IMG/VR virus record: IMGVR_UViG_3300028048_000110
Location: 26,992 to 90,991 of that record
Length of the DNA stretch: 64,000 nt
Reading direction: 5' to 3' (one strand)
Source of the DNA: a virus
Taxonomy: Duplodnaviria; Caudoviricetes
Part shown: positions 1-64,000 of the stretch, piece after piece
How the letters are laid out: the number at the start of each line of letters is the position of its first letter
Position numbering within the stretch: position 1 is the stretch's first letter
Program-made: the position numbers and the translations under genes
The notes under the pieces: model-generated
Seen by the model: the letters and a program-made list of their open reading frames with translations, nothing else
What the model was told of the DNA's origin: nothing
Databases searched by the model: none

Positions 1-635
1 ATGGCTTGAATGCAACAAACATCATCAATGTTGTTGCTCGCACTATATATGCTGAAGCGAGAAGTGAAGGGACTGAAGGTCTTGATGCAGTCGCTAGTGT
101 GATCTGGAACAGAGCCGGTGGAAAGCCTGAGAACTTTGTGCCGGTGATCTCAAAGAAGAGCTAGTTCTCTTCTTGGAGATCATATAGAGGTGGATGGACA
201 GACAAAGACTTCATATACAAGATACCTAGCTTCTAGATATTTAGGAAAGATAGCTAGAGAAAGATCTGGGACTATTGTGTCCATCTTGCAACATTGATGT
301 ACAATGGCAACTTCAAGTCAACAATTGGCAATCGCAACATGATTGGCAACAAGAAGCTAGACAACAAAGATGCATGGGACTCTTGGGGAAAAGACTGTGA
401 TCTCAAGATTGGAAACCATGTGTTTGGGTATGAAGCCTGCCACGATGGATTTGCAAAGAAAGGCAAAGCTAAGCAGACATCTTCTAAGCCAGTTGTTGTA
501 GTTGTCCAAGGTGGAGACACTCTCTAGAAGATTGCCAAAGCCAACAAGACAACTATAGACAAGATTCTCAAGCTAAACAAAAGCATAAAAGACCCAAACA
601 AGATAAAGATTGGGCAGAAGATACAGATAGCATGA
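1..635 (+). CDS. Cell-wall hydrolase (SleB/Hydrolase_2-like) with C-terminal LysM; 5' truncated by the window
   Basis: Frame 3 open from nt 3 with 4 TAG read as Q: ARTIYAEARSEG..AVASVIWNR..K(Q)FSSW; LysM VQGGDTL(Q)KIAKANKTTIDKILKLN..I.DPNKIKIGQKIQI; TGA at 633-635. Confidence 0.85.
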
Positions 636-823
636 ACAAGCAGATTCCAGACTACATCAACTATGCTCTGAGAGACATGAAGAGTGCAGTCTAGCGTGAC
701 TCATACAACTTGACAAGAGATGACCACGATGCAATACTGCACTAGATAGACATTCTTGAGCAGTTCATCAAAGAGAGATATGCAAGCCATGGAGACTAGC
801 AGCTAGACACTCAGCAGCAGTGA
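632..823 (+). CDS. Hypothetical protein, 63 aa, 3 TAG
   Basis: ATGA overlap with the hydrolase stop; open only with TAG=Q. Confidence 0.55.
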
Positions 824-1058
824 TGAAGACTTGACATACTGGGCATGGCTCTAGAAGCAAGAGACTTCGGTCTGGGACTTACTGAGTGGTGATCCACTTG
901 CAGGAGTTGATCCAGCAGATGTCCTTTGCAAGCCAAAGCCTAAGAAGCCAAGCATAATGCCATATGTCAGCATCACCGACTTGAACAACTCAGATGATGC
1001 TCCGTATGAGAACAAGCCAAAGCCGGCAGTTGAGGTTGGCTTGAACCTCAGCTTTTGA
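789..1058 (+). CDS. Hypothetical protein, 89 aa, 2 TAG
   Basis: METSS(Q)TL..WAWL(Q)KQ..; ends at TGA just before a GTAAATA motif. Confidence 0.5.
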
Positions 1059-1059
1059 G

Positions 1060-1066
1060 GTAAATA
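1060..1066 (+). promoter_or_regulatory. GTAAATA candidate late promoter
   Basis: Upstream of ATG 1105. Confidence 0.55.
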
Positions 1067-1104
1067 TCTAAATAGAAAGCAATACAGCAAAAGGAAAAGC
1101 GAAA

Positions 1105-1959
1105 ATGGCATCATATACCTTTCTTGGAAATCCACCGCCAAATGTCCAAGAGTGGATAAAAAATCATTATGGACCAAAATTGAATGACCCACTCTGCTTC
1201 ACGGCAGTTGACGCTGGGGCTACGATAGCATTCAACAAAGTCGGCAGTCCAGATGCAGCAAGCATCGTATATGCCACCGAGAGTTCTGGATAGAGGGCAG
1301 CATTGGATTGGCAGCCATATACATTCAACACAGAGGTTATACTTGCCAATGTCGGCGACAAGGTGTACTTCAGAGCCGCTGACGAGAATGACATTTCATT
1401 CTATAAGACATCTAGAGCATATTACAGATTTGCTACTACAGCTGGAAAGAAGATAGCTGCAAGTGGAAACATCTAGACCCTGATGAAGGCGGATGGTTCA
1501 AGGCTAGACATATCTGGGAAGACCAACTGCTACAGCCGCATGTTCTCCAACTGCTCATCCTTGACGACTGCTCCAGCTCTGCCAGCTACGACACTTGCTG
1601 GCTTATGCTACGACAGCATGTTCTCCAACTGCTCATCCTTGACATCTGCTCCAGCTTTGCCGGCTACGACACTTGCCAACAGCTGCTACAACAGCATGTT
1701 CTACAACTGCTCATCCTTGACGACTGCTCCAGCTTTGCCGGCTACTACACTTGCTGACTATTGCTACGAAAGCATGTTCTTTAATTGTCCAAATATCATA
1801 GAAATTACATTTGCCAACCTTACATGCAACTATGTTGTAAAACATGCTTTGCAGTGGGGTATTGGCATTGATTCTAATTACAATAAGTTTTTGGTGGTTG
1901 CATACTGCTCTGATGGCGTTGTTGTCATAAATGACGGCAGTGGAAGCTCAGGTTCTTGA
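1105..1959 (+). CDS. BspA-like leucine-rich repeat protein, 284 aa
   Basis: Track ORFs 1105 and 1483 are in frame through 2 TAG; three 26-aa repeats MFSNCSSLTTAPALPATTLAxxCYxx. Confidence 0.75.
1540..1773 (+). repeat. Three in-frame 78-bp coding repeats
   Basis: Units begin at ATG 1540, 1618 and 1696; partial fourth unit at 1774. Confidence 0.9.
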
Positions 1960-1964
1960 TTGAC

Positions 1965-2687
1965 ATGAATATTGAGATTGACATAACTAGGGAATGCAAC
2001 TTTGCTTGTCCATCATGCAACAGAATGTGCAACATCATGCCAAAAAATCCAGGATCAGTGATGGACATGAATGACATAGTGTAGATATTCAAGCAACTGA
2101 AGCAGCATGATGTCTACAATGTAGCGATAATGGGTGGAGAGCCAACGCTCAATCCATATGTGTTTTCGATATGCGCTTATGCATGCAAGAACGCAAAACA
2201 TGTAGAGATAGTCTCAAATGGCAGCAATCCAAGCAAATTACATCTGCTAAAGTCTATTCCAAAGCTTCACTTCAAGTTCAATGATGGTAAAGTTGGCGCA
2301 AAAGAATCTAAGATAAAGAAGCATATCAACATATATGATGAGAGAAACTTCACAGTGAAAGACGACTACTCAGACTGCAAAATTTTGACAGAGTATGGAG
2401 TCAATGTATACAAGCACAATGGCATAGTATACTTTGCAAAATGTTCGTGTATATCTTATATTTCAAGGCTGCTTGGACTTGAAGACAAGTATGCAAAGAC
2501 TGATCTTAATGCTGCATTAAGCATAGAAAATGCTGACCTCTTCAAAGACATATGCCAGCATTGTGCACTGTATCACAAAGACTAGAAAAATTATCTTGCA
2601 GGAAAATTCAAAGACCACTCAATTGTCTCACCTGTATTCTAGAGTGGTTTTCAAACAATAAAAGATTGTTACTATGATTATAGATAA
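1965..2687 (+). CDS. Radical SAM protein, 240 aa
   Basis: EIDITRECNFACPSC (CxxxCxxC) and IMGGEPTLNP; 3 TAG; ends at TAA. Confidence 0.85.
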
Positions 2688-2713
2688 TACTTTAATGCAA
2701 ACTAAAGAAAACT

Positions 2714-3562
2714 ATGATTATTGCAAAAAACAGTGAATTTATGCAAAAGTTTTAGTCCAATCTAATTCAAGCAACTCGAAAAATAGACATTTAGGACATT
2801 ATGGCAAATTCCTACATGATTTGCGATGAAGAACACCACAGAGACAGAATACTACTAGAAAAGGCGTTGTTCAAGTTCCACAATATTCCATTTCCCAATA
2901 TCTTCAAAGGAGAAACTGACAAGGGCGAATGCAAAAGTCCAACCATAAATTCTCACCTAAAACTTGCATAGTTTGCCAAATAGAACAAATTGCCGTTTTT
3001 CTTGCAATTTGAAGACGACGCCTATCCATGTGATGGCATAATAGAAAAACTAAAGGATATTTTTGAACACACACCGGTTGACGCAAATTGGATTCAACTT
3101 GGCTATACAGAAAAACGAATGAGGGCATTGGATTGTCCCTTGCAGCGAATAACTCAGGACAATGTTCCTGGAAATCATGCCACATTGGTGTTTGAAAGCG
3201 CATATGATGACATAATCAAGCTATTGAAACAAGGATATCATTCTGATGGAATGGCATATCTTCTTAATGGTGGATATGTCGTGAAAAATCCATTGTTTAT
3301 ACAATATAATTTTGATCCCACCGTATGGAAAAACAAATCCTATTGTACGAACTAGTTTTCTTCCGAGGACAAGTAGTATGTGGTTGAAAATTACACTCCA
3401 GTTGAGATAATATTGAATGACGAATCCTCAAGAGAATTTATACCAGCAGATTAGATATCCAAATTTCGCAAATGGGAGAACAAGAAATTTTTGATTTCCT
3501 GGATAAAGCAAAAGTTGTCCAATAAGTAGAATGTACGGTCAATTTTTAATGCAAGCTTATAA
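2714..3562 (+). CDS. Glycosyltransferase family 25-like protein, 282 aa
   Basis: SHLKLA(Q)FAK(Q)NKLPFFLQFEDDA resembles the GT25 SH..A....FEDD motif; AT-rich; several TAG. Confidence 0.6.
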
Positions 3563-3696
3563 GCATTAAATCTTTAAGTTTTCTTTACAGCATTTAAGGA
3601 TACTATAAATGACAATAGCTGTTCTTCAAGTGATGGTGGAAGTAATTGATATAAAAACAAATTATAAAGTGATAAAAAGACTACAAAGTTTGTTTT

Positions 3697-4377
3697 TCAT
3701 ACCAGTTTCCAACTACCTATTCTAAAATGATCTATGTAGTATTCTGGCCATGACTTGTGCATTAAGCTTTCGCCAAATTGCAATGTTCCTTGCTAGAACT
3801 TTTCCATGATATGTTGTTTGATGCTTTTGAATTTGTTTACTAATTCCTCAGGATATTTGATTCTATGAACTTCGTTGCTGAACACCTGTCCTTTGGCATA
3901 TTCTTGTCTGTATCCCAGCAATCTACCATAATCTACGCAACCAGATTTGAATCCCAAGAAAAAATAATCGCAATGTCTTTTGAAAAAATTCACCGTAAAT
4001 CCATTTTCATATGAGAGCAAGTGGTCGTCAAATGGCTTCACAGGGAATGTGTCCAAGTCAAGGTATATCCCACCATACTTGTTCAACAAATAGAACCTAA
4101 ACGCATCGCTTATGGCAGTTATATAACCAACTTTACCAAGCAAATGTTCTTTTGCCCAAGGTCTAACGACCATATGCTTGTATAAATTGTAGTTTTCACT
4201 ATGTACAAAAGACAAGCAATCCTTCAAGTCCTGGTTCTGTATGTTCTCCATGTTTGGCTCGTGGACAAGCATTATCTCGAAGTCAGGATTGACCTTCTTG
4301 AAGGTATCCATGCAGAACTTCCCATAGTCAGGAATCTCGCTCCCCATCCAAATGAATATGAGTCTCTTTGGTATCAT
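3697..4377 (-). CDS. DXD glycosyltransferase (GT32/OCH1-like), 226 aa
   Basis: MIPKRLIFIWMG..SDAFRFYLLNKYGGIYLDLD; read-through of TAG at 3793 reaches the terminal HFRIGSW motif and TGA. Confidence 0.8.
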
Positions 4378-5258
4378 GCTCTCTCAAACCTTGATTTTCC
4401 ATGATATGTTTTTGTCAGAACTTCTTGAAGCTGGTTATAGATATTTTGTTTTTTGCAGCCAACCTTTGAGTCGTTTATGCAGACTATCTTTGCCTTGCTG
4501 TTTATGACTACACTCCCTATGTTGGCATTACTGGTTTTGACATAGCAAAGGTTCATTTTTCCCAGAACTGCTCTCTTACTCATCAATGTGTAGTCCGGAA
4601 ACAAGTACTATGTGAAATTCCATGGTTCTCGGAACTTGTTACATTTCTTGTGTATCTCGTCACCAGCCTTTTCATGCACCTCTTCGCAACAACTCTTTAG
4701 CATTGGCGACATGGAGTGCTTTATGTAGAAGTAGTGTATGCCATCGTCGTTGTACCCCGTCAACCTTGCCGCAAGTCTATATGAGTTCTTGCACTGAAGT
4801 CTGAATGACCTTCTTGCCTCGCCCCTATGCACCAATTCATATATCGGCAATCCATCTTCAGTAAAGAAGTCCCCAACAACCATGTCGTTCATTGGCATCA
4901 TGTCGTCGTTGCTGTATATGAAGTGCTCTGCAAGTCCGGGTATCTTGCACAAGTACATCTCTATCGTGGTGCTGTTGAACGTCGGCAGCAAGTCCTCCGG
5001 GATTATGTCTTTGTGGAGGACGACATGCACCTTGCTTTGGTCAAGCCACTCCGGCACTTGCTCGATGTTCGACACGACCAGGTGGACTGTCCGAATGAAC
5101 GGCATGTTCTTCTCGACGCCTCGGAACCAGTACTTGAATATGTCCCAGCTCCTGTATCTTTGCGGGGAAAGCTCGACCTTGTACTACGACACCGCCTGGC
5201 GCCAGACCGGGTCCCTGTCGTCTACATATGTCACAACAAGGTCAATTGGAAACTGCAT
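4374..5258 (-). CDS. Stealth-family sugar-1-phosphate transferase, 294 aa
   Basis: PIDLVVTYVD (CR1); RGVEKNMPFIRTVHLVVS..HKDIIP..LPTFNSTTIE..IPGLAEHFIYSNDDM (CR2); 2 TAG; ATGA overlap with the next gene. Confidence 0.85.
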
Positions 5259-5431
5259 CAAGCATTTTCTTTTTCTTCGACTTCCTGTTGTGGCAAATTC
5301 TATTCTTGCTCTGCCTTCAGCTTCGCCATCTGCTCCTCATGCATCTTCTTCATCTTCTTGATGTCGCTTTTCTCATAGTTTAGATGGACAATCTTCTGAC
5401 CATTGTCGATTAGCTCTTGTGTTATCTTCAT
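5258..5431 (-). CDS. Small coiled-coil hypothetical protein, 57 aa
   Basis: MKITQELIDNGQKIVHL..; 1 TAG; TGATG overlap with the Stealth start. Confidence 0.5.
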
Positions 5432-5500
5432 TGCTGCATTCCTCTGATTTAGTCATTGATGCTATTATTGAACAATAACTTCAACTAGATATATTGTATG

Positions 5501-5507
5501 TATTTAC
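5501..5507 (-). promoter_or_regulatory. GTAAATA candidate late promoter
   Basis: Upstream of ATG 5431 on the minus strand. Confidence 0.45.
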
Positions 5508-5631
5508 TTTGACAAGCATATGCATGAAGCAAAGCGATTTGAAGAACAGCAGTGAAAAATGATGCGCTGCAGCTAAAATGGGATCGCTAAAGCAGTCCCA
5601 TTTTCCTGTTTGGACTTGAACTAGACTTGCA

Positions 5632-6408
5632 TCAAAGCAAGATCTCACCTCTGAACTCTTCATTCAGCTTCTTCAGTGGTCCAATGAGTACCCCGAGTGG
5701 TGTATATCTGAACATCTTCTCGAGAGCATCTACATCCTTTGGAAAGCACTTTCCGCCATATCCAAGCTTGCCATCTGGTCCAGGCACTTGAGTGTGGACA
5801 TCATTTATGTAGGTTGAGCCAAGCACTCCTTCACGCACTTTGCTGTAGTCAAGTCCTCTCTTCTGGCAGAGGTCATAGATGCAGTTGAAGTAAGTCACCT
5901 TCAAAGCACCAAACACGTTGTGTGCATACTTCACCATCTCAGCTTCTTCAGAGCTCATGATGATGTGCTTCTTTCCAGGGAAGATCTTCTTGAGAAGCTC
6001 AACATGCTCAGGTGCTCCAGTGAACACCATTGGCTGCCACTTGAAGTCTTCAAGGTAAGTGCGCTCAGTCAAGAACTCTGGCATGTGGTAGACAACTTTG
6101 CCGGTCTTCTTTGACAGCATTGCTGATGTCCCAGGAAGTATTGTTGTGCGAATCCAGATTGGTACATTGTCTGGGCATTTTGCGACTAAGCTCTCAAGAA
6201 GCTGAGTGTTCTGTGTTCCATCTGCTTCTGTTGGCAGGTGGATCTAGATGAAGTAAGCATCACAGTTGCTTATGCCATCATTTATCCCTTTTGGCGGGTC
6301 ACTAACTCGTGTCTCCACATCTAGGTTGCTCTGCTTGAGCCACTCATTCAAAGCTGTGCCAATGAAGCCACAGCCAATGATTCCGACTTTGATTTTGTTG
6401 ACTGTCAT
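5632..6408 (-). CDS. UDP-glucose/GDP-mannose dehydrogenase family protein, 258 aa
   Basis: VGIIGCGFIG Rossmann motif, PEFL, K.AHN.F.ALKVTYFN, GYGGKCFPKD; 1 TAG. Confidence 0.85.
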
Positions 6409-7160
6409 AAAATCTACTTGATGTGTTTTTGATTGAATAGAAAATTCTCTTCTGTAAACAATGAAATGTAGTGCTATGGCTTGAAGTCAATGATTGCCTT
6501 CATGTAGTTTTTGCTTTTTCCTGTCCTATTGTCAACAACTAGAAGATGTTTGCAGAAGCACGCTAGTATTGGAAGCACTGGTATTGCCATAGAGTCACAG
6601 TTGACAGCAATTCTCTATATAGGAGCAATTCCAAGATTTTCAATGAAACCTGACTAATGGCTTAGTTTGAACAGTGAGTGGTAGCAAGAGATTGACATGT
6701 ATGGGCAGTTGTTTACGCTACGGAGAACTTCATGGTCTCCAACTTCTTCTTTGCTGCTATCAAACATCTTTATCTTGAACTTTGCATTTGGCAGATTGTG
6801 GTAAGAGAAGTCACAAGTGTTCCAGACATATGGGATCTTGACAAATTGATTTTTATTGAAGTTGATGTGCAATGCATTCATCAATATTGGAATGAATTTC
6901 TCCCACACGCATCTTGTAGTCCAGTGGTGGACATTGTTCTTGTAGGCAATGTATTTGTCACTGTCATTCTCAATGATGACTTTCTAAAAGTGCAGTGCGT
7001 GTGGAAGATATGCTGGCTGCTAGAGAACTCTCTCAAATGGCATTCCAGCAATCTTGTTCTTTCTATACGTGGCAAAGTGCCACATCTAGCATTTGTCAGC
7101 ATGCAGACTGCCAAGAAACTAGCTGTATCTATTGACTAGGTTGCTTAGAGAATCACTCAT
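6405..7160 (-). CDS. Hypothetical protein, 251 aa
   Basis: Open only with TAG=Q; ATGA overlaps at both ends. Confidence 0.7.
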
Positions 7161-9607
7161 ATGTTGTCAAAACCTAACTTCTAAATGACGACATCATTTG
7201 TGTAGAAGTTCTAGCCATTCTTTGACAGTGCGTTTTTGTCACTTGACTCTGCATATGGGCATAGCTTAGACTTGTGTGGAACAGAAACAACGTCTATGCC
7301 AAGCATCAGCTCTTTCTTCTTTAAGAACACATCATCTGCCAAAATAGAGTCATTTATCATTGCTATGTCATCATTAGTTATGTTGAGTATGTTTGGAGGG
7401 TAAAGCACTCCTCCTACTCCAGTTGCAAACAAGTACTTTGATGGATTTTTCTCATTTGTATAGTCAAACTTCCAATATTTGTATTGGCATATTTTATTGC
7501 CACTATAAACCATCAAGTGCGTTCTAAGCGCTGACACACAGTTTGGAAACTTTAGATAGCTTACATACAAAGACTAAATGGCATTGTCACTGTATTTGAC
7601 ATCATCATCTATTGTTATTATTGGTAGATCTCTATATTTCTACATGACAAAGAAGTACTTGTTGTGCGGCCTAAGCTTATTGTCTCCTTGTATTATTTCA
7701 ACATCATACTTTGACATAGTGCTCTTTTGAGATTGGCTTAGTCTTTTGATGTCACTTTTGTCTAGTGTTATGCATATCTTGAAGTCAATGCTTGTCTTTT
7801 GGTCAACAAGCTGCTTGCATGTGCGTTCTATAGTTGACAGCCTTGAGCCAAATGTTGTGAATGCTACTATGCACTAGTATGACTTGTTTTTTGCCCAACT
7901 TCCAGCATTCAGATGGTCAACATATGCTTTGAAGTCTATCTTCTTGTACTTGGCTCTCTTTGACATGATGTCATCATAGAATGATGACCCTGTGTCATAG
8001 ATTCTGTTGCCATAATGGTTTTCTCCAATGCGCCGTGAGTCAAAGTACTTTATGCCTAGCTTGTTTATCAAGCTGACATTGAAGAACTGTATAAATGGGA
8101 CAAATCTTGGGACGTACGGCATCTTCCTAAAGTCAATTGGCCTAGTCTAGATGTCTGCTGCTGTCACTGTATTGTCATCAATGAAGTCAATGTCTTTGTG
8201 CAGCACCGTGTCTGAGTCAAACAATACCATGTACTTTGTCTTGCAGATGTTCAGCAGATATTGGATTGAGTAGCAGTGCTTGGCAGATGCATGGTTGTTG
8301 TGAGACCTCGTGTTGAAGAAAGACACAATCATCTTGTTGAAGTCAATGAATCTACCATGGGTGTTGTCTATAACCTCAATTCTTGACTTGTCAATGCTAG
8401 AGTCTAGCTAGAATGGAATCTTGTCACTGTTGTCAAACACTGTTATCTTGTACTCAAATGCCTTTATGTTCTTCACTATGCTCTTTATGCAGTTGTTGGT
8501 GAGGTCATTTGTGTTGAAGTTGCAGATTGCAATTGTCACATATGATGAGTCTAGATATTTTTTCTATGCGTGGTCTGACAGCCATGAGAAGAATTGGTCA
8601 TTGTCATCTAGAATGTTGGGGTTCTTGTCTAGAACGCCATATTGAAAGTTGTTTTTCCAACAAGCATAGTTGAAGCTCAATTGGTCTCTATGGCTTCCAT
8701 TGACAACACATGACAGCCAGTCTTCACACACTTTTCTGCACGCTTCATCATTATGGCGCCTCAGTAAGATATTTGTCTCAGCTAGCCCATTCTTTTTTGG
8801 GTACTTGTTTGCCAACAGCATCTTGACGTGCTTGTCTACAATACTCTTGCTGTCTTTGTGTATGTCAAGCACTTTGATGGCTTCATCATATATGCAGCAT
8901 CTGTTTGGGTGCTTTCTAACATACAGTGGTGTCTTATCTAAGTCATACTTCTATATGAAGAGATTCAAATCACTCTTTATCTAGATATTGCCATCAACCC
9001 AGATTGAGATGTCATACTCTTTCAAGTATCTATGAGGGCAGATCTTTATGCATCTTTGTTTTTTAACATTTGATAGATGGTCTAGTTCTTGTGGAAGCTT
9101 TATTATTTTCCAAATGCAGGACTCTTTATATAAGTCTGGCTTGTCTGTAAAGCAGACATAGTCAATGCCGTCACTTTTGACTAATGGCTGCTTTAGTGAG
9201 TCATATCTACCTGTTATGCATGTATAGCAGACAATCTTCTACTTATATGACTGCACAGTGTCTTGCTCTTCTTTTCTAGTGTAGTCTCCACAGTGCACTT
9301 TAGCATCATTAAGACTGTTTTTTAGCACCACTTTGTTGCCTTCTCTAATACTAGCCACATCTTTGACATCTATTGCCTTTTCAACTTTTGGAGCATCCTT
9401 CTCATCTTTTACTACATATATCTAGTCTTTATGGCCAAGTGCTGATGCAAACCCTCTTACATAGTCTATTAGCACTTTCTATTTCTCATCTAAGTTTTTG
9501 TCAATGATCACTATATTGACATCTTTATTGTCTTGCTTAAACTAAGACAGCATAAGATCTTTTATACTGTCATCAATTTTCTATACTATTATATTCATTG
9601 TTGCCAT
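7157..9607 (-). CDS. Multi-domain glycosyltransferase (DUF616-like, GT2-like and a third GT-A-like domain), 816 aa
   Basis: Track ORFs 8564, 8147, 7874 and 7211 share one frame joined by TAG; IVCYTCITGRYD..WVDGN..HRDQLSF; MVLFDSD; IITIDDD..ATGVGGVLYPP. Confidence 0.75.
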
Positions 9608-9610
9608 AGG

Positions 9611-10288
9611 TCATCTGCTGTGCTGATGTATCTTAAATGTAGAATTACTATTTATCTTGAAGTCTTTGTTCAAGCATCCTGGCAAGAAATGCATCTTCCA
9701 ACATGCATAGTTGAATGAAAGCTAGTCACGGTGAGAGTACTTCAGCAGCTCACTTGCCCAAAGGTTGTCAAGCAGTTGGCACTTCACATCGTTGTGCTTA
9801 CGTAGCAAGACACAGCTCTCAACCATCCCAATGTTCTTTGGATAGCCTTCTCTTCTATATGCATCAATCTGCCTATTGATGCACTACTTTGTGTCTTTAT
9901 GCAAGCGAATGCATGCTTTTGCCTCTTCATATATGCACTTTCGGCACGGATGCGCTCTTACATACAATGGGCACTTGTCTAAGTCGTACTGATTGACAAA
10001 ATCTATCAAGTCTCTCTATATTTCAAGATTTCCATCTACCCAAATTGAGATGTCATACTCTTTCAAGTACCTATGTGGGCATATCTTTATGACACGCTGC
10101 TTTTTCACATTGCTGAGATGTTTGAGCTCTTCAGGAATTGGCCTAAGCTTCCATGCTCCACCTTTCAACTTCATGTTGTCCGTGAAGCAGATGTAGTCAA
10201 TGCCTTTACTGACAACTTTTGGCTACTTCAAAGAGTCATAGCCTCCTGTCACACATGTATAGCAAACTATAGACTTACTATTCTACAT
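9611..10288 (-). CDS. DUF616-like (TOD1/MUCI70) glycosyltransferase, 225 aa
   Basis: Close paralog of the DUF616-like domain in 7157..9607; codon 2 is TAG. Confidence 0.75.
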
Positions 10289-10303
10289 GTGTATATTTTA
10301 CAT

Positions 10304-10978
10304 ATGGAGAAGACATTTGACACCGCATTTGACACAGCAAGCTCAGGCTAGCCATACATGGTCTACCCAAAAGTGTTCTCAGACAACCGTGGGTCATTTT
10401 CAGAAGTGCTTGTGGAAGAAGACATAGACAATATAAGGCAGATAAACAGAAGTGAGTCGTGCCAATGGACAATACGAGGCTGCCATGCACAGCGAGCGCC
10501 TCACTGCTAGTCAAAGCTTGTTGAAGCTTTGACTATTCCAATATATGACATCATAACAGATGCACGTCCAGACTCAAAGACATTTGGCTTGACTGAAGCA
10601 TACTATCTAGATCCAAGCAAGTAGAACAAGCTGTTTGTCCCACATGGGTTCTTGCATGCATTTGCTGTGCCAGAGTTCAAAGAAAGTGCTAGTCAACAAG
10701 CAATGTTCATGTACTACTGCGATGACATCTACAGCAAAGCTGATGAAGTAGGAGTCAACCCTATGAGCATCTTTCCAAGACTTCTAGAGACATGGGAGAA
10801 GAATGTCAATGAGAACAGCATTCTATGGGACTTAGTCTAGATGCTTAAGACTCCAGACAAGCTAGTGCTGTCTAAGAAAGACACTGAAGCACGAAGCTAC
10901 TAGTCATTCATGGAAGAAGTCTCAAAAGAGTACTAGAACAGCAAAAGCCTTTGGTACTGCAAAAGCATCAAGACCTAA
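10304..10978 (+). CDS. rmlC: dTDP-4-dehydrorhamnose 3,5-epimerase family protein, 224 aa
   Basis: PKVFSDNRGSF..IRGCHAQ..C(Q)SKLV..D.RPDSKTFG..LFVPHGFLHAF; ends at TAA. Confidence 0.85.
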
Positions 10979-11189
10979 GCAACTGTCCATTTGACTTGTA
11001 TAGATAGCTCTTGCCATTGCTGCAAACTATTGCAATGACTGTGTCTTTTCCTGCTCCACTGACTTGTGCATTGACAACGTCAGCTTTCATGTTGAATCTT
11101 CTAAGAAGCTGCTTGTTGTAGTTGTACAAGTCAACTTTCTTTCCAGAGAAAGTTGCATAGTAGCAGTTGTATTTGTCCATGTTGTTCAT
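10968..11189 (-). CDS. Hypothetical protein, 73 aa
   Basis: Track ORF with typical codon usage; GTAAATA just upstream. Confidence 0.55.
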   Translation of the reverse strand: MNNMDKYNCYYATFSGKKVDLYNYNKQLLRRFNMKADVVNAQVSGAGKDTVIAIVCSNGKSYLYKSNGQLLRS

Positions 11190-11196
11190 CGATTGA

Positions 11197-11203
11197 TATT
11201 TAC
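11197..11203 (-). promoter_or_regulatory. GTAAATA candidate late promoter
   Basis: GAGGTAAATA immediately upstream of ATG 11189. Confidence 0.5.
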
Positions 11204-11216
11204 CTCAATATCATCG

Positions 11217-11708
11217 TCATGACTGTAGATGGCCAGTGCTATCAAGATTCCAGTCTTGCCATCTGCCAACATATGTTCTATACTCGTGTGACACATCTTT
11301 GCACACAACAACATCAAATGAGCTGTCTTCTTTTACAAGTATGCTTATGCTGGCGAACTTGTCAGTCTTCATTGCCAAGCACTCATACATATAGCATCTT
11401 GCCATTGTCACAAATGCATCAACTATGACTTCTTGGCCTTGAGTAGGTAGATTTCTGCAGAACTGAGTGTCTAGAATAGTGTCACTCAATGCATGCCACC
11501 CTTTCTCAAGCATGAATACGCTCTTTCTCTTGTTGTCTTTGCACTCAACGTATGACTTGTCAATGTGCATCTCTCTAGACATTGCATCTATGAAGTCTCT
11601 AATGCTAGCTTCTTCTTCTTCAGTGAAGCAGTCTTCTAAGAACTCAACATCAAACTTCACGCCTAGAAGCACATATTCTAGATCTATAGAGCTTTTTGTG
11701 TATGCCAT
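11217..11708 (-). CDS. Hypothetical protein, about 163 aa
   Basis: Track ORF; start moved to ATG 11708 (MAYTKSS). Confidence 0.6.
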   Translation of the reverse strand: MAYTKSSIDLEYVLLGVKFDVEFLEDCFTEEEEASIRDFIDAMSREMHIDKSYVECKDNKRKSVFMLEKGWHALSDTILDTQFCRNLPTQGQEVIVDAFVTMARCYMYECLAMKTDKFASISILVKEDSSFDVVVCKDVSHEYRTYVGRWQDWNLDSTGHLQS

Positions 11709-11742
11709 TGTCAATAATGTACACTCTGACGTAGAGCTAGAG

Positions 11743-11749
11743 GTAAATA
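11743..11749 (+). promoter_or_regulatory. GTAAATA candidate late promoter
   Basis: Heads the three-gene fibre cluster (ATG 11790). Confidence 0.6.
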
Positions 11750-11789
11750 AGGTTTGAAACACATAGACTGAAGAACTTGAAAGGCAACA

Positions 11790-13133
11790 ATGTCAACATA
11801 CACTGATTTGCATACCCGTAGAAGAGAGACTTTGACTATTCTACGTCAACCTGGATCTCCTGATGATGGAATAACGCCATAGCGTGTTATTTTTGCCAAT
11901 CCTGAAAACATATATGAAGGCACATTCAAGGGCAAAATTGAAGCTAGTGGAGTAGATTTGTCAAATGCTACTTTGACAGACGTCACGATAGCTGGTGGAA
12001 CAATTCAAGATGCAAAGATATACTCTGAAGGCAGAGTCATGTCAATAGCTGAGTTGACATCTAATGTGTCAGAGCTAAGTGGCAAAGTTGATAGTGCTTT
12101 CTAGAAGATAGACAGCATGTCTAGCACGGTAGATGATGAATTGTTAAGCTTAAGTGTAGACATTGAGCAGAATGTAGATGGCAAGTTGTCTAGTCTAAGT
12201 CTAGACTTTGCAGAATTAGCAAATGCGTTATCGACAGACATCAACATTAGATTAAGTGATGAGACTTCTGCTAGAGTCTAGCAAGACGCACTTCTTGACT
12301 AGAAGATATCTAGTGCAGCTGGCGCATTGTCAGATGTGCAAGACTAGATATCATCTATTGAGTTGTCAATTGGCACGATGTCTAAGAGCATAAGTGCATA
12401 GGCAGTTGGCATGATGCACTACCATGGTGCACTGCTTAATGGCTATGGCACACATGAAAGCATAGTATAGTTCTTGATAGCAAACTTCAATAGATATGAC
12501 TATGCATTCTATTGTGGCGACTAGTATAAGATAACTGCTGATGTTGAGTTTACAGGTCCACAACAGAAGAGCTTGTATGCAGATGACTACATCTTGTTCA
12601 ATAGAGACATAGTGCTTTCAGCGGCTGGATTTGACAGCATTGACATAATAAGAGACGCTTAGGCTGAAGGAGAGCACATCAAGTCTTTAGTTGACAAGAT
12701 CAGTTCAGACCTTAGCACACTTAGTGGTGAAGTAGGCTCAACATATGAGTCTTTGACTGCTGGCATTGACAATTTAAGTGCTAATGTTAAAAGCTTGAGC
12801 AGTGGAATTGCTACTATATCAGGCATTCTAAGTACTGGCATTGATGGCTTAAGCGGCAGCATTGGCACCTTGAGCTCAACTGTAAGTGGTCTGTCAGGTG
12901 AAGTAAAAGACATATCAAGCATACTAAGCAGCAGCATTGGCAGCTTAAGCTCTAGTCTATCTAGCTACAACACAACGTTAAGTGGCATTGACAGAGAAGT
13001 AGATGGCTATGGTGACATAAAGTCAGACAACCTGATTGTCACAGATGTCATAACTAAAGCGGGTGCACACGCACATGACCGATACTATATGTCATTCCTT
13101 AGTGGGACAGTTGTGATGAGGCCAATTGCTTAA
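11790..13133 (+). CDS. Probable fibre/structural protein with Ser/Leu heptad repeats, 447 aa
   Basis: Open with TAG=Q; LSxxxxxLS periodicity (LSANVKSLSSGIATISGILSTGIDGLSGSIGTLSS); ends at TAA. Confidence 0.55.
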
Positions 13134-13156
13134 CAAGAATTTGAAAGAGAGAAGAC

Positions 13157-14695
13157 ATGAGTGACTACATATACACAAAGAACATCTTGACTGGAGATGG
13201 CTCTATGTCAGCCATACAGCCAAATGACGTTGTCATGCTGAATGGAAGCAATGTTTGGCTGAACATCGACGATGACATCAGTGGCTTGAACCCTATTCCA
13301 TCATTTGACATAGCAAGAGGGATATCTAGTACAACTAAGCTCTCAATTGAGAATGCTTAGGCATAGATTGACAATGTGCAGTTGAGCGTATTGAGTGCAT
13401 TGTCAGAGATATCAAGTGCAGCTGCTGACTATGCATTCACTGATGGTGAGATTTTGTCAGTGCTGACATCACTGAAGCAAGTCAATGGAAAAACTGTTGT
13501 TGAAGCTAGACCACTTACATCAGCTGATGTCAATGGACTGCCAGATGTTGTTGATAGCAAAGTTGACGTATTGAAGCAGTATGTCATTAATGGATACCTT
13601 CCTCTTTCTGGTGGAGTTGTTGTCGGAGACCTAAGCATTGGCAGAGACTATGCATTGAGTGTTGAAGACGGCGGTAGACTTGCTGTTGGCAACTAGACAC
13701 TTTGCTCTCTTCTTAGTGCCGAAATTTCATTAAGCACTAGCATAGCTGTAGAGAAGCTCTCAATAGACTTGAGCAATGACTTTGGCTTTGGCTATGACGC
13801 AGAGTCAAACACAATATCTGCGCATGTTGCTGGAAGAACACATTAGTTCTCAGCCAATCGATTCACCGAAGCTAGAATGCTTGAAAGCGCACGAGTTGAA
13901 ACAATTGATGGAAAGCCATGGTTGATATTAGAGTTTAAAGTTGATTCACCAGATCTATACAACAAAGTGTCTGTTGACTTAGCATAGATTGCTCCAATGC
14001 ACTATGGTGCAAATGGCATTGATGTGCAGTATGACAGTGATAGAGGCAAATATTGCATATCAGCTGACAGCACCATCTGCCATCTGTCAGACATAGAAGC
14101 TCTAGATGTCGGCAATTCAATTGCGCCTGGCCAAATCCTCTCTTCTCTCAAGCAAGAGAATGGACTAGTGTCATATGGAACAGCACCAATACTCTCAAGC
14201 TATGTTGAAGGTCTTTCAGACTATGTTGAGCAAGCATTGAGCAACATAAGTGTTCCATTGTCAACAGTGTATGGCGAATGGCATGTCAATCCACCTGCAG
14301 CTAAAGATGGCAGTCAACTATGTGTAGAGCTAAGCACTACATACGAGAGTGGAACTGAAAAGCTTTGGGCTAGACTAACCACAAATAGCGAAGCTGCAAC
14401 AGACTTCAAAGAGCTGTATGATCCATACTGCTATGTTGGATTTGATGAAAATGAAGCCATATACAAGACAGCAGTCTCACGCAAGCAAGACTGCTTCATC
14501 ATTGGCCACAACATCAACTAGCCAATATAGCCAAAGATTGAATTTGGAATGCTAAGTGCTCTTGACAATCCAATATTTGATGACACCACATTAAACATTG
14601 ATGCATCGCTAGAGACAACTATAAGTGCTGTGGCCACAATAAGAGATGTGCTGAAGCAGCTTAGGTCAAACATTGAGCATTTGAAAACAATTTAA
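13157..14695 (+). CDS. Probable fibre/structural protein, 512 aa
   Basis: Track ORFs 13157, 13376 and 13997 are in one frame through TAG; GYLPLSGGVVVGDL fibre-type motif. Confidence 0.55.
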
Positions 14696-14704
14696 TGAAA
14701 GTAG

Positions 14705-17401
14705 ATGACAAACATGAGCAAAGACTATTCAAAATACACAGACTATCAGCTTAGTATTGGAGCATTAAATAGAAATAGCATGATTCTTTCTGCTGGCATA
14801 ATAAGCAGTCTTGTCAATGACTGCTATGTCGTGTCTAGCTTTAATGAGCTTCCTGCACCTAGTGGATGTGTTCCAGGCGATGTCGCTATTGTCAGTAGTA
14901 TTGTCGGTGGCAATGAGAACATTATAGAACGAAAAGTGTTCTATTGTGCAAATAGTGCTTGGCAGCCACTTAGTGGACACGCAAAGTCTGGCAACATCTA
15001 CTTTGACAGCAACTTGAGCATTGCTGGAGATTGGCTAAGTGTTGATGGCATTCTAAGTAGCAATACTATCTAGTCTAAGGGAAAGTCATTAGACTGGCTG
15101 GTGTCAAGCTTGCCAACATTCATTGATAAGAACACTAGCAAAATCACAATCAGCTCTGACCCTACTGCGGTTGACTTGTCAATCCACAAGATGACATATG
15201 ACTAGTTTGAAGACAGAGTGCTTGATGAGAATCACCCAATATCAAGCAATGAGCTGTTCATCATAGAAGATGACTGCATTGACTGCTATGGCCAAGAGAT
15301 AAAGAATGTCCTTTCATCTACTGAGCCAATGAATGCTGCTACAGTTGGACAAGTTGGTGCTGCTAAAGTAGAGCTATGTGCTTATGCTGATGAGATCTCT
15401 GCTCAAGCAAGTGCAGCTATAGATGAGCTTCAGACAGACGTGTCTAACATTAGTAGTGCCGTGGATGAAAAGGCTGACGAGACGACTACAGTCAAGCTGT
15501 CGCTAGCGGAAGAATATTTCCCAATAAACTACATGGATGCAGGCACTCCAGTTTCAATTTCTGGACCAGATGACGTGCATGTTGTTGATCTTGGACCGAA
15601 ATTATATGCGCTCTACACTGTCTCTGGAGACATCGAGATTGCAAAGTTCAACCGGTTAAGTCTGGCCTACAATTCATCGCTCCTGAGCAATAACAATCTC
15701 GTGTTCAATTATGCCGCACCCATTGCTAGCAAACGCCCAGTGCTGTCATATGTTGGAGGCACGGTCGTCCGCTTTGGAGAGTTCGCTGCCACTATCTCTT
15801 CTCTCTCATCCAACATCAATAGCAAGCTCGACAAGAGCAGCGAAGACTGGACTGTCAGCTACACAGAGAACGGACTACACATAGCCGACACCGCCGGGGT
15901 GTACTACATAGATATAGCTCCAGGCATGGTAAAGACAAACTACCCGAATGTTCACAATGTTTACTGGCCGATAACAAGGGGAACCCTCGCGCGCCTTGAG
16001 GACATTGCGGGAAACTTTAGTTCGTCGACGGCCTATGCAAAAGACGCGCTCGTCGAACGTTTTGGCTTACTCTACCATTGTGTCAACCCGAATGGGCATA
16101 CTGGCGCATGGGTGGATGCAGACTTCGGCGCGGCGACCGTGGAGGACATTCTCGCGGCGCTCCGCGCGGGCAAGGCGGACAAGCCTGCGACCTTCACGGC
16201 AGGCAATCTCGCTACGCTGAATGCCAATGGCAACCCGACGGACAGTGGGCTGTCTAGGGATACTGTTGAGAGTCTTTTCTTCGCGCAGCACTACCCCGAG
16301 GGCAAAGTCAAGAGTGCAGCAGAGTTCACAGTGGGAATCAAGTATGACGCCCCTGATACGGTCAACCGCACGATTATGGTCAAGCCGTTCTGCGACATAG
16401 ATGGTACGGCAGAGAACGACAACTCGTCTCTTGTCGGGCGTGTGGTGATTCCGCCGTTCGTGGATGCAGACGGCAACGGGTACATCTCCGACGACGGCAC
16501 GAGGTTCAAAGTCGTGGGGGTGAGTGGTGGTTATGCAAACAGCGACAACTTTAATCTAACCGCCATCTTCGCGCCAAATACGGTGACAAACATCGGGAAC
16601 AGTGCGTTCTTCGCCTGTGCCTCGCTGACCTCCGTCTCGCTCCCAGCCACCACGGGAATAGGGAATCAGGCGTTCAGATACTGCAGCTCGCTAACCTCTG
16701 TCTCTCTCCCCGCTGCCACGACCATCGGGAGCGACGCGTTCTTCGCCTGTGCCTCGCTGACCTCCGTCTCGCTCCCAGTCGTGACGACCATCGGGGCTTC
16801 CATGTTCAGCGACTGCTACGAACTGTCCTTAGTTGACTTCGGCAACACACCACGCTCATCTGTACCGTCACTCGACGCATTTACGTTCAACGCTGTCCCG
16901 ACGACCTGCAAGATAATTGTGCCTGACGAGCAGTATGACACATGGATTGCCGCTGATGGATGGAGTGACCTCGTGATAGCTGGATACAAGTTCCTGAAGT
17001 ATAGTGAGTGGGAATATGCTCATAGATATGAAGTTCCTAAGCTCTCAGTTGACAACACTCCAGCAAATGTCAACATAGTCCACATCTCACAAAAAGACTA
17101 TGAGCAGCTAGTCTTCGATGGTGATGCTTTGAGCAACACCTTGTATGTTGTATCTGGTGACTATATCAATGCATATGGCCAATAGATAAAGAATATTGCT
17201 CCAGGCAATGATCTGTCTGATGCAGTCAATGTAGAGTAGTTGAATGCAATTGGCAACAAAACTCAATGCTTGAATGCAATATCATCAAACAATGTATTGT
17301 CAAACTTCTATAGCACTATTGCAGCATCAGGAGTAAATGCTGTAACTATAGAGACAATGTGCTCAGCATTGTTTGAACTAGTAAAGACGTTAGGATACTG
17401 A
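14705..17401 (+). CDS. Probable tail fibre/receptor-binding protein with YadA-neck-like motifs and BspA/LRR_5 repeats, 898 aa
   Basis: Track ORFs 14705 and 15218 joined by TAG; IKNIAPGNDLSDAVNVE(Q)L; 22-aa repeats AFFACASLTSVSLPxxTxIG. Confidence 0.65.
16604..16800 (+). repeat. 66-bp period LRR coding repeats
   Basis: gcgttcttcgcctgtgcctcgctgacctccgtctcgctccca occurs identically at 16604 and 16736. Confidence 0.85.
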
Positions 17402-17415
17402 CTAGATCACTAGCA

Positions 17416-19326
17416 TTAAAGGTCTTGAAGCGAGCACTCAACTGTGTTCGCTTCAATGATCTTCATGAAGTCATCTTCAGAGATGATCTTAATGCCAAGC
17501 TCTTTTGCTTTGCGGTTCTTAGATGAGTTGCTGCTTATGTCATTGTTGACTAAGTAAGTCAATCCTTTAGACACACCTACCTTTGACTCATATCCATGCT
17601 CTAGTGCATATTCTAAGAACTTGCTTCTTGAGCCAAACTTCAGGCCACCTGTCACACATATTGACCCTTTTATGCTGTTCTTAGCCTTGGCTATGCTAGA
17701 TGAGCTAGGGCTCCAATGCCAACGAGTGTCACTTACTACCATATTGACGTGTCTAAGTGCTTCAGGAAGATCCTCGATGAACTTGTCAAGCGTTATAGCT
17801 CCAATCCCACTAGGCAGAGACTTGTATGCTTCATCTTTGAAAGATGTAGACTCAACAAGACTGTATCCATAGTGGTCAACAATCTTTCCAACAGATGTCT
17901 CAGACAAGCCTACAAAATTCATTGCCCCTAGGAGCTTCTCTTTGCTCTGTGAAAACACCTTTGCATACAGCTCATCATACAGCTTGACTTGAGACTTGTA
18001 GTCTTTGTTTGGCATGAACTCTAGCAACTTTTCAAATGAGGTGATGCCAAAGTTCTTGAGAGTTGCATTAGATGCTGACTTCACGCCAAGCTTCTTGATG
18101 AAGTTGACTAGACGATGGACAACCTGGTCAGGGCAGTTCTTGTTCTTGCACCGCATGTTGATGCCATCTCTCACAAGTGGGGCACCACAGCAAGAGCACT
18201 CAGTTGGAGGGTCAATCTTCTTGCAGTTTGGACCATTCTCAATGACATGCTCAATGTGTGGTATCACGTCTCCTGAGCGCTTAAGCACTATCTTGCTTCC
18301 ATACATCAATCCAAGCTGCTCAATTATGTCAAGATTGTGCAGAGACACACGGCTGATTGTAGCACCACCAAGCTCAACTGGGTCAACAATCCCTACACCA
18401 ACAAAGTTGCCATCCTTTGAAGGGCCTTCCCACACGACATCAACAAGCTTTGTCTCAGCAACCTGTTGGTTTATCTTGAAGGCTTTGCATGCATCTGGAC
18501 GGTACTTGTCTTCATTTCTGTATTCAGGAGAGCAGATGACAAGTCCATCAGTCTCATAGTCAAACTCTTGTGATGCCCAATCAAACAGCAGTTTTGGAAT
18601 GTCTTTAACTGAGACAAGGTCAACTTCTAGATGCCAAGCTGGAGACATTCCTTTTATGCAGTCAAGTATTTGAAACTGCTGGTTCTTTGTGTACTCCTGT
18701 CCAAGAATAGTGTAAGGGACAAAAGAGACAAACTTGACTTCATCTTCTGTCCAGTCTTTACGGTTCATTATTCCAGCGCATGCATTGCGAGCATTTGCAA
18801 ACTTGCCATCTTCAATCTCATTGAGCTTCTCAAAGTCTGCCTTCAATATGACAAGCTCACCACGTATCTCCATGCTCTCATCAATAAGAGCATTTGTCTG
18901 CTCATCATGAAGCTCATGTGGCAAGCCATTCACAAACATCGCTTTGTCAGTGATGTTCTCTCCAAATGACCCATCTCCACGTGTAGTTGCTGCAACTAGC
19001 TTTCCATTCTTGTAAGAAGCACGGCAAGAGATGCCATCAACTTTAGCACTTGCATTCAATGACTTGCCAAGAGACTTGACAAACTTGATGACTTCTTCAG
19101 GCTCTTCTCGCTTGAGCTTGTCAAGCGAGCCCATGATGTATGGATGCTTGACTTTGCCTTTGCCTTCATGCAGAGAGTCTCTAAATGAAGCATACTCTTC
19201 TTTTGAGACATTCTTTTCAAGCTCCTCACATAAGTCATCAAATGCTTGGTCACTCATAGTTGGGTGGCCATCACGATATGCTTTGTTTGCGTCTAGAATC
19301 TGCTTCTTCAATTTGTCTATTTCCAT
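17416..19326 (-). CDS. ligA: NAD-dependent DNA ligase
   Basis: KVDG adenylation motif, TRGDG, RGE, ARNACAG, DGLVI, GDVIP, Cys4 zinc finger, BRCT-like tail; no TAG. Confidence 0.95.
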   Translation of the reverse strand: MEIDKLKKQILDANKAYRDGHPTMSDQAFDDLCEELEKNVSKEEYASFRDSLHEGKGKVKHPYIMGSLDKLKREEPEEVIKFVKSLGKSLNASAKVDGISCRASYKNGKLVAATTRGDGSFGENITDKAMFVNGLPHELHDEQTNALIDESMEIRGELVILKADFEKLNEIEDGKFANARNACAGIMNRKDWTEDEVKFVSFVPYTILGQEYTKNQQFQILDCIKGMSPAWHLEVDLVSVKDIPKLLFDWASQEFDYETDGLVICSPEYRNEDKYRPDACKAFKINQQVAETKLVDVVWEGPSKDGNFVGVGIVDPVELGGATISRVSLHNLDIIEQLGLMYGSKIVLKRSGDVIPHIEHVIENGPNCKKIDPPTECSCCGAPLVRDGINMRCKNKNCPDQVVHRLVNFIKKLGVKSASNATLKNFGITSFEKLLEFMPNKDYKSQVKLYDELYAKVFSQSKEKLLGAMNFVGLSETSVGKIVDHYGYSLVESTSFKDEAYKSLPSGIGAITLDKFIEDLPEALRHVNMVVSDTRWHWSPSSSSIAKAKNSIKGSICVTGGLKFGSRSKFLEYALEHGYESKVGVSKGLTYLVNNDISSNSSKNRKAKELGIKIISEDDFMKIIEANTVECSLQDL

Positions 19327-19379
19327 ATGTCTATTATATCAAATTGATGCAAATTCTTAAATAGTCTCTCATAGAGTTG

Positions 19380-19850
19380 TCAGCTCTTCAACTTCTATAT
19401 GTCTAGTGTGCACTTCTGCCAATCTATTCCAGCTAAGTCAAGTCGCATCAGAAGTTCATCAATGCTACGAGGGATATTGTGGTTCTCCCATCGTGGGTAG
19501 AACTATAGACTGCCATCTTTAGTTATTTGATAGCCATCTCCACCTTTCATTGACATCAAGTACCTTCTTTCGCCAAAAGTCCCTTCAAGAATTTTCTTGC
19601 AGAGCTCTTCAACTGTGCCTTCATGTAGATTAGATGCAATCTGCCGCATACTTGACACATAGGCAACTCTGCCTTCTTTGAAGACATCTACTACGCTGTC
19701 ATACCATCTAGTCCTCACATAGACATCTACAGTTGCAAGAACATTGTCTGCCTTTACCTCCATGGTAAGGCCTACTAGCTTTGCATATGCACTAAGAAGC
19801 TTTGCATATTTGCCAATTGTGAAGTTCATTGGAGCTGTCTTTGCACGCAT
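19380..19850 (-). CDS. Hypothetical protein, 156 aa
   Basis: Track ORF extended through TAG at 19503 to TGA. Confidence 0.6.
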
Positions 19851-20044
19851 TAGTCGATCTCAAACTCTATCACGATCTTGCCATCTTCGCCGCGTACTAC
19901 AGCGTCATGCCAATGCCCTTCATGAGACACTATGTGCAGAAACCCTTCCATATCTTTCACTGAGCATGGCATGTCAATTGAGATGCGCTTCTTCTAGTCT
20001 GACTTCTCAACATTGTGTCTTTTGCTTGACTTCACCATATTCAT
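19850..20044 (-). CDS. Hypothetical protein, 64 aa
   Basis: Overlaps the thyX stop and the next start (TAATG); 1 TAG. Confidence 0.55.
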
Positions 20045-20673
20045 CAAGTTGTCTGTATGCTTGTCCCATCTTTCAAGTCTTCAAAGCAAGAAGGAGCAAT
20101 CTCATAAAGCTTGTCAAGAATGAGATTTGCTGCTTTACGAATCTCCCATTGTGCTCTTGGAGAGAGGCGGAGCTTCAAGAAGTTTCGCCAAGCTCTGAAG
20201 TCTGCAGTGACTACGATCTCAGTAGTGCATGCATTTGGAAGCACAAACCTAGCGTCTTCAGGCTTGAGTCCATATGACAAGAGAAGTGAGTAGGCATCCC
20301 AAGCGTGCTGCATTGCTTTGTCAAAGACATCTTTAGCAAGAAGAAGCTTTTGGTTAGTAGTACTGCTGTCAACAAGCACATCTGGCACTACATAACTTGG
20401 CTCATCTTCTTTGACATAACGTTGGCTTCTTTGAGAATATGAGAAGCCAATGCGGTGCCTAACAAGCTCATGCGTCAAGACACGGCTCACATCTTCTAGT
20501 CTAAATGTGGCAGTTGCATGCTCTACGCAGCTTTCATGGCCAGACTTGATGATAGCCTTTATCATCTTGCGAGATGCCTCTAAGTCTTTCTCTTTTGAGT
20601 CATAGCATGTACGAGCAGCATTTGCTATTACAAGCTCTGGATTAGGAGTGTGTGCAACAAATTCTATGTTCAT
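20044..20673 (-). CDS. thyX: Flavin-dependent thymidylate synthase
   Basis: GHESCVEH, THELVRHRIGFSYSQRSQRY, ARFVLPNA, AQWEIR; no TAG. Confidence 0.95.
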   Translation of the reverse strand: MNIEFVAHTPNPELVIANAARTCYDSKEKDLEASRKMIKAIIKSGHESCVEHATATFRLEDVSRVLTHELVRHRIGFSYSQRSQRYVKEDEPSYVVPDVLVDSSTTNQKLLLAKDVFDKAMQHAWDAYSLLLSYGLKPEDARFVLPNACTTEIVVTADFRAWRNFLKLRLSPRAQWEIRKAANLILDKLYEIAPSCFEDLKDGTSIQTT

Positions 20674-20709
20674 ATAAGATATGGTACACATCTAGCTTTA
20701 GCATGTGAA

Positions 20710-20716
20710 GTAAATA
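20710..20716 (+). promoter_or_regulatory. GTAAATA candidate late promoter
   Basis: Upstream of ATG 20725. Confidence 0.55.
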
Positions 20717-20724
20717 GTAATGCA

Positions 20725-21678
20725 ATGCAAGCAAATGAATCATCTCTAGACAAGAAGTCAGTTTGGTACTTTGGAAACAACAAAGCCAGGAACTTGAAGC
20801 TTGTTTCGCCAAAGTGGTATGCACCATTCTTCATGACGACAGACTACAAGTATGCAGAAGAATATGCTGACTATGGCGTGTACACAATCACACTAAAGAA
20901 TGAGGCAAAGTCTAAGATTCTTGACTTCAACAAAGACTCAGATGTGAAGAAGCTCACGTGGCCAAAAGAGCTCATAGATGACATAAGGACAGGCAAGAGT
21001 GACTTGAATGGAATTGCATATGACATGTACATTCTTGCTGGCTATGGGCACTCACAAGAAGTGTTTGACAAGTCTTGGCACTTGTCTGATGCGGCATATG
21101 ACTTTGATGTGCGGTCTGAGAACATATTTGACATTGTCCCAAAGCATGCAAGTTGGGCAAGTGAGAAAGACCACAGATTTGTCCTCTAGATGTGGAAAGA
21201 CATTCATGATGCTGGATTTGATGGTTTCACTCATCTTGAGTTTGGAAAGAGGATTCTTGCACTGTTTGACTTCAAGTGCATGGACAAGATAAGCATCAAG
21301 CCAATTGATACTAAGTTGAATGAGTCTAACGATGATGAAAAAGATATGGGTGAAGTGAGCGATGGGTACCACACATTCAATGAGTTGTACTACTATAGAA
21401 TGCTGTATAATGCTGCATTCTTCAATGAGCTTGCTAAAAACACTGACATCAAAGTGATGAAGTCAAAGAGACATAGTGATGGCAAACCATGTTTTGATGA
21501 TGCTGACATGTTCATTGTACAAGCTGAATTACCAACTGGACAAGTGTCAAACCACTATAGCATGGAAGATTGGGATAAGTTCAAAGTTGATGAAGTTGAA
21601 GTTGCTGATGAATGGGATGGACACACGCCGCAACAAGCAGCAGAGCGTATAGAAAAATTCATTTTGGAGTATCAATAA
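20725..21678 (+). CDS. Two-domain protein: N-terminal ADP-ribosyltransferase-like fold (tentative) plus C-terminal WDGH-type domain, 317 aa
   Basis: A single TAG (21187) joins two track ORFs; WYFG..FFMTTD..YAEEYA..VY.ITL..LDF; SDGYHTFNELY..KSKRHSDG..LPTGQVSNHY..WDGHT. Confidence 0.5.
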
Positions 21679-21679
21679 G

Positions 21680-23356
21680 ATGAAAGTTGACAAGTACATT
21701 CAATACTGGGCCCACATGCTCGATGAAGCATTTGACAAAAGTGGCATGCTAGCTGAAGGAAAACAAGAGTACTTGAAGAAACACTCAAGCGAGAAAGACG
21801 TGAAGAGCGCAGTTGACAAGCATCTTGATGAAGAAGAAGGCATAGTAGACAATGATGTGTATTTGTCAAACATGGCAAAGTCATTTGCTGACAAAGCATG
21901 GTTCTTGAAGTACATTCCAAAAGACATCACAACTATTGTAGACTTTGGAGGTGGAACAGGAGACTTTGCAAAGTTTTGTAGAGCAAAAAGACCAGACTTG
22001 ACATATGCTGTAGTTGACAACAATGCTAGTTTCTTTGACCAAGCAAAGTCAAATGGATTCATAGTAGCATCAAGTCTGTAGAACTTGACCGCAAACAAGG
22101 CAATTGACTTCAGCAAGTCACTTCTAGTCCTCTCGTCAGTCATCCATGAGATATACTCTTATGCAGATGCAAGTGCATTTTGGAAAGACATAGCAAAGTG
22201 CGGGTTTAAAGCTGTTGCCATACGTGACATGAGCTATGATGAGACAGCAATGCGCAGTGCTCCAATAGATGCCATCTGCTGGGTATACTAGAACATCTTC
22301 ATGTCAGATGTTGTGGCATACAAAGGAGTGCCATTTAGAGACATAACAGAGAGCTTTGAAGACTAGTGGGGAGCAATATGCGACCCTGCATCAAAGAAAG
22401 TGAATGGAAAGAACTTGTTCCACTTCTTGATAAAGTACCGCTATCAAGAGAACTGGGCAAGAGAAGTCCAAGAGAACTACTTGCCTGTGTCAAAGGAGAA
22501 GCTTGCATCAATCCTCACATCTATGGGGTACTCATTCACCCACAAAGAGTCAAGCAAGCTAGAGTTCTATGGAAAGTGTTGGAAGAAAGACTTCAAGCTG
22601 GGCGTGCCAGACAACAATGGCTATAGAAAGCAGTTCTATGATTGGCTATTGACACTTGACACGCACATAAAGTGGTTTCTTGAGAAGAAAGCATAGAAGA
22701 TGGACAGTCTTGATGAGAACAAGCAAGCTTATTTGAGCAAATATGCAGATGAAGAAGACATCAATGCAGTTGTTGAGATGTTTTGGCACATACGCAGTAG
22801 GCTAAGTGCTCCATAGAATGACATTGATTGGTGGATAAAGAAGCCATTTGCTGACTTGAAGAGGTTTGTGCAGACATATGACACCTCAAACAAGAAGCAG
22901 CGTCGAGACACAAACTACAAGAAGCAAGCTTTTGACAATGATGCAAAGTTGCTTGGCACCAGAGATGGATATGAGATCTGGTATGTGCCAACTTATGAAG
23001 CTATGAAGATTCTTGGACGCTTCTACAAAGGACGGTCTGCTAAGTGGTGCGTTGCTTCAGATGACCCTGAGTTTTGGTTTGACAACCATGATGAAGATGA
23101 GTTTGTTGTGCTAGTGAGAGAGCATCCAAAGAACAATGAGTTCGACAAAGTCGCTCTGCAGATGACTGGTCATGGCAGATACTTCAACTAGAAGCAGATC
23201 ATACCTTGGGACTTAGAGAACAATGACAACACATTCACTGCTAGATACTACATGACTGGTCTAGACTTAGCAGAGGTTGAAGCCTTGATCTACTATGCTT
23301 GGCAGCTGTTCAAAGACAATGGTGAGCAAAGAGAGCAGTACTATGATGTTGATTGA
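21680..23356 (+). CDS. Multi-domain protein with a class I SAM-dependent methyltransferase domain and a C-terminal phage domain, 558 aa
   Basis: Track ORFs 21680, 22085, 22400 and 22856 are in frame via TAG; IVDFGGGTG..VDNN..LSSVIHE; YVPTYEAMKILG..KWCVAS. Confidence 0.65.
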
Positions 23357-23370
23357 TGCTAAGCATTGAA

Positions 23371-23377
23371 GTAAATA
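23371..23377 (+). promoter_or_regulatory. GTAAATA candidate late promoter
   Basis: Upstream of ATG 23412. Confidence 0.5.
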
Positions 23378-23411
23378 CGATAAAAGAAAGCAAATACAGA
23401 AAGACAACACT

Positions 23412-23735
23412 ATGACAGCATACGATTTTGCAAAGTTGTTGACATCTGGTGCAGCAAGTTCGCCTGATGCAGAAATTGAAGTAGTTGACACTACATACGA
23501 ACAATTCTGGGATGCAGATGTCTCACACGTCGATCACATAATGAGAAAAGTTGTGCTAGCATCTCATCTTGACTATGGCAGTTATAGCAATTGGATTAAC
23601 ACCGCTAGAAAGCTCAAAGACTGGTTTATTGAAAACAATGTTGAACAAAGCTACAAAATAGTGTTCTAGAACCATGACTCTGAGACTTTCAATGACATTA
23701 AAGCTATCAAGACAAACTTTATGCGACTTGCTTAA
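23412..23735 (+). CDS. Hypothetical protein, 107 aa
   Basis: Track ORF extended through 1 TAG to TAA. Confidence 0.6.
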
Positions 23736-23765
23736 TAGTGACTAACTTACAACAAGGAAACTGAT

Positions 23766-24182
23766 ATGAATAAGAGATACACAAAGAAGCAGATCACAGA
23801 GGCAATCGCTTACTGGGAAAAGTAGCTTGCAGAAGGCAACTACAAGAGAGTAGATGAAGGTATATCATATGACAGTGCAGCTAGAGAAGCACAAGCAATT
23901 AGAGATGACATTGATGACAATGTGAACACTCCAAAAGAGTTATTTGCCTGGGCAGCAAGTGATACACTTTATGTGACAGATCCACATGGAAATGAATTAT
24001 ATGATTGGTGTAAGACAAATATAGAGAAAGTTAAAAGCTATGTTCAAGAGATTGAGTGGGAACATGGAGACATTGGCAGTGGTGCATTAGCATATGAAGA
24101 CTACTTCAATGCATTGATTAAAGCTGTTGAAAACAAAGATATAAATGCTGCGAGTGAGTGGCTAGATTCACCAATGCCATGA
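23766..24182 (+). CDS. Hypothetical protein with the YTxxQIxExIxYW leader, 138 aa
   Basis: RBS AAGGA; MNKRYTKKQITEAIAYWEK(Q)LAEG joins track ORF 23922. Confidence 0.7.
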
Positions 24183-24219
24183 TTTTTTGTTAAAGGCAAT
24201 GACTTTAAACTTAACTGTT

Positions 24220-24244
24220 AAAGCCACCTATAAAGGTGGCTTTT
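24220..24244. terminator. Bidirectional intrinsic terminator
   Basis: AAAGCCACCT-ATAA-AGGTGGCTTT between convergent genes. Confidence 0.75.
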
Positions 24245-24358
24245 ACATTCTAAGCAAGCAAGAAAGATGCTCAGTCTTTAGCTGAGCATAGAGTTCACAA
24301 AAATGGCTAGCTTGTTCAGCTAGCCACATTGAAGAAAGACCTTGTTTGTCTTTCTGTT

Positions 24359-24838
24359 TTATTTCACCTCAATCTTGAGGACATCATCTTTCTTTACTTC
24401 AATTGCCTTAGCTGGAAGGTCAATCCTGAGCATTCCATCTTCAGCCTTTGCAGTGATGTTCTTGATGTCAACTGTGTCAGACAGCGGAATTGAGAAGCTA
24501 AAGCTTTGGTAAGAGATGCTTGAAAAGTCCATCTCTTCATCCTTCACTTTGTTCTCTTTTCCACATGTGACTGTCAAGAGGTTGTTCTTGACTTCCACAT
24601 CTACTTCATCACGCTTGAATGGAGTGTATGGAACTTCAAGGCCCCAACCAACTACAGTGCCATCTTCATTTTTCTTTGTTGTGAGATTGTGTGGACGAGA
24701 GATAATCCTCTTTAGACCACGATTCTCGAACTTGTTAGACCCATCAGAGAGAAGTGGATAGTTGAAAATTGCATCCATGTTTCTCCACATACGGTCCATT
24801 TGCTCAAATATTGAGCTTATGTTTTGGTTTGAGTGCAT
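24359..24838 (-). CDS. Small heat-shock protein (Hsp20/alpha-crystallin)
   Basis: LEVPYTPFKRDEVDVEVKNNLLTV..FSFSIPLSDTVD..ITAKAEDGMLRIDLP; no TAG. Confidence 0.85.
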   Translation of the reverse strand: MHSNQNISSIFEQMDRMWRNMDAIFNYPLLSDGSNKFENRGLKRIISRPHNLTTKKNEDGTVVGWGLEVPYTPFKRDEVDVEVKNNLLTVTCGKENKVKDEEMDFSSISYQSFSFSIPLSDTVDIKNITAKAEDGMLRIDLPAKAIEVKKDDVLKIEVK

Positions 24839-25019
24839 GATTTGCCTCTACTTTCTATGTTTTTTGACTGTTGTTTGCTCAATCAGTCATTTGTTTGCTT
24901 GTAGTCTCCATGCTGGATGCCTTCCTAGCATTTCCTCTACAGAATATATATACCTCTAGCCGTCATGCACTGAATTTATATTTGCACAACGGCTAGACAG
25001 TCAAGATATTGCTTGATGC

Positions 25020-26084
25020 TTATATTCCAAGCTCTTTCAGCAAGTCATTTGAGTCAATGTCATCTGAATCATTGGCAGTAGAAGCATCTGGAACATCCAG
25101 ACCCTCATTGTCCGGATCAGATGCAAGAGCATTCTCCTTGCTCTCACTAGGCTTGCCACCAATCAAGTCATCAATGTCACTGTCATCTATGTCATTGCTT
25201 TCTGATGGAATGTCATTTGTTGGAATGCTTGTCTTGCTTGCTGTTGGCTTGTCATCAACATCTGTCTTGTACACTGGAATGTCATCGTCTTCAGGGATGT
25301 CATTGTTTGATATTGCACAGAACTTGTTGTAGAACTCATCTACTTCTTCATCATCAGGTGACGTGAAGTATGTCTCGTCAAATGGAAAGCCGTCAACACT
25401 TTGGCTGTTTATGGCTGGAATCTCATATGGCTCTGTTGAGAACTTTATCTTATCAATGACAGTCTTCTTGTACTGCTTTCCATTCTTGCCTTCTTCAATA
25501 GTCTGTGCGACATGCAGCAAGCAGTCTACTGCCTTTCCACCATTGAATATAGGCACCTCTCTGCACTTTGCATCAGCAATGTTGCGGAACTTTGTGTACA
25601 TCTCCTTGTCATTGAATATGATGACTTTGAACTTGCCATTGTTCTTCTCATAGTTAGGGTCATTTCTGACATATACTGGGACAATAGCCTCATATGATGT
25701 GCCACACAGTCCAGCCTTCTGTCTAGCAGCAATGTCAGTCTTTCCAGACTCACGGTATATTGACCACTGCTGGCCAACAAAATTGCAGATCTTGCATGAG
25801 GATGCCTTTGGCCCTTCAGTCTCTATCCAAGGTGTGCTCTTTGTGCAGACAACTTTCTCTAGATGCTTTTTGCCTGTCTTAGGGTCTGTCACCCAAGCCT
25901 TGTGTATGTACCTTATGATGTTTGGGTCGTCACGACCAACTTTTGATCCAATGCCGAGAAGTCGAACACGGTAGTATGTACGGTCATCCTTGCAAGGCTG
26001 CAAGAACATCTCGAGATTCGTGTTCTTCTTAGGAGCACCGAGTGTCTTTGAATGCTTTGGAAACGATGATATGAATGTGCACAT
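25020..26084 (-). CDS. gp32: T4 gp32-like single-stranded DNA-binding protein
   Basis: YYRVRLL..YIH..C.K..CKIC..YVRNDPNYEKNNGKFKV; acidic tail ending DLLKELGI; no TAG. Confidence 0.8.
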   Translation of the reverse strand: MCTFISSFPKHSKTLGAPKKNTNLEMFLQPCKDDRTYYRVRLLGIGSKVGRDDPNIIRYIHKAWVTDPKTGKKHLEKVVCTKSTPWIETEGPKASSCKICNFVGQQWSIYRESGKTDIAARQKAGLCGTSYEAIVPVYVRNDPNYEKNNGKFKVIIFNDKEMYTKFRNIADAKCREVPIFNGGKAVDCLLHVAQTIEEGKNGKQYKKTVIDKIKFSTEPYEIPAINSQSVDGFPFDETYFTSPDDEEVDEFYNKFCAISNNDIPEDDDIPVYKTDVDDKPTASKTSIPTNDIPSESNDIDDSDIDDLIGGKPSESKENALASDPDNEGLDVPDASTANDSDDIDSNDLLKELGI

Positions 26085-26158
26085 GCGTTTCTTTCCTTTG
26101 TTTTAGTTTTTGTTTGTGTATAGAACTTGACTCAAATAGTTGAGACAAGCAAATAAAA

Positions 26159-26881
26159 TCATATGCTCTTAGACTATTTTCGAAGACGCCAAATCAACTT
26201 GTCAGTGAAGTCAATAGGGTTTATGTATGTGTTCTTCTCTTGAAGAAATGCCTTGTTCACTTCTGAGTGGTATATGTCAAAGTGCTCATCTAGAAGACTT
26301 AGCTCTTGTCTAGAGAAGTAGTCAAGCCTAGAGACAATCTTCTTGAAGTTTGGTATTGCTGCAAAGAAGTACATTGATATCTCACCTGTCACAATGCTTT
26401 TTCCAATCTGCTTCTTCTCAATGAGCATCCGTAGAAAGTCTTTAGTTGTGAAATACCCTTCATCAATGCATCTATGCGCAATGTTCTTTGCCGACTTGAT
26501 GAACCACTTGTATATGCTCTTGCGCAAGTTGAACTTCTTTAGATGCACTATGTACTTGTCAAGCATCTTAGTTGATGCCAAGCATGTGTCTAGCGTTGAC
26601 TCAGTCATTCCACACCGCACACAGTACTTTATGTACGGCTCATAGTTGAAGTTGTTAGACTTTGCAGCATTGGCAAATGCGTCAAACAGATCTTTGTGCT
26701 TAGAATACAGAGCTTTTCCAGAGACAAGCTTCAATGGAAATGTCTTGCTCTTGTATGGATTTTGGAGACTTCTATAGTACTTGAAGACTTTTGCAACATA
26801 CTCACCATCAAAATATAGAGCATCGTTTTGTTGACTGCTTTCTTCTTTTAGTGTATGACCCGAATCTAATTGACTGTGCAT
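26159..26881 (-). CDS. Hypothetical protein, possibly a gp59-like helicase loader, 240 aa
   Basis: Lies directly upstream of gp32, as T4 gene 59 does; similar size; one TAG near the C-terminus. Confidence 0.4.
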
Positions 26882-27485
26882 ATGGCTTGTCTTTTATAGT
26901 CTTCTATATTTTACGCACAAACAGCCCTTTGAACACACTTGGACAAAGTCTAAACAAGAACTTGAAGAAGTCTAGAATTGTCATGTTGTAGTCATCCAAT
27001 ATCTACTGCATGAACTAGATGTCATTGAGCATGTCTACTATTGCTGACCGTTTCACTTGCTCATTTGTCTACTAAGCTGCTAAGCCAGGCTTGTGCTTTA
27101 CAATGTGGTCATACAGCTACCAATCATCAAAAGTGTCAATGTCTATCTCATTTGTATAGAAGAACTTTGAGAATGATGCTCTTGACTTGTTTTCAGCAAA
27201 TGGGACATCTACATATGGTGCTTGACTTGTGCTTGACTATGCCTACTAGTTGTCAATTTGGCCATCTTGACTTGTGTCTTCTTTCTTCTTTTCTCTGCAA
27301 AATGGCTTTTTTGCAATGTTTACTACTTTAGTGACTGCTTCTTTAAGCGAGATCTTCTTTAGAGTCTTCTTTGTCTTCTTCAAAGTCTTCTTTGCTGTAG
27401 ACTTCAGTTTCTTGCTTGTGCTCTATTTATGCTGTGTTTTTTGTCTAGATAGCACAGTCTTATTTCTAGTCTTCTTCTATTTCAT
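26808..27485 (-). CDS. Lys-rich hypothetical protein, 225 aa, 11 TAG; absent from the ORF track
   Basis: Continuous ATG-to-TGA frame with TAG=Q fills the gap after the helicase gene. Confidence 0.7.
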
Positions 27486-27515
27486 CTGTATCTATATACT
27501 ACACAAGCCTAGAAG

Positions 27516-28952
27516 TCAAAGTGAACTAATGTTGCTTTGTATCTGCTGCAAGTCTTCTTGCATTCCACTTATGCTGTTGAATGCGTCTCGCATGTTGTCA
27601 TCTGCAACGTCTTCTTGCTCTATGTCTGGATTGTTTGTTATGTCCTCTAGAACTAAGTTGTGCGTGTTGACTGTGAACTGCAAGACTTTGCCAACTTGAC
27701 CACCAAGACGGTTCTTCAATATCCTTGACCTGATGATTCCATTCTCTCTGTCTTCTTGCATCTGGAACAATGCCATCAAGAAGTCTGCTGTGAAGGCAAT
27801 TCCACGAGACTGTGATATGTTCTCCATTCCAACATTCTCATTGTTCATGCCTTCAGTGTTTGTCTGTATAGCACTTATCACTGGAGCCTTGAACTCATAG
27901 CTTATTGCACGCAGCTTCTCTGACACATCAAGACCATCTAAGAACATGTTGTCATTCTGCTTGCTTGATGACTTGACTAGATTGAGGTAGTCAACAATGA
28001 TAGCATCAAACTTGTGCCCATTTGACTTCAAGCTCTCAAGATATGCACGGATGTCATTGCATGTGACAGACTTTGGAGGGTACTCTTTGATGTACAAGTT
28101 TGCTGTGGGGTGCTCTTTATAGAACTTCTTGATGTTCTCAACTGCACGGTCTTCACAGTCATTCAGATGGTTGATGTCTTCTTTTGATATGTGAGCGTCA
28201 AACCGCTGTGCATAGACATCTTCAGACATCTCAAGAGATATGACAACAACACTTAGGCCCTGCTTCAAGAAGTTCACTGCAAGATTTGACAAGAACAATG
28301 ACTTTCCAAGACCAGCCTGTGCCATGACTAAGTACAGCGAACGGCCATCTTTCAAGAATCCACCGTGTGTGTATGTGTCAAGGCTTGGCCACAATGTGCT
28401 CAATTTGGCATCAGGGTTCTTTATGTACTCCCAGTGCAGCTTCATTGCATCTTCATTGAAGTAGTTGAGTCCTAAGTCAGTGTCATTGAACGTTATCTTC
28501 TGCACTCTGTCAAAGTTCTCAAGGCACTTTGCAACAACTTTCTCATAGCCATCTTCACTACTGTTCAAGAGTCCAGCATTGTCATACAATGCATTGTAGA
28601 AGGCGTTTCTACGTATGAACTCTTTCAAGTTGCTGCTGATGACTTCTTCAGGCAAGTTCAAGTCAAATGCATTTATCTCTCCAAGCAGTTCATTGACACT
28701 TGACATCTCTATGCTCTCTTGGGGGTACTTCAATGCATAAGACTTTGCCATTGCAGCTAAAGTCTTTGTGCTAGGCGCTTGTCCATACTTCTCATAGAAC
28801 CTCACTTGCAAGTCAGCAAGCACTGCCAAGTTAGGTGTCTTGAAGAACCTCTTGTCAAATGTCCCAACTAAGATGTTCATCCACTTCTTGTCAAGAGAAG
28901 CTTTCTTGAACAACATCTTCTCTATGTCATCTCTACTGAAATCTAGTTCCAT
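27516..28952 (-). CDS. gp41: DnaB-like replicative helicase (T4 gp41-like)
   Basis: AQAGLGKS Walker A, ISLEMSE, IIVDYLNL, ISAIQTN, ILKNRLGG; no TAG. Confidence 0.9.
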   Translation of the reverse strand: MELDFSRDDIEKMLFKKASLDKKWMNILVGTFDKRFFKTPNLAVLADLQVRFYEKYGQAPSTKTLAAMAKSYALKYPQESIEMSSVNELLGEINAFDLNLPEEVISSNLKEFIRRNAFYNALYDNAGLLNSSEDGYEKVVAKCLENFDRVQKITFNDTDLGLNYFNEDAMKLHWEYIKNPDAKLSTLWPSLDTYTHGGFLKDGRSLYLVMAQAGLGKSLFLSNLAVNFLKQGLSVVVISLEMSEDVYAQRFDAHISKEDINHLNDCEDRAVENIKKFYKEHPTANLYIKEYPPKSVTCNDIRAYLESLKSNGHKFDAIIVDYLNLVKSSSKQNDNMFLDGLDVSEKLRAISYEFKAPVISAIQTNTEGMNNENVGMENISQSRGIAFTADFLMALFQMQEDRENGIIRSRILKNRLGGQVGKVLQFTVNTHNLVLEDITNNPDIEQEDVADDNMRDAFNSISGMQEDLQQIQSNISSL

Positions 28953-28993
28953 CACATATACTTATACTCATATAGCAAAATCGAGTGAACTAG

Positions 28994-30279
28994 TCACACC
29001 CTAAATGGTGTGATCTTCAAGTGTTCTTCCTTGCATCTAGTGCAATCACTTGATTTTCTTGCTTCACAGTCGGCAGTTCCACATGCACAACTTGCATCAT
29101 GCATGCCAGCGCTTCCAACTCCACAAGCGTTGATTCCCGACGTCCCATCGGTACTTTTCATAATGTCTCTCAAAGCAAAGTTCCTTATGTTGATTGCAGC
29201 ATTCAAGTCTCTGTCAATCTTCATTCCACATTCTGGACACGCATATACTCGGGCATCTAATGGCATCTTCTGCTTATGCCCACAGCAATGACAGATCTGA
29301 GTAGAAGCTTCAAACCTTCCAATTTTCTTGAAGATCTTTCCTTCTCTCATTGCTTTGTAGCTTAGCATAGATGTGAACATGCTCCACCCCAAGTCTGAGA
29401 TCTTTCTGCCCAAAGCTTTTTCATTCCTTGCAGACTCAAGTCTTCAATGCAGAAGTAGTCAAATTGGCTATCTTTGACTAGTCTTGTTGAAGTCTTGTGC
29501 AAGAAGTCTTTTCTTTGGTCAGCAATCTTTTGGTGTATCTTTGCTACTTTGATTCTTTGCTTCTCTTTGTTCTTGCTTCCTTTTGTCTTTTTGCTTAACT
29601 TCCTTTGCTCTTGTGCTAGCTTGTCTAGCATCTTCTTGAAATACTGTGGACTGTCAATGCTGTCTCCATTTGAGAATGTCATGAACGTCTTCAGTCCGAA
29701 GTCAATTCCCAACGAGTTCTCATAAAAGATCTTAGCATCGTCAATCATCTTCTTTAGCTCATCCTTTACATGGACAATGAATGACACATAGTATTGTCCA
29801 GAAGAATTCTTTGAGACTGTTGCAGTCCCTATCTTCCCTTTCTTGACTCGTCTTGAGATCTTTACTTTAATTCCATTCTTCCTTGAGAACTTTGGTATCT
29901 TGATCTTTGAGTCTTTGAAGTCAATCTGGAAATGTTGAGGGATCTCAAATGAGTCTTTGTCATACTTCTTTGACTTAAACTTTGGAAAGTTTGCTCTTCC
30001 AGCAAAGAAGTTGTTGAACGCTCTGTCAAGATGGCCAACTGCACATATAAGACTTTGGCTATTCACTTCATAAAGCCAAGGATTTGCTTCTTTAAGCTTC
30101 ACGGTCTCTCCAGAACAATTCAATCCAATTGAGTTTAGGTACTTCTATTGGGATGCATACCTTTCTTGATTGAGATGAAGAGCCCAATTGTACATGAAGT
30201 GTGTACAACCGAAGTGTTTAGCAAGAAGAACCTTCTGCTCATCTGTTGGATATATCCGGAATCTATATGTCTCAATCAT
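28994..30279 (-). pseudogene. tnpB: TnpB RNA-guided nuclease with a one-base frameshift near 29410
   Basis: YRFRIYPT HTH, LGIDFGLK, CIEDLS, CHCCG..CPECG..DRDLNAAINI; 1286 nt, one short of a multiple of 3; 1 TAG. Confidence 0.85.
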
Positions 30280-30312
30280 TTGGTAATAGAGATATTGTAC
30301 GTTTTACAGCTC

Positions 30313-30319
30313 TATTTAC
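30313..30319 (-). promoter_or_regulatory. GTAAATA candidate late promoter
   Basis: Inside the element, upstream of tnpB ATG 30279. Confidence 0.5.
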
Positions 30320-30468
30320 TCAAGACAAATCATAAACTTCACATGTATTTCATAGAAAATTCTAGGCAATTCATATCACACCCTAAAAGATGTGATGTTT
30401 CTTGCCTAAGTGCCATCTAAGCTTCTAGTGCTTAGTCGACGCAACTGCCTCTTGACTGTGCACAGATG

Positions 30469-31056
30469 TCAATTCCAAGACCCATATCCATTGTTCTTGT
30501 ATGGATTGTATGCATCCTTGTTAGGCTCTCTTAGAGAGCTAGGTGCTTGTCGATTGCTAATAGGTGAGAACTTTGCCTGGTTGACAGCTGTCCCTTTTGC
30601 TGCCATCTGCTTGCTGACTTCATCTAGCTGGCAAGTTAGGTTTGCATTGTCAAATGTCAATTCAGATATCTTCACTAGATAGCTGTCAACTTCTGACCTA
30701 AGTGCTTTGTTCTCACGTCTTAGTGACTCAACGCTGCTAGACTCCGCACTAGCATCATCTAACTGCTTCTTCAAGCTGCTGTTCTCTACTGTCAAGTCAT
30801 GGATTTGGTCTGCTGCAGTCTTCAATTCAGCGAGCTTCTCAGCATACTCAGCAACTTTAGACTCTAAGATTTCTTTCTCTTTTGAGAGAGCAGTAACTGA
30901 CTTTTCAAGCGCATCATACTTCTCAAGCTTCTCTTTTGCTTCAGCAGTCATAGTGCCATTTCCAACAAGAGACTTGTCTTCAAAAGCCTCTTGCTCTCTA
31001 GGTACTTCTTGATTACTGCCATCAAGCAAGCTGTTTGGCTTAACTTTCTTTCCCAT
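30469..31056 (-). CDS. Coiled-coil hypothetical protein, about 195 aa
   Basis: Track ORF; heptad pattern; no TAG. Confidence 0.7.
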   Translation of the reverse strand: MGKKVKPNSLLDGSNQEVPREQEAFEDKSLVGNGTMTAEAKEKLEKYDALEKSVTALSKEKEILESKVAEYAEKLAELKTAADQIHDLTVENSSLKKQLDDASAESSSVESLRRENKALRSEVDSYLVKISELTFDNANLTCQLDEVSKQMAAKGTAVNQAKFSPISNRQAPSSLREPNKDAYNPYKNNGYGSWN

Positions 31057-31080
31057 GTCTTTGTTTCCTTTATGCAAAGT

Positions 31081-32220
31081 TTATTCTTCGGCAATCTCTT
31101 CTTCTATCTTGTCAAGTTCTTGAGAAGTAGCATTTGAGTACTCCATGACTGTCTTGCTCTTCTCATTGAACTTTTCAATGAATGTTGTCCAAATGTCATC
31201 ATTCTTGACAAGGTCTTTGTAGGTGATCTTCTTGTCAGAGTAAGATGGACAGACATATCCACCGCGGACTTCTTGCAAGAAGCCAAACTTGACAGCATCA
31301 CTTATCAAGCCATCATACTTTGAGATGCCTGTTGTGAAGTCAAGATAGACTTGTGCGGTGAACATTGGCTTGCAGATTCTGTTCTTCACTGTGAAGAACT
31401 TCAACTTATTGCCTTTGTAGAAGCCAACTTCATCATCATTTGACTCAAAGCCTGTCAAGAACTCTGTGTCTGTTGACTTGACAAACACTTTTTCGCACTG
31501 CAGTATCACATGTGAAGCAAACTCAATCCCTTTGCCACCAGCAATATTCTGGATCTTTGATGCAAACATTGCTCCTGGATCTTGATATGAGTGGTTGATT
31601 ACAAGCAATGTTGCGTTGCTCTGCACAACGCGCATCATAAGGCCACGCATCATGTTGTTCTTCAACTTTGCCCCGAGACCCATATCCATTGCTGTCTTGT
31701 CTTTGTTGACTGCATCATTGACAAGCTTGTCAGCAGCAAGAGCACCATAAGAGTCAAGAACGCAAAGCGCTCTGATGTTGTCATTGTTTTCAGGGTCATC
31801 GAGATACTCTTGACGTGCTTTCACTAGCTCATCATACACCTGAAGCATCTTGACTGAGCACTGCTCAATCGAAGCAACAGGGATATGGTTTATCTTTGTC
31901 AAGTCAACACCTTGCTTCTTGAAGAAGTCAACTAAAGTTCCACCTTCAGAGTCAAATATGTAGACAACATCTACTTGGTCATTCTTCAATGCATTGACAA
32001 CTGTGTTTGCTGCAATCAATGACTTGCCAGACTGTGAAAGTCCAAACAGTGTGCTGATTCTTCCAACTGGAAACCCTTTGTGGATGTCTCCAGTAAGGAC
32101 ACGATTGATTGCATATGACCCTGAGTCAAAATACTCAGTCACTTTTGCAAATGTAGACTAATCTATAGTCTCTGCTTTTGTCTATTTACGGATTGACTTC
32201 ACTACGTCATTCAACTTCAT
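31081..32220 (-). CDS. uvsX: RecA/UvsX-like recombinase, 379 aa
   Basis: FDSGSYAINRVLTG, GLSQSGKS, FDSEGG, VLDSYGAL, LVINH, GGKG; RBS GAGG at ATG 32220; TAG at codons 13 and 21 only. Confidence 0.9.
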
Positions 32221-32256
32221 ATTGTTCCTCTTTTATCTTAAACTTTCACTGTTAAA

Positions 32257-32835
32257 TCATACATCTGTAGACACGTTCTACTTGTTTGAAATGCTTCTTT
32301 TCTTTATTCTATACAAGTAGTTCTTCACTACAATGTAGAACATTGCTAGCCTAAGTGTCTTTATTCTAGTAGCCATAGTGTAGCCTTTGTTCTAGACAGC
32401 ATAGTCAACATCTTGTGTTATCCAAGGGCACTGCTTGCTCTCTATGACTCTTTTCCACACTTTGTTGAACTTAGACTTGTCTGCAGTCTTCCTTTTGTAG
32501 AAATAGTAGATGCGGTTCACAATCTTGTCTAAGTCAACCGAGCTCATTTTAAACCCTATATGCTGCCTTAGTATCATGAAGTATTGGTAGAGAGGGTGGT
32601 CTTCATCAAGCAGGCGGTTCACCATTATGTCAGTGTTCTTGTCAATCAAGTAAGGCTCAAACAAGCTTCTTATGCGGCACGCTACCCACCTTGTCAAGTT
32701 CTGTGACTTGAAGTCAAGTGTGTATTCAATATACTAGTTGCTGTCTGTCAAGACAGCAAAATCAACAGCACCACTCTTGATAGATGGCTTCAATGCAAAT
32801 AAGTGCTTTATGTGTGTCTTGTTCTTTACCGCCAC
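32257..32835 (-). CDS. Hypothetical protein, about 192 aa; start uncertain (GTG)
   Basis: Track ORF 32392..32697 extended both ways through TAG to TGA. Confidence 0.5.
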
Positions 32836-32867
32836 ATCTATAAAATACAAAAACTTATGAACAATTG

Positions 32868-34151
32868 TTAATAGTTGTAAACACTTATGCAACTATTGAT
32901 ATAAGTCTTGCTGAAAACCGCATTTGAAGGCCACAGCGGAAATCGATATTTCAATTTCGATTTTTTGATTATGCCTGCTAGACCCTTCCAAGACATGTAG
33001 CGTAGCTCTAGTTCTTCCTTCCATTGGTTTCCTAGAACCTCTGCATATCTTTGCTACTTTATGCTGTAGCTTGGGTAGATCCAGCCTTTTTGAAATTTAT
33101 GATAGCTTCTTCGAGCTATTTCGATTGATGCAGCAACTGGATCAGGACACTATCCTGATCCGTAAACAAAATTCCCAATAATGCTGCTGTAAGCAGCATT
33201 GACTTCAATCATTTCGACTCCATAGACATTGCAAAGAGTCTACAAATGCATCTTTACAAATGAATATCTGAATTGGCTTCTACAAAGTCTATTGAGGTCT
33301 TTATTCCAAAACTTAGTCGACTTCTTGAAGTTCAAGTCTTCAACTGCAATCTTGCTGACTTTCCAAGTCTTGCATAGTCTCAAAATTCTATGGTTGATCT
33401 CATACAACTCAAAATGCACTTTATTCTTTGACTGCTCTTGAAGCTTAGTGATGTCAATGCATTCTTTGAATATGACTTTGAACTTGTCTTTCTAGTTGAA
33501 CTCTAAGATGCTGATTCCAAAGTAGTTAGGGTTCAAGTCAATGCCAAGGACTCTATTTGCAAACAAATTCTTGAATTGTTTCTCTTTCTCAACAACTGAT
33601 TCATCATATGTCAAGTATATCTTGTCTTTCTTCAATCTAATTGTAACAGGAATCTTTTTCTCAGACGTCAACACTTGAAGCTTCTATAGAATTGATTTCC
33701 TTTTGTCACAAAGCTTTTCAGCAATAACTAAGTCATGATGCTCTTTTCTACTTCTCTTCCAGACAAACTTTCTATTTTCAACATCAATCTAAAAGAACCT
33801 ATTTCCCTATGACGGCGACTCTCCTTCTGACCAAACTCCAATGCTTCTTGACTCTTTCAATTCTTCTTTTGAAATCAATCCTCTTTGATATTTCAAGAAC
33901 TTCCCAAAATGGACTTTCTTGCCTTTGTTCAAAGTGTAAAGCCCATTTGCCTTTCTCATTGCTGAGTTTCGAAGATGAGAGTTTGCATTTGAAAACGTTG
34001 ATGACAAAATGCGATAGATTTCACCAGCAGTCTTTCCATCTTGGAATCTATTGAATGCAAAACGATACATTGCAGAGCAAATACGAGAGTCTTCAGCAAT
34101 TGCTTGTTGGATCTTTTCATTTGTCTTGACTTTGAATGATATCGTTTTCAT
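32868..34151 (-). CDS. tnpB: TnpB-related RuvC nuclease lacking the Cys zinc finger, 427 aa, 7 TAG
   Basis: VLGIDLNP (RuvC I), IAVEDLNF (II), VNAAYSSIIGN..DPVAASIEIARR (III); intact frame with TAG=Q; AT-rich. Confidence 0.8.
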
Positions 34152-34158
34152 CTAATCT

Positions 34159-34165
34159 TATTTAC
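34159..34165 (-). promoter_or_regulatory. GTAAATA candidate late promoter
   Basis: 8 nt upstream of tnpB ATG 34151. Confidence 0.5.
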
Positions 34166-34293
34166 TCATTCGCTTTGCAAATCTTTTGTTTTAAACAAAA
34201 CTATTTATTCACATAAGCATACACTATAATCAAAACACATTAGTTGATTACAATTGTTTACATTTGATTATGAAAATGATATAATCTACGCGG

Positions 34294-35478
34294 TCAATCT
34301 CTTTCCCAACTTACATTGTTTGGGAACTCATATTGTGATCCAGCATCAATCTTCCAATATAGCTTATCAACATATGGCGCAAGAGTGCAGGCCCAGTCAA
34401 CAACATCATAGTAGTCTCCACTAGTCTATAGAGGCTAGATGTATCCACTTGACTCGCATGTAGACAGTGGCCATCCTGCTGCAGCAGCATCTGGCAGATA
34501 TGGGTCAAGAATGACTTTTGGAATACTGCTAGAATATGCTTCACTTGATATGTATCCGCTTAAGCTTCCATGCTCATGTGGCCCAAAGTCGCCATTGTCT
34601 ACGCTCTATATGTACTGCTGTATGTCGTGCTTCTATGGGACAACATAGAATCCAAAGTCAATCTTGTTTATTATTGGAATGTCATCATACACATCTGCAC
34701 TAGTGTTTGGGTTGTCAACATATGTAGATATGTCAGCTGTCACCCAGGTTGTCAAGACTGCAGATACAGACTAGTCTGGATGGTCTATCTAGAACTAGTC
34801 TATCTCATTTGGCTTCAACTCTACTATCTCAGCTGACACAAATGATGATGTCACAGATGACAGCACCTTCTAAGGGACAAGCTTTGCTTGACGTGTCCCT
34901 CCAAACAAGAATGTCTTGAACGTGAAGTTGAATGTAGATGTTGTGATGTCATCCTAGGTGCCATCGAACTCATCTGGATGGTCTTCACTGACAGAGTCAG
35001 ACATTATCACCTAGTTGTTCAACTTTATCCCTTCATACTTTGGGTGCTAGCAGGACACATATATGTCACTGTTGAAGAACACCATGAAGTTTGATGCTAT
35101 CTTGTCAATGTCAGAAGGGTACTTTGCGATGACAGACACATCATATGCAATGTCTATTGGGACAGGAGTCAATAACTAGTACCGTCTGTCAGAGGAGCTT
35201 ATCTCATACTTCACCTCATTGTGGAGGTTGTTCAGTCTGTCACCATTACGAGAATAGCCAGTGCGGTTGATGACTATCATTGGCAACTTTATGTTTCCAC
35301 GCTTCTCAGGGTTCTCAAGGCTCTTGAGTATTCGAGAACGTTGGCCAAGGACGCAAGGCACTTTAAGCTGTGTTGTCTAGCCTTTAGCATTTGTGCGGCC
35401 AATTCTAATGTTGCTGAATATGCGCTTGAAAAGCAAAGACGCAATTGCCAACTCATCGTTGTAGCTCTAGAATTCCAT
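34294..35478 (-). CDS. gp15: T4 gp15-like tail terminator/sheath stabiliser with a C-terminal extension, 394 aa
   Basis: KVPCVLGQRSRIL..LPMIVINRTGYSRNGDRLNN..TPVPIDIAYDVSVIAK..DIDKI; many TAG. Confidence 0.7.
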
Positions 35479-35486
35479 ATATAGAG

Positions 35487-35493
35487 TATTTAC
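35487..35493 (-). promoter_or_regulatory. GTAAATA candidate late promoter
   Basis: Upstream of ATG 35478. Confidence 0.6.
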
Positions 35494-35502
35494 TCTAAAT
35501 GG

Positions 35503-35967
35503 TCATCCGCCATTCAACTGCTTCTCTGTTATGACGTGGAATTCATAGCCTTTTGACTTAGCTAGTGCTTTAGCAGCTTCCCACTTGCTTTGGTTCGTCA
35601 TCCACGTCATCTGTGCTTTAGCATCACTACGTGCTCTGCCTTTTGGTGGGTGTGTTTCAGACTCAGGCTTTATCTCTACCCATATTGTCTTGTGGACAGG
35701 GCCAACTTTGACAACAATAGAGAAGTCAATGAAGTATCTACGTACTCGGCCACGGGCTCGGTCAAAGTACTTTATTGCTGTGCCTTCATATCCCCAAGAC
35801 ACAACATTTGGATTACGGTCAACATAGAGCATGAACTTCAGCTCAAGAGCACTTTTATACTCTGGCCGGTCTTTTCCAACATATTTCTCAGGATGTTGTG
35901 GAAGAAAAAGACCACACGCAGCATTTGAGTACTTTCCACGGTTGTTCTTGTCAGCAATATGGACCAT
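35503..35967 (-). CDS. gp4: T4 gp4-like head completion nuclease (TnsA-like)
   Basis: [56 protein letters not shown]. Confidence 0.85.
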
Positions 35968-35975
35968 GTATATAA

Positions 35976-37052
35976 TTACATTGGAGGCATTGAGAACAGA
36001 CTGCTGGCGTTGACTGCTGCTGTGCACTTCTTCACTTTCTTCTCATCTTGCCATTTTCCACGGCTAGCCATCCACAACTTCATCTGCAGTGAGTCATACA
36101 CCATAGTGTCAAGCACTTTAGGGCTAGCAAACGTCTTGATGTTGCCTGTTGCTAGCACACGTTCATTGATGTCTTTCTCTCTAGTCTTGCCATCAAACCA
36201 GACAAAGAACTTAGATGCTTTGCCAGTCTCTATCATCTTCTTTGTTGCTGCTAGCCCAGGAGTGTCATTGTCAAATGCGACAACAACTTCATGATGAGGC
36301 CATCTCTCTTTTATGAGCTTTAGTTGGTAATCAGTGAGCGACTTTGTCCCTGTTGCTATGCCATTCTTGACAAACAGACTGTCATAAACTCCTTCGAATG
36401 CAAATATCTTGTTGTAGCTTGGATCAACATTGTCAAGGCCATACAGCAGCTTCTTCTTGCCTTTTGGGAACATGTACTTCATCTGCTTCAGCTTCAAGAA
36501 GTCATTCAATTGGTAGTATGCATCTACCCCGTTTACGCGCCATGGTATAAGGATGTACTCTTCTAAGCCATCTTTTGACACGGCTGAGTACAATGGCTCT
36601 TTCAAGAATGGAGCATCAAGAACTCTTCTACTTTGCAAGTACTCTTTTGCTTTTTCAGTCAATGGCTTCTTCATTGATGTGTCAAGAGCAGGCTTCAAGT
36701 TGAACACGCTTGGCTCATCACTTGGACTAGGCATCCATGTAGTTGATGAAAGCGAGCCATCAAACCCCGACTTCAAGAACAAGTTGACATACTCTCTATG
36801 TATAGCTTCATAGTCTGGCCCTGACAGAATCTTCAATAGCTTTATTCCAGACAGACTTGCTCCACAGTTGAAGCAGTAGTATGAGCAGTCTTTGTTCAAG
36901 TATATCCATCCACGCTTCTTTGTTGCAGACTTCTTTGAGTCACCACAGATGAAGCATCTGCAGTTTATCTTGTCTCCAACCCTGACATTTGGCTGTGGAA
37001 GATACTGCAGTATCTTGTCTCTTAAGAACTGTATGTACTCAAATGAGAGCAT
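35976..37052 (-). CDS. gp61: T4 gp61-like DNA primase
   Basis: [25 protein letters not shown] zinc finger; [14 protein letters not shown] and FDND; no TAG. Confidence 0.9.
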
Positions 37053-37534
37053 CAATGCTGCTTTCTACTTGTCTGTCCAATGTCTTCTGTTGGCCTACGC
37101 TTGAGCATCTCATTGGCAACTTTGTCAAGCATCTCTATGTTGTCTTCTGACATTGTTATGAAGCTCACTAGTTCCCACATAGTCAAGTCAATGGTGTTGT
37201 ACTTGCCTTCAACTAGATTGTATGTCAAGACTGAAGTAGGGTCTTTTGTCTTTATCCCATCAAACTTAGACTTCAAAGCTTCTTTCTTCTTAGCTTCTTT
37301 TAGCGCTGAGAAGACTGCTATGAACCGCGTGTTTGATGTGCAGACTATGTCTTTCAAGACAGCGTGCCCTTTAGGCCTAAAGCGCATATGGACAAGGTTG
37401 TACTGGAGAAACAGTTCAAGGTCTTGCTTGTTGTGCTTAAGCTTTGACCACTTTGACAAGTTGTTTGCTGCAGCTTCAAGAACTTTGTTGCCAGAATTGG
37501 CCATCTTCTCAACCAAGTCTAGCATGCAAGTCAT
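37052..37534 (-). CDS. Hypothetical protein, 160 aa
   Basis: Track ORF, translationally coupled at both ends. Confidence 0.7.
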   Translation of the reverse strand: MTCMLDLVEKMANSGNKVLEAAANNLSKWSKLKHNKQDLELFLQYNLVHMRFRPKGHAVLKDIVCTSNTRFIAVFSALKEAKKKEALKSKFDGIKTKDPTSVLTYNLVEGKYNTIDLTMWELVSFITMSEDNIEMLDKVANEMLKRRPTEDIGQTSRKQH

Positions 37535-38310
37535 CCTTTCAAGAGCGTGCTATACACATTGACATTGAAGTATGTTCCATTCTTGCCTTGCACATGTGAC
37601 TGGCTAAGCAAGCACCCTTTGTCCATGTAGTCAATCTTTATGTCATCTGACTGTATGCAGTTGAACAGGTTCATCCTCTCAAGGTCAATTATCAAGTTCT
37701 TTCCACTAGGGATGGCTCCAAGTGTCACTAAGCCAAACTTCAATGTTATCTCTTTTCCAATGTCAGTGCTCTTGTTGCCAAGTGTTGCAAACACAGCATT
37801 AGCTTCCATGTCATCTTTTGTCTCAAGATAGACATTCACAGACTTTGAGTCAGTGAACAAGAATGAATGGCCATTGACTCTCTTTATGAGGTCACTTGTA
37901 GTCTTGAACTCAAACAGTGGCTGCATCTTAGCTTCAACTTTCTTTGATATCCACTTTGCTATAGTAGACTCATTGCATGTTGAGTACTTCATCTTGAACT
38001 TCTTAGACTTGAACATCAGGTTTGGCCTACTGTACTTTATCTCAAGTTCAGAAAAGTCATCTCCATGAACTTCTTTTGCTGTTGCCAGCACTCTATTCAG
38101 CATCCCTATGTTGTCAATGCAGAAGTCAAAGTGGTCTTTTGAAGCTACAGCATTAGTAGTCAACTCACATCTAGCAGCAACATCACGAGCACCATATATC
38201 TCTAGCCCACTTGGAGACACTATCAACTTTGCAGCATCAACAAGCTTTGCTGCAGTCTTCATTGTCTCAAAGAAGAGGCCAAAGTCATTTATCTCTATCA
38301 CATTTGCCAT
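37531..38310 (-). CDS. Probable sliding clamp (gp45/PCNA-like), 259 aa
   Basis: Size, alternating beta/alpha pattern and position in the replication module; weak motif support. Confidence 0.5.
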   Translation of the reverse strand: MANVIEINDFGLFFETMKTAAKLVDAAKLIVSPSGLEIYGARDVAARCELTTNAVASKDHFDFCIDNIGMLNRVLATAKEVHGDDFSELEIKYSRPNLMFKSKKFKMKYSTCNESTIAKWISKKVEAKMQPLFEFKTTSDLIKRVNGHSFLFTDSKSVNVYLETKDDMEANAVFATLGNKSTDIGKEITLKFGLVTLGAIPSGKNLIIDLERMNLFNCIQSDDIKIDYMDKGCLLSQSHVQGKNGTYFNVNVYSTLLKG

Positions 38311-38339
38311 ATCTATATCATATACAGTCTAGGCAATTC

Positions 38340-39101
38340 TTAAATGCTCTGCCCATTTGCGGCAAACTGCGCTTTCATCTCAATGTGCTTTGCAACTGCT
38401 GAGTCATTTGGAATAGGGAAATTCCACTTTGCCCTGAACTTCACTTCATTGTCAAGAAATGATGGAGTCAATATTGACCTTCCAACTGAATAGTGGCATA
38501 GGTCTTTCTGCACCATGACTCCAAGCTTCAAGCCATACTTCATCACAGCTTGACATGAGATGTCGCTGTCATAGAAGTCAAAGTCTCCAAGAGACTCATC
38601 AAATGCTATGCTTGAGTCAAGTGCTCTTCTAGTGAAGATGATGCAAAGGCCATCAATACATGCAACTTCAGTATCCATCACATTAGGTGAGTGCTCGCTG
38701 AAATATGATGTTTGGTCTCCTAGTTCACCATGCGTGACACATCCCCACTTCTCATATGGAGTAGGGTTACTCCCTGTCCACCAGTTCAAAGGGCTCTGTG
38801 ACACATTGAAAGTAGATGTCCCACATAGTCCAATGATGTCATACTTGTTGCCAACCTCAACTAAGTGCTCAATGAAGCTTTTTGCATTGAATGACACATC
38901 AGCATGCATGAAGACAACATAGTCATTCTTCTTTGACTTTCTTTCTTCAGCTAGTATTCTATTGTAGACCTTTGGAAGGCCTTCACTGTTGTTTGAGATG
39001 TACTCAACATCAATAGATGCCAATCCATTTGCCAAGTCAAACTTGTCTTTCAGCATCTTGAAGCTTGTGTCTTTAGACACTACTGCAAACTTAATGTCCA
39101 T
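38340..39101 (-). CDS. Glycosyltransferase family 2-like protein, 253 aa
   Basis: YNRIL..YVVFMHADV..IIGLCG..IDGLCI..FDE..FDFYDSDIS; no TAG. Confidence 0.7.
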   Translation of the reverse strand: MDIKFAVVSKDTSFKMLKDKFDLANGLASIDVEYISNNSEGLPKVYNRILAEERKSKKNDYVVFMHADVSFNAKSFIEHLVEVGNKYDIIGLCGTSTFNVSQSPLNWWTGSNPTPYEKWGCVTHGELGDQTSYFSEHSPNVMDTEVACIDGLCIIFTRRALDSSIAFDESLGDFDFYDSDISCQAVMKYGLKLGVMVQKDLCHYSVGRSILTPSFLDNEVKFRAKWNFPIPNDSAVAKHIEMKAQFAANGQSI

Positions 39102-39110
39102 GCGCTCTCC

Positions 39111-39836
39111 TCATCCTTCTACTAGTTTTTCTACAGCATCAACATCTGCCATTGACACCTTCTCTTCAACTAATGTCCAGCGTTTTGCTTCAATGTGCTT
39201 TCCATTAAGATTGACAATCTTGTTGTTTGAATCATTCACAACTCTAAAGTTGCTTGCTTCTGCAGGAGTGAGCTTCATCCACTGCTTTTGGTAGACTTTG
39301 TCACCATCATACTTGACTTCAATGTCACCAATTGTGACAATCTTTGGCTTTGGCTTTGCTTGCTCAACAACCGGCATTAGCGCAGATTGCACAGGAATAG
39401 CAATTGTCTGTTGGCTTAGCCCTGGATCTACAGCAGAAGATGTCTGCTGCACTGGCACTGGAATTGCTCGGTTGTTCTGTGGAATAGCAGGTGTCTTGCT
39501 GCTAGTTGGCTCATCAACAAAAGGGTCAATCTCTCTTATGACTTTTATCCGTTGGTCACACATAGCATACTGCTTCTGGATCTCCATGAACTCGTTCTTG
39601 TCAGCAACTTCTATTATGTTTGGCCGACCACCATCTAGTGCTGGGTCACTTCTTACTGGCCTCCACTGTGGCTGTCCATGGTTTGAGTCAGCTTTCTCAT
39701 AGTCTGCCTCATACACTTGAATCTCAAGCTTGTGCTTTCTTCTTGGCTGAGGCTTATGCTCAGTTTTAGGTGTCTGCTCACTCATCTTCTCTTCTTTCTT
39801 CTTGAATAGATGCTTTATGCTGTCTAGAATTGACAT
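39111..39836 (-). CDS. Hypothetical protein with a Pro/Gln-rich linker, about 241 aa
   Basis: Track ORF; start moved to ATG 39836. Confidence 0.7.
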   Translation of the reverse strand: MSILDSIKHLFKKKEEKMSEQTPKTEHKPQPRRKHKLEIQVYEADYEKADSNHGQPQWRPVRSDPALDGGRPNIIEVADKNEFMEIQKQYAMCDQRIKVIREIDPFVDEPTSSKTPAIPQNNRAIPVPVQQTSSAVDPGLSQQTIAIPVQSALMPVVEQAKPKPKIVTIGDIEVKYDGDKVYQKQWMKLTPAEASNFRVVNDSNNKIVNLNGKHIEAKRWTLVEEKVSMADVDAVEKLVEG

Positions 39837-39854
39837 CTTGAATACATTGTACAC

Positions 39855-41678
39855 TCATAGAAGCTTTAGTCTTGCAATGTTGTCCGTCTTCTCAACTAAG
39901 ATCAACCGGTCAAACTGCTCAGCAGTCACTTCTGGCCTATGGCTTATCACAAACACATTCTGCCCTTGGCTTCTAGAGTACTCTTTGAGTATCTCAATTA
40001 TGCTCTCAACACACAATGAGTCAATTGCGCTGTCAAAATACTCATCAAGGACAAGCAAGTTAGAGTTCAAGCCATTCCTTATAGACATGAAGTCTCTAAA
40101 TGCAAATGATGTTGCCACCATTATGCGCATCCGCTCACCTGCTGAAAAGTTGCTCCACTCATAAGTCCCACTTGACGTGATGAACTCATAGTCCATGTCT
40201 TCATCAAACTCTACATAGTACTTTGCACCTAGCTTTGTCAAGTAAGTCTTGATCTTGTTGTTTAGCAGCACTATCAAGTCTCTTATGATGAACTTTCGGA
40301 CAGTGTCCTGTGAGACTATGCCTTCAGCAAACTTCAAGTAGTTTGCTCTGTCTTCTATCTTTCCAAGCTTTGCTGTCTCTTCTTTGATGTCTGCTTTGCA
40401 CTTCTCTATGAGTTCAATGTAAGGGTTGACTGCCTTCTTCTCTTTCTCAAGACTGCTCTTCTCTTCATTGAGCTCAGACTCAACTTTCATCAACTCTCTG
40501 CTTGCACGAGTGGACTCATCTACTAGCTCTTTTAGCTTGACTTTTGCTTTGTCAATCTTAGCTTTAGTCTCTTTAGCTTTAGTTGATGCTGCTTCAATGC
40601 TTGCTTCAAGCGCTTCTTTTGACTTAGAGAGAGCATCTCTCTTTGCACTGATCTCTTCTACTTCTTCAAGCATCTTGTCAAGGCTGTAGTGCTTCATGAA
40701 CACTGGCTTGCAGTCAGAGCACAGCTTCTCAAGTATGTCTTTGTGCTTTCCAATGACTTTCTCTCTAGATGACTTTGACTCATCAAGCTTGTGGATCCCT
40801 AAGTCTACCTTACTGTCTTTCATCTGCAGTTCTCGAATGCTCTCAATCTCAGAGTCATAAGCCTCTCTTAGCTTCTCGATGGCAGTCTCAAGCTTTGCAA
40901 CAACTGATGCATTTGACTTGACTTCAACTTTCTTGGCATCTTCGCGCCTCTTCTCTAGCTGCACTATTGACTCAGACATGACCTTGAGCTTTGCTTTCCT
41001 AGAATTCTCATAGCTCTCCATCCGTGCTTCATAGTCTTCATAGGCCTTGTTGAGGACCATCACTCTATTCTGCCCAGCAAGCGACTCTTTCTCAAGAGCT
41101 AGACTGTCTTTGTGGATGAGCTTGAACATGTCTTCAAACACGCCAATGTCAAAGAGCTTCTCAACAAACTCTTTCTTGTCTGCCTTCTTGAGCATGTAGA
41201 AGTTGTATGTCTGGTCAGCAGTCAACAGCATTGTCCTAAGGAATATTGTCACGTCACAGTGGATGAGCTCTTTCTCAATGAAGTCTTGTGTCTCAGGAAT
41301 TGTTGACTTTGTGATGTCAATGTCTTTGCCATCTTCAACTTTCAGCAGCTGTAGATATGAAGACTTCCCTTTTGCCAAGCCTCTCCTTATCTTGTAGTCT
41401 TCACCATCTACAGAAAATGTCAAGACTAAGTCCATGTCTTTGTCTTTGACATACTTGTTCACTAAGTTCTCATTCTTGATCTTAGTCTGCAGTTGGCCAA
41501 ACAACACATACAAGACTGCTGCCCAAATGTTGCTCTTTCCACAGCCATTCTTTGCACCAGGTATGTCATTGTTCTTGCCTTGGACTAAGTTCATCCCTCT
41601 GCATGATGCAATGTCAAGTGACTCTTCAGCAAATGACATGAAGTTCCTAATCTCTATTCTCTTGAAGTCAATTCTCAT
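39855..41678 (-). CDS. gp46: gp46/SbcC/Rad50-like recombination ATPase
   Basis: IRNFMSF, GAKNGCGKS, coiled coil with CSDC hook, FSAGERMR, LVLDEYFDS, VISH; no TAG. Confidence 0.92.
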   Translation of the reverse strand: MRIDFKRIEIRNFMSFAEESLDIASCRGMNLVQGKNNDIPGAKNGCGKSNIWAAVLYVLFGQLQTKIKNENLVNKYVKDKDMDLVLTFSVDGEDYKIRRGLAKGKSSYLQLLKVEDGKDIDITKSTIPETQDFIEKELIHCDVTIFLRTMLLTADQTYNFYMLKKADKKEFVEKLFDIGVFEDMFKLIHKDSLALEKESLAGQNRVMVLNKAYEDYEARMESYENSRKAKLKVMSESIVQLEKRREDAKKVEVKSNASVVAKLETAIEKLREAYDSEIESIRELQMKDSKVDLGIHKLDESKSSREKVIGKHKDILEKLCSDCKPVFMKHYSLDKMLEEVEEISAKRDALSKSKEALEASIEAASTKAKETKAKIDKAKVKLKELVDESTRASRELMKVESELNEEKSSLEKEKKAVNPYIELIEKCKADIKEETAKLGKIEDRANYLKFAEGIVSQDTVRKFIIRDLIVLLNNKIKTYLTKLGAKYYVEFDEDMDYEFITSSGTYEWSNFSAGERMRIMVATSFAFRDFMSIRNGLNSNLLVLDEYFDSAIDSLCVESIIEILKEYSRSQGQNVFVISHRPEVTAEQFDRLILVEKTDNIARLKLL

Positions 41679-42868
41679 TAGTCTTCTCCAACTGCCGTGT
41701 TATAATAGTTTTTCATTATATTGAATAACTTCGTTTTGTCTATGTTTGCACTGTTGAGAGCGCTGTCTTCTAGTTGGTTGATGTAGCTCTCAATGTAGTC
41801 AAGCTTGCTTTTCTTGAGCATCTTCACAAGGTTGTCTTGATGCTCAACATCTTCTTTTGTGAAGTCTAGAGCAACCTGGTAGTCTGGAAGCAGCTCTTCA
41901 TATGGCTTGAAGCTTGCAATCTTTTGGTTGACTCTCAAGTCATCTTCTAGTGAGATGTCAGCATCATACACTTTCTGCACAATGTTCCCTTTAGCAGCAC
42001 TGAAGTCAAATGCATCTACTCCAACTTTCATTATGCTGCTGCTCTTGAACTGGACATGCTTTGGGATGCCATCAATCTCAAAGAAGCTGTAGTTGCCTAG
42101 CTCATCAATCTCATAGAAGCCACACTTGCATCCAATGTCTCCTAAGTTCTGCTCATAAGGGCTGCCAACAAATATGAACTTCCGCCCTTTGACTGCCATC
42201 TCTTTGTGCTGGTGTATGTGGCCTGCAAAGATAGTCCCTTTCTTCTTTGCCAGCTCTATGAAGCTGCCTAAGAAGTCTTCTGGCTTGCTACTAGTGCTAC
42301 TAGAGCTTTCTAGAGAAGAGTCTCCATCAATAGATGATGCTACATTGCTAGATGCTTCTTTAGCTCTAGAGTGCTCTTGGATGTAGCTTGACACTAAGAA
42401 CTTTGAAGATATGTCAAAATGTCCAAACAAGAAGTCATATGACTCTGGCTTGAAATTGCTCAAGTCAGACAGCCAAGGCACTAATAGTGCTTTCTTGGCA
42501 TTCAATTCAACTTCTATTGGCTTGTCAATGACATGCACCCGTGCATTGTCTCTGAAGATGTTGATAGAATTGACATCTGTTGAGTTCTTGTTGAACAAGT
42601 CATGGTTGCCAAGCACCATGTAGACATCACACTTCTTTGCAAGAGCCTGAAGGCACCTGTATGCAATGTTCAATGTGTCAACTGTAAGAGCATTCCTCTA
42701 ATGGAAGTAGTCTCCACAGAAGATGATGCTTGCAATGTTGTCTCTAGACACCGCATCAAGCAGTCTCTTTATGACTAGCGCACCAATCTTCTGCCGAAGT
42801 GGAGAGTTGCTTTTTACACCAAAATGTTGGTCTGTGAAGACTAATGTCTTTCCTTCTAGTCTATTCAT
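41678..42868 (-). CDS. gp47: gp47/SbcD/Mre11-like nuclease, 396 aa
   Basis: FTDQHFG, GDYFH(Q)R, GNHD, GHFD, GHIH, GSP; one TAG at codon 57. Confidence 0.9.
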
Positions 42869-42895
42869 ATTTGATAGAGTACACACATAGACAAA

Positions 42896-42921
42896 AAAGT
42901 GAGGCTATGCAGCCTCACTTT
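42896..42921 (-). terminator. Intrinsic terminator after groEL
   Basis: AAAGTGAGGCT-ATGC-AGCCTCACTTT, followed by a U-tract on the minus strand. Confidence 0.75.
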
Positions 42922-42947
42922 CTTTTGCCTTAAGCAGATGGTGCTTG

Positions 42948-44603
42948 TCACATCATCCCTGGAGTTCCACCACACCCACCTGGAGGGCATCCACCAGTCA
43001 TAGATGGAGCAGACTTGTCTTCAACATAGTCTGTGATCAAGCAGTCTGTTGTCAAGAGAAGCCCACCAACGCTTGCAGCATTCTGTATCTCATTCACTAC
43101 AACTTCTGTTGGGTCAATGATTCCATCTTCAATCATGTCAACATACTTCTTAGTTATCACATTGAAGCCTTGTCCATCATCCATCTCATTGATCTTGCCA
43201 ACTACCATGGATGAGTCAATGCCAGCATTCTCAAGAATCTTGCGGATTGGAGCTTCAAATGAGTCAGCAAGTATCTTTGCGCCAACTTTCTCATCTTCAC
43301 TCAAGCTAGCAGTGCTTATCCACTTCTCAAGGTCTCTCTTTGCCAATAGAAGCATCACGCCACCGCCATAGACAATGCCACTTCTGACCGCAGCTTTTGC
43401 TGCAGAGAACGCATCATCAACACGGTCGCGCTTCTCTTTGCGTTCAGCATCTGTTGTTGCTCCAACAGATATCACGCCAATTCCAGAAGTGAGCTTTGCA
43501 AGACGTTCTTGAAGCTTCTCTTTGTCATATGTGCTCTGTGTGCTCTCAATGGCATTGCGGAGGCCTTTAGCTCTCTCTTCAATTGCTTCTGCAGACCCTG
43601 CACCGCCAATGATCACTGTGTTCTCTTTGTTGACAATGACCTTCTTCGCACGGCCAATGATTCCACTTTCAACAGTAGCGCTTTCAAGACGTGTTCCCGT
43701 CTCATCACTGACAACTTGTCCACCACAGAGAACAGCAATGTCAGCAAGTATTGCCTTGCGGTTGTCACCATATGATGGTGCCTTGATAGCAACACAGTTG
43801 AATCCACGAAGCTTGTTGACAATCAATGTTGACAGTATGTCTTCTTGCAAGTCTTCTGCAATGATCAGCAAAGGTGCACCTGACTGAGTCACACTCTGCA
43901 AGCATGGAAGAAGCTCTTGAATGTTTGCCAACTTCTTGTCAGTGACTAGTATGAATGGATTCTCTAGCTCTGCCTCATTTGTCTCAGCATTAGTCACCAT
44001 GTATGGACTGATGTAGCTTTGGTCAATCACCATGCCTTCAACAATCTTGCTGTGGAGCTCCATGGTGTTTCCATCTTCTACTTTGATTGTGCCATCTTTG
44101 CCAATTTTGTCCATCACATCAGCAATGGTCTCACCAATCTCTTTGTCGTGGTTTGCTGAGACTGTTGCAACACGGAGGATGTCTTCTTTTGTTGATATTG
44201 GCTTAGATGTAGACTTGACAAACTCTACTGCGTGCTTTGCGGCCTGCATGACTCCATTCTTGACATGCGTAGAATTACTGCCAAGTGACACATACTTCAA
44301 GCCATTCTTGTATATTGATGCTGCAAGGACTGTTGATGTAGTTGTGCCATCACCACAGCGGTCATTTGACTTCTCAGCAACTTCTTTGATTGCATTTGCA
44401 CCAAGGTTCTCAAAGCGGTCTTTCAGCTCAATTGCCTTGGCAACCGTGACTCCATCTCTTGAAGAATGTATAGACCCAAACTCATCAATGATCACATTAC
44501 GGCCTCCTGGACCAAGCGTCACACTGACTGCTTTCTCAAGCTTCTCAACGCCAGCAAGGATCTTCTGCTTTGCTGCCTGATCATATACTATGACTTTTGC
44601 CAT
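42948..44603 (-). CDS. groEL: Phage-encoded chaperonin GroEL
   Basis: TLGPGGRNV, DGVTVAK, GDGTTT, KLQERLAKL, GGG; Gly/Met tail; no TAG. Confidence 0.97.
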   Translation of the reverse strand: MAKVIVYDQAAKQKILAGVEKLEKAVSVTLGPGGRNVIIDEFGSIHSSRDGVTVAKAIELKDRFENLGANAIKEVAEKSNDRCGDGTTTSTVLAASIYKNGLKYVSLGSNSTHVKNGVMQAAKHAVEFVKSTSKPISTKEDILRVATVSANHDKEIGETIADVMDKIGKDGTIKVEDGNTMELHSKIVEGMVIDQSYISPYMVTNAETNEAELENPFILVTDKKLANIQELLPCLQSVTQSGAPLLIIAEDLQEDILSTLIVNKLRGFNCVAIKAPSYGDNRKAILADIAVLCGGQVVSDETGTRLESATVESGIIGRAKKVIVNKENTVIIGGAGSAEAIEERAKGLRNAIESTQSTYDKEKLQERLAKLTSGIGVISVGATTDAERKEKRDRVDDAFSAAKAAVRSGIVYGGGVMLLLAKRDLEKWISTASLSEDEKVGAKILADSFEAPIRKILENAGIDSSMVVGKINEMDDGQGFNVITKKYVDMIEDGIIDPTEVVVNEIQNAASVGGLLLTTDCLITDYVEDKSAPSMTGGCPPGGCGGTPGMM

Positions 44604-44669
44604 ATGCTAGTTTCCTTTGTTTATGATTTCTAGATAAGATCATACTAGTCTAGACACGCACACACTAAA

Positions 44670-44676
44670 GTAAATA
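44670..44676 (+). promoter_or_regulatory. GTAAATA candidate late promoter
   Basis: Heads the plus-strand membrane/lipoprotein cluster. Confidence 0.55.
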
Positions 44677-44718
44677 TCTTCTAGTAAACGTCTTCAATAG
44701 ACAAAAAGGCAATAGGCA

Positions 44719-44859
44719 ATGAGAACAAGCAAATTAGACTAGGCTTATAGCATTGTAAAAGATGATGGGCGTCTCTAGAAGTAGGCAACAGCCAGCAAGA
44801 TAAAGGTGTTAAATGTTGGCATAAGCAAAGACCATAAAGTCTTGCAGTTTGGAGAGTGA
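44719..44859 (+). CDS. Small hypothetical protein, 46 aa, 3 TAG
   Basis: First ATG after the promoter motif; open with TAG=Q. Confidence 0.4.
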
Positions 44860-44863
44860 CAAG

Positions 44864-45085
44864 ATGTCTTCAACAACAATATTTGCTGTCATTGTTGCTT
44901 TGTCAAATGCTGTTGTGGCAGTGTTCAGCTACATATTGGCTAGGCACAACACAAAAAATAGCAAGCAAGCTAAGAAAGAAGAGTAGATTGCTGCAGCTGA
45001 AGACAAGCTAGAAGATGCCTGCAACAATGGCACTTTATCTGAATTGATAGATGCAGCAAAGAAGATAGGAGAGGCAAGACAATGA
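44864..45085 (+). CDS. Membrane protein (N-terminal TM helix plus coiled coil), candidate i-spanin, 73 aa
   Basis: MSSTTIFAVIVALSNAVVAVFSYILAR; 1 TAG; ATGA overlap with a lipoprotein gene. Confidence 0.5.
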
Positions 45086-45324
45086 AAACTACAGATGCAG
45101 TGTGGCACAAGTTGGCAGCAGTTGCTGCAGCAGCTACTAGTGCAATTCTATTGGTTGGCTGCATGACAGAGCCAAAAGTTGAAAGCACAAAGCCATGGGA
45201 GAACCACTACTTCACAGTTGAAGACTTCAAGGAGAAGACGAGCAGCATACAGCTTGACAAAGATGAGTCAATTTGGGTGCTGTCAAACCACACGCTTAAC
45301 AGGCTTTTGAGAAGTGCAAAGTGA
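45082..45324 (+). CDS. Lipoprotein, candidate o-spanin, 80 aa
   Basis: Signal peptide with lipobox LLVG-C. Confidence 0.55.
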   Translation: MKTTDAVWHKLAAVAAAATSAILLVGCMTEPKVESTKPWENHYFTVEDFKEKTSSIQLDKDESIWVLSNHTLNRLLRSAK

Positions 45325-45326
45325 AA

Positions 45327-45333
45327 GTAAATA
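45327..45333 (+). promoter_or_regulatory. GTAAATA candidate late promoter
   Basis: Upstream of ATG 45339. Confidence 0.45.
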
Positions 45334-45338
45334 ATGCT

Positions 45339-45845
45339 ATGGAAAAAAAGCAACAACTAGACAAAGATGTCCAAGCAGCAATTGACAAGCTCGTGTCTGA
45401 CGAGTGGTTTGCTGGGCAGATGTACAAGCAGTTTGTGCTGCTTGTCAAAGAAGAAGACAGGTCAAAGATAGCTGGAGAGATGCTTGAGATAGCAGATGAT
45501 GAGCTAGATGACCATCTAAGAAGCATCATTGAGTTTGCTCTCTCATACAGGTTCTCAGTGCCATCTACATATAGTGAGATGAAGAAGCTTGCAGACAAAG
45601 AAGATGTCAAGACATTTGAGAGCTGCAAGAAAGACCAAGATGCACTGTTCTACATATAGAAAGGGATTGAAGCAGAGAAGCGTGCAATTGAGACATACTA
45701 GAAGTATGTTGATGACTATGAGTTCTCACACTTCTTCTAGGACTTCAAGTTGATTGTGCAGAACAACTACTATGATGAGATTGACCATCTCAACAAGCTA
45801 GAGTTCATGAAGAGCTCTATTGAGGCTGTATAGAAGTTCAACTAA
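45339..45845 (+). CDS. Ferritin-like four-helix-bundle protein, 168 aa, 4 TAG
   Basis: EWFA..Y..IADDELDDH..GIEAEKRAIETY..NYYDEIDHL. Confidence 0.7.
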
Positions 45846-45850
45846 GGAGA

Positions 45851-46054
45851 ATGGCATATATGAAGAAGCTAGCCATTTTTGCATTGATTACAGTTGTTGG
45901 GTTTGGGCTAACTGGCTGCACACATGAGAAGACACAAGCCATGCACAATGGCAATGTTGTTACAAACACTGTCCCTATGAAGGCATTCAATGATGAGACA
46001 TATGTATGGGAGAGCTGGTGGTTTGGCACAAACAAAGTAGACAAGCTTGACTAA
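45851..46054 (+). CDS. Small lipoprotein, 67 aa
   Basis: MKKLAIFALITVVGFGLTG-C lipobox; RBS AAGGAG. Confidence 0.7.
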   Translation: MAYMKKLAIFALITVVGFGLTGCTHEKTQAMHNGNVVTNTVPMKAFNDETYVWESWWFGTNKVDKLD

Positions 46055-46097
46055 AGCTGAGGAGCTGGAAGAAGCAATTCCAGAAGTGAGGTGAACT

Positions 46098-46856
46098 ATG
46101 GTCGGTTGGCTAAATAAGATTTTTGGAAAGAAAGCATCTGCTCCACTTGGCAGTGCAGCAGAAAACAAGTACTACATTGAGAAGTACAAAGACTTTGACA
46201 AAGCTATAATGTCATACTATCAGGCTAAAGACCACAATGGCCAAATAGTTGATATTGATGGCATTGTGAATCCTTTGAAAATTGACAACAGGCAAGAGTG
46301 CTCAGTGACTGACTAGCAAGGAACCAAGCCTCATTGTGCAGCTTACTCAATATGCAATCTCTGTGAAGCGCTCATTTGGAAGAAGACTGGAAAGCTCATC
46401 AACATAGATGCAGACTAGGTGTATGCCAAGGCAAAGCAGATAGATGGTGATATCAACTCAGATGGAACTTATCTTGAAGCTGCTATCAAAGCCGCACTTT
46501 AGCTTGGTGGGTTCAATGGCTCAAGCATCAAGATTGGCACAGTGTACAATGATGGAAGTGACAATACTGTTGAGCTTGTGAAGTTCTTGCTGCACAAGTA
46601 TGACTTCTTGCATGCTGGATTCTAGATCACTAAAGACTGGTATTCAGCAAGTGGCAAAGACTATTTCATCAAAGGTGGAGGAGCAAGTCTTGGAGGACAT
46701 GCAGTGCTGCTTTGTGGATATGACCACGATGGTGTCTACATCTAGAACTCATGGGGAGCATCATGGGGAGCAAAAGGCTTTGGCATTCTTCCTTGGAGCA
46801 CTTTCAAGAAGCAGTTCATGTATGCATGCTATCTCCAAGGATCACTTGACATTTGA
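46098..46856 (+). CDS. Papain-like (C1 family) cysteine peptidase, 252 aa
   Basis: D(Q)QGTKPHCAAYS, GGHAVLLCGYD, I(Q)NSWG..WG.KGF; 5 TAG. Confidence 0.85.
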
Positions 46857-46876
46857 TTTCAAAGAAAGACAATGTT

Positions 46877-48043
46877 ATGGAAACACTGACAGACAAGACT
46901 ATTGATCCGCTCACAGCAAGATATTTTTGTATGTTTGCGGATGGAAGCTTGAGACAATTCTTAGCTCAAGTCAAAGATGAGAAGAGCATAAATGACACGG
47001 CTGAGAAAATGGTCAAAGCCAAGTTCAAGAAGCAAACACTTGATGAAGCTGAGACTAAGAGAAGAACCGCATTCATCAATGAAGCTTGGTTCAAAGATGG
47101 GATGAAAGATGCACTGAGCAAAGTGAAGAGCTAGGTGGCTAGTGCTAAAGACAGTGCAAAGAATGAGATAGCAGATGTTGTTGCAAAGACATCAGCTGCG
47201 TCTGCATAGTCTGCAGTTGACACAGTCACAAGTGCAGCAAACTAGCAAAAGCTTGCTGGATTGGCATCTAAGGCTGGACATGAAGCTAGTGCAGCAGCAG
47301 TTGACACAGCAATAGACAAGCTGAATGCTAACCAAGAAGTACTGAAGAAGATGGCTAGCGACGTCGGCGCTTCTGCTGGATCTTCAGCTGGCACTTCTGC
47401 AACACAAGCTGCAATTGACACACTAGCAGCCAACAATGCTAAGCTAGACTAGATTGCAAACAGTGCTGGAGCTTCTGCGGCACAAGGAGCAGTTGACACT
47501 ATAGCTGCAAACAACAGCAAGCTACAGAAGATTGCTAAAGACGCTGGAGCATCTGCAACATCTGGCGCTTTGGCTCAGTTGAAGAAGTCTGCATCTAGTG
47601 CATTGTCTCTAGCAATGCCATGGCTCGTTGGTGCTGCAATAACAACTATTGGAGCGTTTCTTTGGCCAAAGATAAAAGGCACATTCAAGAAGATGTTCAG
47701 AACATCTGCAAAGACAAAGAATAGCTTAGCATTTGTCAAGTTCAAAGATGTTGATGAGAACGACTGGCAATTCTACTTCAGCCGTGACAAAATGCTTTGG
47801 AAACTTGACAACATGAGCAGTGGAGAAGATGTCACTAGACAGAACACTCTTGCTTTCATGGAGACTAATTTTGCAAAGACTTTCATGGCAAGATGCCAGC
47901 AGTTCATTAGAAATGTGCTTGATGATGAATTGAATACAAGCATATTGCTCAAGCAGCAAGATGATGGATTCAAGAAAGATCTTGAGTTCATTGTGAGCAA
48001 CAAGTCTAAGATCTATGACCGAATGTTTAGTGGAAAGTGCTGA
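46877..48043 (+). CDS. Ala/Ser-rich repeat protein with one TM segment, 388 aa
   Basis: Track ORFs 46853, 47261 and 47570 are in frame via TAG; 26-aa repeats AGxSAxQxAxDTxAANNxKLxxIAxx; TM AMPWLVGAAITTIGAFLWP. Confidence 0.7.
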
Positions 48044-48069
48044 GACAAGAAGTGCAATATGAAAATGCT

Positions 48070-48101
48070 AAGAAAGCTAGCTCAAGTGAGCTAGCTTTCT
48101 T
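48070..48101. terminator. Bidirectional intrinsic terminator
   Basis: AAGAAAGCTAGCTC-AAGT-GAGCTAGCTTTCTT between convergent genes. Confidence 0.75.
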
Positions 48102-48120
48102 GCTTTGTAGTGCTATCTTT

Positions 48121-48645
48121 TCACTTAGCCATTCTTGACTTAAGGTACTTGTATGCCTCTTCATCAATCTCAGGCTTCTCTCCAACAGCAAGATCTGTCT
48201 TGACAACACTCTTGTATCCATTTACAAAGCCTACTACTGCAGCGCTCACAAGCTCTTTGACATCTTTCGCCTTAGGGTACTTCACAAAGACATAGTCAAT
48301 GCCATCACATGCAACACCAAGAGCAAGCTTTGCAACTTTAGCACCAGCCTCATCAAGCTTTCCAGCATCAACAAGCTTCTGGAGCTCTTCAGCAATAACT
48401 GGAGTCCAAGCTTCGGCAAATGTCTGGCCTTCACCAGGGACAACCTTTGACACAATGTCAAGGACATTTGCAATTGCTTCTTTCACTTCTGTCTTTGTCT
48501 TAGACAGCTCACATGCATATCCAGCAGTCTTTCCAATGATTGTAGATATTGTTGTCATCTTCTCTGGAGTTGGCAGTTTATCACATCCAGTAAGCACTGC
48601 TACCGCAGTCACTACTGCAGCACCAAGCATAAGTATGTTTTTCAT
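48121..48645 (-). CDS. Lipoprotein, 174 aa
   Basis: MKNILMLGAAVVTAVAVLTG-C lipobox; no TAG. Confidence 0.8.
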   Translation of the reverse strand: MKNILMLGAAVVTAVAVLTGCDKLPTPEKMTTISTIIGKTAGYACELSKTKTEVKEAIANVLDIVSKVVPGEGQTFAEAWTPVIAEELQKLVDAGKLDEAGAKVAKLALGVACDGIDYVFVKYPKAKDVKELVSAAVVGFVNGYKSVVKTDLAVGEKPEIDEEAYKYLKSRMAK

Positions 48646-48705
48646 TGTTGTAGATTTCCTTTATTAGTTCACAAGAATAAGATATGCATCTAGAAACAGT
48701 AGAGA

Positions 48706-50457
48706 TCAAATGAGCTTGTACAGCTGCTTGTTAGACTCTAGCTTTGCATATAGATGGCTTCCATCAGACCACAAGTATGTCTTTGTGCCTTTGAACTTGT
48801 AGAAGTTCTAGTTGTTGGCATTGAACTGTCCATCATCTTCTTTGTCTAGCCGTATGTCATTGAGTGATCTTGGCTTAGTGTCATCAAGAGTCTTGTCATA
48901 TAGACTGTCCAAGCACATCTCAACTTCACCTCTAGTAGCTTCATAGTCACATGCCAACTAAGTTGACTCACCTTCAATGTTTATGAACACTATCTATGAG
49001 TCTGTTGCCTTGAGCCATCTAAGGTCTTGCTCAAACATGCACTAGTGAGATGGAAGTGCAATAGAGTTTGACGCAATCTAGTAGAAGCTGCCAGTAGCAT
49101 CCATGAATATGAGGTCATATCCATTTGTCAGCAGTCTTGACCCAACGCCAAATCTTATCAAGTCTACTGCTGTGCCATCATCAATGAAGTCATACTTCTC
49201 ATGCTGTGGCCCAGGAGCTTGCTTGTCATATTCATCTACTATGCCATCATACCCACCATATGCAGCATCTTCACTTATGTCAACTTTCTTGGTGTGCACG
49301 CCAGATATGTCATTGTAGGCACTGACTTCTCTGTCGCCAACTTTGTCATACATTGACACTTCTTCTGAGACAATGTCATCAATGGCCTGGTTGTAGTCAT
49401 GGACTTCTTGGATTCTGTCATCTGCATCAGACTGTGGTGCGCCATCTTCATATGAGTTGACATACCTCTTAGCTTTGCACTTCCATATGTACTTGTGCAT
49501 AAGAGGGCTTATTCCATCTTGAGTCAACTGCTTGTCAAAGCAGTCAGTTATCTCATACTTCTCTCTGTTCTTGTCATCAGGAAAGTCAATCTCTACTATG
49601 TCACCAACAGCTGGCCTAATCAAGTCAACATACTTCCCTATCTTGTCAACATCATAGAACAAGACTGAGCCATGGACATATCCTGACAGAATGCTAGAGA
49701 ATGTCTAGCTGTCTTTCTGCACTTTGTCTACTCTATATGTCAAGTAGATGAGTGTCTCAAGATAGTCATCATTCTCAATCTTGTACTTCAATGAACGGTA
49801 CAAGTCAGAGTTCACTGGAAACTAGACATTGAAGTCAGTGTGCTCATATGGGTCACACACAATAGTGTATGTCTTGCCATACTCATATGGCTATATCATA
49901 GCTCTAAATCTGCCAGACAGCATGCTGCATCTGTAGACTGGCTGTGCTGACTCAAATCCAAGCTCATATGGAAACTCATGCGATGACAGACTGTAGTCTT
50001 TTCCACTGTATGACACAGATGAAGACACAACTTCAGGGACCTCACAGACTATCTATGTCTCTTGAATTGGATACTCTTTCAGCTGTCCACACTTTGTTGC
50101 CAATGCACAGGCAAAGTCTAGCTTGTCAAAGTGGAAGTCTATCTCTGCATTTGGAGAGTATCCAAGCTTGTTCATCATGAATATGTCTTGCTGCACATCA
50201 GCATAAGTTATCATGTCAACTGACATAGAATAGTCAGGGTTTGTCTCATACCCATATGCTCTTTTCAATATTGCATTCTCATCTATAGACTTCTTGAACA
50301 CAGATGCAAACTTCTCATCTAGCTTGTAGTATGTGCAGTCAATGCCATATTGCCTTATCTAGTCTCTAAGTGCATTTCCAATGATCCTGCTCTCTTCTTC
50401 AAGGCCTTTTCTCTTAAGATATCTTATCTCATCATGCTATGACTGAAGTATTGACAT
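48706..50457 (-). CDS. T4 gp14-like neck protein with insertions, 583 aa
   Basis: IRQYGIDCTYY..; RPAVGDIVEIDF..KYEITD..KYIWKCKAKRYVNSYE; many TAG; track ORFs 50053 and 49078 share this frame. Confidence 0.6.
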
Positions 50458-50466
50458 ATCAACTAC

Positions 50467-50473
50467 TATTTAC
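50467..50473 (-). promoter_or_regulatory. GTAAATA candidate late promoter
   Basis: Upstream of ATG 50457; divergent from the copy at 50528. Confidence 0.6.
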
Positions 50474-50527
50474 CTCATAGAACATATGTCTAGAAATCTA
50501 TCTACTGCAGTCTCATATGCATCAAGA

Positions 50528-50534
50528 GTAAATA
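50528..50534 (+). promoter_or_regulatory. GTAAATA candidate late promoter
   Basis: Immediately upstream of ATG 50538. Confidence 0.6.
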
Positions 50535-50537
50535 GAA

Positions 50538-51488
50538 ATGTCTGATGAGATTAAGACAGTTGGTCGATTCAGATTCACACATAAACCTAAAGAAGGAAAA
50601 CAAAAAATGAAACTGTTGGACATAATGAAGAAGTATGACCGTTGTGTTGTACGTGAGAGTGCTAAGCTCACAAAGATATACAATTTGCTCATCAAAGAGT
50701 CTGAAGAGGCCGATGACATCAATGAGGCAGAAGTCTGCCCTGACTGTGGCAATGACCCTTGCACATGTGAATCTGACAAAGACACTGAGATTGATGAAGG
50801 CATGGGTGCCGCTGCTGCAGGTGGTGCTGTTGGCGCAGCAGTTGGTGGACCAGTTGGTGCTGCTCTTGGCGGAGCTGCTGGTGCTGCTCTAGAATCTGAC
50901 AAAGAAGAAGATGCTGATGCCAATGAGTCAGATGAAGCTATGACTGCTGAAGAGTTCTTTGGCGAAGCTGAAAAAGCAGCTGAAGCCAATGAAGAAGACA
51001 AAGAGACAGACGAGTCTGAAAAGTCTGAAGAAGACAAAGAGACATCTGAAGCAGAAGAGATGATGTCAGCTGAAGAGTTCTTTGCAGAAGCTGATGCTGA
51101 TGCTGAAGACAAAGAGACAGACGAGTCTGACAAGTCTGAAGAAGACAAAGAGACAGATGAGTCTGAAAAGTCTGAAGAAGACAAAGAGACAGATGAGTCT
51201 GAAAAGTCTGAAGAAGACAAAGAGACATCTGAAGCAGAAGAGATGATGTCAGCTGAAGAGTTCTTTGCAGAAGCTGATGCTGAAGACAAAGAGAACACAG
51301 ACGAAGTAGATGAGTCTGAAAAAGAAGACAAAGAAGACAGTGAAGTGTCTGAGTCTGATGACAGTGAGAAAGAGAACGACACTGTTGATGAGTCAGATGA
51401 AGTTGATGAGGATGAGGAAGACGAGAAGAATCTTGAAGAGTCTTTGAAGTCATACCGCCGCGCCAACCACCGTCTATTCAATGACTAA
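50538..51488 (+). CDS. Highly acidic repeat protein, candidate prohead core/scaffold, 316 aa
   Basis: D/E-rich repeats EDKETDESEKSE and MSAEEFFAEA; no TAG. Confidence 0.6.
   Translation: MSDEIKTVGRFRFTHKPKEGKQKMKLLDIMKKYDRCVVRESAKLTKIYNLLIKESEEADDINEAEVCPDCGNDPCTCESDKDTEIDEGMGAAAAGGAVGAAVGGPVGAALGGAAGAALESDKEEDADANESDEAMTAEEFFGEAEKAAEANEEDKETDESEKSEEDKETSEAEEMMSAEEFFAEADADAEDKETDESDKSEEDKETDESEKSEEDKETDESEKSEEDKETSEAEEMMSAEEFFAEADAEDKENTDEVDESEKEDKEDSEVSESDDSEKENDTVDESDEVDEDEEDEKNLEESLKSYRRANHRLFND
50990..51300 (+). repeat. Nested coding repeats: 36-bp units inside a duplicated block
   Basis: gaagacaaagagacaga(c/t)gagtctga(a/c)aagtctgaa occurs several times; gaagcagaagagatgatgtcagctgaagagttctttgcagaagctgatgctga occurs twice. 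Confidence 0.9.
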
Positions 51489-51516
51489 TTGAACAAGTCT
51501 AGTTGTAGACATGAAG

Positions 51517-51548
51517 AAGGCTGAGATTAAATCTCAGCCTTTCTTTTT
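51517..51548. terminator. Intrinsic terminator between convergent genes
   Basis: AAGGCTGAGAT-TAA-ATCTCAGCCTT followed by TCTTTTTT. Confidence 0.75.
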
Positions 51549-51552
51549 TGCC

Positions 51553-53256
51553 TCAGTCAATCTCAAGCTAGATGACTTTGTCTGGCTTCTTGTGGTACAT
51601 CTTCTTGTATATCTTAAGCCGCTCTTCTAAGTGCTTCTAAGAGTACTTAGTGTTCCAAGACAAGTCTATCACATGTGCTTTGTCTTTTGACCCATGAAGC
51701 CGTAGTGTGCGGCCAATAGACTGTATTGTACGTGAAAATGCCTTGCTTGATGTCAAGAACACAAGGTTAGACAGCCTCTTTATGTTGACTCCTGTTGACA
51801 TGACTGCATTCTATGCAATGAGCAAGTTTCCATCTGACTGCTCAAACTTTGCTCGTATGTCTTCACGGTCATGCACATCAACAGAGCCATCAATGTAGTA
51901 GACATTCTTGTCTTTGTACAGCTCTTTTGCATACTCATACAAGCTAGTGCCAATGTCAATCCTGTCAAACAGCATGAGAGTGTTTGACTTCAAGCTTATC
52001 AAGTATTCAAATGCAGGCTTGTACAAGTCTTTGTACCACTTGTTGAAGTAGTCTTTCTCTGCAATGTATGCGTCATTGAACATGACATCACTCTCACCAT
52101 TGGCAACAGCATCAGCATTGAACTTTATGTCTGTGTTCAAGCTGAACAAGAGCTTTGTGTCATAGTCTATTGACTTCACACGTATCTTCAAGAGTGTTAT
52201 GTCAAGCTTAGATATGAACCCTTTGTCCTAAAGGTTTGTTATCTCTTCAATGAATACCACTCTGCCAAACATCCCTATCAACTGCCACTTCTAGTACAAG
52301 TCACGAGGAAGAGTGCCAGAACAGCCAACCTTGACTTTAGTGTCAAGAGACTCTATCAACTCTCTTGTTGACTCAGCGGTGCATGTGTGGACTTCATCTG
52401 CAAAAAGCACGTCAAACTTTGGCAAGCATGCTTTGTTCTTGAAGACATATTGCCTATTGGCAATGACAACTTTTGCTGTCAAGACATTGTTCTCAAGACG
52501 CTCTCTCTTGCTCAATGACCCAGAGAACTTTGCCAAGTCTCGTCTGTCAAATCCATAGTCAATCAAGTCATCATAGAACTGCACAACGAGCTAAGTGTTA
52601 GGCACAAGAATGAGTGTCTTTGCATTTCTGTCAACATGCTTCCACATGTTCCAGACAAAGTTTGCAATCACCAGTGACTTTCCACCAGCAGTAGGGATCT
52701 CTATCAATCCTCTTCCAAATCCGGCAGTGAACAACTGCCGCAGTGCTTCTTCTTGATAGTCTCTATAGTCAAATGGATGTGCACAGTCTTTTTCTGGAAT
52801 CCCTTCTGCTAGCTGCTTCTCTCTTAGACGCCTTAGTTCATTGTTCCGTCCAGTGTCTTCTGCAATGTTTGCAACTTCAAATGGCTATTTCACAATGCCT
52901 TTCAATGGCAGTAGATAGTCATCAATGTACTTTTTGCAGTTTGCTGACATTGCTATGCATGACAGCCCACCATACTGTGTCTTTATCCATGACAATATCT
53001 CAAAAAGAAGTCCTGGAGAGAAGAATCCAAAGTTGTTTATTGCATAGAGGTACTCTTTGGCTTGATATCCATATCTCTCTGTGAAGAATGCTGCGCTGTT
53101 CTTCACAGAGAATGCTCTCTACAGCTCATCAAATGCGTCATGCTCTCTGCATATGATGCGCAGCATTCTCATTGAGCTGTCATATGATATACGGAAGACT
53201 TTGCCTTGAGGCACAGCTTCATATATGCTCTAGAATGTGTCAGAATAGTCTTCCAT
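51553..53256 (-). CDS. uvsW: UvsW-like SF2 helicase, 567 aa, about 9 TAG
   Basis: YRDYQEEA, PTAGGKS, LVPNT(Q)LVVQF, DEVH, GCSGT, STGVNI, QSIGRTLR. Confidence 0.88.
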
Positions 53257-53257
53257 C

Positions 53258-53689
53258 TCAATGGGCCATCTATAGTTTCAATGCATCTATTGAGTTCTTT
53301 ATGTTGAATCCAAATGAGTTCAATATGTTCAATGCTCTTTCAATGTAGTCAATGCAGTCTTGTGTGTTCTTGAATAGAAGATTGAGCTTCTTTATGTTCT
53401 CATCATTTTCTGCAATCTTGTCTTCAGACTTCATCTTCAATATAGAGTCTTGCACTTTAGATGATGCTGTCTTGCTCTTCAATATCTTCTGTTTAGCATC
53501 AATGATTCGTTGAAGATTCTCTTTTTCAAGAAATAGATAAGAGATCCACTTAGCCCAAATAGAAGAGCAGAGTAGAGATTTTTCTCTAAGGTTGAATTCT
53601 GTCAACTTCACGTCAGAGTTTAGTTCTTTGATGTAGTTAGACAAGACTTGATTTGTTTTTATTTCAACGATTTTAGAATTCTATTCCAT
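53258..53689 (-). CDS. uvsY: UvsY-like recombination mediator, 143 aa
   Basis: KELNSDVKL..AKW..YL..; DYIERALNILNSFGFNIKNSID; adjacent to uvsW; TAG at codon 3 and near the end. Confidence 0.7.
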
Positions 53690-53722
53690 AAAGATAAAAT
53701 ACTCTTCTTGACTTGTCTATTC

Positions 53723-53750
53723 TGTCGAAATGGCTTAAGCCATTTCGACA
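53723..53750. repeat. Perfect 28-bp palindrome
   Basis: TGTCGAAATGGCTT|AAGCCATTTCGACA. Confidence 0.9.
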
Positions 53751-54025
53751 ATGAAGACAGATTCAAATAAGCAAATTGAAATACATATTTTGACTAAAGA
53801 CAAAACTAGATTTTTTTTATACCTCAGTTGAAGCACAAATTAAAAAAAAATGAATTGTCTGCATCAATGATGTTCTGCTTCTATGAGATCTTCTATTGCC
53901 AAGAAATTCAGTTTAAAACTTGGACTTACTTCTGTTCTGTTTTTTCTCTAGAGACAGCATTGAAGTGTCTATGATACTATACTTCTTTCTAGACTTCTTG
54001 CGCAATTGCAATATCTGCATGTGAG

Positions 54026-54032
54026 GTAAATA
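54026..54032 (+). promoter_or_regulatory. GTAAATA candidate late promoter
   Basis: Upstream of sheath ATG 54067. Confidence 0.6.
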
Positions 54033-54066
54033 AAGTAAAAATCTAATGGCAAATAAGGTTTGAAGC

Positions 54067-56517
54067 ATGTCATCAAGAAAAATCTAGAGTCCAGGAATTG
54101 AAATAAATGAGATAGACCGTTCGCAATATGGCAAAGTTGACTATAGCCTGCCAAATTCGCCAACATCATTGATAGTCGGCTTTGCGTCAAAAGGAGAAGA
54201 CTACTCACTGCAGTGGATAAACTCAAAGTAGACGCTTGATGACACATATGGCTAGCCTGAAAATGAGTTTGAGCGGTACTTCTACAATGCACAGTATGAG
54301 ATATTGAATAGAGGTGGCACATGCATTGCTGCAAAGCTTCCATATGCTAACGAGTCTAAAGACTAGTACAACTATGTTGACTTCTTCTTGAAGTTCAAGA
54401 CATTGTCTGAAGAGACTGGCACTTCTAATGCATAGACTAGCACAAACTAGACGATAAATGACCAAACTACTATAGGCAGTGAAATTGACTAGTCTAGTGT
54501 TGAGTATGGAGAAGACAGCATTCTAGATGTAGATCTTGGCCCACTTGTTGACAACCCTATTCTTGAAGTGCTGAATGTAAATGACTCTAGCTTGACGTCA
54601 TGTATAGAAGTCAAGACTTAGCCAAGCAAGATACAGTTTGATCAACTACTGTATGGTGGATGCTCACCAATGAGCAGACTTGACTAGTTGCTGACAAAAG
54701 AGGCAAAAGTCCCAGCAAGGACTATTAGAGTGTATGATATCACACGGTCACAGTACAAGAAGTTTGACACTAGCCGCTAGTCAATTGTCAGTGCTGACTT
54801 TGGAGATGGAAATGTTGACAAGTTCTCAAATGACTTCCTTGGAATAGTCCCAGTAGTTGTGACACCTGCAAATGCACTGTTCTTCTAGAACATGCTAGAC
54901 TTTAGTGCAGTTGACTCAAGCCTTGGCATATCACCAGAGTGCTTCAACTCAGCTAGAACGTTTGTGTCATAGAGAAATGACCGTGTCAAGCTGGACTTTA
55001 CCAGTATCTACAACTACTTAGTGATGCCAATCTAGTCTACAGCAGATGTTGATGATGACACACCAAGCAGAATGCGGTGGACATCTCAAGAAAGCGTGTC
55101 AAGACGCGCAGCTCTTGCATTTCCATTGATAAACTATGACAGCTATGGGCATTTCCAGCAAGACAGCATGAAGAAGATTGGCATCGTCGTGCTTAAAGCA
55201 TTCAAAGACACTGACAACAATGGAAAAGTGAACTTCTAGCTGCTTGAGAGCTTTGTTGGGTCTCTTGACCCAACTGCTAGAGACCCAATAACAAAGGCCA
55301 ATGTGTTCATTGATGATGTTGTGAATGCATCTTCACAGTTCATACGTGTGTTCTCAAATGCAAACTTGACAGAGTTGAAGAATGCGTCGACAATCACAAT
55401 GAGCCAACAGCCTCTAGTGTCACTAGGCTTCTACAAAGTTGACTGCAGAAAGAAAATCAACTACAACACATCTATAGTGCAGCCACTTACACGCATACTT
55501 GAAAATGCCTAGAACCCATACACACTGCCACTTGACTTAGTTGTTGACGCTGGCATGTCAAACATTGCAAACATTGCATACAGCTTTGGTGGAGAGATAG
55601 ATGTTGACAAGATGCCACTTGTGTCTAACTTCTCTAGCTAGAAAGTAGACAGTTGGAAGATGATGTCAAGCGCAGATGTTGCTGGATGGAAAGCTGTGCT
55701 CAAGAAGCTTGATGACTTCTGCAAGTACACTCGTAGAGACTGCATGCTGTTGACAGATGGACTTAGGCAGTTCTGTCTTGAAGGTGATGCAAAGATTGTC
55801 AGAAAGACAGCTCCATACAACACAGTGTCAAATGCAATACTTCCAAAGCTGAAGTACATGTCAAATGTTCTTGAGTCATCATATTCTGCTGGCTACTGCA
55901 ATTGGTTCTATGCACAAGACAGGAGCTCTAGTGACTACATGTGGTTCCCTCCATCAATAAAGGCTTCTGGCGTGTACATCTACTGTGACACATACTTCTA
56001 GCCATGGAGTGCACCTGCTGGAATGACACGTGGAATCTTAAGAGATGTTGTAGATGTTGCATTCACTCCAAATGAGGACGAGGCTGGAAAGATATACAAT
56101 GCACAGTGGAACTATGCAATGAACTACCCTATAGATGGTGTTGTAGTAGAAGGCCACAAGACATTCTAGACACAGCGGACTGCTCTTGACAGAGTCAATG
56201 TCAGAAGACTACTGCTGTATCTTGAGAAGCGTACAGCAAGACTTGCACGTCGGTTTGTGTATGAGGGCAACACACCATACCTTAGGCAGACATTTGTTGA
56301 CATGATCAGGCCAATATATGAAGATGCTGTTCATAGGGATGGCCTTAGAGAGTATGCAATAAAGTGCGATGACGAGTTGAACACACCTTAGGTGATTGAG
56401 AACAACGAGCTTAGGTGCAGGATAGCTGTGAAGCCAGTCAAGACAGTTGACTTCATTGTGATTGACCTCATTGCAACACGGCAGAGTGCAAGTGTCACTG
56501 AAGAAGTTCTAAGATAA
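54067..56517 (+). CDS. Tail sheath protein (gp18-like), paralog 1, 816 aa, about 19 TAG
   Basis: (Q)SPGIEINEID..; WSAPAGMTRG..; EGHKTF(Q)TQRTALDRVNVRRL..FVYEGNT; ends at TAA. Confidence 0.9.
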
Positions 56518-56534
56518 AGAGAAAGAGAATAGGC

Positions 56535-57512
56535 ATGAAAGAAAAAACAAAATACACATAGCATTAGATATCAGAGTCTATATGCTATTGGTCAAGAAAG
56601 CTTCTTGATGAAGGGTTGGCAACAGAAGATGAGCTGAGAGACTTGATTGGTGAAGGCCTCTTCAGACGAGCCATTGGCGCAGTGAAACGCGGCGTTGAAG
56701 GTGTCAAGAATGTGGCTACAGCAGTAAAAGAGGCTCCAAAGAAGTTGTTTGACAAAGTTTTCAAGCCAAATGCAGGAGTTGTGAAGATGCTTGATGTGAT
56801 CAACAAGATGTCAAAAGATGGCACAGAGCTCAAAGGAGTGAAGATATATGCAACTCTTGGCAAGTCAACATTTCCAGTCATTGACTTCTTGCTGAAAGGA
56901 AAGAAGTCATTGATGCTAGTCATTGACAAAGCAGTGTCATCTGCAAAGCCAAAGACACTAGCTGAATTAAGAGAGTTTCTCCATGACCATTTGCCAACTA
57001 AAGTAAAGGTTGCTGATGCTATTGATGGCATCTACTGTGCCGAGGCGAACAAAGAAGTGCTAAAAGCTCTGTTTGAGAGCAAATTGACAGACTACATTGA
57101 GAAGAAAGGCCTTTCAAAAGAAGATGCATTGAAGCCTGAGACTGTCAAAGAGATAAAGCGCTTGAAGATAATGAAGAAGAAAGATGAAGACATCAAAGCT
57201 GCCATTGAGAAGCACTTCAGCTAGAGCAAAGAAGAGCCTAGCGGAAAGAAGCCTAAGGCTAGCCATAGAGCTGAAGCTAAAGCCAAAGAGCCTGAGACAA
57301 AAGATGAGCCAAGCTCAAAGCCAATGGAGAAAGACCCGCCAAAAGAAGGCACATCTAAGAAGCCTGAAAAGCCTAAGAAGCCTCAATTGACAATATTTGA
57401 CAACTAGCTTCTAGATGTGAAGTCACAGAAAGACAACTTAGGCTTCATCTTCAGCAAGTCTAAAGCTGAGATAAAGCTTGACAAAGAGTATGAGCACATG
57501 TTCTCAGAGTGA
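56535..57512 (+). CDS. Hypothetical protein with the YTxxQIxExIxYW leader and a Lys/Pro/Glu-rich tail, 325 aa
   Basis: MKEKTKYT(Q)H(Q)ISESICYWSRKLLDEG joins track ORF 56616; ends at TGA. Confidence 0.7.
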
Positions 57513-57559
57513 TAGTCTCTAGCATGCAAAGATGTCTTTGGCATGCACAGTAGCTTGAG

Positions 57560-57566
57560 GTAAATA
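57560..57566 (+). promoter_or_regulatory. GTAAATA candidate late promoter
   Basis: Upstream of sheath ATG 57611. Confidence 0.6.
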
Positions 57567-57610
57567 AAACTAAAGTTTGACAACCAATTTGAGAGATAAA
57601 GGATAACAAT

Positions 57611-60346
57611 ATGGCAATACGTACCATAACTGCTCCTGGAGTTGAGATCCGGGAAATTGACAAGTCAGGATACACAACTGTCCCTACAGGCACAGCAGTG
57701 TACTTGAAAGGATTCACAAGCAAAGGTGAGCCATACCGCCCAATGGAGATAACAACTCGTTCAGCATATGAGCAGATATATGGTGCTCCTGACACAGAAG
57801 CTGAGCGGTACACATATGCTGCAGCATGCGAGACATTGAACTAGGGTGGAAGACTTTGGATGGCACGCCTTCCATATGACAACGAGGCATTTGAGAAGAT
57901 GGCCGGCATCAAGTACACAGTCTCAGAAGTTGCAGACCTCTTAAGCGAAAGCACATTCTCTGAACTACAGCAGCTAAGTGGGCTTGCCCGTATGCAGAAA
58001 GCATACAAGATCACTGGCGCCAAGAACCCAGCTCTGTACAACTTGAGTGCAATTGACGCTTACCGTGAAGATGAAGAGAAAGTCCCAGCCGACACATTCT
58101 TGATTGTTGACACAACTGGTGCAACATATGGAAGAGTCATGGAAGACGGCAGAAAAGGAGAGGAGCGTGACTTGATTGGCATTGTCCCAGTTGTCACAAC
58201 AGCTGCAAATGCTCTCTATGTGCAGTCTATGCTAGATGTCAACCTCTCAAACATCCACAACTATGAGTCACTGAAGCAAGAGAAGCTGCAGACATTGAAG
58301 ACATCAAGTGGATACATGAATGATGGACTTCTCTCAAGTGACGTTGTTGTCCGCTACAGCACAGAAGGCTACTTCAACATCATAAGTGATGAGCTCCAGT
58401 TGTCTACTACTTTTGTTGCTGATTGGAGCGAGACTCTCTCATCTGCAGCAGCCGCTCTTGCTCAAGCAGAAGAAGACAAAGAAACATATGCTGAAGGAAT
58501 ATCAGCTATTCTAAAAGACAAGTTCGTTCGTGGAAGTGTCGACTGTGTGAGTTGCGTGCTAGATGAGTCTACTGCTGAAGAAGAGATTCTTCCAGAAGAG
58601 ATGGTCACAATTGATGACATCCGCAAGAACACCAAGATGGTCCTTGACTACTATGGAAAGACTATGGACCTTGCAACAATTGGACAAGTTGCAATAGCAG
58701 TGTTCTATGTGTGTGACAAGCATGGCGATGGCGATGTCCCAACTGGATTTCCAGATGGATGGCAAGTCAACACATTGAAAGAAAAGATTCTTGAGTGGTT
58801 CGAAAACCACCCAGCAAACAAGCCAACTTGGAATGTCATACTCCGCTACAGAGTCAAGACATACAATGACACATATGCTGACACTACAGTTCCAGTGACA
58901 CAGTCACTTGACGCATCTGGCTACTTCCCAACCGTGCAGATGGCAGATGGTGGTGAGAGAATTGACACTGAGCACCTCAAAGATGTTGGTGTTGTCGTGT
59001 ACAAGATGTACTCTGACCCAACAGAAGGTGGAAAAGTCAGCTATGAGGCTGTTGAAGCATATGCTGGCTCACTGTACAAAGATGACAAGAACCCAACAAC
59101 AGGCGTCACAAAGTTCCTTGACACGATCATCAACAGCTAGTCTAACTACATAAACTTCTTCTCAAACTGCTTCAACAAGAAGCTGTCAAAGTAGAAGTAT
59201 CTAGAAGAGACAGACATCTTGCTCGTTGAGCCAAAGATTGGAGCATCTCTTGGATTCTACAGCTCAATGACAAAGAAAGACATATCAATCAGCAAGTCAA
59301 TTCTTGATGGCATGAACAAGTGCTTTGAGAAGGTTGAAGACGTAAACAAGCTTGACATTGACATTGTCCCTGATGCCGGTCTTGCAAACATAGCCTCTTA
59401 CATAAAGGCAATATGGGGAGACAAAGGCCCATATGACTTGGCAATAACAGATGATGTTGGCAACTCACTTCTTGGCATGTGGACATGCAAGAAGGCAGCA
59501 GATGCCCATGTCAAGATGTGGAAGACTGTTGAGATGAAGCATGACAACTTCTGCAAGAACATCCGCAAAGACTGCATGTTCATTGCTGATGGCCTTCGTC
59601 CACTCGTGATCCAAGGCTAGAAGAAGAAGATACGTGACTCTAAGCCAACAAACACTGTTGACAAAGACATTCTGCCATATGTCCCTGCAATCTGTGGCTT
59701 GAACACATCTTATGGTGCCGGGTACATTGACTGGTTTGAGCAAGCAGATGACTATACTGGAGACTTTTTCTGGTGCCCACCATCAATAAAGGCGACAGGC
59801 ATATACATCAACACTGACCTCAACTATGACTATTGGCTTGCACCCGCAGGGTTGAATAGAGGTGTCATTGCAGCAACTGATGTTGCATTCTCACCAAATG
59901 GAAAGCAGGCTGGCAGCATATATGAGAAGAACTGGAACTATGCAATCAACTATCCACAAGATGGCATTGTCCTTGAAGGCTAGAAGACTTTCTAGACAAA
60001 GCCAACAGCTCTTGACAGAGTGAATGTGCGTAGGACAATGCTTCGTCTTGAGAGACAAGTGTACAAGACAATCCGCTACTTTGTGTATGAGAACAACACA
60101 GCATACACAAGACAGCGTGTTGTTGATGCAATTGAGCCTATCATGAAAGCTTGCTGGAAGTCAGGAAATGGTGGCATCAACCGCTACAAGATTGTCTGTG
60201 ATGACAAGATAAATGATGCCAACACAATTGACAACAATGAGCTGAAAGTCTAGATAGGGATTGTGCCTAACAAGTCTGCAGAATTCATACTTGTTGACTT
60301 CATCTTAGGCAACCAAAGCTCAACTTGGGCAGAGCTTCTTGGCTAA
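57611..60346 (+). CDS. Tail sheath protein (gp18-like), paralog 2, 911 aa, about 7 TAG
   Basis: TAPGVEIREID..; WLAPAGLNRG..; EG(Q)KTF(Q)TKPTALDRVNVRR..FVYENNT; five track ORFs in one frame. Confidence 0.9.
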
Positions 60347-60376
60347 GTCCATTGATGGCCTAATAGATGCGCATAG

Positions 60377-60401
60377 AGCCAGAGAGAAGTCTCTGGCTTT
60401 T
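60377..60401 (+). terminator. Intrinsic terminator after sheath 2
   Basis: AGCCAGAGA-GAAG-TCTCTGGCT-TTT. Confidence 0.7.
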
Positions 60402-60435
60402 GTGCTTTAAGTAGAATCTATATGCTGTGAAACGC

Positions 60436-60891
60436 ATGCAGTTAGAAAAGTCTAGTTTCAAGCCATTGTTTGAGTCAATATGCACCAAGTATGGTGTCAA
60501 GGTCTTCTTTGATGGAGATGAAGAAGACAATGGATATGCTGTGCGGAATGAAGTGCATCTTGCCAAAGAGTACTCTTGCCTTAGCATATGCAAGGCAGTA
60601 GCATTCCATGAGCTTGGCCATGCAATAATAAACATCAAGCGTGCAAAAGGCATCAAGCTCTACAAAGTCCACTCTAACTTCAACAATGAGTTCAATGCGT
60701 GGTGGCTCGCCCAGCGGCTGTACATCAAGTACATGAAGCGCCCTTTCACAAAGACTATGGGCGACTTCGCGCTCGAGTGCCTTAAGACTCACTCTGCCAC
60801 GCACTACGCATTCAAAGACACGTTTGGGGATGAAGCTCTAGCAAAGAAAGAGCAGAGTAAATACTGTCATGCAACTAGTCTTACTAGATGA
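60436..60891 (+). CDS. HExxH (ImmA/IrrE-like) metallopeptidase-fold protein, about 151 aa
   Basis: AVAFHELGHA..NEFNAW; no TAG. Confidence 0.55.
   Translation: MQLEKSSFKPLFESICTKYGVKVFFDGDEEDNGYAVRNEVHLAKEYSCLSICKAVAFHELGHAIINIKRAKGIKLYKVHSNFNNEFNAWWLAQRLYIKYMKRPFTKTMGDFALECLKTHSATHYAFKDTFGDEALAKKEQSKYCHATSLTR
60857..60863 (+). promoter_or_regulatory. GTAAATA candidate late promoter
   Basis: Just upstream of kinase ATG 60869. Confidence 0.55.
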
Positions 60892-61756
60892 CCTTAAGAA
60901 GCTCTAGACAACTCAACTGTCTGAAAGTGGTGCTAAAGACTTAATTGGTCCAGGGTTCTCATTTAAAGACGTCTGCAAAGAGTATGGTAGATAGAAATCT
61001 AAGTTCTAGAATTAGTTTGGCAGTCAGTCTAATTAGATGTACTGCCATTAGCTTCATGATTGGCTAAAAAAAGACTATCTCAAAGGCAAATGCCCACCTA
61101 TAGTGCTTGTAGGCCAAGGGTCTTCAAGAACAGCATATGCTTGTCTTGGTGGAAAGTGCTTGAAGGTTGCAAAGAATGAGGCGGGTGCAGCATAGAACAA
61201 GCATGAGCAGAAGCACACTTAGAGGCATTGGTGGACATCAAACTACAGTTGCTTTGTTGGCACGTATGGAGCAAGTCACGACTTTGGGCTTCTTCTGTCT
61301 GAGTGCTGTTCTAGAATAGATAGCTTGCAGCAGTTCATAGATGCATTCAATATGGAAGACATTGATGTCTTTAGAGCTGTTGTGAAAGCTGTGTGTGACA
61401 ACAAGACGCATGATGTGTCTTCAGCATCTATTAGCTTGAAGAGCATGGCAGCAGACTACCGAAAGAAGTACAAAGACTTCTCAACAATGGCAGGATATGC
61501 AGATGTTGCTGAGTCTGCTGCTAGATGGCTAGACTAGTTAGATGCTATGCCATACTCTAAGATGAGCCCAGGGTAGAAGAGCTTTCATTAGTTAGTTGCC
61601 TTTTGGAAGAAGAATGGCACTGAAGAGCTTTTACCAGGAGATGTCATAAATGATGAGAATTGGGGATTTGCCATAAGAGATGGCTAGATTGCTCCTGTTA
61701 TGATAGACGTAGGGTTCTCAAAGAACGTCGCTGATAGATTCTATAGATTACACTAA
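60869..61756 (+). CDS. Protein-kinase-like protein, 295 aa, about 12 TAG; mostly absent from the ORF track
   Basis: LVGQGSSRTAY..CLKVAKN..GAA(Q)NKHE..LLPGDV..ENWG..VMIDVGF. Confidence 0.7.
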
Positions 61757-61943
61757 TAGCATTGTTCAATGCTAGTAGTGAGATGACATTAGTGTGACTT
61801 TACTTCAACTATTCTATTTTTGTTTAGTAAGACTACCATCATATGAGGTAAATTATTATTAGTGGTTTAGCGTATTGCCTTAGCACATCTAACTCTAACC
61901 AGAGGGAGAAATTTGACATTACCTTAATCACACTCAATATGAG

Positions 61944-62018
61944 TGCCCTTCAGTGTGGCGGTCGCACGTTGGTCTCTAAAACCGAAGGTGGTGGTTCGAC
62001 TCCGACCAAGGGCAGCCA
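61944..62018 (+). tRNA. Amber suppressor tRNA, anticodon CUA, probably Gln-accepting
   Basis: Acceptor TGCCCTT/AAGGGCA; D-stem GTGT/GCAC; anticodon stem TTGGT/ACCGA with loop CT-CTA-AA (CTA at 61976-61978); T-loop TTCGACT; encoded CCA; U1-A72 and G73 as in bacterial tRNA-Gln. Confidence 0.9.
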
Positions 62019-62080
62019 ATATAAGTTTCTTATTTAGACTCATGGTTCGCGCCAACAGATCTAAATAAGAAACTTTTAAA

Positions 62081-62087
62081 GTAAATA
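62081..62087 (+). promoter_or_regulatory. GTAAATA candidate late promoter
   Basis: Upstream of HNH ATG 62126. Confidence 0.5.
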
Positions 62088-62125
62088 GTTATTGTCACGC
62101 GAATGACAGAAAGATAAAGGTAAAA

Positions 62126-63217
62126 ATGATATCAAAAGAAGAAGCTTTATACGCTTATAGTGACTTGATCTAGTATAGAACACAAAATGTTTTAGTCAAG
62201 TCAAAATAGAATCCTGGTCAAATTGAAATTCATCATATTGTTCCAACATCAATCGGTGGAATAGATGATAATTCAAATAAGATTGCTTTACTTGCCAAAG
62301 AGCATTTTATGGCGCATGTTTATCTTTGGGTAATACATCATGATGATAACTATCATGACTAGATGACTTATGCATTGATGAACATGCATAAAGGATCATT
62401 AACAGGAAATAGAAAAAATCTTAGAGAATTTATTTTAGCATCTAGTGAATATTAGAAAGCTAGAGAAGAATTTGCTAAGATGTCATCTATATCTTTATCT
62501 AAAGCAAATGCTGGAAATAAAAATCCATCATTTGGAAAGCATTGGTTTAAAGACCCTAAGTCTTTAAAAAGCAAATTATTTTTTAATGGAGATAAACCTA
62601 AAGGATGGATTAAAGGTAAGCATGTTTCTGAAAATGAAAAAGTATCTGCAACTAAAAATATGAAAGGGCGTATTTGGATATATAATGATTCTATAAAAGA
62701 AAATAGATTACTTCCAAAAGATCAAGCATTTAGTTTAGTGGAGACTGGAGAATGGAAATTTGGTCATATGCAAAAACCAATATCAAAAGAAGGCGTAGAA
62801 AACATTAGAATGGCTAGAAGAAACTATAATTATAAGTATCATTGCCCAAAAAATAAAGGAAAATATAGATACATTAATTAGAAGACCAATGAAATTAAAT
62901 ACTTTTCATTAGAAGAAAATATTCCAAAAGATTTTGTTAGAACTAATGCATTAAGAAAGCTACAATTAGATCAACAAACTGCTACTGGAAATACTAGCAT
63001 GACAAAAAGAGAACAAGCAAAGAAAAAATGGCTTGAAGAAACACAAGCAATGGCAAATTATTTTACTAAGTATGGATATAAAGCTACATGTGAGAAATTT
63101 AATGTTTCAATGAGCTAGGAATCAATGATTATGCGTTTCATCAGAGCTAGAAAATTATATGGAATCATATTTAAAAGCCAACCTGGTAAAAGACGAAAAT
63201 TTGATAATATATAGTAA
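62126..63217 (+). CDS. HNH homing endonuclease, 363 aa, 7 TAG
   Basis: EIHHIVPTSIGGIDNNSNKIALLAKEHFMAHVYLW; NUMOD-like GNKNPSFGKHW and GRIWIYN; markedly AT-rich; ends TAG-TAA. Confidence 0.85.
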
Positions 63218-63228
63218 AATATAATAGT

Positions 63229-63489
63229 ATGCAATTTGAATCACAAGCAGAACTTGACAACTACAACAACAATCTTGTTGAGACGAATGTCCGTCTTATG
63301 GGAGACAAGACTGTTGTTGGCCAAGTGCTGCAGCTTCTCTCTTACATCCGCCATGCAGTGCGGAACAACATGAAGACTACTATTGAAGTAGACATTGCAA
63401 ACACTGTTGCAAATGTCCCTTTCATGCTTGATGCAAACGGTGTTGAAGTGCCTGACCTTGTCACAGTTAAGAAGACATAGGTCAATTGA
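63229..63489 (+). CDS. Hypothetical protein, 86 aa
   Basis: Track ORF extended through 1 TAG to TGA. Confidence 0.65.
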
Positions 63490-63560
63490 GACGTTGGCAT
63501 TTTACATGCCTCACAGCTATAGAAATCTAAGTTGCATGTCTAAGGTGCTATTTGCAGCAT

Positions 63561-63590
63561 AATGCCTAGAAAACTATTTTCTAGGCATTT
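63561..63590 (+). terminator. Intrinsic terminator-like hairpin
   Basis: AATGCCTAGAAAA-CTA-TTTTCTAGGCATT. Confidence 0.6.
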
Positions 63591-63660
63591 GTTTTGTATC
63601 TAGATATAAGCCGGCGAAACTAAAATAGGCAGATTGCATTTTGGCAAATCCTCTTCGAAT

Positions 63661-63667
63661 GTAAATA
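63661..63667 (+). promoter_or_regulatory. GTAAATA candidate late promoter
   Basis: Intergenic; downstream gene not resolved. Confidence 0.35.
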
Positions 63668-63874
63668 TAGATGATATGGCAAGATGGTCAAAGGTCTTTA
63701 GTCTAATGTACTTCAAGAACTTGGCGTCTAGTGTTGCATAGTGATGTGATTGACAGCGCTGTGCACATTTCTATCTAGGCAATGCATTGGCACATGCGAG
63801 TGCTAAAAGCATATAGTCTTCTTAGATGCCAAATAGACTTAGGCAAAACATTCAAGTAGAGGAAGATGGTAGAC

Positions 63875-64000
63875 ATGCAAGTAGTGAAGAGGAATGGAAA
63901 AAATGAGCAGCTTTCAAAGAAGAAAGTGTATGATTCAATCATAAATGCAAACTCATGTGTTGAAGATGACTTTAAGCTTTCACAGAAGCAGATCAAGAGA
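63875..64000 (+). CDS. ATP-cone domain N-terminus (ribonucleotide reductase or NrdR-type); 3' truncated
   Basis: MQVVKRNGKNEQLSKKKVYDSIINAN. Confidence 0.75.
   Translation, partial: MQVVKRNGKNEQLSKKKVYDSIINANSCVEDDFKLSQKQIKR

Follow-up and report, generated by a model that had tools for sequence, protein, structure and literature searches.

A tRNA gene that reads TAG stands just upstream of a nuclease gene whose own frame is interrupted by TAG codons, and this arrangement raises the question of whether a homing nuclease may carry a code-changing tRNA from one phage to another. The window, that is, the whole stretch of DNA analyzed here (64,000 nucleotides), comprises the last 64 kb of a 90,991-bp IMG/VR viral contig with a completeness of about 50% (CheckV). 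The phage is a large TAG-recoded myovirus of the rumen or gut, with a genome size that we estimate from the 50% completeness at about 180 kb. Its genome encodes two tail-sheath paralogs, and the majority of its long open reading frames (ORFs) are open only with TAG as a sense codon.

A suppressor tRNA and a TAG-bearing nuclease gene

The tRNA gene lies at positions 61944..62018 on the + strand. ARAGORN detected one tRNA, with anticodon CTA, both in the window and in the whole contig, in agreement with the initial annotation, where it was described as the only intact tRNA of the window. The Rfam tRNA model scored positions 61944-62018 at 31.8 bits (gathering score of 29), and the cloverleaf is kept via compensatory changes in 11 of 21 pairs among eight related CUA tRNAs; for example, the tRNA of the relative L007, which is 97% identical to that of the window, is set apart from it by a C:G to U:A swap in the acceptor stem. 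With these three lines of evidence (ARAGORN, Rfam, and compensatory changes), we regard the gene as a candidate Gln-like amber suppressor, tRNA(CUA). It carries U1:A72, G73, G2:C71, G10, U35, A37, and an encoded CCA; the T arm departs from the regular form and has an 8-nt loop or, alternatively, a G.G mismatch. We take the set U1:A72, G73, G2:C71, G10, and U35 to mark a Gln acceptor under the E. coli GlnRS identity rules. The same set, on a Gln-type body with a CUA anticodon, is presumably shared with the E. coli supE tRNA-Gln(CUA), from which the window tRNA would differ in C3:G70, A38, and the irregular T arm, as well as in being phage encoded and serving genome-wide reassignment. Thus, the tRNA is a constrained cloverleaf bearing Gln-type identity marks. 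The coding sequence points to the same amino acid: TAG at codons 79 (in seven loci) and 110 (in four loci) of the nuclease gene aligns with conserved Gln, and other loci have CAA or CAG there. We therefore predict that TAG is read as Gln in this phage and that tRNA(CUA) is charged with Gln.

A second, decayed copy of tRNA(CUA), here termed tRNA#1, precedes the intact gene at approximately 61861..61936 on the + strand. It was recognized by alignment with copies in L012, L010, and L011, where better-preserved versions stand ahead of the main tRNA. In the window, the CTCTAAC loop is retained, the anticodon stem, the T arm, and the 3' end are broken, and ARAGORN made no call for this copy; its decayed state fits the earlier wording "only intact tRNA". 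Just 5' of the tRNA pair, at 61847..61854 on the + strand (position 1222 of L001 corresponds to window position 61847), is GGTAAATT, a one-off variant of the late-promoter motif described below. The TAAATTATTATTAG context of this site recurs in L012, and we infer that GGTAAATT is a candidate promoter of the tRNA transcript.

The nuclease gene (62126..63217, + strand; 363 codons open with TAG read as Gln) begins 108 nt past the tRNA, with 107 nt between the end of the tRNA and the ATG. Its GC content is 29%, compared to 43% in the upstream flank. There are seven in-frame TAGs, at codons 16, 28, 79, 110, 252, 331, and 363, and the first two precede the HNH motif, the catalytic HH of which is at positions 36-37. 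With translation table 11, no piece exceeds 133 aa, and the one of this length (62480-62881) does not contain the motif. These observations corroborate the initial description of an AT-rich gene with two amber codons ahead of the motif and a synthesis that needs amber suppression. As judged from its reading frame, the full-length nuclease would be made only if TAG is decoded as Gln.

The nuclease gene shares this dependence with other genes of the phage. The sequence RRGTAAATA occurs 17 times in the window (1.2 copies expected), and several copies closely precede TAG-bearing structural genes; it appears to be a late-promoter-type motif. TAG use is general to the late genes of this phage, and the nuclease gene is no exception.

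Several searches agree on the type of nuclease. It matches phrog_655, "homing endonuclease", with an E value of 2e-23, and tblastn retrieved T4 MobA and mobE-like genes ("mobile endonuclease E") of T4-like phages, with E values down to 1e-9 and identities of 28-34% across the N-terminal half of the protein. Residues E34, H36, H37, N51, H60, and H64 are invariant in 16 homologs, and the motif aligns with the HNH of McrA, Cas8f-HNH, and Cas9. The Pfam HNH model scored the window protein at 14.7, which is below the cut-off of 22; a homolog, L013, passed the cut-off of Pfam HNH_4 (22.9 versus 22). NUMOD3 matches are weak, with E values of 0.055 for the window protein, where the match is below the cut-off, and 0.003 for L013. 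In the AF2 model, the pLDDT averages 69 and falls below 50 at residues 21-56 (the catalytic core, for which a beta-beta-alpha fold is expected), and a Foldseek search of the PDB with this model, its core being of low confidence, gave no match at E <= 0.001. Rfam yielded no intron match for the locus, and the gene, which has a promoter motif and a ribosome-binding site of its own, sits between the tRNA and the next gene, orf86. The nuclease is thus a free-standing homing-type enzyme, as originally proposed, and by sequence we assign it to the Mob-type HNH homing endonucleases, distant from T4 MobA/MobE.

Given the subthreshold Pfam score and a shortened copy in L008 (277 aa), one might suspect that the HNH gene is a decaying, inactive remnant, the proximity of which to the tRNA is without consequence. 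We find this highly improbable. The catalytic residues are invariant, the full-length frame is open with TAG read as Gln, and conservation extends to the promoter, the leader, and the ribosome-binding site; furthermore, pairwise dN/dS values of 0.13-0.29 indicate that the gene is maintained by selection.

Downstream, orf86 (63229..63489, + strand) is a conserved 86-aa gene of unknown function and the constant right-hand neighbor of the cassette, as we call the tRNA with its nuclease gene. It is also found without the cassette, and its dN/dS is 0.05-0.15. An intrinsic-terminator-like hairpin followed by a T run (63561..63589, + strand) closes the unit tRNA-HNH-orf86, and a gene similar to NrdD begins beyond it, at its ATP-cone start.

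A kissing-loop leader between the tRNA and the nuclease gene

The interval between the tRNA and the nuclease gene contains two hairpins. Hairpin 1 (62023..62075, + strand) has a 16-bp stem, formed by 62023-62038 with 62060-62075 and followed by a T run, and a loop of 21 nt, CTCATGG-TTCGCG-CCAACAGA. Its general form is CTCATGG-NNNNNN-CCAACAGA, and 10 of the 16 stem pairs have changes on both sides. The six loop bases of hairpin 2 (TGTCA-CGCGAA-TGACA; 62093..62108, + strand) complement the variable hexamer in the loop of hairpin 1, so that TTCGCG at 62046..62051 (+ strand) pairs with CGCGAA at 62098-62103 as kissing loops. The stem of hairpin 2 covaries as well, with TGTGTTG/CAACACA in L012 and GATGTT/AACATC in L019. 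Between both hairpins, 39 nt before the ATG, is the late-type promoter motif AAGTAAATA (62079..62087, + strand), which is kept at the same position in relatives. The late mRNA probably has its 5' end at hairpin 2 or close to it. An AAGG ribosome-binding site (62117-62120, + strand) lies 3' of hairpin 2.

The loop-loop helix is supported by covariation. Across loci, the two loops form eight distinct complementary hexamer pairs: TTCGCG/CGCGAA, TTCCTG/CAGGAA, TTGTCG/CGACAA, TTGCTG/CAGCAA, TTCGAG/CTCGAA, TGTCAG/CTGACA, TGTCAC/GTGACA, and TTCGCT/AGCGAA. In an alignment of nine sequences, 84.5% of cells pair, versus approximately 40% in slid controls, and none of 500 shuffles reached the covariation score. 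The fold of the window leader has a z-score of -4.1. Thus, the helices of the leader that have covariation support are the two hairpins and the loop-loop helix.

A cmscan search of 286 bases with lax Rfam filters found the tRNA only; the leader matched no family, HDV-like ones included. We rejected both a theta/HDV-like ribozyme and a group I intron as identities for the leader: neither has an Rfam match here, and the topology and size are unfit for either. Theta (minimal HDV-like) ribozymes sit at the 3' ends of phage tRNAs (PMC10879173), and the likeness is one of placement: here too, in a recoded phage of the gut or rumen, a conserved structured RNA begins within a few nucleotides of where a suppressor tRNA ends (PMC10879173). 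The leader, however, consists of two hairpins and a loop-loop helix rather than a nested double pseudoknot with the catalytic C in J4/2, and the window tRNA encodes its own CCA.

The leader is not confined to this nuclease: in large phages, it also precedes other endonuclease-like genes within tRNA arrays, as a second copy in L019 and as the copy in L064. A strict hairpin-1 pattern had no match in IMG/VR. A relaxed 16-base pattern had 24 matches in IMG/VR, and the expected context (the flanking hairpin right after a tRNA-like 3' end) was present only in L064 and L057; the other matches, in which this context is missing, appear to be due to chance. Separately, hairpin 1 alone was observed after the tmRNA gene of a 414-kb phage.

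This architecture suggests a mode of control. Read-through transcripts from the tRNA would fold both hairpins together and would be translated poorly; a late transcript would start between the hairpins and would be translated. The leader probably confines nuclease translation to the late transcript. The endonuclease genes of T4 are translated late only, and our proposal for the leader resembles this.

Linkage and signs of mobility among relatives

A search over 5.8 billion proteins identified 70 homologs of the nuclease, nearly all of them in gut or rumen metagenome assemblies. Close relatives were taken from ENA and Logan assemblies, plus five JGI contigs; scanning IMG/VR with the single nuclease protein gave no match, and an alignment-based scan gave one distant match. 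All linkage counts below refer to 13 independent loci with upstream sequence, the window included. A tRNA gene is located just 5' of the nuclease gene in all 13 of them; 12 of these tRNAs end 64-113 nt before the start codon, and that of L008 ends approximately 240 nt before it. The anticodon is CUA in nine loci (the window, L007, L008, L009, L010, L011, L012, the L013 group, and L022). Elsewhere, the neighbor is an ordinary tRNA: those of L019 and L023/L032 become UUU after removal of an insert (L032 was called as Lys by ARAGORN, and L019 was read by eye), that of L035 is UAA by the ARAGORN call, and that of the L036-L038 locus is Lys UUU. The CUA tRNAs beside the nuclease fall into at least three sequence types, which are 60-69% identical to one another. 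For a single tRNA to end within about 110 nt upstream of a single gene on the same strand in 91 kb, the chance odds are approximately 6e-4; with nine CUA loci, the linkage of tRNA(CUA) to the nuclease that the initial annotation had suspected goes far beyond chance in this phage clade. On the other hand, tRNA(CUA) genes with the same anticodon arm, found by an anticodon-arm pattern in two other phages (L003 and L005), have no such nuclease and no leader nearby; the linkage is therefore clade specific and not general to recoded phages.

In-frame TAGs are present in all 13 nuclease genes, with 3-10 in each, and in 12 of the 13 a TAG falls within the first ~20 codons. However, the nuclease genes beside Lys UUU or UAA tRNAs are just as rich in TAG (7-10 each), which argues that amber dependence reflects the code of the genome and not the neighboring tRNA.

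The site upstream of orf86 exists in filled and empty forms. Six lineages (the window, L007, L008, L009, L012, and the L013 group) have both the tRNA and the nuclease there, and two recoded relatives, L027 and L039, have neither. In L027, the order is sheath, 228 nt, orf86, and NrdD; in L039, it is a divergent gene, 86 nt, and orf86. Thus, the empty alleles that the initial annotation proposed to look for do exist, with both parts absent. Among these relatives, neither of the two was found upstream of orf86 without the other. In orf86, L027 and L039 are only 49% and 73% identical, respectively, and the relatives included no closely related pair of filled and empty alleles that could show a conversion tract.

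Joint presence and absence could in principle be a matter of history only: an old insertion inherited vertically, with a nuclease that no longer moves and is perhaps kept to exclude competing phages. This account draws on the leader spacing, which is constant at 102-113 nt in 11 loci, on purifying selection on the nuclease, and on the position of orf86 as the right-hand neighbor of most cassettes. Nevertheless, we consider it unlikely, because, in addition to the empty alleles, the cassette occurs in at least four neighborhoods among relatives. In L010 and L011, the entire block (tRNA#1, tRNA#2, leader, and HNH gene) has quite different neighbor genes, and orf86 is absent; when the flanking genes of L010/L011 were sought on the genome of the window, the sole match was a TnpB gene. 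L012 carries, at the same site upstream of orf86, the same leader and C-terminal domain but a GIY-YIG head in place of the HNH, a swap of the catalytic domain. The nuclease is thus modular in build, and its catalytic heads are shuffled. Furthermore, in 11 of the 13 loci, the AT content of the HNH gene exceeds that of its flanks.

Also at odds with simple vertical descent is the mosaic of sequence identity, which breaks at the boundary between the tRNA and the leader. Between L035 and L036, the HNH genes are 100% identical and the leaders 96% identical, yet the tRNAs, which differ in anticodon, are only 64% identical. The window and L009 share 89% identity in the leader and 67% in the tRNA, and the window and L007 share 80% in the leader, compared to the 97% noted above for the tRNA. 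In L011, the tRNA is nearest to that of L013, and the nuclease is nearest to that of L010. The exchange seen in L035/L036 indicates that the nuclease and the leader swap independently of the upstream tRNA, which makes the tRNA look like a landing site and a co-converted flank, not an obligate partner. The initial annotation had cast the two genes as a mutually dependent pair, and this claim stands in part: the nuclease does need suppression, and upstream of orf86 the two are gained or lost jointly, but the L035/L036 tRNA swap and the members beside ordinary tRNAs speak against mutual dependence.

Synonymous divergence is consistent with movement. Between the window and L007, the proportion of synonymous differences, pS, is 0.44 (0.36-0.52) for the HNH gene, 0.63 (0.59-0.68) for the sheath, and 0.60 for orf86. 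The lower value of the HNH gene suggests that the two cassettes share a more recent ancestor, although the AT-biased codon use of this gene may contribute to the difference. Vertical descent from one old insertion, along with rearrangement, could explain part of the linkage.

Proposed homing of a code-changing tRNA and its precedents

The explanation that we favor, with a probability of roughly 0.6, is intronless homing of the SegB type by a Mob-type HNH gene lodged 3' of tRNA-Gln(CUA), with the suppressor as both flank and passenger. Late in a mixed infection, the nuclease would cut the tRNA/orf86 region of relatives that lack the nuclease gene, and repair from the donor would bring in the nuclease gene and the adjoining DNA, the suppressor tRNA among it. 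With its TAG codons and late promoter, the nuclease would be delayed until the code switch, as is every late gene. In this way, the code-changing tRNA probably travels between phages together with the nuclease.

The precedent invoked by the initial annotation is real. T4 SegB is a free-standing homing endonuclease encoded in the T4 tRNA gene cluster; it cleaves this region in a related phage, and the tRNA region of the donor is inherited preferentially by way of co-conversion (PMC2330249). The window locus likewise has a free-standing endonuclease gene among phage tRNA genes, and we infer the same mode of action. The two differ in that SegB is a GIY-YIG enzyme and the window nuclease is an HNH enzyme, although the L012 relative has a GIY-YIG head at the same site. 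They also differ in the passenger, which here is a code-defining amber suppressor needed by the nuclease itself. The nearest named relatives by sequence, T4 MobA and MobE, share with the window nuclease an HNH head, a weak match to a NUMOD3-type linker, and an intergenic site, as well as late, tightly controlled expression, which for the window nuclease is predicted (PMC2790892, PMC2988022). However, they lie beside topoisomerase and nrd genes rather than a tRNA (PMC2790892, PMC2988022), and they have neither in-frame stop codons nor a kissing-loop leader.

A bolder version of homing would make the locus a self-licensing gene drive, in which the tRNA and the amber-gated nuclease enter naive phages, even those with the standard code, and seed reassignment there. 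On paper, the cassette is self-sufficient for this role, with the tRNA, the late promoter, and the TAG-gated nuclease in one terminator-closed unit. The joint gain and loss of tRNA and HNH gene and the early TAGs in 12 of 13 family members also fit, and the clade includes both recoded phages and relatives with a TAG-free sheath gene. We nonetheless regard such a drive as quite unlikely. All 13 cassettes come from phages in which other genes already use TAG, as in L013, where an ORF of 670 codons contains 13 TAGs. The relatives with a TAG-free sheath gene (L026, L030, and L031), which likely use the standard code, have no tRNA and no member of the nuclease family in their records, which span 60-184 kb and are incomplete. 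The equal TAG content of family members beside ordinary tRNAs and the exchange of the upstream tRNA by the nuclease also count against it, and if the target is the tRNA gene, then genomes without this gene present no target. Thus, of the code-spreading drive envisaged by the initial annotation, the linkage and the joint gain and loss of the cassette are borne out, but no cassette was found in a standard-code phage. That a self-licensing homing block co-converts a UAG-decoding tRNA into phages without one, and so acts as a vector, perhaps the first step, of reassignment, strikes us as very doubtful; in such a block, the kissing-loop leader may couple translation of the nuclease to the tRNA transcript.

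Returning to SegB-like homing, some of its elements are already on record. In Agate phages, in-frame reassigned stops are expected to hold back a homing endonuclease until the late code switch (bioRxiv 10.1101/2021.08.26.457843), so that the idea of such stops as a gate on a homing nuclease has been put forward before. That nuclease is intron encoded and uses TGA (Borges et al., bioRxiv 10.1101/2021.08.26.457843), and neither linkage to a suppressor tRNA nor co-mobility was proposed for it (bioRxiv 10.1101/2021.08.26.457843). Our literature search retrieved no paper in which a homing endonuclease is described as linked to a suppressor tRNA. What is new here is the conserved physical coupling of a nuclease to a code-defining tRNA, the joint presence or absence of the two at one locus, and the kissing-loop leader common to the nuclease loci.

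These findings define a family of homing endonuclease genes that lie 3' of tRNA genes behind a common structured leader, and the leader offers a new means to search for such genes and to study how phages silence them until late infection. Stop-codon reassignment arises repeatedly in separate phage lineages, and this locus bears on how it does so: by tying a code-conferring gene to a mobile nuclease, it offers a concrete, testable route by which suppressor tRNAs would pass between co-infecting phages.

Tandem, split and atypical suppressor tRNAs

A decayed first copy of the tRNA(CUA) gene is found in the window at 61861-61936. Better-preserved first copies lie in tandem 5' of the main suppressor in three related loci (L012, L010 and L011); because these tandem copies precede the main suppressor, we infer two CUA tRNAs in the ancestral cassette of tRNA(CUA), leader and nuclease gene.

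In five relatives, a complete tRNA-shaped insert interrupts the anticodon loop of the tRNA directly 5' of the nuclease (L009:744-891, L010:6925-7067, L011:1291-1436, L019:4746-4889 and L032:3739-3889, with an identical case in L023). The window's own tRNA(CUA) is unsplit. Inserts of this kind have been cited in connection with Devoto et al. Here they are 69-75 nt long, with a 7-bp acceptor stem and, in most, an encoded CCA. Removal of the insert leaves CTCTAAA or CTCTAAC (anticodon CUA), or CTTTTAA (UUU). Three parts of the split tRNAs were called as tRNAs by ARAGORN.

Several suppressor tRNAs of the relatives have the T loops AGCGTTA, TGCAAAT and GGCAGAG, as opposed to the expected TTCRANY; those with non-canonical T loops are located at L008:7692-7765, L013:4505-4579, L022:477-549 and L010:7026-7067. 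Some of them were missed by ARAGORN, and suppressors in these phages are likely undercounted by tRNA finders.

Other possible mobile elements

The window encodes a TnpB (IS605 OrfB) at about 28985-30291, and another TnpB gene lies near the L010 cassette (L010:2678-4021); the two proteins share 70% identity. When the flanking genes of L010 were compared with the window's genome, no match except TnpB was found. In another group of loci (L013 and also L014-L017), the NrdD gene 3' of orf86, the conserved 86-aa neighbor gene, is in two pieces of about 350 and 425 aa (L013:6048-9032). The gap between them, about 630 nt with small ORFs, may be an intron or other mobile insert.

The exchanged catalytic head and the leader

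At the cassette site of L012, the endonuclease gene (L012:5992-7290) encodes a GIY-YIG-like catalytic head (phrog_314 at 2e-30) instead of HNH, while the site, leader and C-terminal domain are unchanged. Its Pfam matches to GIY-YIG and SegE are weak. The two heads come from different homing-endonuclease families and have been swapped at this site.

The late-promoter-like motif RRGTAAATA, comparable to TATAAATA of T4, occurs at 17 sites in the window versus 1.2 expected (a 14-fold enrichment), including 54024, 57558 and 62079. Several TAG-bearing structural genes have a copy closely upstream.

The leader with hairpins 1 and 2 was also detected 5' of endonuclease-like genes other than the cassette nuclease: at L019:7009-7108 it precedes a zinc-finger/NUMOD3 ORF, and at L064:8617-8740 (minus strand) a gene from a different endonuclease family (phrog_945 "endonuclease"). 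Hairpin 1 alone, at L057:1987-2008 (minus strand), is found 3' of a tmRNA gene in a 414-kb phage. The leader looks like a common module in large phages, found both on the 3' flank of tRNA genes and at the 5' end of homing-endonuclease genes.
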